The notes under the pieces were generated by a model. That model made no database searches, was not told the origin of the DNA, and was given only the letters and a program-made list of their open reading frames with translations. From IMG/VR virus record IMGVR_UViG_3300051213_000576, positions 1-32,513 of that record: a stretch of 32,513 nucleotides of DNA. One strand, given 5' to 3'. Origin of the DNA: a virus. Lineage: Duplodnaviria > Caudoviricetes. The translations under genes were made by a program, and so were the position numbers. Below, one piece after another: positions 1 through 32,513 of this stretch; the first letter of the stretch is position 1, and the number at the start of each line of letters is the position of its first letter.

Positions 1-127
1 GCGAGTACATCATAGCGGCCTGCGTTCAGCACCTTGACCAAGCGGTCGCGGATTTCTTGCTTTTGTACCGATTTCTCAAAACGCTCGCGCAGGCTTTCTT
101 TGTCCTTGATGACTTTCTTGATATCGA
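1..127. repeat. Terminal direct repeat (circularisation overlap), copy 1
   Basis: Identical to 32387-32513; it falls inside a continuous reading frame. Confidence 0.97.
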
Positions 128-326
128 AAGACACCGTCTTTGTCTGGCGATCCAGTGCCGCAGGGCCATCACTCGGGCCGCTGGTGAATGCCTGTGTGCG
201 ATTGGCGAGTTGAACGCATGCAAGGCGCGCGTAAGCCCTCACGAGCTCGCGCACCGAACGACCGCTGACCTGCTGGTATTTCTCCAGCATGTCCTCGATG
301 TCAGTCGTGTAAGCCGTCATTCCCAT
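1..326 (-). CDS. 5' part of origin-spanning ~283 aa virion morphogenesis protein (neck/tail-completion-like); continues at 32386-31861
   Basis: Manual translation from ATG at 326 (MGMTAYTTDIEDMLEKYQQVSGRSVRELVRAYARLAC...) is open through base 1 and joins the frame of track ORF 31861..32427. Function is inferred from position only. Confidence 0.8.
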   Translation of the reverse strand, partial: MGMTAYTTDIEDMLEKYQQVSGRSVRELVRAYARLACVQLANRTQAFTSGPSDGPAALDRQTKTVSFDIKKVIKDKESLRERFEKSVQKQEIRDRLVKVLNAGRYDVL

Positions 327-551
327 GGTTCAAATTTTGGAAGGCATCTTCAATCAGTTGCAGCGAGTCAAATTCGGAAACTGCCTTGTTTCGCGACCAG
401 ATTCGCGGCCGGTTGTGGGCGTAGTCCTCGGCATGGAGGATCTGCAAGCCTGCCGCGAACGGCAGGTCTTCCATGATCTCGCGGTAGCCCCAGCCAGTGA
501 TCGAGGCGATGCGCCAGGCATAGCCCGCGAGCCAGCCGGGGTTGTTCAGTT
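301..551 (-). CDS. Frameshift extension of tail assembly chaperone (gpGT-like C-terminal part)
   Basis: The -1 frame is open from the slippery site to TGA at 301 (KLNNPGWLAGYAWRIASITGWGYREIMEDLP...); it has no good independent start. Confidence 0.8.
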
Positions 552-944
552 TCCCGAGGATGCGGTGGCGTCTTGATGCTCGCTTGAGCTTGCAAACCAT
601 TCCTCAATGCGCGTGTTCATCATCGAAACGAGTTCTTTGATGTCTGCCGAGGTCGGGTCGTTTTTGTCCATCCAGCGGTCGACGGCTTCGATGAAGGTGT
701 CATGATCGTTGATCACCTTGCGGATCTCGACGCGGGGTGCCTCGTGGATGTAGGCGAAAGCGCAGGCGCGCCACAGAATGTCCATCTCTGGTTGCAACAC
801 TTTGTTGCGCTGCATCCAGCTCACCTCGGTGGCGGCAGTGGTGCGCAGCTCCCAGCGCGCGGCCTTTGCCGGTCCGCTGGTCATGCCCTGCTCACGCAGG
901 ATTTCGTCGTCTTTTACTAGTTCGATTTTGGTATTTTTAGGCAT
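546..944 (-). CDS. Tail assembly chaperone (gpG-like)
   Basis: 132 aa, downstream of the tail tube gene; ends ...TCG GGA AAC TGA. Confidence 0.8.
   Translation of the reverse strand: MPKNTKIELVKDDEILREQGMTSGPAKAARWELRTTAATEVSWMQRNKVLQPEMDILWRACAFAYIHEAPRVEIRKVINDHDTFIEAVDRWMDKNDPTSADIKELVSMMNTRIEEWFASSSEHQDATASSGN
549..555 (-). other. -1 programmed ribosomal frameshift heptamer G GGA AAC
   Basis: X XXY YYZ pattern in the correct phase immediately before the stop codon; compare lambda G-T GGGAAAG. Confidence 0.85.
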
Positions 945-961
945 GGTATTTCGGGGTGGTT

Positions 962-1357
962 TCAGAGAAGGGCGGCGAACTTTTTCCTCGTCTCTTCGGA
1001 GGCGGTTTCGCGGATGGCGATGCGGCGGCCATTGCGCTCGATGACGACATCGCGCGGCGTGTTGCGGATCAGGTCGATGAGCTCGTCGCGGTTGTCCGCG
1101 TAGGCCCGCATGTAGTTGAGCGGGTGCTCTGGATTGCTCTCGGCGAAGAACTCACTGCGCTTGGTGAAGTTCTGGAAATGCTCGAAGGCGCTCTGCCCGT
1201 TGTCCGGGTGCGAGGCCTTGAACCAGAAGACAGTGGTCTCGTTGCCGTCGCTGCGGACTTGCCGCGTGACGGGTGCTTCGTTGAGCTCGAAACCAAGGGT
1301 GACGAGGGCGGTGGCGAGCTTGAGATTGCTCGTGTGAAACAGTTCAATTTGGTCCAT
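962..1357 (-). CDS. Hypothetical protein between tail tube and chaperone
   Basis: 131 aa ORF filling the gap in the late operon on the coding strand. Confidence 0.8.
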   Translation of the reverse strand: MDQIELFHTSNLKLATALVTLGFELNEAPVTRQVRSDGNETTVFWFKASHPDNGQSAFEHFQNFTKRSEFFAESNPEHPLNYMRAYADNRDELIDLIRNTPRDVVIERNGRRIAIRETASEETRKKFAALL

Positions 1358-1364
1358 AATTTGT

Positions 1365-1396
1365 AAAAAAAGAGCTCCCTATTTTGGCCGGGGAGC
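1365..1396 (-). terminator. Intrinsic terminator after tail tube gene
   Basis: AGCTCCC/GGGAGCT stem followed by CTTTTTTT on the - strand. Confidence 0.75.
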
Positions 1397-1426
1397 TGTC
1401 GGCTTTGAGCAGTGAGAGGGCTGCGG

Positions 1427-1804
1427 TTAGACCGGAGCGGTCATGGTGTTCGCGTACTGCGTTGCGCTCACCGAGATGGTCTTGAACTCACCGGCGCTGG
1501 ACTTCTCCTGCACCGAGTTGACGATCACCGTGCCGTCGGCGAGGCCGTACTTGTCGATGTCGTTGGACAGCGTGAGCAGGTTGCCGACTTGCATGGTCGC
1601 GCTGCCGTTGAGCGTGCCTTCAAGGGTGATCTCGGCTTGCTTGCCGGTGATGGCGACGGCGACAACTTCACCTTCCGCGTCACGAAGTTCGGACTTGTTG
1701 GCGGTGACATTGCGCGAAAACGAGCTGAGCAAGATGCCGGTCTCGTTGGTGATACCGAACTCCACAGAAGAGACGGACGATGCTTTGTAGATGGTGGCTG
1801 GCAT
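1427..1804 (-). CDS. Major tail (tube) protein
   Basis: 125 aa from MPATIYK; beta-rich S/T/G composition; lies after the neck genes and is followed by a terminator. Confidence 0.7.
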   Translation of the reverse strand: MPATIYKASSVSSVEFGITNETGILLSSFSRNVTANKSELRDAEGEVVAVAITGKQAEITLEGTLNGSATMQVGNLLTLSNDIDKYGLADGTVIVNSVQEKSSAGEFKTISVSATQYANTMTAPV

Positions 1805-1832
1805 GGGATGTGGGGGTCTCCACATCCGCGCG

Positions 1833-1839
1833 TGTCAAA
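1833..1839 (-). promoter_or_regulatory. TTTGACA late-gene motif
   Basis: Intergenic copy of the recurrent motif, 28 nt before ATG 1804. Confidence 0.6.
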
Positions 1840-1850
1840 TCGCGCTGCGC

Positions 1851-2252
1851 TTACAGCTCGACCATGCCGAGCGTGAGGTTGACCTGCGATAGCCAGCGGT
1901 CATTGCTCTGCGACTCGTTCCAAGTGTTGATCGACGCACCGGCACAGGTGATGCCGACGGGGAAAAAGTTGGCCATCGTCTCGGCGTCGTTGAGTGTGCC
2001 GCGCAGGCTGGTCACAAGGTTGCGGTGATCGGTGAGCGCATCGGCCATGACTGAGGGCGTGCTGACGATCAGCCGCACGCTGGCGACATAGAGCGTCGGT
2101 GCTGGGGTGTTGATGTCTTCGCACGCGACCATGATGAGCGGCTCGTCGTTGGGGATCTCGTCGTCGCTCTGACCGCAGTGGATGGCGATGCCTTCGAAGG
2201 CCTCGAGGTTGGCGAGCCAGTCGCGAACGGATTGTTCGATCTGCAAATTCAT
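1851..2252 (-). CDS. Putative tail terminator / neck protein
   Basis: 133 aa, directly upstream of the tail tube gene; ATGA-type overlap with the previous gene. Confidence 0.6.
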   Translation of the reverse strand: MNLQIEQSVRDWLANLEAFEGIAIHCGQSDDEIPNDEPLIMVACEDINTPAPTLYVASVRLIVSTPSVMADALTDHRNLVTSLRGTLNDAETMANFFPVGITCAGASINTWNESQSNDRWLSQVNLTLGMVEL

Positions 2253-2578
2253 AGGGGCGAAACGGAGCCGGGTTGGATGGTCACGACATGCTCGCCCAGT
2301 GTGCTGATCGGGTCGCGGGTCTCAGTGATGGTGTACTTGCGGCCATTGAATTTGATCTGCTCGCCGCGCGTGGGCGCGCTGGTCAAAGTGGAGGCGAGAA
2401 AGCGCACGGTGTACTCGCCGCCTTGGGCATTGCCGCCGAGCTCGAGCGAGAGTGATAGACGAACCGACGAGATGATCACCTTGATGTCGGCATTGCGGAA
2501 CCGAACCGTGACGCCGTGTGCCTCGTTTTGAACTGCCGCCGATTTGAGGCGGAAGGTATTGATCGCGGCAGGGGTCAT
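2249..2578 (-). CDS. Putative head-tail joining (gpFII-like) protein
   Basis: 109 aa, first gene after the capsid gene; PTRGEQIKFNGRKYTI resembles the head-closure beta-barrel pattern. Confidence 0.6.
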   Translation of the reverse strand: MTPAAINTFRLKSAAVQNEAHGVTVRFRNADIKVIISSVRLSLSLELGGNAQGGEYTVRFLASTLTSAPTRGEQIKFNGRKYTITETRDPISTLGEHVVTIQPGSVSPL

Positions 2579-2594
2579 TCTGAATGCGTGTGCA

Positions 2595-2601
2595 TGTCAA
2601 A
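2595..2601 (-). promoter_or_regulatory. TTTGACA late-gene motif
   Basis: 16 nt before ATG 2578; fused to the U-tract of the capsid terminator. Confidence 0.65.
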
Positions 2602-2636
2602 AAAAACCGCCACTGGGGCTTGAACCCAGTGACGGT
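2599..2636 (-). terminator. Intrinsic terminator after major capsid gene
   Basis: ACCGTCACTGGG-loop-CCCAGTGGCGGT stem followed by a T run on the - strand. Confidence 0.85.
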
Positions 2637-2674
2637 AGGTTTGCTACAACCGAACGAGAACCTTTGGACTAACC

Positions 2675-3535
2675 TCAGGCAGCGGACTTGATGATCGCCA
2701 TCGTGCCGTCGGTGATACCAGCGGCGGCGCCGAACATCACTTCGAGCGAAGCGTTGACTTGGCGGTTGGCGGTCGAGCCCCAGACATTGTACTGAACGCT
2801 CAGACCAAGTTGGTCGAGGGTCACGATGTCGGAGACGGCGAACTGAGCGCGAACTGCGTCGTCGATCGCAGGAGCAGCGGCGGCCATCACGAGAGCTTCC
2901 GGCGCGCAGCCGAAGCCGATCATGTTGGTCTCACCACTGAACTGCGTCGCGTAGTGAACGCCGTTGTCGAAGCCGTAGGCACCTTGACCAAGGCTGAGGC
3001 CGGTGGTCGAAGTTGGGATCAGCTGCGAGTAGATGGTGGGGTTGACGACAAGGCCTTTGCGTGGCGACTTGCTGACAGCGGCCCAGACCTTGGCGATGTC
3101 GCCGGAGGTTGGGGTGATGCCAGTGGCAGCCTTAGTCACAGCAGCGGCACCGAAGTTGGCAACGGTGATCGGCGCAGTGGCGAGAGCCCAAATCTTGTCG
3201 GCGAGTGCGTCGAGCGAGATGCGGATCAGGCGCTCAAGGCGATGACCCGAAGCAAGCTCCGAAGCAGTGATCGCGAAAGGTTGGAAGATGTGGTCGAGAG
3301 TCACCGAAGCTTTGCCCACGGTGGCGCTGCCGCCGGGCTCAAAGTTGGTCGGGTTGACGACAGTTGCGCCAGTCGCAGTGACGAGCGGAACTTGAACGGT
3401 GTCCTTCGCTTTCTTCACATCCGAGCTGAAGTCGGAAGCGAAAAGGTTGAGGGCGGAGAGGCGGTTCGCGAGAACCGTTTGAGCTTGTTGCGCGATGGAA
3501 TCGGCAACAAGAGCGGAGTCGAATGTGTTAGGCAT
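2675..3535 (-). CDS. Major capsid protein
   Basis: 286 aa, directly after the protease/scaffold gene; DFSSDVKKAKDTVQVP N-terminal pattern typical of HK97-fold coats; followed by a terminator. Confidence 0.85.
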   Translation of the reverse strand: MPNTFDSALVADSIAQQAQTVLANRLSALNLFASDFSSDVKKAKDTVQVPLVTATGATVVNPTNFEPGGSATVGKASVTLDHIFQPFAITASELASGHRLERLIRISLDALADKIWALATAPITVANFGAAAVTKAATGITPTSGDIAKVWAAVSKSPRKGLVVNPTIYSQLIPTSTTGLSLGQGAYGFDNGVHYATQFSGETNMIGFGCAPEALVMAAAAPAIDDAVRAQFAVSDIVTLDQLGLSVQYNVWGSTANRQVNASLEVMFGAAAGITDGTMAIIKSAA

Positions 3536-3574
3536 TGCGGTGGGGGTGGTGGGGTTGGTTTGGTTCTCGTTGGC

Positions 3575-4093
3575 TTACGCCTTCGAAAGTTTTTGGCGGT
3601 GGCTCCAGATGGCGGCCTTGTGCTTCTCGAAGAGGGCGGAGGCGGCTTTGCGATCGCCTGACTCGACGGCGGCGAGGTACTCGGCGACGGGGTCGCTGGC
3701 CTCGGGTGCGGAGTTCTCGATCACTGGCACGACGCGCGCGGCGGCGAGGCCAAGCGAACGCTCGAGGTTCGCGAGTGCAGTGCGCTCGGCATCGAGCTCG
3801 GCTTTGACTGTGGTGAGTTCGCTCTCGGCTTTTTCAGCGCGGGCGAGCACGGCGTTGTACTTCGCGACGATCGCGTCGGCGTGTGGCACGGATGCGACCG
3901 GCACTTCCGGCGCAGGTGCTTCTTCTTCGGGTTGAACTTCTTCTTCGGCGGCTTCGGGAGCGGCTTCGATGATCTCTGCGAGAGATGCGGAAGGAGTGGC
4001 TTCGGCGGCCTGCTCTTCAGCGGCCTGCTCTTCGGTGGCTTCGATCACGACCTCTTCGTCGATCTCGGCAGCGGCTTCGAGTTGTGGGTCCAT
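3575..4093 (-). CDS. Probable nested in-frame scaffold protein (Nu3-like), 172 aa
   Basis: In-frame ATG at 4093 (MDPQLEAAAE...) at the protease/acidic-region boundary, 15 nt behind an intragenic TTTGACA motif. Confidence 0.65.
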   Translation of the reverse strand: MDPQLEAAAEIDEEVVIEATEEQAAEEQAAEATPSASLAEIIEAAPEAAEEEVQPEEEAPAPEVPVASVPHADAIVAKYNAVLARAEKAESELTTVKAELDAERTALANLERSLGLAAARVVPVIENSAPEASDPVAEYLAAVESGDRKAASALFEKHKAAIWSHRQKLSKA

Positions 4094-4711
4094 ATCCACG
4101 GACCGCGCTGTCAAATCGGACGGCGCATTGCGGAACTTCGCGAGGCGCGAGAACTTGTTGGTGCTGGCGGCGAGCGCGAGTGAGTCGGTGACTTCGTCGA
4201 CAAAGCCTGCGGCTTGTGCTTCGGTAGCCGTGAACCATGTCTCGGCATCCATCCATGCGGCGATCTGCTCTGGCTCTTGACCGCTCTTCGCCGAATAGGC
4301 GGCGATCATGCCTTCGCGGATTTTCTCAAGCAACGCGGCTTGATCCCGCATCTCCTCGGCATCGCCCATCGCGACGCCCCACGGGTTGTGGATCATGTAG
4401 AATCCATTCGCGGCCATCTTGACCGGCGCGCCTGCGAGGCTGATCACCGTGGCCATCGACGCGGCCAGTCCTTCGATCTCGACGGTGACGCCGCCGGGGT
4501 GACGCTTCAGCGCGTTGAAGATCGCGTTGCCATCGAAGACCTCGCCGCCGGGGCTGTGGATCTTGAGAACGATCTCGTGGTCGGCAGGGACGCGCTTGAG
4601 ATCGGTGATGAACTGCTTGGCAGATACGCCGTAATAACCGATCTCGTCGAAGATGGAGATTTCGGTTTGGCGAACTTCAGCGCGGGCAGATAGGGCATAC
4701 CAGGTCTTCAC
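3575..4711 (-). CDS. ClpP-type prohead protease with C-terminal scaffold region
   Basis: IHSPGG, LAASMA (Ser), MIHNP (His) and AETW...A...GFVD motifs, followed by an acidic/coiled-coil tail. Confidence 0.93.
   Translation of the reverse strand: MKTWYALSARAEVRQTEISIFDEIGYYGVSAKQFITDLKRVPADHEIVLKIHSPGGEVFDGNAIFNALKRHPGGVTVEIEGLAASMATVISLAGAPVKMAANGFYMIHNPWGVAMGDAEEMRDQAALLEKIREGMIAAYSAKSGQEPEQIAAWMDAETWFTATEAQAAGFVDEVTDSLALAASTNKFSRLAKFRNAPSDLTARSVDMDPQLEAAAEIDEEVVIEATEEQAAEEQAAEATPSASLAEIIEAAPEAAEEEVQPEEEAPAPEVPVASVPHADAIVAKYNAVLARAEKAESELTTVKAELDAERTALANLERSLGLAAARVVPVIENSAPEASDPVAEYLAAVESGDRKAASALFEKHKAAIWSHRQKLSKA
4109..4115 (-). promoter_or_regulatory. TTTGACA motif inside clpP gene
   Basis: Same motif and spacing as the intergenic copies. 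Confidence 0.6.
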
Positions 4712-4724
4712 GCCGCAGCGGGCG

Positions 4725-4731
4725 TGTCAAA
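4725..4731 (-). promoter_or_regulatory. TTTGACA late-gene motif
   Basis: 13 nt before GTG 4711. Confidence 0.65.
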
Positions 4732-4734
4732 ATT

Positions 4735-6162
4735 TCAGAGGCTGCCGTCTTGGCTTGGGAAAACCTCACCAACCTCGAGGCCAAGCGCGTCGCATTTCGC
4801 TTTGCGGCGGAGGTAGGTTTGCAGGATGTCGTCTTCCTCGGCTTCGGCATCGAGGCCGTGCAGGTTGCAGTAGCGCTCCCATGACATGTAGCCCTTGTCC
4901 ATCAAGTCGCTGTACAGGCGGCCATCGCGGCCGTTGTCGACGGTGATTTTCTTCGGCGGGATGAACTCGCACCTCCACCAATCGTCGCCGGGGTATGGCA
5001 AGCGACCGGCTTGAATTTCTTGATACAGCCAGAACTTCCAGAACGGACGGCAGAACTGATCGACCAGCATTTGCTGGAGACGCTCGAGGAAATTCTGTGC
5101 GACCTCGAGCAATCCGCGGAACTCGGTGCCACTCGCGCCGACGAAGATCATGAGCGCTTCGGGTGGCAGGCCGATGCCGCGCGCGACCTCGGAGATCACA
5201 TAGCGCACGAACGGCTCGAAGCTCTGGCCGGGGTGTTCGTTCTTGAAGCTCTGGATCGACTCGCCCGGCTTGAGCTTTGGAATGAGCGTGCCGTTGTAGA
5301 GGCGCTCGGTGCTGAGGTCATCGCCTTCGCTGGTGGCGATTTTAGCACCGAGGCCGATCTTGGCCGCTTCGTTGCTGGTGATCGAAAAGCCGATCTGCGC
5401 GCCTGCTTTGAATGCGCCCTTGGTGTAGGAGAGGATTTCCGAAAGGTCTTGCAGGTTGATCGCTGCGTTGTGCAGCCATGACGCGCCGCGTGGGTAGCCT
5501 GCGCGCCGGATGTGGCGGAAGTGGAGCATGTCCTGCGCTGGGACATCGGTGTACTTGCCGTTGGCGCGGTCGGTAATAACGCGGTAGGATAAGGGTGCGC
5601 CGAACTGGTCGAGCAGGACGCCATCGAACGAGCGGTCGGAGGAGTCGGCAGTCGATCCCACCGCCTCGCCGCCTATGAAGCGGACGCGCGCGCCGCCGCT
5701 CTGGGTGGTGAGGAACTGCGCGAAGAAGTCGCCATCGCAGGCGACTTGACGAAGGATGAGAGATTGAGCGCCGTAAAAGTTGACCTGTGAAGATGCGTCG
5801 AATGCCCATGCCTCAGCGCAGGCGCGATCTTCAAACGCGCGCTCGGCCATGCGGTTCCACTCGGCATTCGCGGTGCGGGCCTTCGGGACGATGCCGGTGC
5901 CGACGGCACGCTGGGCAAGGTGCTCGATGAGGTAGGCGGCGACGCCGACATTGTTGTACAGCCAGCGGGCTTTCTTGAGTAGCTCGAGGCGAGTCTGCGC
6001 GGGGAGCTCGCGGCGGGGTTCGACGGTGTTGAGAATGACGAGGCCGCGATTGATGGAATGCTCGGCAGCTTCAAAGGCGGCGGCCTTGGGCGTGGCGTTT
6101 TTCTTCGGGCGTCCGGCTCCGGGGCGCTTGCCACCGCGATTTGATTTTTTGATTTCGCTCAC
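4735..6162 (-). CDS. Portal protein, lambda family
   Basis: ARWLYNN, DGDFF, DGVLLD.FGAP.SY and RG.SWL motifs of lambda-type portals; the GTG start at 6162 avoids overlap with the upstream gene. Confidence 0.92.
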   Translation of the reverse strand: MSEIKKSNRGGKRPGAGRPKKNATPKAAAFEAAEHSINRGLVILNTVEPRRELPAQTRLELLKKARWLYNNVGVAAYLIEHLAQRAVGTGIVPKARTANAEWNRMAERAFEDRACAEAWAFDASSQVNFYGAQSLILRQVACDGDFFAQFLTTQSGGARVRFIGGEAVGSTADSSDRSFDGVLLDQFGAPLSYRVITDRANGKYTDVPAQDMLHFRHIRRAGYPRGASWLHNAAINLQDLSEILSYTKGAFKAGAQIGFSITSNEAAKIGLGAKIATSEGDDLSTERLYNGTLIPKLKPGESIQSFKNEHPGQSFEPFVRYVISEVARGIGLPPEALMIFVGASGTEFRGLLEVAQNFLERLQQMLVDQFCRPFWKFWLYQEIQAGRLPYPGDDWWRCEFIPPKKITVDNGRDGRLYSDLMDKGYMSWERYCNLHGLDAEAEEDDILQTYLRRKAKCDALGLEVGEVFPSQDGSL

Positions 6163-6176
6163 GATTGATTTCGGGG

Positions 6177-6183
6177 TGTCAAA
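6177..6183 (-). promoter_or_regulatory. TTTGACA late-gene motif
   Basis: 14 nt before GTG 6162. Confidence 0.65.
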
Positions 6184-6184
6184 A

Positions 6185-6460
6185 TCAAAGCGGCGATGAG
6201 TAGCGTGAGCGGTCGACGATCGCGGCAAGCTGACGCTCACGGCCTCCGTCGGTGAGCAATTCTTCGATCGCTTGGAGTAGCAGCCACTTGGGGAAACTCA
6301 CCTGCCCCGACGAGCTTGATCCCTCGGTGCCGATGCTGGTTATCACAACCTCCTCAGTGGCGCTGGAAAAGACGGTGTCGGCCAAGGCCTCGAGCTCTTC
6401 GTTGGTCTTGGTCCGGCGCAGGTAGGACTTCACGCCGCTGATTTTCATGGATTCGCTCAC
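6185..6460 (-). CDS. Head completion protein (gpW position)
   Basis: 91 aa between terL and portal, the position of lambda W; helix-hairpin-helix-like pattern. Confidence 0.6.
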   Translation of the reverse strand: MSESMKISGVKSYLRRTKTNEELEALADTVFSSATEEVVITSIGTEGSSSSGQVSFPKWLLLQAIEELLTDGGRERQLAAIVDRSRYSSPL

Positions 6461-6473
6461 GCCGACGGGCGGG

Positions 6474-6480
6474 TGTCAAA
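6474..6480 (-). promoter_or_regulatory. TTTGACA late-gene motif
   Basis: 13 nt before GTG 6460, just behind a terminator. Confidence 0.65.
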
Positions 6481-6487
6481 ATGGCAT

Positions 6488-6520
6488 AAAAAAACCCACC
6501 GGCGTTTCCGCGTGGTGGGT
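6488..6520 (-). terminator. Intrinsic terminator after terL
   Basis: ACCCACC...GGTGGGT stem plus T run on the - strand. Confidence 0.8.
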
Positions 6521-6550
6521 GGTGGGTTTCCGAAATGATATGCAGTCCGA

Positions 6551-8260
6551 TCAGGCGTTTTTCAAAATGTGCCACGCGATGTGGCAGAGTTTGAGCGCAT
6601 CCATAAAGTGATCATCTCGGACATCCTTCCAGACATAGACTTGGCCGCTCGGCGTCTTGCGCGGGACGAGCTTTTGCCCGCTCAGTCCGGCGACGAACTC
6701 GGAGCTGACTTTCTTCGGGATCTTGAGCTCGGGCTTTTGATCCTTGATGCGGTCGATGAAGAGCTCGGTTTTTATGGCGTGGTCCACATAGGTGTAGAGC
6801 ACCACGCCCGGAAAGTTGTCGATCGTGGTGCGGCTGATCCGCGTGCCGAAGGTGACATTCGCGCCCTTTGCTGGGAAATAGAATCCGCCAGACTCTTGGC
6901 AGGTGGCATAGACGCGGAAGGTCGCAAAGCCGGAGTCGATCAGACCGCACTCGGGTTTCACGATACTGCCGTTCGGTGTAGCATAGGACCGCAGTGGCGG
7001 ATCGCGGAGAAGATCCTCGACGGCGAGCGTGGTGCCGTAGTCCAAGACATAGCTTGATCCATCGGCAGCGAAGGCGGTAGTGACCCAGTGCTGCTTCTCC
7101 TGGCCGACATCGGCGCAGGTGACGACATGCGCGGGTTCATCGATCGGGCAGGTGCCGACTTCGTAGGTGCCGGAAAGGCCGAGGATCTTGGCGTCGCCGA
7201 TGCTGGTCTCGACCTGCTCCCACGGCAGGGCCATGGTCGAGTTGGTGAAATCTTGCAGGCCGTTGAGGGTTTCCGAATCGCGCAGGAACTTCACCGCCAG
7301 CGCGCCGAAGGTGCAGGACCGCCATGGGGCGTAGAGTGAATTGAGGTGGAATGAGCGGAAGCCTTTTTGCGCGGACTCATTGGTGCATTGCCATTTCCCC
7401 TGCTGGAGCATTTCCATCTTTTGCCCGTCATTGATCGAGCCTTTGCAGTGTTGGCATTCGTATCGCGCGGATTCTTCGACCTGCGCCATGTTCCATTTGC
7501 CGTCGACCTTGGATTCGCGGTCCCACTTCACCTGCTCCCACAAAAGCTCGATGCGTTCCGCGCAATGCGGGCATGGCAGCATGAATTTTTCCTGCGTGCC
7601 TTTGAGGTACTCTTTCCAGATCGGTCCCTCGGGCGTGGTCGGTGTGGAGGTCTTGACGCGGAGGGCGCCGACGAAACTCTTCGTTCGGTTTTCGGCAAGG
7701 TGCAGGGCGCTGGTTTCCTTGTCGGTCTCAGTGGCGAACTTGTCGACCTCGTCGAGTAGGAGAAGACCGGCGGGGCGGCTGGCGAGGTTGGCCGGTGAGT
7801 TGGACCCGACGAAGACAAGCGAGGATCGGCTGAAGTGTTGCTCGAGGGTTTTGAACTTGTGGCGATCGGCAGGCTTTTGAGCCGAGAGCGTGACGCTGTC
7901 ATCGAACAGCGGCATCCATCGCGTTTCGGAAAATGATCGGGCGAGGCCTTCTGTCGGCATGACCCACACCATCGGCTGCGGCTTGTTGCAGATCCGCCAT
8001 GCGGTCCCGGCTTGGATCATCGTCGTCTTTCCGGTTTGCGTTCCAAAGACCAGCACGACATCCGTGACATCGATGTCGCCGAAGCATTCGAGCGGCTCTC
8101 GCAGGTAGGGCGTCATCGAGACGGAAAATGCGCCAGGCATTTGGGTCTGACGCTCGGAGAGGATCACCTCATCACTGCACCACTGAACGACCGACCGGCG
8201 ATCGATCGGCGCGTAAATCGAACGGATGTGCTCGCGCAGGGCTTCGGCGGCTGGGGTCAT
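6551..8260 (-). CDS. terL: Terminase large subunit, GpA family
   Basis: TPYLREP, Walker A GTQTGKT, Walker B LLLLDEVD, STPT, CPHC...CQHC zinc motif, nuclease IDSG/DHFMD. Start MTPAAE at 8260 overlaps the methylase stop (ATGA). Confidence 0.95.
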   Translation of the reverse strand: MTPAAEALREHIRSIYAPIDRRSVVQWCSDEVILSERQTQMPGAFSVSMTPYLREPLECFGDIDVTDVVLVFGTQTGKTTMIQAGTAWRICNKPQPMVWVMPTEGLARSFSETRWMPLFDDSVTLSAQKPADRHKFKTLEQHFSRSSLVFVGSNSPANLASRPAGLLLLDEVDKFATETDKETSALHLAENRTKSFVGALRVKTSTPTTPEGPIWKEYLKGTQEKFMLPCPHCAERIELLWEQVKWDRESKVDGKWNMAQVEESARYECQHCKGSINDGQKMEMLQQGKWQCTNESAQKGFRSFHLNSLYAPWRSCTFGALAVKFLRDSETLNGLQDFTNSTMALPWEQVETSIGDAKILGLSGTYEVGTCPIDEPAHVVTCADVGQEKQHWVTTAFAADGSSYVLDYGTTLAVEDLLRDPPLRSYATPNGSIVKPECGLIDSGFATFRVYATCQESGGFYFPAKGANVTFGTRISRTTIDNFPGVVLYTYVDHAIKTELFIDRIKDQKPELKIPKKVSSEFVAGLSGQKLVPRKTPSGQVYVWKDVRDDHFMDALKLCHIAWHILKNA

Positions 8261-9729
8261 GCGAGGCGCTTGGGTTCTTTGCCGGTGGCGTCTGCCCATC
8301 GCTGGATCGCCACGGCGACATAGGCGGGGCTGATCTCGATAGCGCGGCATTTGCGGCCTGTATTTTCTGCACCCATTAAGGTCGAGCCACTGCCTCCGAA
8401 AGGCTCCACGCATATTCCGCCCTTGGGCAGACTTGAAAGCATTACGCGCTTCATCATCTCGACGGGTTTCGGCGTGGCGTGCCCGTGGCGTTCTTCTCCA
8501 GTGACTCGCTGGAAACGCCAGGCATCCGTCATGTTGTCGTGTGTGTTGTCGAAGTGTGCGCGTGTTGAATAAAACTCCCGCTTGAGTTCTTCGTGCTCCC
8601 GCTTGAAGGCGTCACCTTTTCCAAAGGATTGGAGTTTTTTGTAAGCCTCTTCAGTAGGAAGGCACCATTGAGATTTCGTGAAATAGTGACCTCCCATTTG
8701 ATTCCCTAGAGCCGCCTTCCAATTTTTTGAGCCTCCACATTTTTCCATTTCATTAGCAAGGTATGCGCGTATCGGCTCCCACCCTTCCCAGTAGTTGTCC
8801 GCGTTGTTATTAAATCCCTGCTCGCCAAGCATAAAGAAAAGGCACCGCTCGGATACGGTTGGAAACATTCGATGATCGGCTGAGCCTATGCCTTGCCCGT
8901 GGCCTTTATCCCACACGATCTCGTTGCGCATCGTTAGGCGCTCGCTGTTTTTTAGCCCTCCGCAATACCACAGCCGCCAGAGGTCTTCAGCGTTCCCCCA
9001 GATGTAGGCGCTTGCGTTATTTTCGGCGTGTGGCCGAAAGGCTCGCCACCATGCCATTTGAAAGGCGTCTAATTCTTCGCGGTAGAGGTTGTCATTTTGC
9101 ACCCCGTCTTTTTCTTTTCCCATTCCATACGGCGGGTCTGCGTGAATGAGTTGCGCCTTCTCTCCGCGCATGAGTTTCGCCACATGCTCGGGGATCGTGC
9201 TATCCCCGCACAGCAACCGATGGTCGCCAAGCTCCCAAAGTTGCCCAGTCTCGACGCCCCACTTTTCGCGGAGTTCGTCGGCTTTGTCGATCTGGGGTTC
9301 TGCGTCGGCGTCTGAGGTTTCGGCCTCGTCTTCCATTTCCATCTCGGCAATGTCTTCAGCGCCGAACCCGATCGCATCGAGGTCAACATCCAGATCGCCA
9401 AGCTCCGCCAGCTCGAGCTTCAGCATTTCCTCGTCCCATCCGCCGCCGATTTCAGCGAGGCGGTTGTCGGCGAGGATGTAGGCGCGGCGCTGGGTGTCGC
9501 TTAAGTGACCGAGGCGGATGCAAGGGACCGACTCGAGGGCGAGCGATTGGGCCGCCATCACGCGGCCATGACCGGCGATGATGCCGTTGTCCTTGTCGAT
9601 CAAGACGGGGTTGTTGAATCCGAACTCGCGGATTGAACCGGCGAGCTTGGAAACCTGCGCGGCGTCGTGCTTCTTAGCATTCCGCGCGTAGGGGATGAGG
9701 TCGGATGTTTTGAGGTGTTCGATTTTCAT
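8257..9729 (-). CDS. ParB-N domain / N4-N6 DNA methyltransferase fusion (beta-class motif order)
   Basis: PYARNAKKH...FGFNNPVLID...IAGHGR...ADNRL (ParB); DPPY precedes HATPKPV and PFGGSGST. Confidence 0.92.
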   Translation of the reverse strand: MKIEHLKTSDLIPYARNAKKHDAAQVSKLAGSIREFGFNNPVLIDKDNGIIAGHGRVMAAQSLALESVPCIRLGHLSDTQRRAYILADNRLAEIGGGWDEEMLKLELAELGDLDVDLDAIGFGAEDIAEMEMEDEAETSDADAEPQIDKADELREKWGVETGQLWELGDHRLLCGDSTIPEHVAKLMRGEKAQLIHADPPYGMGKEKDGVQNDNLYREELDAFQMAWWRAFRPHAENNASAYIWGNAEDLWRLWYCGGLKNSERLTMRNEIVWDKGHGQGIGSADHRMFPTVSERCLFFMLGEQGFNNNADNYWEGWEPIRAYLANEMEKCGGSKNWKAALGNQMGGHYFTKSQWCLPTEEAYKKLQSFGKGDAFKREHEELKREFYSTRAHFDNTHDNMTDAWRFQRVTGEERHGHATPKPVEMMKRVMLSSLPKGGICVEPFGGSGSTLMGAENTGRKCRAIEISPAYVAVAIQRWADATGKEPKRLA

Positions 9730-10334
9730 ATGCTTTGCCTGATGAGCGTGGTGAGATTGTCGATCCATTCAGCGAGCGCGTTTTCAATCGCTTTCTGGGG
9801 TTGGCCGTAGAGCCGAGGGGCGAGCGTCTTGGCTGCGATTTCGAGGGTTTGCTTCACCGCCACATGCGGACGACCGGCGATCTCCTTCGCCTCGTCGAAG
9901 TAGAGCAGAATCCCCTCCGCGCGTTGCCATTCCTTGAAGTCGCGCTCGGCTTTGTGGCGGTTGTTTCTGGCCGCGATGTAAATCGAGTTCGCCTTGCGGA
10001 TGTCCTCGATCGATCCGCCGTTCCGTTTGCAGAGGACCAGCTCGTTGTAGCCGACCTTTTCCGCCAACCTCGCCCGCCGAAGCGACTGGCGCGGGGTGTT
10101 GTCATCGTCGTCAGGCTCGGGTGCGTCATGCGCTGGGGCTGTGACCGGCTGGGGCTTGGCGACCGGCGGCGGGGCGTCCATCACCTTTTTGTTCTTCCGG
10201 GGCTTTGGCTTCGCATTCACCTCACGCCACGCCTGCGCCGCGTCCACCGAAGTGGTCGGCATCCCCTTCTTTACGAGCCGCGAAACGAGACCTTTGTCGA
10301 TCTCGAGGGCTTTGCTCAGTTCCGTAATCCCCAT
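9726..10334 (-). CDS. terS: Terminase small subunit (Nu1-like)
   Basis: N-terminal wHTH (ITELSKALEIDKGLVSRLVKKGMP) plus helical C-terminus; first gene of the packaging module. Confidence 0.75.
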   Translation of the reverse strand: MGITELSKALEIDKGLVSRLVKKGMPTTSVDAAQAWREVNAKPKPRKNKKVMDAPPPVAKPQPVTAPAHDAPEPDDDDNTPRQSLRRARLAEKVGYNELVLCKRNGGSIEDIRKANSIYIAARNNRHKAERDFKEWQRAEGILLYFDEAKEIAGRPHVAVKQTLEIAAKTLAPRLYGQPQKAIENALAEWIDNLTTLIRQSI

Positions 10335-10448
10335 GGCGAAGTCAACAAAGGCTCAAAAGTCAACACACAGACAACTGACGGGAGTGGCCCAACACCAAAT
10401 GAGCGCTCGCGCGTAGGAGACTCCCTAAATTTTTCCGGTCGATCGTTT

Positions 10449-10883
10449 TCATTTCCCGAGAAGTTCGCGGATGCGTTTCGCCTGCTGCTCCATCGGCTCG
10501 AGAAGATCCAACGCTCGTTTGAGTCTGTCGTCATCCCATCGCTCAATCTGTTCTGACATCTTGCGCTGCCAAATAACAAACTTCTGGCTCAGCCCCTCGA
10601 TGGTGACAATCCCTGATGTTTTGTCTTCGGGGTTGAGCGGTCCGGGTTCTGGCTGCGTTAGATCAAGAAATCCAAGGCCAAGCTCGAGCTGCACTTCGGT
10701 CTCTGCCACATAGTCGACGCCCCAGCGATCGGAGGCGAACGAGCGGGATTGGCTCAACCACTTGGCTGCGGACTTCTTACAGATGAGTAAGTTGCGGTGG
10801 ATTTCCGCCCACTGCTCTTGGGTGGTGTCATCTGGAATGCTGATCTGTTTAATCTTCAGAAGGTCAGTGTCGATGATGTTCAT
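10449..10883 (-). CDS. Hypothetical protein
   Basis: 144 aa ORF in operon orientation. Confidence 0.8.
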   Translation of the reverse strand: MNIIDTDLLKIKQISIPDDTTQEQWAEIHRNLLICKKSAAKWLSQSRSFASDRWGVDYVAETEVQLELGLGFLDLTQPEPGPLNPEDKTSGIVTIEGLSQKFVIWQRKMSEQIERWDDDRLKRALDLLEPMEQQAKRIRELLGK

Positions 10884-10892
10884 GTCTGTGTA

Positions 10893-11384
10893 TTATTTCT
10901 GTTTGCGCAGTTTAGCGCGGATTTCCTTTATCACTTTTTCCTTTGCTATTGTGTGCTTGTCGGTGGCTTTTGCTTTGTAGGTCTCACGGGTTGAGTTGGC
11001 TTTGCGGTACTTGGTGTAATCGAAATTGTTTATCTCATCACTCAGCATGTCGCGGAAGGCTATGACATAGTGACTGATAAGAGCGCGCGTACATCCGATT
11101 TCGCGCGCGACTTCTGCCTGTGATCTTTTTCCGTTAAGTTGGTCTAGGCCTGTTGCAAAAGCCAACGCATGCACACATGCCTTCATGTTTTTTGAATCCA
11201 GCAAGATGCCTATGAGTTTGGCCGAGAGAAGCGATTGGTTCCTGATGACCGCATCCTCCCGCATGCGGATGATCTTGCGGGCTGTGAATAGGCTGACACC
11301 GAGGTCATCCGCGATGATCTCCTCCTCGGTGTCGATGAGGGCGGCCATGTCGGGCGTATAGCTCGCTTGATTTTCGTGCAGCAT
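10893..11384 (-). CDS. HTH protein, sigma-70 region 4-like; candidate late regulator
   Basis: SQAEVAREIGCTRALISHYV HTH; located between the replication and packaging modules. Confidence 0.65.
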   Translation of the reverse strand: MLHENQASYTPDMAALIDTEEEIIADDLGVSLFTARKIIRMREDAVIRNQSLLSAKLIGILLDSKNMKACVHALAFATGLDQLNGKRSQAEVAREIGCTRALISHYVIAFRDMLSDEINNFDYTKYRKANSTRETYKAKATDKHTIAKEKVIKEIRAKLRKQK

Positions 11385-11438
11385 TCACATCCCATTTGTG
11401 GGGTTCGTTTGTAATCCGCAAAAGATTTCATCCTATTT

Positions 11439-12374
11439 TCACATTTTCTGTTTTTTGATAGGATCGCCAAAAACTTCGGCGAGTTCCTCGCGGCTGATGG
11501 TTGGCCTTGATGACACCGGCATCGGTATCGTGTTCGGCGGTGGGCGTGATGCCTCTTGCTTCCTCCTCCAAGCTGATGCGTGAGTCCACACATCGGATGG
11601 GTTCTCGAGGAACTTTGTCCGGCTTCGCGGTTGCCATGCTGGGACACCATTCGGGATCTTGGCGTAAAGGTAATCCTTCATCGTTTGCCATTGGGCCGCT
11701 GTTAGCTCAGAAAGGCATCGTGACGCCGCTGCGAGAAGTTTTTGCTCCGTGTATGCCAAAGGCAACTCCCAGCCGCTCCTGAGCGATCTGACGCGCTTTT
11801 CAAGATCGAGCATCGATTGGGCGTTTGCGGTGGGCATGTTGTCCTCGTAAAAATCCTCCGCGCTCTCGCTCGCATCCCCTTGGGGGGTAGGGGGGAGAGT
11901 TCCATTCCTTTCCTCTTCCTTTCCTTTCCTTTCCGTTAGGTTTTCGCTTAGGTTTCGCTTAGGTTCCGCTTTGGTTTCCGCTTTGGTTTCCGCTTTGGTT
12001 TTGGGCCTTCCGCCCATTGCGCCATTGGCTTTGACCGCCGCGATTTTCGCTTCACTCCTAGCTTTTCCACCCTTTGATCCGCTCTCCCGGTTGCGTTGTA
12101 CCTCCTCTTCTTTTTCCTTCGGGTATCCGAAAATCACGAGGCTTTCTCCGTCGAATTTCCACAGCTCGCAGTCGTCGTCGATCTCAGCCTTGGTGACGCC
12201 GCAGGTTTGTTGCCAGCGGCGATCCTTCCATGACGCGCACTCTGGAATCGTTCCTCCGTTCTCCTGCTCGGCGCAGTAGACCATCAGGTTGAGCCAGGTG
12301 GCGCGTTGGATCGGATCGCAGCCGACATATTCTGGCCGCCGGATGATGTTAGTTTGCAGGTTCAGCCAGTTCAT
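11439..12374 (-). CDS. Replication initiator (lambda O-like organisation)
   Basis: N-terminal wHTH-like region, NG..GGRPK motif, internal DNA repeats, KGKEEE...PPTP linker. Confidence 0.75.
   Translation of the reverse strand: MNWLNLQTNIIRRPEYVGCDPIQRATWLNLMVYCAEQENGGTIPECASWKDRRWQQTCGVTKAEIDDDCELWKFDGESLVIFGYPKEKEEEVQRNRESGSKGGKARSEAKIAAVKANGAMGGRPKTKAETKAETKAEPKRNLSENLTERKGKEEERNGTLPPTPQGDASESAEDFYEDNMPTANAQSMLDLEKRVRSLRSGWELPLAYTEQKLLAAASRCLSELTAAQWQTMKDYLYAKIPNGVPAWQPRSRTKFLENPSDVWTHASAWRRKQEASRPPPNTIPMPVSSRPTISREELAEVFGDPIKKQKM
11937..12002. repeat. Iteron-like tandem repeats (putative replication origin)
   Basis: Five to six 11-12 bp units: taggttttcgct, taggtttcgct, taggttccgct, ttggtttccgct x2. 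Confidence 0.7.
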
Positions 12375-12380
12375 TTTGGA

Positions 12381-12683
12381 TCAGAATGGGATGTCGTCTT
12401 CCTCGTCGAGTGAACCACCGGCTTGGCCTTGGTATGGCATCGGTGCGCGCTCTTGCCTTTGCGGGGCGGCTGGGCGTTGCTGATAGCCGTCTTGCTGCTT
12501 CGGCTCGTAGAAAGCGATCCAGCCAGTCCAATCGGGGTTAGTAGGAAGGGCATCGAGCTTGAGCGCCATGCGCCCGTCGTTGCCTTCCATCACCGCTCCG
12601 ACGGTGAGGTATCGCTTTTTCTTTTCGCCTTGTTTGTTGGTGTACTCGCCGATGGTGGCGACTGCGTCGTATCGTTTGGTCAT
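12381..12683 (-). CDS. Single-stranded DNA-binding protein-like
   Basis: 100 aa from MTKRYDAV; Q/P linker and acidic DEEDDIPF tail. Confidence 0.75.
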   Translation of the reverse strand: MTKRYDAVATIGEYTNKQGEKKKRYLTVGAVMEGNDGRMALKLDALPTNPDWTGWIAFYEPKQQDGYQQRPAAPQRQERAPMPYQGQAGGSLDEEDDIPF

Positions 12684-12711
12684 TTTGTTGTGGGGTTGGG
12701 TGAGTGTTGAA

Positions 12712-12879
12712 TGGTGAATGGCGGGACGATGTGGCCACATCTTTTCGGCGTCCGGGTTTCCAAGGTTGCGGGGTGGCTTCGTGCTTCTCCACCATCCCCT
12801 CCCGACCTCGATGTGCTGGCGGCTGGTATTTACCTGCCCTGACCAGTCATCCGTGTCTCGACGCCGCCGCCATTCACCA
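12712..12879 (-). ncRNA. Putative structured non-coding RNA / cis element
   Basis: Perfect 13 bp terminal inverted repeat enclosing several nested stems in an otherwise gene-dense genome; strand assumed from the operon. Confidence 0.5.
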
Positions 12880-12886
12880 AAGGTTT

Positions 12887-13075
12887 TCAGTGCAGGGTCG
12901 GGACATCATCATCGAAGTCGAAGTACTCGCTAATCTCCTGCATGATCGCATTGTGAACAGCGCCTTGGATCTCGATTTGATCGGGGTCTTCGTCGTGCTT
13001 GTGGGCGCGGTGCCATCCGTATTTGATGCCGTTCTCGACGGCCTCGCTGAGGACTCGGTATGTTTTCGGTTTCAT
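12887..13075 (-). CDS. Hypothetical protein
   Basis: 62 aa, tightly packed in the operon. Confidence 0.75.
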   Translation of the reverse strand: MKPKTYRVLSEAVENGIKYGWHRAHKHDEDPDQIEIQGAVHNAIMQEISEYFDFDDDVPTLH

Positions 13076-13079
13076 GTGT

Positions 13080-13499
13080 TTAGGGTGTTGGTATGGGTGA
13101 GATGAAAATCTTGATACCGGGCTGATCGCCCCAGTGTTTTGTCACTCTGAGGTCCGCGACCTGTCCGTCGTCTCCGTAAAATTTCGCCTTGGTGAGAACA
13201 TCACCGACGAGCTTGACGAGGTTGTCAGCATCGGGGCGTTTATCGTTTGGGATCTTGCCCCATTCCTTCCGGCGTTTGCCTTCGGTCTTGCGCCAGGGGA
13301 ATGTGAAATCCACTTGCAGCAGGATCGGGCCGTCCAGCGGTTCGGTCGGGGCTTTGGGCTTGATGAGTTCCATCAATGAGCGTTCCGCGGCTGCGTGTTC
13401 CTTCTTCGGGAAGAACCGCGGTTTCCCTCCGACCATGACCAATCGCTTGGTCTGGCTTGTCGCCGTGGGTGGGATGATAGGCAGGAAAAATTCGATCAT
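13080..13499 (-). CDS. rusA: RusA-family Holliday junction resolvase
   Basis: KRPDADNLVKLVGDVL...YGDDGQV catalytic Asp motifs. Confidence 0.9.
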   Translation of the reverse strand: MIEFFLPIIPPTATSQTKRLVMVGGKPRFFPKKEHAAAERSLMELIKPKAPTEPLDGPILLQVDFTFPWRKTEGKRRKEWGKIPNDKRPDADNLVKLVGDVLTKAKFYGDDGQVADLRVTKHWGDQPGIKIFISPIPTP

Positions 13500-13591
13500 T
13501 TGCGGATGGTTTTGCGTATCCAGTTCACGGCGGTGAAGTAGGCGATGATGAGGCCGAGGGTGATACTTTTGGGTGTGCGTTTAGGTTTCAT
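13496..13591 (-). CDS. 31 aa small membrane-associated peptide
   Basis: MKPKRTPKSITLGLIIAYFTAVNWIRKTIRK; fills the gap exactly and its stop overlaps the RusA start (ATGA). Confidence 0.6.
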   Translation of the reverse strand: MKPKRTPKSITLGLIIAYFTAVNWIRKTIRK

Positions 13592-13994
13592 CGTTGAGCA
13601 TCTTGAGGTGGGTGATTGATTCTCCGATTTTTTGCAGGTCGAATGACCGGCATGATTGGATGTAGTTCGGGGAGAATTGCCGCCCCTCGTCGGTTTCCTC
13701 GACTATCTCCAGCAGCGTGATGATCGTGTCGGTGTGGCGCCGGTATGCTTCCAACTTGTCTTTGAGTTCACGGCAGACGCTCGAAACCCGGCAAGCGTGA
13801 GTGATGAGATTGTTGCGTTCCTCATAGACGCGAGAAACCGCCTCGTCATAGACCGATGAGTCATTGTCGTGGTCCGCCGACTCAAACGGATTGTCGTCGT
13901 GCGGCCACTTGGCTTTGCGAAACGCCGCTTCGTAGTTGTCGCGGTAGGTATCGCCATTGACCGGGCGCGGGGCGTCTCCTTTGCCTGCGCTCAT
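13581..13994 (-). CDS. Hypothetical accessory protein
   Basis: 137 aa; AAGGAGG upstream and ATGA overlap. Confidence 0.8.
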   Translation of the reverse strand: MSAGKGDAPRPVNGDTYRDNYEAAFRKAKWPHDDNPFESADHDNDSSVYDEAVSRVYEERNNLITHACRVSSVCRELKDKLEAYRRHTDTIITLLEIVEETDEGRQFSPNYIQSCRSFDLQKIGESITHLKMLNDET

Positions 13995-14191
13995 GCTGCA
14001 CCTCCTTTCACTTCATCAATCAATTCAAGGCCGTTTCGATTGTTCACTAAAGCCTCGATCCATTTGGCCGGATCTATGGTTGCCGTGTGTTTCCATTGAC
14101 CCTTGATAAAAGGTTCCATGTCCAGTGACTGCTGCATGGTTAGGCATTTGATCACGCCGTCTTTGGAATAGATGAAAAGAAGCTCACTCAT
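13991..14191 (-). CDS. Hypothetical accessory protein
   Basis: 66 aa; SD and overlap at both ends. Confidence 0.75.
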   Translation of the reverse strand: MSELLFIYSKDGVIKCLTMQQSLDMEPFIKGQWKHTATIDPAKWIEALVNNRNGLELIDEVKGGAA

Positions 14192-14510
14192 CTCTCCCTC
14201 CTTCCCACTTGTTAATAGTTTTGAGGAATGCTTCAGCGCGTTGGACTGCGGATGCCATATACATACTATTGTTTCCCTTAATAGTTATGTCACAAAGCTC
14301 GTTAATATATCGGCAATACAGTGCTTGATCAAATATCTTCTCCGCTTCGTGCATTGCATTGAGGTCGTCGCAGTAGTCTGGAAGACGATTTCCTTGTGGG
14401 TTGAAATAATCCCACTGGCCATCGCAACCGCACGGTGTGATCTTTAGCTCCCAAGCTCCGTGCATCCCACACGCTTCGGCGATTGCTATGTTGATTTGTT
14501 CGTTATTCAT
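14184..14510 (-). CDS. Hypothetical accessory protein (possible phage ABA-sandwich-like domain)
   Basis: INIAIAEACG...PDYCDDLNAMHEAE pattern; AT-richer than the flanks. Confidence 0.7.
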   Translation of the reverse strand: MNNEQINIAIAEACGMHGAWELKITPCGCDGQWDYFNPQGNRLPDYCDDLNAMHEAEKIFDQALYCRYINELCDITIKGNNSMYMASAVQRAEAFLKTINKWEGGRDE

Positions 14511-14940
14511 CGCTCCCTCCTTTCACGGCGGCGATCTTGTCGATCCACGGTTTGAGGTGTTCGTCGATTTGCTCAACGGTGCATTCTGCGAACCTCCCAA
14601 CCATGACATTGATTCGAATCATCGCGATCAACTCGCGAGCGATTGTTGTTATCCTGTCGCGTTGCTGGCGGGCCTTATCGCGCTCCCTCACCATGACGCA
14701 CATCGGTCTTTTGCATTTGTCATGGCAGGTATGGATTCCCGATGCTTTGAGGTTTTCGATTTCGCCTTCCAAGCCTCGTATCACCATCATTGCTGACGAT
14801 AATTGGTCATCCAGATTGCTGCATTTCTCGCGTAGCTCGTAGACTTCCTTCGGCGTCCAATCCACGCCGTCACATCCGCATTCTGATTCGTTCCATGCAG
14901 AGCATGTGCAACCTACGCCGGGTATGTACTCTTCACTCAT
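14503..14940 (-). CDS. Cys-rich coiled-coil accessory protein
   Basis: Start MSEEYIPG at 14940 behind AAGGAGG; CTC...ECGC and HTCHDKC...C clusters. Confidence 0.75.
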   Translation of the reverse strand: MSEEYIPGVGCTCSAWNESECGCDGVDWTPKEVYELREKCSNLDDQLSSAMMVIRGLEGEIENLKASGIHTCHDKCKRPMCVMVRERDKARQQRDRITTIARELIAMIRINVMVGRFAECTVEQIDEHLKPWIDKIAAVKGGSDE

Positions 14941-15094
14941 CCTCCCCTCCTTCCTCGTCACATCGGCAGAGCGGGCAGCTTGATGTTGTGCTTGGCCAGT
15001 CCCAGCTTCCGCACATGGTGCAGCTGAATGAGGCTCTTCGGGTTGTTGGGTAGTCGTCGTCGTCATGCCACAGCCTTTCGTCTTCTTGGTGCAT
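14933..15094 (-). CDS. 53 aa zinc-ribbon microprotein (not in ORF track)
   Basis: MHQEDERLWHDDDDYPTTRRASFSCTMCGSWDWPSTTSSCPLCRCDEEGGEDE; CxxC...CxxC; A/C-rich leader; stop overlaps the next start. Confidence 0.7.
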   Translation of the reverse strand: MHQEDERLWHDDDDYPTTRRASFSCTMCGSWDWPSTTSSCPLCRCDEEGGEDE

Positions 15095-15728
15095 TTTGTT
15101 TCTTGGTTAGCTTTTCCAAAACCTCCGCGCGGATCGGCGCGTACTTAGTCACGAACTCGTCGAGCGCCTCAGCCACTTTGTCGGTGTATTCGTCCCATGT
15201 TTGAAGGTGGGTGAATGGCTCGGTGCCTTCGTTGAAACTAACGAACCACCACTCCCGGAGGCCGGTCACAACCATCGAGCCATGCACTTGCGCGCGGTAC
15301 TGCTCAGGCACGCCGCCTTCGTAATGATAGAGCGCGTGATTCTCGATCAGCGGGCACTTGATCTCGACACCGCAGATCGGCTTACCCTTCGAGTAGACCA
15401 GCGCGTCGGGCGAGCAGCCGAGCACCGGGTTGTCATCCTTAGTCACAAAGCCAACGGTCCTCACATCGAGCTTCGACCATTCCTTGAACCACTCACGCGC
15501 GACCGGCTCAAGCTCATGGCCGCGATCGGTGTGGATGTTGCCGAGGAAGGCTGGTATCTCGTTCGGCTTTACGCATTCGCCAGCGAGGCGGATCGCGAGC
15601 TTTTCCCACTGGCTTGAGAGCTTGCCGGTCGGGGTGATGACCTTGGCCATCTGTGATGCCGTGAGCCTGCCTTTTCGGGCGCGAAACCAGTCTTCGCTCC
15701 CCTGTTCCATGTCGGGCCAGATAGTCAT
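15063..15728 (-). CDS. YqaJ / lambda-exonuclease family nuclease
   Basis: QGSEDWFRARKGRLTAS, RGHELEPVAR, CSPDAL, EIKCP and Y.AQV motifs. Confidence 0.93.
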   Translation of the reverse strand: MTIWPDMEQGSEDWFRARKGRLTASQMAKVITPTGKLSSQWEKLAIRLAGECVKPNEIPAFLGNIHTDRGHELEPVAREWFKEWSKLDVRTVGFVTKDDNPVLGCSPDALVYSKGKPICGVEIKCPLIENHALYHYEGGVPEQYRAQVHGSMVVTGLREWWFVSFNEGTEPFTHLQTWDEYTDKVAEALDEFVTKYAPIRAEVLEKLTKKQNAPRRRKAVA

Positions 15729-16045
15729 CGGGCGCCTCCTTTCGGTTTGATCATTCCGGCCTCGATCGCCGCGTTGTAAATCGCCCGTAGCGATTTCTCC
15801 GGCAGCGCCATCAACTCGGTGAGGATAATGTCGGTCTCGCGCTCCCGCTTGATCAGGATCACGCCGGTGCCGTCACGATGAGTCAAAGTCTCGGTGGTGT
15901 AGCCACGGTAGTTCGCCGCTGAGACGGCGTTGTCGATCAAGTCGCATGAGAGCGAATAGACCGCGCGCATGCCGCTGAGGTGGAAGAATCGGTCCCAGTC
16001 GATTCCACTGCGCTTGAGCGTGCGTTTGGATTCTGCGAGCTTCAC
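15725..16045 (-). CDS. Hypothetical protein
   Basis: GTG start coupled to the upstream stop, behind GGAGG. Confidence 0.7.
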   Translation of the reverse strand: MKLAESKRTLKRSGIDWDRFFHLSGMRAVYSLSCDLIDNAVSAANYRGYTTETLTHRDGTGVILIKRERETDIILTELMALPEKSLRAIYNAAIEAGMIKPKGGAR

Positions 16046-16224
16046 ATGACCTCCTTCCATGCTTGATTGACCGCGTTCGAGAGCACCTGCGCCTTTGCGA
16101 TATTTTGCTGGTAAAGAAGCGCCTCCTTCTTGGCTTTGAGTGATGCCAAGGCCATTTTGAATGCGTCCTTAAAGATCCGCCACTCGGCATCGATCGCCTC
16201 GCGTTGAACGGGTTCGTGGCTCAT
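16042..16224 (-). CDS. Hypothetical protein
   Basis: 60 aa; SD and ATGA overlap. Confidence 0.7.
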   Translation of the reverse strand: MSHEPVQREAIDAEWRIFKDAFKMALASLKAKKEALLYQQNIAKAQVLSNAVNQAWKEVM

Positions 16225-17045
16225 GCTTCGCCTCCTTTTTCATCGCCCCAGTCAGCCTCGGGCATGTCTTCGAGGTTCACCACCGGCGCTTCATCTTTCG
16301 GCGCGGGCGGCAATGCCAGAAACGGGTCAATCACCGATGCAGGCGCTGCGGCCGGTGTGACATTGCGCATCGAATACTGGTCATCGTCTTTGGTGACATG
16401 ATCCATGATATCGCTCGAAAGCGGCAGCATCTTCGAGAGGCGGCGAACGACGGTCTTCTTTGCCATCTCCGCCCAATCCGTTGTCCAAGGGCTGTCCTGC
16501 TGTGATCTGCTGCGCTTGCGGATCGCCTCAACCTCTTCGTGGGTCATGACTGCCGTCTGTCGTTCGCCGCTTTTCATCACGGCCTCGGCATAGACGGCTT
16601 CAACTTTCCCGCGATTCACGCGCCAGTTGATCACATGGTCGATCTCCCCGTTCTTCCATGTGAAAAGGTCTTTTTCGCAAACGGTTTCAGCCCGGAGTGA
16701 TACCACATCGCCGCTGCGGCGAATCAGTTCCACAAGGCCTTTGTAGTCGACGATCAACTGGCACTCGACCGTGCCTTGCTTGCGGTTGTTGTACGGGATC
16801 AAGTGCGCCCGGCGGCCATCCGGCTCAAGACCCATGGCGCTCAAATCGAGCAGGCATTTCATCAGGCTCGTGGGCGTGCATTCCATGAGCTTCGGAGTGC
16901 GCGACAAAGCGGTGATCGCCACTCGCGAAAATCTCTCCGGCGAGAGGTGCTTGGGAAGAGCGCGGGCGAATTGCTCGCGCATGCTGTCCGAGTTGATGAG
17001 CTCTTTGAGCCCCTGCGGTTTTGCTTTTTTGATTTCAGTTGTCAT
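16221..17045 (-). CDS. recT: RecT-family single-strand annealing protein
   Basis: ALPKHLSPERF, GLEPD...AHLIPY, QLIVDYKGLVEL, SPW...EMAKKTVVRRLSKMLPLS. Confidence 0.95.
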   Translation of the reverse strand: MTTEIKKAKPQGLKELINSDSMREQFARALPKHLSPERFSRVAITALSRTPKLMECTPTSLMKCLLDLSAMGLEPDGRRAHLIPYNNRKQGTVECQLIVDYKGLVELIRRSGDVVSLRAETVCEKDLFTWKNGEIDHVINWRVNRGKVEAVYAEAVMKSGERQTAVMTHEEVEAIRKRSRSQQDSPWTTDWAEMAKKTVVRRLSKMLPLSSDIMDHVTKDDDQYSMRNVTPAAAPASVIDPFLALPPAPKDEAPVVNLEDMPEADWGDEKGGEA

Positions 17046-17063
17046 TGGTTGTAGTAGTTAGGG

Positions 17064-17363
17064 TTAAAGGTTCGGCAGCTCCGGTTGATCGGGATCGGGG
17101 AGCTTGGAGGTGATGGTGCTTTGATAGGTGGCGCTGAAGCGCACGGTCGTCTCGATCGTCGCGGCTTCCAGATCGACGGCGGCGGAGATCGCGAGCTTCA
17201 GCGGCGGGAATTTCTTCTCGTTCGCGTTCGACTCTTCGATGTTCTCGTGCCACGCGCGGAGGATGTCGGCGGATCGCTCCTGCATGGCTTCGCGGGCTTG
17301 GGCGACGATGGTCTCGATGAACGAGTCCATCCGGTCTTCTGGTATAGTGTTGATTTCGGGCAT
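17064..17363 (-). CDS. Hypothetical protein
   Basis: 99 aa ending in PDPDQPELPNL. Confidence 0.75.
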   Translation of the reverse strand: MPEINTIPEDRMDSFIETIVAQAREAMQERSADILRAWHENIEESNANEKKFPPLKLAISAAVDLEAATIETTVRFSATYQSTITSKLPDPDQPELPNL

Positions 17364-17374
17364 TGGTTCGGGTG

Positions 17375-17950
17375 TTAGGTGAATGGTGATCCTATTTTTG
17401 AGGTTAAATATTTATTTTTTGAGCGCGATCGTGTTCCGATTGATATTATCTCTTTTTGAATATCATCCATGTCTTCGCGACTTGGCTGATTGTAAAAACC
17501 CATCGGTCGTTCTATTAAAATCCAGCCGTAATCGCATTCGGCAAATTCTTCAAAAAATACAATCATTCCCCATGCTGCATCTTCTGTTAGTTTTCCTTTT
17601 ACAAATGATGAGATGTAAGAAATAAATTTTTTAGATGTTTCCTTGATAAGCGCACAATCTAAGTCCGCATGGAAAATATGAACTCCTTCTGGGATGTCGT
17701 ACCTTGCTCGAAGTTCTATGCTTTTTTTATTGATAATTCTTTCCTCTTCGGCGCACTGCAGTTCCTCAGTTACTTCATTCATTAACTTGTCCAATTCGGA
17801 CTGCTCTGACCCACCATTTACAAAATATGTAAGATCGCTTTGGGCGTTAACTACGCGCATCAGGCGATCTTCAATCTGTGCAATGGCGATTTTGATTTCA
17901 GTCGCTGTAAGTTCTCGATTATTCTGATTGGTTTCGGTTGCGGTTTCCAT
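17375..17950 (-). CDS. Hypothetical protein, AT-rich
   Basis: 191 aa ORF overlapping the helicase 3' end. Confidence 0.7.
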   Translation of the reverse strand: METATETNQNNRELTATEIKIAIAQIEDRLMRVVNAQSDLTYFVNGGSEQSELDKLMNEVTEELQCAEEERIINKKSIELRARYDIPEGVHIFHADLDCALIKETSKKFISYISSFVKGKLTEDAAWGMIVFFEEFAECDYGWILIERPMGFYNQPSREDMDDIQKEIISIGTRSRSKNKYLTSKIGSPFT

Positions 17951-18960
17951 TCTTTGAGTTCCTCTCCTTGGTTGTATTCGTATTTTTGCTCCTCTTCTGA
18001 GTGTTGGCTTTTTGTGAGCGTTCGAGATTCAGTTGATTCTACTTTTCCATTCAGATCATAGATCTCTCGGTCGTATATTGATCCGTGAAGCACGCCGTTT
18101 CCGGCGAGATCTAGTACAGTGCATTCTGTCTTGCCGGGCGCATTACGAGTCCCGCGACCTATCATTTGTTTCCAAAGGCATCGGCTCAATGTGTGGCGAT
18201 TCAAGACTACTAAATCCACATTCGGGACATCCACTCCCTCTGTGAAGATGGTGTGATTGCACATAACTTTGAGCCTGCCTTTCGAGAATTTGCGGAATAG
18301 CTTTTCGCGCTTTTTTAGGTCAGTTGAGCTATCGACGCTGGCCGCTGAAATTCCGGCTGCATTCAATAGTTGAGCTAATTCTTGGGCCTCCCATACAGAT
18401 CGGCAGAAGACGACTCCTTTGGTAAATGCGGTTTGGTTGATCCGATTAGATGCAGCATCCGGTGACCATGCGGCTGTGTGCTCAGATCGCGGAATATAAA
18501 CACGAGCCCGGCAAAGGGTTCCATCTTCGGTTAGGTCGTATGTGTCTGGGCCGTGGATTATCTTAGAAAAACCGCATGAACCTAGCCCAACTCCATCCAA
18601 TCGGTACGGGGTAGCAGTAAGGGCTATAATTTTAGCTAGTGGGTATCCTGCAAGAATCTTTCGATATTGTGCGGCACATACATGGTGGCCCTCGTCGATT
18701 ATGATAGTATCATATTGACCTGTGATCTCGCCTTGTGCCATAAAGACATCAAGATTTTGTCCGTATTCGCGAGCTTGCTTTGCTAGTTCTTTGCGATGCG
18801 TGACCCATGCTGTTGTGCCAGCCAGATTTGGAAGCAGTCCGTGGATTGCAATGACGGTCTTGCCGGACCCGGTTGGACAAGCGACCACGACGCGTCTATG
18901 CACTTGGAGAGCCGATAGCGTCTCTGTTGCAATTTTTTCCTGATAGTCTCGCAGTCTCAT
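17860..18960 (-). CDS. Superfamily 2 DExH helicase
   Basis: LRDYQ, PTGSGKT, DEGHH, TATP, EGVDVP and QMIGRGTR motifs. Confidence 0.93.
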   Translation of the reverse strand: MRLRDYQEKIATETLSALQVHRRVVVACPTGSGKTVIAIHGLLPNLAGTTAWVTHRKELAKQAREYGQNLDVFMAQGEITGQYDTIIIDEGHHVCAAQYRKILAGYPLAKIIALTATPYRLDGVGLGSCGFSKIIHGPDTYDLTEDGTLCRARVYIPRSEHTAAWSPDAASNRINQTAFTKGVVFCRSVWEAQELAQLLNAAGISAASVDSSTDLKKREKLFRKFSKGRLKVMCNHTIFTEGVDVPNVDLVVLNRHTLSRCLWKQMIGRGTRNAPGKTECTVLDLAGNGVLHGSIYDREIYDLNGKVESTESRTLTKSQHSEEEQKYEYNQGEELKEWKPQPKPIRIIENLQRLKSKSPLHRLKIA

Positions 18961-18974
18961 TTAATGAACGGGTG

Positions 18975-19325
18975 TTAGGAAATGAGGCGATGCGCCATTT
19001 GGCGGATTTGGATCGAGCGGCGCTTCATGGCATCGCATTGCGAATCGAGGCGCTGATAGACCTCGCGGCACTCGTCGAAGGTGCAGTGGTTGATGTGGCG
19101 GTAGCCGGGACAGCCGGGGCCGCTGATGATGATACCCTCCGAGTGCTGAGCCAGTGATCGGATCTTGCGTTCGTTATAGCCGAGACTCGCGGCGATTTGT
19201 TTGGCGTTCACCCAGCCTTTAGCCGAAGCCCAGAGCAGGAAGTCGATCAACTGATCAACCTCCGCCGCCGCTGGTGCTGGCATCTTCTTTGCCTCAAAAT
19301 CAAAGTCACATTGGGTGGCGGTCAT
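18975..19325 (-). CDS. Putative wHTH DNA-binding protein
   Basis: AKQIAASLGYNERKIRSL...GPGCPGY. Confidence 0.65.
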   Translation of the reverse strand: MTATQCDFDFEAKKMPAPAAAEVDQLIDFLLWASAKGWVNAKQIAASLGYNERKIRSLAQHSEGIIISGPGCPGYRHINHCTFDECREVYQRLDSQCDAMKRRSIQIRQMAHRLIS

Positions 19326-19500
19326 TTTTTGGGGTGGGTTGGATGTTCAGCTTCCGGCGGTTGGCCTCGCGTTCGAGCACGGCGAGGCGTTTCTTGCCCC
19401 AGCTCCCGAGGTAGTCGCTGCGGCTGTCGCGCAGGTTTTTGATTGCCTCGATGAGCGTGTGGTCGTCGTAGGTGGTTGGGTCGAATGCCATGGCGGTCAT
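19306..19500 (-). CDS. Hypothetical protein
   Basis: 64 aa, coupled overlaps. Confidence 0.65.
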   Translation of the reverse strand: MTAMAFDPTTYDDHTLIEAIKNLRDSRSDYLGSWGKKRLAVLEREANRRKLNIQPTPKNDRHPM

Positions 19501-19685
19501 TTGATTGATGCGCGCATCGCGGCGGCAGCGGTTTCGTGGGGTTTCTCGATCAAGGCGAATGCCGCTCTTGTGAGTTGGAAGATCGACTTCGCGGTCTTCA
19601 TCGCGGCCTCGCGTGATGAGGCTGAAACGACGCAGAGGTAGTCGCGTCCTGGCGCGGTGAAGATCCTGTATCGTTGTGGCTTCAT
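19497..19685 (-). CDS. Hypothetical protein
   Basis: 62 aa from MKPQRYRIF; ATGA overlaps at both ends. Confidence 0.65.
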   Translation of the reverse strand: MKPQRYRIFTAPGRDYLCVVSASSREAAMKTAKSIFQLTRAAFALIEKPHETAAAAMRASIK

Positions 19686-19921
19686 GCGTTGAGTTTCCGG
19701 TGTGCGGCCTCGGTGATGAGCACGCCGTTGCCTTCGGCGGGCGCGAACTTCTCGACTTGATGTTCGAGCATCTGAAGCGCCATGACCTCGCGCGCGGTGT
19801 GCGGCATGACGAGGTGCATGGTCTCGTTTCGTTCCGTGGTTCGCACGCTGTCGGCGTAGGCCGTGCGCTGGGCGATGATGACCGTCGGGCGCTGAATGCG
19901 TTGGGTGATGGGGAAGATCAT
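19682..19921 (-). CDS. Hypothetical protein
   Basis: 79 aa with A/C-rich leader. Confidence 0.65.
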   Translation of the reverse strand: MIFPITQRIQRPTVIIAQRTAYADSVRTTERNETMHLVMPHTAREVMALQMLEHQVEKFAPAEGNGVLITEAAHRKLNA

Positions 19922-19944
19922 TGGTTGTAGCTATGGTTCGAGAT

Positions 19945-20223
19945 TCACAGGCGGGGCCGGATCGCGCGGCGGGCTTCGTACACCGCTTGTTCGAGGCCGA
20001 TCTTGTAGAGGCGCCCTGACTCACGGGCGGCGATGCCTGCCCAGATCGCGGAGCCTATGGCTGTGGCGATGAGGCCGAAGAGCCACAGAGGATTTGCGCC
20101 TTGGTGGTTGTCGATGATCGCGCCGGGTATCCAGCAGACGGCTGCGGCGGTAATCATCAAAGCGAGTGTTGCCTGCATCGCGGAGGCGCGTGAGTTGCGG
20201 TAGTAGCGTTCGGATAGTTTCAT
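19945..20223 (-). CDS. Two-TM membrane protein
   Basis: Two hydrophobic stretches; A/C-rich leader. Confidence 0.75.
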   Translation of the reverse strand: MKLSERYYRNSRASAMQATLALMITAAAVCWIPGAIIDNHQGANPLWLFGLIATAIGSAIWAGIAARESGRLYKIGLEQAVYEARRAIRPRL

Positions 20224-20241
20224 TGGTGGTTGGGTTGGGTG

Positions 20242-20469
20242 TTAGATGAGAGGAACGAGATCGCTCGGAGCGGCGATCGACTGCCGGTTGCGCTTGGCGC
20301 GTTTGGCGAGGGCGGCGCGGACTTTTTCGAGGTCGAAGCGGATGAGGCGGCCTTCGTGAATTTCCGCGTCGATCACTTCGTCGCGGTAGAGGCGAAGCAC
20401 GGCGTTGACTGAGATGCCGAGTTGCTTCCCAAGGGCGTTCGCGGAAAAGAGAGCTGGCTTGGTTTTCAC
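20242..20469 (-). CDS. Excisionase-like / MerR-type HTH protein
   Basis: SANALGKQLGISVNAVLRLYRDEVI...IRFDLEKVRAAL. Confidence 0.75.
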   Translation of the reverse strand: MKTKPALFSANALGKQLGISVNAVLRLYRDEVIDAEIHEGRLIRFDLEKVRAALAKRAKRNRQSIAAPSDLVPLI

Positions 20470-20654
20470 TCGCCCCTCCCTTCCAGTTGAGCCTTGGCGG
20501 CGGCGGTGAGAATTTCACGGATCGACTCTTGGACCGTCTTGCCTGTCGCGCTGTACGCGATGATGTAGTCCTTGGTTTTCTCCGGCAGAGCCGAGAGCGG
20601 GATTGTCGGCAAAGTGCTTATTTCAAGCGGTTTTGAAAGCGTGTCGGCGTTCAT
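20466..20654 (-). CDS. Cro-position small regulator
   Basis: First gene of the leftward early operon, divergent from the repressor-like gene. Confidence 0.6.
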   Translation of the reverse strand: MNADTLSKPLEISTLPTIPLSALPEKTKDYIIAYSATGKTVQESIREILTAAAKAQLEGRGE

Positions 20655-20755
20655 GTCGCCCCCGTTTTATGGGAAATTCCCATAAGGTCAATAGGAAAAT
20701 AACATAATCGCGTAATTTTTATGGGAAAGTCCCACAGGGAGGGTACATTCCCTGC
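20655..20755. promoter_or_regulatory. Lysis/lysogeny switch: divergent promoters and operators
   Basis: Palindrome TTATGGGAAATTCCCATAA (20667-20685), near copy at 20719-20737, degenerate copy at 20689-20707; leftward TTGACC...TAAAAC; rightward TACATT 6 nt before ATG. Confidence 0.8.
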
Positions 20756-21160
20756 ATGATTCCGTTCGACGAAATTGACCAGCGCCTTCTGGAACTAGGC
20801 AAAAACCGAAAATGGCTAGTCGAAGTGACTGGCCGTTCGGATCATGCTATTCGTGCCGCGCTTGCTCCAAACGCGGCCAAAAAATCCCGCAGCACCCTGC
20901 TGCAAAAGGCTCTCACTGATGCCATCGAGCGCGAGAAGTTCAGGCAATCCAATGAGAAGTCCGAGTTCAAAAAGATCCTTCAGCTTGAGCCGAAGGAAAA
21001 AGAGTACCGCCTATGGTCGCGCGCTTGGAAGAAGAGCAAACACGACAGGCTCGAAGAATGGATGGTTGCGGCCTTGAATGAAGCGTCCGGCGCTCTGCGG
21101 ATCGTAGATGAGCCCAAGGTCGCCGAAGATCCTGCCGACTATGGATCAAAGACCTCGTGA
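20756..21160 (+). CDS. Repressor-like HTH protein
   Basis: IDQRLLELGKNRKWLVEVTGRSDHAIRAAL HTH; divergent from the early operon; VAEDPADY tail. Confidence 0.7.
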   Translation: MIPFDEIDQRLLELGKNRKWLVEVTGRSDHAIRAALAPNAAKKSRSTLLQKALTDAIEREKFRQSNEKSEFKKILQLEPKEKEYRLWSRAWKKSKHDRLEEWMVAALNEASGALRIVDEPKVAEDPADYGSKTS

Positions 21161-21302
21161 AAGTGATCGCCATGTATCCAGCGAGGCTGTATCCCAAATG
21201 GTTGTCAATCGTCCACACTTTTACCGCTTCGGTAATGCTGGGGTGATCAATTCGGTGGTCTCACCGATATGGTTCTGACCATTTAGAGATCGTGTCACGA
21301 AG

Positions 21303-21499
21303 TGTCAATAATGGCAATAAAGTGGCAATTTTCGCAACATGTTCAAAAAACATGTTAAAAAACAAAGGTTTTCTTTCATTCGTAATGTGCAGGCCGAGAG
21401 TTCGAATCTCTCCAGCGGCTCCATTTTCCTAGGATTTTTATCCGCTTATTTTCCTTTTTGTTTCGTTTTTGTTGCGCGTTGCGGCAATAATGGCAATTT
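21303..21499. other. attP region with arm-type repeats
   Basis: GGCAAT/GTCAAT repeats at 21303-21330 and 21483-21499 flank the tRNA-identical core. Confidence 0.75.
21377..21423 (+). other. attP core: 3' half of tRNA-Thr(CGT)
   Basis: Anticodon loop TTCGTAA, T-arm GAGAG-TTCGAAT-CTCTC, acceptor strand CAGCGGC-T-CCA; the 5' half is absent. Confidence 0.9.
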
Positions 21500-21504
21500 A
21501 AGCC

Positions 21505-22560
21505 ATGCCAAAACTCCCAGAATTTGAGCCGGTCCAAACATCCGCCGGTTGGATGGTGTCGGTTCCGCCGAAAATGTCGGCGGATGGAAAGCGCCACCGG
21601 AAGTTTTTCTCAGTGAAGCGCGACGCGGATCGGTATGCCGGGAAACTGCGGGCCTCATGGGCATCGGGGCTTCGTGGCGGCATGATACCGGCGAGCGTTG
21701 CTATGGAGGCGCAGAGGGCGCTCGCAGTACTTGAAGGCACCGGCATCGGGTTGCTTGAGGCAGCGAAGATCGTGGCAAAGCAGATGGCGAGCTCAGGCGC
21801 GCAGGAAACATTCTTGCAGCGGTACGATCGAGCGGTGCTTGATGGCGAAGGTCGCTGGTCGAAACGCTACCGGCAGGACATGGTTCGAATGCTGCGCTGG
21901 CTGCCGAAGAAATTCCTATCCCTCCCCTGCGGGACGATCGACCGCGCGGTTGTCGAGGCTGCGCTTGTGCAGGATCGGCCACTTGCTCGCTCCACGATCG
22001 ATGCCAGGACAACGCGGGTGCTGGCGGTTCTTCACTACCGCGAGCGCCACCGCAAATCGAGCGAGATCAAGATCCTCACCTTGGCGGAGGTTGAGGCGGT
22101 GATCTCTCATTGCCAGTCGCCCGAGGAGCGCCGTGTGGTGGCGCTGTTGGCCTTTGCGGGCATCCGACCGGATGCTGAGAGCGGAGAGATCGCGCGGCTC
22201 AACTGGGAGGCTGTGGGAGCGAAGGAAATCTACATCGCGCCAGCGACCTCGAAGACCGGCAGCGACCGGCACATTCCGCTGACGCCGCGGCTGAGGGCGG
22301 AGCTTGCGGGCCATCCTGCCAGCGGGCCGGTGTTGCCTGCGGGTTGGCGGCGTGCTTGGCAGCGGATCAGGAAGGCATCAGGCATCGCGGGCGAGCAGGA
22401 CATCCTGCGGCATTCGTTCGCGTCGCACTACCTCGCGGCGACTGATGAAGCGCAGGCCAAGGCGGCGATGGGTCACACGGCGGGAAGCTCGACGCTCTTC
22501 CGCCACTACCGGCGGGCGGTGACGCAGGCCGATGGGTTGGCTTACTTCGGCCTTGAGTAG
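21505..22560 (+). CDS. int: Tyrosine integrase
   Basis: AGIRP (R), SKTG (K), ILRHSFAS, MGH and RHY catalytic motifs; adjacent to attP. Confidence 0.93.
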   Translation: MPKLPEFEPVQTSAGWMVSVPPKMSADGKRHRKFFSVKRDADRYAGKLRASWASGLRGGMIPASVAMEAQRALAVLEGTGIGLLEAAKIVAKQMASSGAQETFLQRYDRAVLDGEGRWSKRYRQDMVRMLRWLPKKFLSLPCGTIDRAVVEAALVQDRPLARSTIDARTTRVLAVLHYRERHRKSSEIKILTLAEVEAVISHCQSPEERRVVALLAFAGIRPDAESGEIARLNWEAVGAKEIYIAPATSKTGSDRHIPLTPRLRAELAGHPASGPVLPAGWRRAWQRIRKASGIAGEQDILRHSFASHYLAATDEAQAKAAMGHTAGSSTLFRHYRRAVTQADGLAYFGLE

Positions 22561-22602
22561 GCTTAATTGAGCCTTCGGTTGGCTTACTTCGGCCTTGAGT
22601 AG
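22535..22602. repeat. 26 bp direct repeat with 16 bp spacer
   Basis: GGTTGGCTTACTTCGGCCTTGAGTAG at 22535-22560 and 22577-22602. Confidence 0.95.
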
Positions 22603-22820
22603 AAGTTCGATTGCTTGCCTTCGATTCGACCTTTGCGCATGATCAGCCTGCCATCGTTGACCATGAGCTTGAGTCGATACAGCGCGGTGGCGTGTGTGAT
22701 GTTTGCTTTCGTCGCAAACTCCAACGCGGTGAACTCATCCGCTCGGATCGGTTCGTCAATGACTTGCGACAGCGCAAAGTCGAGCGCGGAGAGCGCGGTC
22801 TTGGTGTTTTGTTTTTTCAT
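22584..22820 (-). CDS. Small wHTH protein
   Basis: 78 aa from MKKQNTK; FTALEFATKANITHATALYRLKLMVNDGRL; start overlaps the upstream stop. Confidence 0.7.
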   Translation of the reverse strand: MKKQNTKTALSALDFALSQVIDEPIRADEFTALEFATKANITHATALYRLKLMVNDGRLIMRKGRIEGKQSNFYSRPK

Positions 22821-23548
22821 AGAATGCCCATTGGTGAAATCCAGTTCATCCCTTCCTTGATCACATGCCACGCCTGCCACTTGCCTGTCTTGTCGCTGAT
22901 CAATCCATAAAGCCAGCCGTTGCGCCATGCGAGCTTGGCGGGTGTCCTGTCTGCGTAGGACAGCGCGTTGATGTTTGCCAGGCATCCGACGCTGAAGGCT
23001 GATTCTCCGTCGATGTGTCTCAAGACATGAGTGTCTGGGCGGTGAGTGTGTCCGTGAAGACATGGCCCCCAGTTTTCCGCATGGCTCTTTGCCGGGTACA
23101 TCGTCGCACGAAAGCCATGGATCAATTTTGGTCCGCCCTCGGGCATCCGCAGGAACTTGCCGACATGATACGGCACCCATGCGATCTTGCGCTTTTTGAA
23201 CTCCTCCTCCGAGGCTTCAGCGAGTTTCGCGCAATGCTCACGCAGCATGCCATCGGCGCATTTGGTCGAGTGCATCCAGATCCGATCGTCATGGTTGCCG
23301 AGCGTGAGAAAGTTCGGGCGGTAGGCGTCGAGAAATTCCAATCCGGCTTGGTAGTCCTCCGAGATGCCGTCGGCTTTCTCTTCGGGTGAGGCGCCGCGCC
23401 TGAGTGGTGAGAAGTCCCACAAGTCGCCGAGGTGGATGCGGTGGTGCGGTTTCCAATCATCGGCGAACGCGAGAAACTTGCGCATCGCTTCGGCACTTAC
23501 TAGTCCGCCGTGATTGTCGGCGGCGACTATGAACTTTTTGTAGGCCAT
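22817..23548 (-). CDS. Calcineurin-like metallophosphoesterase
   Basis: DNH, GDLWD, GNHD, HG and GHTH metal-binding motifs. Confidence 0.9.
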   Translation of the reverse strand: MAYKKFIVAADNHGGLVSAEAMRKFLAFADDWKPHHRIHLGDLWDFSPLRRGASPEEKADGISEDYQAGLEFLDAYRPNFLTLGNHDDRIWMHSTKCADGMLREHCAKLAEASEEEFKKRKIAWVPYHVGKFLRMPEGGPKLIHGFRATMYPAKSHAENWGPCLHGHTHRPDTHVLRHIDGESAFSVGCLANINALSYADRTPAKLAWRNGWLYGLISDKTGKWQAWHVIKEGMNWISPMGIL

Positions 23549-23549
23549 G

Positions 23550-23837
23550 CTATTTCTTGCGCTTGGTGGTGAGGGCGTCGTAGCTCGGCCAGAATATCGT
23601 ATCCATCGCTCGGACGATCGCTTCCTCGGGGAGTTTCTCGATGTAGGCGATGCCGGAGAGTGAGAGCGCAGCGTGAAGCATTTCGTGGCGGAGTGTGAGG
23701 CGCATCACCTCGGGCGGTCCGGGGCGGATGGTGATGCGGAGAGCGTCGGGATCGTAGTTGCCGAAGTCTGCGATGGAGTCGTCGATGACGATCTCAATCG
23801 AGTGGCCTGCCATGCGGATGCTTTTGGGCAGCGTCAT
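23550..23837 (-). CDS. Small HExxH zincin-like protein
   Basis: TLRHEMLHAAL...EEAIV. Confidence 0.75.
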   Translation of the reverse strand: MTLPKSIRMAGHSIEIVIDDSIADFGNYDPDALRITIRPGPPEVMRLTLRHEMLHAALSLSGIAYIEKLPEEAIVRAMDTIFWPSYDALTTKRKK

Positions 23838-23853
23838 TCGATAAAGGGTTCCG

Positions 23854-23860
23854 CGTCAAA
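23854..23860 (-). promoter_or_regulatory. TTTGACG variant of late-gene motif
   Basis: 16 nt before ATG 23837; contains the endolysin stop codon. Confidence 0.45.
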
Positions 23861-24419
23861 CGATCGGGCCATCGCAGAGGATGTAGTCGAAGCCCTTTTG
23901 ATTCGCTTTCTTCATCTCGCTGCGGGTGAGCAGATAGAATGCGTTCCATTGATCCGGCGGGATCGTCTGGCATCCGAGTGAGCTGGTTGTAGTGTGGCCG
24001 CCGCGATGGATGTTGATCGCTACACCTTGCTTGATCCCTTCCTGGCCGTCGCGCATGACCGGCAGAACTTCGCCTTTAGTGTTCGGGCGGAAGGCAGGAT
24101 AGCCGCCGCCTGGCTTCGAGATGCCGTGGTTGCCGGGTTTGTATGGGTGAACGCCGGAGATCAGCGATGCGACGCCAGGACGATAGCGGCTCGGGTCGGT
24201 GTTGGCGTTGAAGGCGGCAAAGGTTTCGGGGCCGACCACGAAGATCGCGTCATCGTAAATCCCACGATCGTTCTTGCCCTTTACCCCCATCGTGTCGCGG
24301 TAGTAGCCACGGATGCCGACCACGAACATCGGCGGTAGCAGCTCATCGGGGTAGGCGCGAACCCACACTTTGACCGCTGCGGCCATGACCGCAAACTGAG
24401 ATGCTCGCGGCTTGTTCAT
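23856..24419 (-). CDS. Putative endolysin with YkuD/L,D-transpeptidase-type catalytic motif
   Basis: INIHRGG...SSLGCQTI His/Cys motif; follows the membrane-protein genes. Confidence 0.7.
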   Translation of the reverse strand: MNKPRASQFAVMAAAVKVWVRAYPDELLPPMFVVGIRGYYRDTMGVKGKNDRGIYDDAIFVVGPETFAAFNANTDPSRYRPGVASLISGVHPYKPGNHGISKPGGGYPAFRPNTKGEVLPVMRDGQEGIKQGVAINIHRGGHTTTSSLGCQTIPPDQWNAFYLLTRSEMKKANQKGFDYILCDGPIV

Positions 24420-24425
24420 GGTGCT

Positions 24426-24617
24426 TTACTTCTCGGCGATGACTTCGATCGCGCGGAGGAAGGTCGGCGCGTCGACCGTGGCGTCCTTTGATCCATCCGG
24501 ATTGATGCGGATGGTGCAGCCGGTGATGAAAAACACGCATGCCCATATCGCAGCGGCGGCGAGGATTGCCCAGATGAGACTGAGCGTGTCGGTGTCTTGG
24601 TTAGGGTTAGGCGTCAT
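24426..24617 (-). CDS. Small lipoprotein (spanin-like)
   Basis: Hydrophobic segment ending in the lipobox-like ITGC. Confidence 0.6.
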   Translation of the reverse strand: MTPNPNQDTDTLSLIWAILAAAAIWACVFFITGCTIRINPDGSKDATVDAPTFLRAIEVIAEK

Positions 24618-24813
24618 CGCGGTAGACGGTTTTTTCTGAGGTGTCGATGTAGCTGCGGGCGGTGCACAATGCGGTGCCGAGCAGGCCGAGCGCGAAGCCG
24701 ATGGTTTGTTTCGCGTCGGTGAAGTCGATCGTCGCGAGTCCGGCGCTTCCAGCCGAGACGACGGCGATCAGGACATAGAGGACGAGGCGGATAGTACTTT
24801 GTGTTTCACTCAT
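24607..24813 (-). CDS. Holin-like two-TM protein
   Basis: 68 aa, two TM stretches, in the lysis cassette. Confidence 0.6.
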   Translation of the reverse strand: MSETQSTIRLVLYVLIAVVSAGSAGLATIDFTDAKQTIGFALGLLGTALCTARSYIDTSEKTVYRDDA

Positions 24814-24831
24814 GTGTTGTTGGGTTTTGGG

Positions 24832-25161
24832 TTATCGGGAAATGCGATCTTTAACCTCACGCAGGATGTCAGAATTTTGAGCGATCACTTGGTGGTTTTG
24901 CGTGGTGATCTCGACGAGTTGCTGAAACTGCTTGTCGCGCTCGATGTCGCGGGCCTCGAACTTGCTCTCGCTCTTGTCGAGTCTACCGACGAGCCAGCGC
25001 AGGGCGAAGAGCGCGGCACCAAGCGCACCGAGCGGGCCGGTGAGGATCTGCATCCACTCTGGCATCTGAAGGCTTTCTGCGGTGATCGACGCGAGCTTGC
25101 CGCCTGCCACGCCTGAGAGCATAACGGTTGCTGCTGAAAGGGTGTGGGTGGTGAGTGTCAT
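24832..25161 (-). CDS. Membrane protein with coiled-coil tail (holin/antiholin-like)
   Basis: TM segment followed by a charged helical C-terminus. Confidence 0.55.
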   Translation of the reverse strand: MTLTTHTLSAATVMLSGVAGGKLASITAESLQMPEWMQILTGPLGALGAALFALRWLVGRLDKSESKFEARDIERDKQFQQLVEITTQNHQVIAQNSDILREVKDRISR

Positions 25162-25463
25162 GCTTCGGAGATGGCGGGTGTGGGAATGAGTGGTGCGACC
25201 GCTTCGTGCGCGAGCACCTGCACGGCGGGAAATGCCGACTGATCGAGCGCGGCGAAGGTGGCGGCATAAAGGCCATTGACCTCGGTTAGCAGATCCGCGC
25301 CCACGGCAAAGCGTCCGTCGATGAGCGCGATCGCGGCGACTTGGTGCTGGTAATGCGGCTGCGCCTGCATGAGCCGCTCATTGAGCGCCGCATCAAAGAC
25401 CAACCACAGCCCGCCAAGTTCGACGAGCTCGGGTGGTGTTTGGAGTAGTTGATCGAGCGTCAT
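25158..25463 (-). CDS. Hypothetical tail-associated protein
   Basis: 101 aa; ATGA overlaps at both ends. Confidence 0.7.
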   Translation of the reverse strand: MTLDQLLQTPPELVELGGLWLVFDAALNERLMQAQPHYQHQVAAIALIDGRFAVGADLLTEVNGLYAATFAALDQSAFPAVQVLAHEAVAPLIPTPAISEA

Positions 25464-26230
25464 GCGATTGCGGTGTTGAGATCGGTCATGAGGTTGCTCA
25501 CGCGCGTTTCGAGTTTGGCGAGGTCGATCGCTTCGCCGATGGAGTAGAAGGTGAGGCGGGCATTTGCATAAAAATTGACACCGCGAAACACATCTAGTGT
25601 CTGACTGACTGGCGTGACCGATGCGGCGGTATAAGTATTGAAACCAGATGCAACCCTAGCAGAAATCGTGCTAGAATCTGATCGTGATGCCGCGATCAAA
25701 CCCGTTTGTTGTAATTGAAGACCTGTGACTGATGCTGATTGATTTAATCGGATTGTATCTCCATTTGTTGCAGTACCATCAAATATCCAAGACGCTCCTG
25801 ATGCCGATGTGAAGTTGCCAATCAATGCCGCTTGAGCTTGGACTAGGTTTGTTCTCCACACAGACAAGTGTTTGTTGTTTTGCGGATCAGCATTGTTGGC
25901 GCGGTTGGATGATAGATATTTTGTCGATCCATTGCCAATCAACCCAGTCTTTCGTACATAATCACCCGACACAAAGTTGAAGTTGGTCGGCGCAGCCCCC
26001 TTCAGCGGCACAAGCGCACCCGCGAGTGTCCGCGCACCTGCGAGGATGCAGGACGCTTTGATCGCGTCCCAGATATTGTCGTCCTTGCAGCCTTTGAAAA
26101 AGTCGTCGTAAGCCTTGCGCACGCTCGCTTCCAAGGTCTGCCCGTCGGCGGCTTCGACAGCGGCGAGGTAGTTCACCGCGTCGGCATCCATCCGCCTGCG
26201 CTGGGCTTGGATCGCGTAGAGCAGGCTCAT
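25460..26230 (-). CDS. Putative receptor-binding / lectin-like virion protein
   Basis: 256 aa from MSLLYAIQ; G/N/S/T-rich beta C-terminal region. Confidence 0.6.
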   Translation of the reverse strand: MSLLYAIQAQRRRMDADAVNYLAAVEAADGQTLEASVRKAYDDFFKGCKDDNIWDAIKASCILAGARTLAGALVPLKGAAPTNFNFVSGDYVRKTGLIGNGSTKYLSSNRANNADPQNNKHLSVWRTNLVQAQAALIGNFTSASGASWIFDGTATNGDTIRLNQSASVTGLQLQQTGLIAASRSDSSTISARVASGFNTYTAASVTPVSQTLDVFRGVNFYANARLTFYSIGEAIDLAKLETRVSNLMTDLNTAIA

Positions 26231-26234
26231 GGTG

Positions 26235-27152
26235 TCAGATAAACTCGAAGGTGTCGGTGCCGATGTTTTGAATCGCAAACTCCTCGCCCTGCTGAATGGT
26301 CGAGATTTTGTCACTCATGATCGTGATGCCGCTGTTGTTCCATGACAGCGCACCAGCGCTTGTGGTGCGGCGGAAATAGACAATCTGTCCGACTGTCCAC
26401 GCGGCGGTGGCGTGAGGTTGAATCGTGATCGCGCAGCCGCTCGCTGAGGTGAAGCGGTGTTTGATGCCTGCGCTCGATGGCGTGATTGTTTGCGTTGTGC
26501 CTGAGACGGTGGTGATCGGAATCACCGAGGTATCGCCCGCTGGTCCTGCGGGGCCGGTTGCGCCTGCGGGGCCAGTTGGACCGGTTGCTCCGGTCGGGCC
26601 AGTTGGTCCGGTGGGTCCAGCATCGCCTTGTGGGCCTTGTGGTCCAGCGGGACCGATTGGCCCTTGGGCGCCTGTCTCGCCAGTTGGGCCTTGTGGACCT
26701 TGTGGTCCTGCCGGTCCTTGTGGACCAGTTGCCCCAGTCGCGCCGGTTGCACCCGTCGCGCCCGTGTCTCCTTTCGCGGCGATCAGTTGCCAGTGGGTTG
26801 GGTCGATGTCTGGTGGTGGTTTGTCGAAATTATCATCAAGCGACTGCGTGCAATAATAAAGCTGTCCATTGTAAGTTGCTACATCACCGACAAACCAAGA
26901 GCTTAACCCATCCGAAGACCACTCACCAATGAAATTCCACAGCGCGTCCGCGCCTGCTGGACCTTCCGGCAAGACGAGGTTGAGCACCTGCGATGGTGCC
27001 GAGCCGGTGACGGTTGCCGAGGCGGTCGGGCCGCTGGTCACGCTGCCGATCGCGAGCGTGTTCGCTGGGCCGGGCAATCCCTGCAAGACTTCGACCTCGG
27101 TCACAAGTTGACCGCTGGGGAGTTGCTCGATGTCGATTTCGTTGATGGGCAT
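26235..27152 (-). CDS. Collagen-like tail fibre with carbohydrate-binding-like module
   Basis: Long G-X-Y run; [14 protein letters not shown]...HWQL resembles CBM5/12-like modules. Confidence 0.85.
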
Positions 27153-27156
27153 GGCG

Positions 27157-27474
27157 TCAGCGTGGGCTGTAAGGGGTGACGGTGCGATCGATCACGACCT
27201 TGATCGTTTGACTCCATTGGTCGCGGCTTTGCGGGTTCGTGAACCGGATGTCCATGACATGCGTGCCGGGCTTGAGATCGGCGGTGTCGAAGTCGATCGA
27301 CACCTTGCCGAGGACGATCGACGGGGTGAGGTCGACCGCCGCATTGCCGCCATTGGGCATGATCGCCGCCGCGATTGACCACGCCGAATCCAGCGTGATC
27401 GCCACGCCGTCAGTCTTGGCCGTCGCGAGCAATGACAAGCGCTCGCCTTTAGAGAGTGTGATGGTGCCGGGCAT
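27157..27474 (-). CDS. Small beta-sandwich tail protein (BppU-N-like)
   Basis: [16 protein letters not shown]...SQTIKVVI...VT pattern; precedes the fibre gene. Confidence 0.55.
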
Positions 27475-27488
27475 CAATCCCAGCGGTT

Positions 27489-27495
27489 TGTCAAA
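27489..27495 (-). promoter_or_regulatory. TTTGACA late-gene motif
   Basis: 14 nt before ATG 27474. Confidence 0.65.
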
Positions 27496-27498
27496 AGC

Positions 27499-27873
27499 TC
27501 ACCACTTACCAATTGGGCATTTTTCCGATGCCATGCGGAGCTTTGCCCATGTCGAGCAGCCGCACTTGCGGCAGCGACCCGTGCCGTTGATGGCAGCGGC
27601 GTCCCACATGTCACATGACTGACATGTAGCCTCGCGCATGACGAGCGTCTCGGCATCGGTGGGCGTGAAGTTGCTGCGGACAAAGCGGGACACCGCTCCC
27701 GCCGCAGATTTGACTTGAGCTAAAAACCTCGGCATCCGCTCGGCGTGGGCTCGGGTGTTTTCTCCCGCCGCGATGCAGGCGCGGCAGTTGCCAGTATGCG
27801 GTTTGCCGCCATGGTAGCCGAGAGCGCATTGCCCATCGGTGAAGAACTCACAGAATCTCAAAGTAGCTTCCAT
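27499..27873 (-). CDS. Cys-rich metal-binding protein
   Basis: R..TC..C...RC.KCGC...K...CPIGKW C-terminal domain; start uncertain. Confidence 0.75.
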   Translation of the reverse strand: MEATLRFCEFFTDGQCALGYHGGKPHTGNCRACIAAGENTRAHAERMPRFLAQVKSAAGAVSRFVRSNFTPTDAETLVMREATCQSCDMWDAAAINGTGRCRKCGCSTWAKLRMASEKCPIGKW

Positions 27874-28387
27874 CTCCAAGTGGGGTGGAATAGACGGTGA
27901 TCGTTTTGCCGACATCCTCATAAGAGCAGTTGGTTCCATACTCAGCTATCACAAGGTTGATTGCGGTGCTCTTTGTGACGCCTTTGTATGTCACGGATAA
28001 GGTGCCGGATGTTGATGTTTCTGGATCGCACTTGTTTGTACCGCTCACATATTCTTCGCACATCTGATCGCTGTGAGCTTTGACCGAGAAGTTGACACTT
28101 GATGTCCACACTCCATCGGTTCGAGCTGCGCCGACATTGGTCTCGATGTGCTGACGGTTTGAATCTCCATCGTAAGAACCGCCTTCGCACCAGCATTGAT
28201 CTCCTCCACTGTATGAAAAAAATCCTATGGTGGGTGTGCAAATCGAGCCAGAAACTCCAGTGCCGGAAAAATCGACAAATAGCCAATCATCGCAACACTC
28301 ACAGCCGACCTTCTGCTGGCCGTTAATATCCTTGAGGATGATTTTTTTCGCACTGTACTCATCCACCTTGTACTTGATCGTGGGCAT
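27848..28387 (-). CDS. Cys-rich tail-tip protein
   Basis: 179 aa with VGCECC and further Cys residues. Confidence 0.7.
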   Translation of the reverse strand: MPTIKYKVDEYSAKKIILKDINGQQKVGCECCDDWLFVDFSGTGVSGSICTPTIGFFSYSGGDQCWCEGGSYDGDSNRQHIETNVGAARTDGVWTSSVNFSVKAHSDQMCEEYVSGTNKCDPETSTSGTLSVTYKGVTKSTAINLVIAEYGTNCSYEDVGKTITVYSTPLGDGSYFEIL

Positions 28388-28390
28388 GAA

Positions 28391-28663
28391 TCAGCAGGCT
28401 TCGGTTTCAATCCATTGCAGGCTACCACCAGAGCAACCGAGCAGAAATAAACCCTCACCAGATGGCAGCTTGGGGAGCTTCAATTTCCTGCCACTGTGCT
28501 CTCCAACGCTCACCTCTTCAATCCACCCATCCGGCGCATCGAGTGCAGCGTAAGCGAAGTTCCGATCGAGGTCAGTCGCTGAGATGCGGTAAGGGTAGCC
28601 GGTGCCGTCTACTGAGGTTGGCAGCGTGACTTTGTCTTTGAAGCTGACGGGTAGGTTGATCAT
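28391..28663 (-). CDS. Hypothetical tail protein
   Basis: 90 aa ending WIETEAC. Confidence 0.7.
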   Translation of the reverse strand: MINLPVSFKDKVTLPTSVDGTGYPYRISATDLDRNFAYAALDAPDGWIEEVSVGEHSGRKLKLPKLPSGEGLFLLGCSGGSLQWIETEAC

Positions 28664-28666
28664 GTT

Positions 28667-29263
28667 TTACATCCGCGTGATTCTGACCGTCACCTCTGAA
28701 AAATACCCGTAGTTTTGAATTTCTGGCGTGCCAGGGTAGTTTTCGAAAGTCCACCCAGACGGCATGGTTTGGTTTTCAAAATACATTGTCGGGTCTGATA
28801 GATTTGAAAAATCATTTTCAATGTCATAGCCTTGCGATGAAACAAAAACCTTTTTGACGAGTATCGGTTTTGTTCTCAGTAAATAATCAATGAGGTCTGT
28901 GCCATTCCAGAATGATTTTGAGTAAATGTAATCGGTCAAAAATGAAAAAGATCCGTCTTCACTCGTCCTGCCGTAGCCGCTTGCCTTAAACTCCGTAAAG
29001 CCATCGTTTCGTTGGATTTCCTGTACCTCTGGAAAAATCTTAAATCCATCGTAAGACGGATAACCCAACCATTCATTTGATGCGTAGCTTCCGCTTGGAA
29101 AATCGCTACCAACTGCCAGCGAAGCGCGATGCGTTGGAGCCGATGTGGTCTTACATGCGAAGGTTTGCTCGACGCGGAGGAGGCCGCTGGGAAATGTCGC
29201 TACCGTGCGCTGGCCGGTTGGGTAAAGTCCGTTCGCTGTCTTTTCGTAAATGATCGCGCTCAT
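28667..29263 (-). CDS. Distal-tail-position protein
   Basis: 198 aa immediately after the tape measure gene. Confidence 0.65.
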   Translation of the reverse strand: MSAIIYEKTANGLYPTGQRTVATFPSGLLRVEQTFACKTTSAPTHRASLAVGSDFPSGSYASNEWLGYPSYDGFKIFPEVQEIQRNDGFTEFKASGYGRTSEDGSFSFLTDYIYSKSFWNGTDLIDYLLRTKPILVKKVFVSSQGYDIENDFSNLSDPTMYFENQTMPSGWTFENYPGTPEIQNYGYFSEVTVRITRM

Positions 29264-29266
29264 GTG

Positions 29267-31864
29267 TTAATTTCCAAGTGCTGGTTGTGGGAGTTTCTTC
29301 TCGAGGCTGTATACCAAATCCTTGATAGTACTGACCGCTTTGGAGATTGTTTTGAGGATGTCCGAGCCTGTCGAACTGCTGAGGCTGAGGTCGATTTCCT
29401 TGGAAAGCTCGCTGCGGATCTTTTGGATGCTCGAGGTGGCGTCGAGGTTGGTGGTGACTTTTTGTTTTTCGAGTTTGTCTAAGTCTTTCTCGATTTTGTC
29501 GATAGACTTGTCGGCATCGAGATTGAGTGCCAGTGGGTTCTCAAAGTACTCAGGCAGTGCCTCGGAGATTTGTGAAAGCGCGTTGTCGGCTGTGAGGTTG
29601 AGTTGGTTTTCAGTCTCGCTCAAATCGCCCACGCTCTCGGAGATGTTGGTGATCGCTTTGTTGGCATCAAGCGCCACCTCGACGCTCTCATACCCAATGG
29701 CTGCGATGTTGGAGATGATTTCGCTGATGTCCTCCTTGGTTGCTTCTTTGTTGATGGATAGTTCGATCTGGCGGCCTTTGATCTCTTCCAATCGTTGAAC
29801 GATCTCATCGAAAAGCTCGCGTTGTTCTTTTCCCGCGACATCGATGCCGAGTTTTTTGGCAATGTCGGGGATGGAATACTTGCTCAAATCTTCTCCAATG
29901 AAGTCTTTCAAGGCCTTCAACTCTTCGCGGGCCTTAGTGACTTGCTCTTTGAATGTGAGCATCGGCTTGGCTGCGTCTTGAGCCGCGATCAAGTCTCCAA
30001 CCGTTTTGATCTCGTTCATGTTCTCCTTCGACTCACGGGTGTTGAGTTTGAGGTTGTCACCGGCATTCAATAGCCTTTGCTCGATGTCGCCGGATTCAAC
30101 GCTCGCATCTCCAAGATCGGTGGCGATCTGCTTGATATTCTCGGCAGGCTTGTCCGTCGAGGTCTCGAATTGTTCGCGGAACGCTTTGCCCGACGCTTCG
30201 ATCTCGCCCATCTTGTCGGTAAGGCGTTGGGCGGCTGGCTCAGCACCGAAGAAGTCGGTCGCCGATGATTCAAGGTCGCCGGTGATCTTGTCCCACTCTT
30301 GGCCGATCCGTTCGGTGCCTGCTTTATAATCCTCCGAGTATTTTTGCGCGCTTTCGCCGAGGCCGCTTGAGAGCTTGCCGAGGGTGGTTTCCACTCCATC
30401 GGTCATGACGGATTTGAAGCTGATACCGCCGTTGTCGGCGGCGTCCTTCAAACCGGAGAATAGCTTGCCGGAGATGAAAGCGATTGGATTGGTGAGAGCT
30501 TGGACAAAGTCGCTGCTGAAAAGGTTGAGGATGTTCGAGAATGTCTTGGAGAAGAAATTGCCGACCTGCTCGACCGATCCGCCGAAGTCTTGATTGAAGG
30601 CTTGCACCACTCCGAGCATCTTATCGGTCAAGACCTGCATGCCTTCCACAAATGTCAGCTTGAGCGCCGTGCCGAATTGATTGGTGAGCAATGACGGCAT
30701 CTCCGATGAGAAAAAGGTCTTGAACAAATTGAAGACATCAATCGACTTGTTGAGGAGTAGGTTGGCAAACTCCAAGGCACCCGCTTGGAGCGCGAGGCCG
30801 ATGGCATCAATCGCCGCCTGCGGTGACTTGAACGCGCCGATGAGCAGATCGGCGACTCGCATCACCACCTCGCCGAGCTTTTGCCCCCAGCCTGCGGCAT
30901 CGACACCTGCGAGCATAGCGGAGAACTTTTCCAATGCTGGGGCCGCACCTTCGAGCATGCCTGCGGCGAACTCCGTGAGTTTGCCCTTTGCGACTGAGAG
31001 GTTGTCGGAGATCGTATCGAATGCGTTTGAGGTTCGATCCATCACGCCTGGCATGCTGCCGAGTTGGCCTTGCGCGGTTTCGAGTTCTCCTGAGAAATTG
31101 CTGAGCAATGGTAGCAACTCGCCGCCGGACTTGCCGAAGATTTGCATCGCGGTCGCCGCGCGGGAGGTTGGATCTTGGATGCCGTCAATCTTCTGCGCGA
31201 AAATCTGCATTTGCTCGGTCGGGGTCTTCCCTTCGAGGTCAGCCATGGAGATGCCGAGACTTCCCATCAACTCTGCCTGTTTGCTCGAGCTGTCGCTCGC
31301 GGCGTCCATGAACTTTTGCAGCTTGTTGACCGCCGTGCCTACCTTGTCGGCTCCGACGCCGCTGTTGTCGAAGGCGCGTTGGAGGACCAGCAGGTTGCCT
31401 GCGGTCTCGCCGGTGCGGGCGCTCAGGTCATTAAGCTCACCACCCAGGTCGAGCGCTTCGCCGAAATTGTCGACTACTGCGCGAGCGGCGTCGGCTGCAA
31501 GCTCGAGCACCTTCATCCCTGCGGCGAATGCCGCGCCTGCCACACCTGCGGCGATGCCGATCTTGCCGAGACCGATGCCACCTTTTTCGCCTGCATCCTC
31601 GGCCTTGTTGCCCATGGTCTTCGCCTCGTCGCCCAGCTTGTCGATCTTGGGCGCGGTATCAGCCGCTTCACCACCCATGCCCTTGAGGCGCTTCTCAAGC
31701 GACTCGACCTGCCCGATGCGCTTCATCGTGGATTCAAGTTCCGACATCGAAAGGTCGCCGGACTTCACCTTGGTTTGAAGTTGCCCGAGTTCGGTCTGCA
31801 CCGACTTGAGCGTCTTCTCAAGACCGACATCCTCGGCTCCGAACTTTACTTTTACATCACTCAT
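29267..31864 (-). CDS. Tail tape measure protein
   Basis: 865 aa, A/G/helix-rich; LNDLSARTG and AMQIFGKSGGELLPLL motifs. Confidence 0.92.
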   Translation of the reverse strand: MSDVKVKFGAEDVGLEKTLKSVQTELGQLQTKVKSGDLSMSELESTMKRIGQVESLEKRLKGMGGEAADTAPKIDKLGDEAKTMGNKAEDAGEKGGIGLGKIGIAAGVAGAAFAAGMKVLELAADAARAVVDNFGEALDLGGELNDLSARTGETAGNLLVLQRAFDNSGVGADKVGTAVNKLQKFMDAASDSSSKQAELMGSLGISMADLEGKTPTEQMQIFAQKIDGIQDPTSRAATAMQIFGKSGGELLPLLSNFSGELETAQGQLGSMPGVMDRTSNAFDTISDNLSVAKGKLTEFAAGMLEGAAPALEKFSAMLAGVDAAGWGQKLGEVVMRVADLLIGAFKSPQAAIDAIGLALQAGALEFANLLLNKSIDVFNLFKTFFSSEMPSLLTNQFGTALKLTFVEGMQVLTDKMLGVVQAFNQDFGGSVEQVGNFFSKTFSNILNLFSSDFVQALTNPIAFISGKLFSGLKDAADNGGISFKSVMTDGVETTLGKLSSGLGESAQKYSEDYKAGTERIGQEWDKITGDLESSATDFFGAEPAAQRLTDKMGEIEASGKAFREQFETSTDKPAENIKQIATDLGDASVESGDIEQRLLNAGDNLKLNTRESKENMNEIKTVGDLIAAQDAAKPMLTFKEQVTKAREELKALKDFIGEDLSKYSIPDIAKKLGIDVAGKEQRELFDEIVQRLEEIKGRQIELSINKEATKEDISEIISNIAAIGYESVEVALDANKAITNISESVGDLSETENQLNLTADNALSQISEALPEYFENPLALNLDADKSIDKIEKDLDKLEKQKVTTNLDATSSIQKIRSELSKEIDLSLSSSTGSDILKTISKAVSTIKDLVYSLEKKLPQPALGN

Positions 31865-32386
31865 ACGGCTGATTCGGTTTCGGATTTCGTGGTGGCTGGG
31901 ATGTTAGAGCCTTTTTTGCTGGCGGCTTGGAAAACTTTCTCAAGCGACTTGATCATCCGCTCGCGGGCGATGTTCATCGCGGTCGTCTCGCTACCGTTAT
32001 CAAGCAGCTTGCGGATGTATGGTGTCGTATTGGTCATTTCGTAATACGGTTCCTGCTCGTCATTTGAGTGGTCGCGCACATTGAAATTTCCGCCCTTGTG
32101 GCGTTTGGCATAAGCTGGAATCCCGCGAGCGCCATCGCCACTGATGCCACCGATCTCACGCGCGCACTCTGCCCAGCCACCTTTGGCATAGCCAATGCGC
32201 TTTGAGACTTCGGTGATGTAGCCTTCGAGTTCGCCTGTGCTGATGTAGACTTTGCCGGGTGGCGAGTTGGTTCGACCGCTTTTTCTGTTGATGTGTTGCG
32301 TGTGCGCGCTTTTCGCTGATGAAGCACCTGCGATCTTGATGAAATCTGACTCGCTGTGGATCATGCCGATATTGACCATGATCTTA
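31861..32386 (-). CDS. 3' part of origin-spanning ~283 aa morphogenesis protein
   Basis: In frame with 326..1 across the junction; RIGYAKGGW and MTNTTPYI segments; ATGA overlap with the tape measure gene. Confidence 0.8.
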
Positions 32387-32513
32387 GCGAGTACATCATA
32401 GCGGCCTGCGTTCAGCACCTTGACCAAGCGGTCGCGGATTTCTTGCTTTTGTACCGATTTCTCAAAACGCTCGCGCAGGCTTTCTTTGTCCTTGATGACT
32501 TTCTTGATATCGA
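32387..32513. repeat. Terminal direct repeat, copy 2
   Basis: Identical to 1-127. Confidence 0.97.

Follow-up and report, generated by a model that had tools for sequence, protein, structure and literature searches.

The stretch of DNA analyzed here (the window; 32,513 nt) belongs to a circular, lambdoid phage whose host is likely a member of the Verrucomicrobiota. The heptamer TTTGACA (hereafter the box) occurs seven times in the window, every copy on the minus (late) strand, and these copies and one TTTGACG lie at the coordinates and start-codon distances described in an earlier, sequence-only reading. Among the gene labels of that reading, portal, ClpP and head-tail were supported, the last weakly (E 0.002). 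The labels gpW, tail tube, scaffold, fibre-module and HExxH are putative and based on position or a known motif. For comparison we used 39 portal clusters (portal identity 36-100%), from a family of freshwater phages whose hosts are likely Verrucomicrobia.

The gene in the gpW position starts with GTG 6460, 13 nt after the box at 6474..6480 (minus strand, as are all features described below), and its predicted transcription start, also at 6460, would yield a leaderless mRNA. A box precedes this gene in 29 of 29 clusters; in one cluster the automatic start is 8 nt from the box and the next ATG 14 nt. Directly upstream, RNA folding predicts a terminator-like hairpin with a T run (6495..6519), which is absent from the terminator-scan list and has counterparts in 6 of 27 clusters. 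The portal gene (GTG 6162; box 6177..6183, 14 nt; predicted start 6162, leaderless) has a box at 13-15 nt in 36 of 36 clusters. For the ClpP-like protease gene (GTG 4711; box 4725..4731, 13 nt; predicted start 4711) a box is present in 19 of 30 clusters, the remaining 11 having a G-poor, A/C-rich leader. A further box (4109..4115) is located within the clpP coding sequence, 15 nt before the internal scaffold ATG 4093, with a predicted start near 4095, and a transcript from it would cover the scaffold and major capsid genes. An intrinsic terminator after the capsid gene (2606..2636; terminator scan and fold, z -4.6) is seen in 12 of 22 clusters, and its T run extends into the next box (2595..2601), 16 nt before ATG 2578 of the head-tail gene. 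Here the predicted start (2581) would leave a 3-nt leader, and the box is found at 13-16 nt in 22 of 22 clusters. The tail-tube gene (ATG 1804) has its box at 1833..1839, a distance of 28 nt, with a leadered mRNA predicted to start near 1819; a tube box is present in 16 of 18 clusters, in 15 of these at 27-50 nt. The 8-bp hairpin predicted by RNA folding across the putative tube start (1806..1827) is not general in the family and could form on read-through RNA only.

The remaining copy (27489..27495) precedes the fibre-module gene (ATG 27474, 14 nt; predicted start 27475). TTTGACG at 23854..23860, a plausible variant box, lies 16 nt before ATG 23837 of the HExxH gene, where relatives have either TTTGACG 16 nt (L314) or TTTGACT 14 nt (L315 and L316) ahead of the gene. 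The TGA of this word doubles as the stop codon of the upstream gene at 23856-24419. GTTGACT at 10358..10364, 23 nt before ATG 10334 of the small terminase gene, is a possible but uncertain variant; relatives have TTTGACA 13-22 nt before the gene in this position.

The number of TTTGACA copies in the window is not above chance (at least 7 copies in 6 of 100 shuffles). Their placement is non-random: 6 of the 7 have a gene start 13-16 nt away, where about 0.0065 per site would be expected (binomial p 5e-13). Counted by strand and position, the motif is enriched before late starts, as had been proposed: 8 of 29 late and 0 of 24 early starts, in a set of our own choice from the ORF list, are boxed (Fisher p 0.006). 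The 39 clusters contain 223 sense and 5 antisense copies. Distances from box to ORF start are 13, 14 and 15 nt at 81, 44 and 22 of 222 sites, respectively, with 16 sites in all at 0-12 nt, and distances to the start codon span 13-52 nt. The box inside clpP is present in 29 of 29 full-length clpP genes, read as TTT-GAC-A in 19 and as TTG-ACA in 10. By comparison, TTTGAC encodes 10 of 175 other Phe-Asp pairs and TTGACA 1 of 212 other Leu-Thr pairs. Its retention in two clpP reading frames shows, at the level of codon comparison, that the box is under selection as DNA.

Each genome or record has 5-12 sense copies at gene starts, which departs from the lambdoid Q layout of one late promoter and a Q-binding element ahead of the operon. 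Terminator-like hairpins lie upstream of 19 of 126 boxed starts, compared to 5 of 120 unboxed starts. The tail-chaperone gene follows such a hairpin and is boxless in 4 of 18 clusters, implying that read-through also happens. The proposal that the late genes do not form one antiterminated operon is supported in part only: most late genes are boxless, one of them behind a terminator-like hairpin. In one relative (G166) the phosphoesterase cassette is inverted, with no other labelled gene ahead of it on the same strand within 2.5 kb; it is preceded by a terminator-like hairpin and then a box at 13 nt.

At 103 of the 106 sites whose start codon is 13-14 nt away, a pyrimidine-purine (YR) step is found at +13/14 or +14/15 after the box. 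It occupies the same offset when the start codon is further away (32 of 37 sites at 15-19 nt, 11 of 13 at 20-25 nt, and 27 of 30 at 26-69 nt), against a background of 0.41-0.57 and among sites that are mutually non-independent. The step is absent at two window sites, 4109 and 1833. Where the ATG is 26-69 nt off, an A/C-rich leader begins at the YR step; past +14, the 30 leadered sites show an increase in A from 0.25 to 0.43 and a decrease in G from 0.14 to 0.05. As the step is fixed even with a distant ATG, the word likely sets a transcription start and not a ribosome site. The spacer between box and start is 72% GC, a point against a promoter, in which GC-rich DNA at -12 to -1 would have to melt. 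The frequency of G at -3 and -2 is 0.67 and 0.78 at leaderless starts, and 0.21 and 0.36 at leadered ones; this bias, limited to leaderless starts, lies beyond a pure promoter model.

The box contains the exact sigma-70 -35 hexamer TTGACA. A -10 box was not found: whichever offset from 1 to 26 is taken, no more than 3 of 206 sites have TAnnnT there. Around the canonical 16-18 bp the count is 1/206 at offset 16 and 0/206 at 17-19, and it is 0/206 at offset 2, where an activator-box hybrid promoter would keep its -10. Consistent with the earlier remark that TATAAT is missing, a promoter scan of positions 1-12500 returned 0 sigma-70-like promoters. Likewise, no second upstream element was found at -45 to -1 (at most 0.15 bit of information). 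In sigma-54 promoters, GG at -24 and GC at -12 are 11 bp apart. This class was rejected, as GC is not conserved at +9/+10 downstream of the word and the start would land within the gene. An ordinary bacterial polymerase would not be expected to use the layout of the box by itself.

RNA-level classes were considered as well. A Shine-Dalgarno (SD) site, or a site like the start-associated sequences (SAS) of cluster K, was rejected, as the word is not complementary to the 16S 3' end and the distances are 13-52 nt, where 3-10 nt would be expected. The window spacers lack an SD, as the sequence-only reading had noted; in the family, SD-like 4-mers occur in 22 of 104 spacers (shuffle mean 10), most of these 4-mers (22 of 26) ending 1-3 nt short of the codon. 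Rfam gave 0 matches. Four window sites fold with the start codon hidden, and local fold energy at the sites is slightly better than in the control (-5.0 vs -3.9 kcal/mol, p 1e-4). A hairpin that hides the start codon was rejected as a general role: no covariation was seen between base +1 and the start codon (C vs T, Fisher p 1.0), arm pairing is no better than under permutation (p 0.43), and codon pairing equals that in spacer-shuffled and motif-shuffled controls (0.58 vs 0.58 and 0.57 vs 0.57).

The candidate late activator is a helix-turn-helix (HTH) protein of 163 aa (10893..11384), encoded at the position where lambdoid Q genes sit. Homologues are present in 12 of 12 near-complete genomes (weakly in G152, E 1.6e-4). 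It is the only non-virion family detected in all 12, a result biased toward the HTH protein because this was sought by iterated profile and the other families were clustered by BLAST alone. The family counts 296 clusters at 50% identity. Of the loci selected by the HTH gene, all 25 that continue for at least 4 kb downstream of it have a box at 13-17 nt, and in four HTH-selected boxed loci the terminase is just 23-26% like that of the window. The 406 kb upstream of the HTH genes contain 9 TTTGACA, 1 of them at such a start. This co-occurrence partly reflects kinship. A prophage with a distant homologue (G072) has just 2 TTGACA sites at 12-15 nt, suggesting that the link between HTH protein and box is weaker at that divergence; a search for loci carrying distant members found none. 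No name for the family emerged from searches by sequence, family and fold (no PHROG or Pfam hit), and no structural match was significant (best Foldseek E 0.35; best VIA Z 4.8). With respect to a phage-encoded sigma factor of the T4 gp55 type, residues 53-119 have weak sigma-4-like matches (Z at most 4.7) and NCBIfam hits below cut-off. There is also a weak fold match to the AlpA complex 7xyb_G (Z 4.5, rmsd 6.4, 91 aligned). The recognition helix is variable (TRAL, TRSL, TRAN, TKAA, SKQL).

On the host side, sigma-A region 4.2 is canonical in 26 of 26 full-score copies read, and resembles that of E. coli. A general host signal was rejected: five genomes of the phylum (18.9 Mb) contain 52 matches, 13 of which are one repeat, compared to 20 at a control spacing; without the repeat a two-fold excess over the control remains. 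In the available part of PMC4782308, approximately 10% of starts in Akkermansia are given as leaderless.

We consider it probable that TTTGACA is the only core element in a compact type of late promoter, with transcription starting 13-14 nt downstream and a likely dependence on the HTH protein. The YR step would be the transcription start, which would place the box at about -20 to -14. The gpW, portal, clpP and head-tail mRNAs would be leaderless or have leaders of 1-4 nt; tube, some capsid and fibre mRNAs would have A/C-rich leaders of 13-38 nt; and boxless genes would be co-transcribed behind a boxed gene. The single-element, gene-by-gene promoter with leaderless or short-leader mRNAs put forward in the sequence-only reading is consistent with all tests run on these sequences. 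More weakly, the HTH protein may cooperate with the host sigma-A holoenzyme. As reader of TTGACA, we lean slightly toward region 4 of host sigma-A, moved 16-17 bp toward the start, over direct reading by the phage HTH protein. It is possible, if on balance doubtful, that a phage protein remodels the sigma-A holoenzyme such that region 4 sits on TTGACA 16-17 bp nearer the start and no -10 is used. Such promoters would form a class without a spacer, equivalent at initiation to lambda Q-compacted sigma, and would give leaderless late mRNAs throughout the family.

Two of the rival readings lie at the level of RNA. If the word directed an RNA cut 13-14 nt downstream, an antiterminated late transcript would be divided into leaderless pieces, with the HTH protein as an antiterminator resembling Q; the constant distance, strand bias and missing -10 would be accounted for, and the read-through of terminators, the position of the HTH gene and the AlpA complex among its weak fold matches are in line with it. 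Yet a YR step with A or G at +1 is a signature of initiation (PMC4782308, in the part available), no late transcript would reach the inverted G166 cassette from upstream, and no nuclease gene was seen common to all 12 genomes; we consider a cut unlikely. We rate as slightly less likely still that the word is a translation-initiation signal, either an SD substitute or a protein-binding site, on one long late transcript. The tight tie to start codons, the lack of an SD in the window spacers, the G-rich -3/-2 at short-spaced starts only and the frequent GTG at 13-nt starts (49 of 80) speak for such a signal. This alternative, also raised in the sequence-only reading, is disfavored by the sites at 26-69 nt, where the constant distance is to the YR step and not to the codon. 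Furthermore, both host 16S 3' ends read (2 of 2) have the canonical sequence and contain no complement of the word, 14 of 20 capsid genes, which are the most strongly translated genes, are boxless, and the word occurs at ~3 per Mb in host genomes compared to ~230 per Mb in phages.

Least probable, by a small margin, is that the word is an ordinary -35 hexamer with starts about 30 nt downstream, or a sigma-dependent pause or loading site acting in elongation only. The exact consensus, the TTGACA at 30 nt in phage P8625 (see below) and the -35-like site required by lambda Q (PMC6606751, accessible text) favor it; the scarcity of TAnnnT (0 at offset 18) and the 5-12 copies per genome at gene starts, where a loading site would be one, do not. 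Starts 30 nt downstream, with the true start codons further in, had been named in the sequence-only reading as the case against its proposal. Indirectly, the portal genes contradict that case: ahead of the conserved GG.R..AGR motif, a further in-frame start codon is present in 0 of 35.

The cultured Verrucomicrobia phages P8625 and Moulinsart have neither the HTH family nor the box geometry. P8625 (NC_029047) resembles the window phage in head-gene order and carries TTGACA at a distance of exactly 30 nt from four ATGs, including that of the gene ahead of portal. It differs in this canonical spacing, a palindrome in the spacer and the lack of an HTH-family gene. The accessible part of PMC4642752, on P8625, contains nothing on promoters.

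Our literature search, which covered mainly the main texts of openly available papers, found none that describes this motif. P1 late promoters have a -22 box, between -35 and -10, and keep the -10 hexamer. Based on the available text of PMC1891329, P1 (Lpa with SspA) is like the window phage, as interpreted here, in being temperate, with several late promoters and a phage-encoded DNA-binding activator; family and fold searches found no homology to Lpa. In promoters of sigma adaptation or appropriation, mycobacterial PafBC (-26 element) and T4 MotA/AsiA, an HTH activator lets the housekeeping holoenzyme use a box at a non-canonical position, as may be the case for the window, but there, as far as the available text goes, the canonical -10 is kept and the box, at -26 to -30, is unlike TTGACA, whereas in the window the -35 consensus itself would lie at about -20 to -14, and a -10 was not found (PMC8635444, PMC7403470). 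No precedent was found for a promoter without a -10 element; the activator-dependent bacterial and phage promoters compared (PafBC, MotA/AsiA, Lalka27a, 21Q) all retain one for DNA melting in the accessible parts of their descriptions. If the proposal is true, a promoter consisting of one box with the -35 consensus, 13-14 nt ahead of the start, would require the holoenzyme to adopt a new geometry or to melt DNA by a new route. As the candidate factor is one protein of 163 aa, it is accessible to in vitro tests. Moreover, the box gives a rule for calling the correct start codons, and the scaffold genes internal to others, of a freshwater phage family that is abundant, and is a possible orthogonal switch for Verrucomicrobia.

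In the lambda Q complex, the -35-like and -10-like elements reportedly have a 1-bp gap (work attributed to Nickels in 2002). Such a gap gives 1 + 6 + 6/7 = 13-14 nt, matching the distance in the window. In the accessible text on Q loading at PR' (PMC6606751), a phage protein stabilizes sigma region 4 on a displaced -35-like hexamer, as proposed here; this occurs once, in early elongation, and needs a -10-like sequence, whereas the window has many sites, apparently acting at initiation, and no such sequence. Thermus phage Lalka27a (bioRxiv 10.64898/2026.04.20.719267, as far as available) has dense gene-by-gene late promoters, mostly leaderless, with an inferred phage factor and no lambda-like antitermination, but its element is a TAGGGT -10 located six bp from the start. 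Finally, the SAS of cluster K mycobacteriophages is, in the part of PMC3203893 available, an asymmetric word of putative function repeated ahead of start codons, like the box, but it lies 3-7 bp from the codon, includes the SD core and marks non-structural genes.

Across the phage family the TTTGACA element is real and widespread. In the window, the sequence-only reading was correct in every coordinate of the word and every distance to a start codon. The number of copies (7) is unremarkable, being reached by 6 of 100 shuffles; all seven lie on the late strand, and six stand 13–16 nt ahead of a gene start (p = 5e-13). The association of TTTGAC[AG] with late starts was likewise borne out, the motif preceding 8 of 29 late and 0 of 24 early starts. 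A terminator-like hairpin (1373–1397, − strand) lies downstream of the tail tube gene and the next gene has no box, therefore the distal tail genes must depend on read-through. At 546–600 (− strand) the second chaperone ORF, adjoining an overlapping ORF (301–600), ends in GGGAAAC, which we take to resemble the tail-chaperone frameshift motif.

For the family, four portal scans of contigs, viral and metagenomic, plus a fifth of genomes yielded 247 portal-bearing loci (portals 36–100% like that of the window), which a 90% identity cut-off placed in 39 clusters; motifs were counted in one representative per portal cluster (549 kb in total). The late strand has 223 copies of TTTGACA, against 5 on the opposite strand. 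An ORF start follows at 13, 14 or 15 nt at 81, 44 and 22 of 222 scorable sites, respectively, and five control words gave no distance peak to ORF starts in these representatives. Scored as TTGAC[AT], the box precedes the portal gene in 36/36 clusters, gpW in 29/29, the head-tail gene in 22/22, the tail tube gene in 16/18, clpP in 19/30 and the capsid gene in 6/20, and is absent before the tail terminator gene (0/21) and the tail chaperone genes (0/18 and 0/17). All 20 further records searched carry 5–12 copies of TTTGACA on one strand and 0–2 on the other. Boxed genes in 12 near-complete genomes are those for packaging, head, tail, fibre, holin-like and phosphoesterase proteins, with no early gene behind a box among those that could be labelled. 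ClpP (window 3575–4711) and capsid (2675–3535) each occur as two interchangeable gene types alongside similar portals; the second capsid type (24–26% identity) is preceded by a box in 6/6 scored cases, and the type found in the window is not.

Within clpP, the word lies upstream of the internal scaffold start in 29/29 genes. Because it is kept there in two reading frames, through codon pairs that are rare elsewhere, selection must act on it at the nucleotide level.

Judged from sequence, the element is quite probably a compact late promoter, and the cases that decide between a promoter and a ribosome site are those in which the ATG lies far from the box. These genes switch from GC-rich to A/C-rich sequence at +14 (counted downstream of the box), typically at GAAACCC or GTAACCC. 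A pyrimidine-purine (YR) step is the general transcription start-site signature (PMC4782308). Among unique sites whose start lies 26–69 nt off, 27 of 30 have such a step at +13/14 or +14/15 (background 0.42), as do 11/13 at 20–25 nt, 32/37 at 15–19 nt and 103/106 at 13–14 nt; the corresponding p-values are too strong, as related sites were counted as if independent. With this step as +1, the mRNA would be leaderless at 94 of 175 sites, with a leader of 1–4 nt at 38 and of 5–38 nt at most others. Unboxed clpP genes have a G-poor A/C leader in place of the box (G fraction 0.04 vs. 0.34), as would be the case if their translation began inside a longer mRNA. Terminator-like hairpins lie directly ahead of the box at 12/22 head-tail and 6/27 gpW genes, a terminator T run overlaps one box in the window, and in the related genome G166 the box stands at 13 nt in an inverted cassette that has no labelled gene upstream on the same strand. 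The 16S tail of the host is of the canonical type, and the word is not used in a phage-like manner on host chromosomes. Counting against a promoter, the YR step is missing at two of the window's own box sites, G at −3/−2 is a mark of leaderless sites only, and some genes downstream of terminators have no box. Some box sites in the 12 near-complete genomes are not followed by an ORF. Boxes with a YR step between the capsid and head-tail genes of two related loci (L213:6287, L075:5355 and L075:5513) have no long ORF directly downstream; they may be starts of small RNAs or small proteins. In genome G007, an identical 24-nt word starting with TTTGACA is present at 13 places, probably as insertion-sequence ends.

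The box does not read as a normal sigma-70 promoter, since TAnnnT follows it in at most 3/206 sites at any spacing, confirming the missing −10 box, no conserved sequence was found upstream, and a start about 30 nt downstream, which the sequence-only reading had named as evidence against its proposal, would remove the only usable start codon in 35/35 portal genes. In its mode of action the family box would resemble the activator-dependent phage late promoters of P1 Lpa (PMC1891329), T4 MotA and PafBC (PMC8635444, PMC7403470) and Lalka27a (bioRxiv 10.64898/2026.04.20.719267), but it lacks the −10 by which these are defined, and for this reason we set it apart from this group. Searches of the literature found no description of the TTTGACA motif.

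The cultured Verrucomicrobia phage P8625 (PMC4642752) shares the head-gene order of the family. Four of its ATGs are each preceded by TTGACA at a distance of exactly 30 nt, whereas the family spacing is 16–17 nt shorter, a shortfall equal to the canonical spacer length. Before 5448, 10772 and 15594 of P8625, a GTATC-N8-GATAC-like palindrome covers the −10 region behind the TTGACA; these sites are likely leaderless promoters under operator control, in a phage-host pair that is in culture. The lambda Q complex has a 1-bp gap, which would give 13–14 nt, as at the family box, by analogy only. In it, Q holds sigma region 4 on an out-of-place −35-like site (PMC6606751). Akkermansia phage Moulinsart has a repeated purine-rich AAAGAGA..GG..GG before late genes (upstream of 505, 2808, 4684, 10632 and 15339), possibly its own late signal and different from TTTGACA.

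The candidate activator (10893–11384, − strand; 163 aa) has a predicted fold (pLDDT 81.5) with an HTH at 89–114 resembling sigma region 4, TFIIB and others, all matches being below significance. Its family comprises 296 clusters at 50% identity, for which family searches gave no name, and is present in 12/12 near-complete genomes despite differing replication modules; the homologue in the related genome G152 was detected solely by iterated profile. Among 80 listed loci picked by this protein, 59 lie outside the window's close kin, and all 25 of these with at least 4 kb downstream carry the box at 13–17 nt, four of them with a terminase 23–26% like that of the window. Moulinsart and P8625 have neither the HTH family nor a box at the family spacing. 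The recognition helix is mostly T-R-A/S-x-x-S; two genomes (G157 and G173) have SKQLLD and the same box as their relatives. Because the helix varies with the same box, the box matches the sigma-70 consensus exactly and host sigma region 4.2 is canonical, we slightly favor host sigma as the base reader, with the phage protein as a remodeller. The gene is swapped among phages with portals at least 90% identical (the window and loci L018, L091 and L144), one version having a different recognition helix.

The window genome is that of a circular phage of 32.4 kb (terminal repeat of 127 nt) encoding an integrase, RecT/exonuclease, replication initiator, lambda-type terminase and portal, ClpP-like protease and tape measure. 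Its host is likely a member of the Verrucomicrobiota, because among cultured phages the portal matches that of Moulinsart with the best E-value (4e-27), a Verrucomicrobiota MAG holds binned near-identical copies, homologues are labelled Verrucomicrobia (n = 3) or Burkholderiaceae (n = 1), and a 248-kb contig of G072, a genome from the same phylum as the MAG, carries an integrated distant relative.
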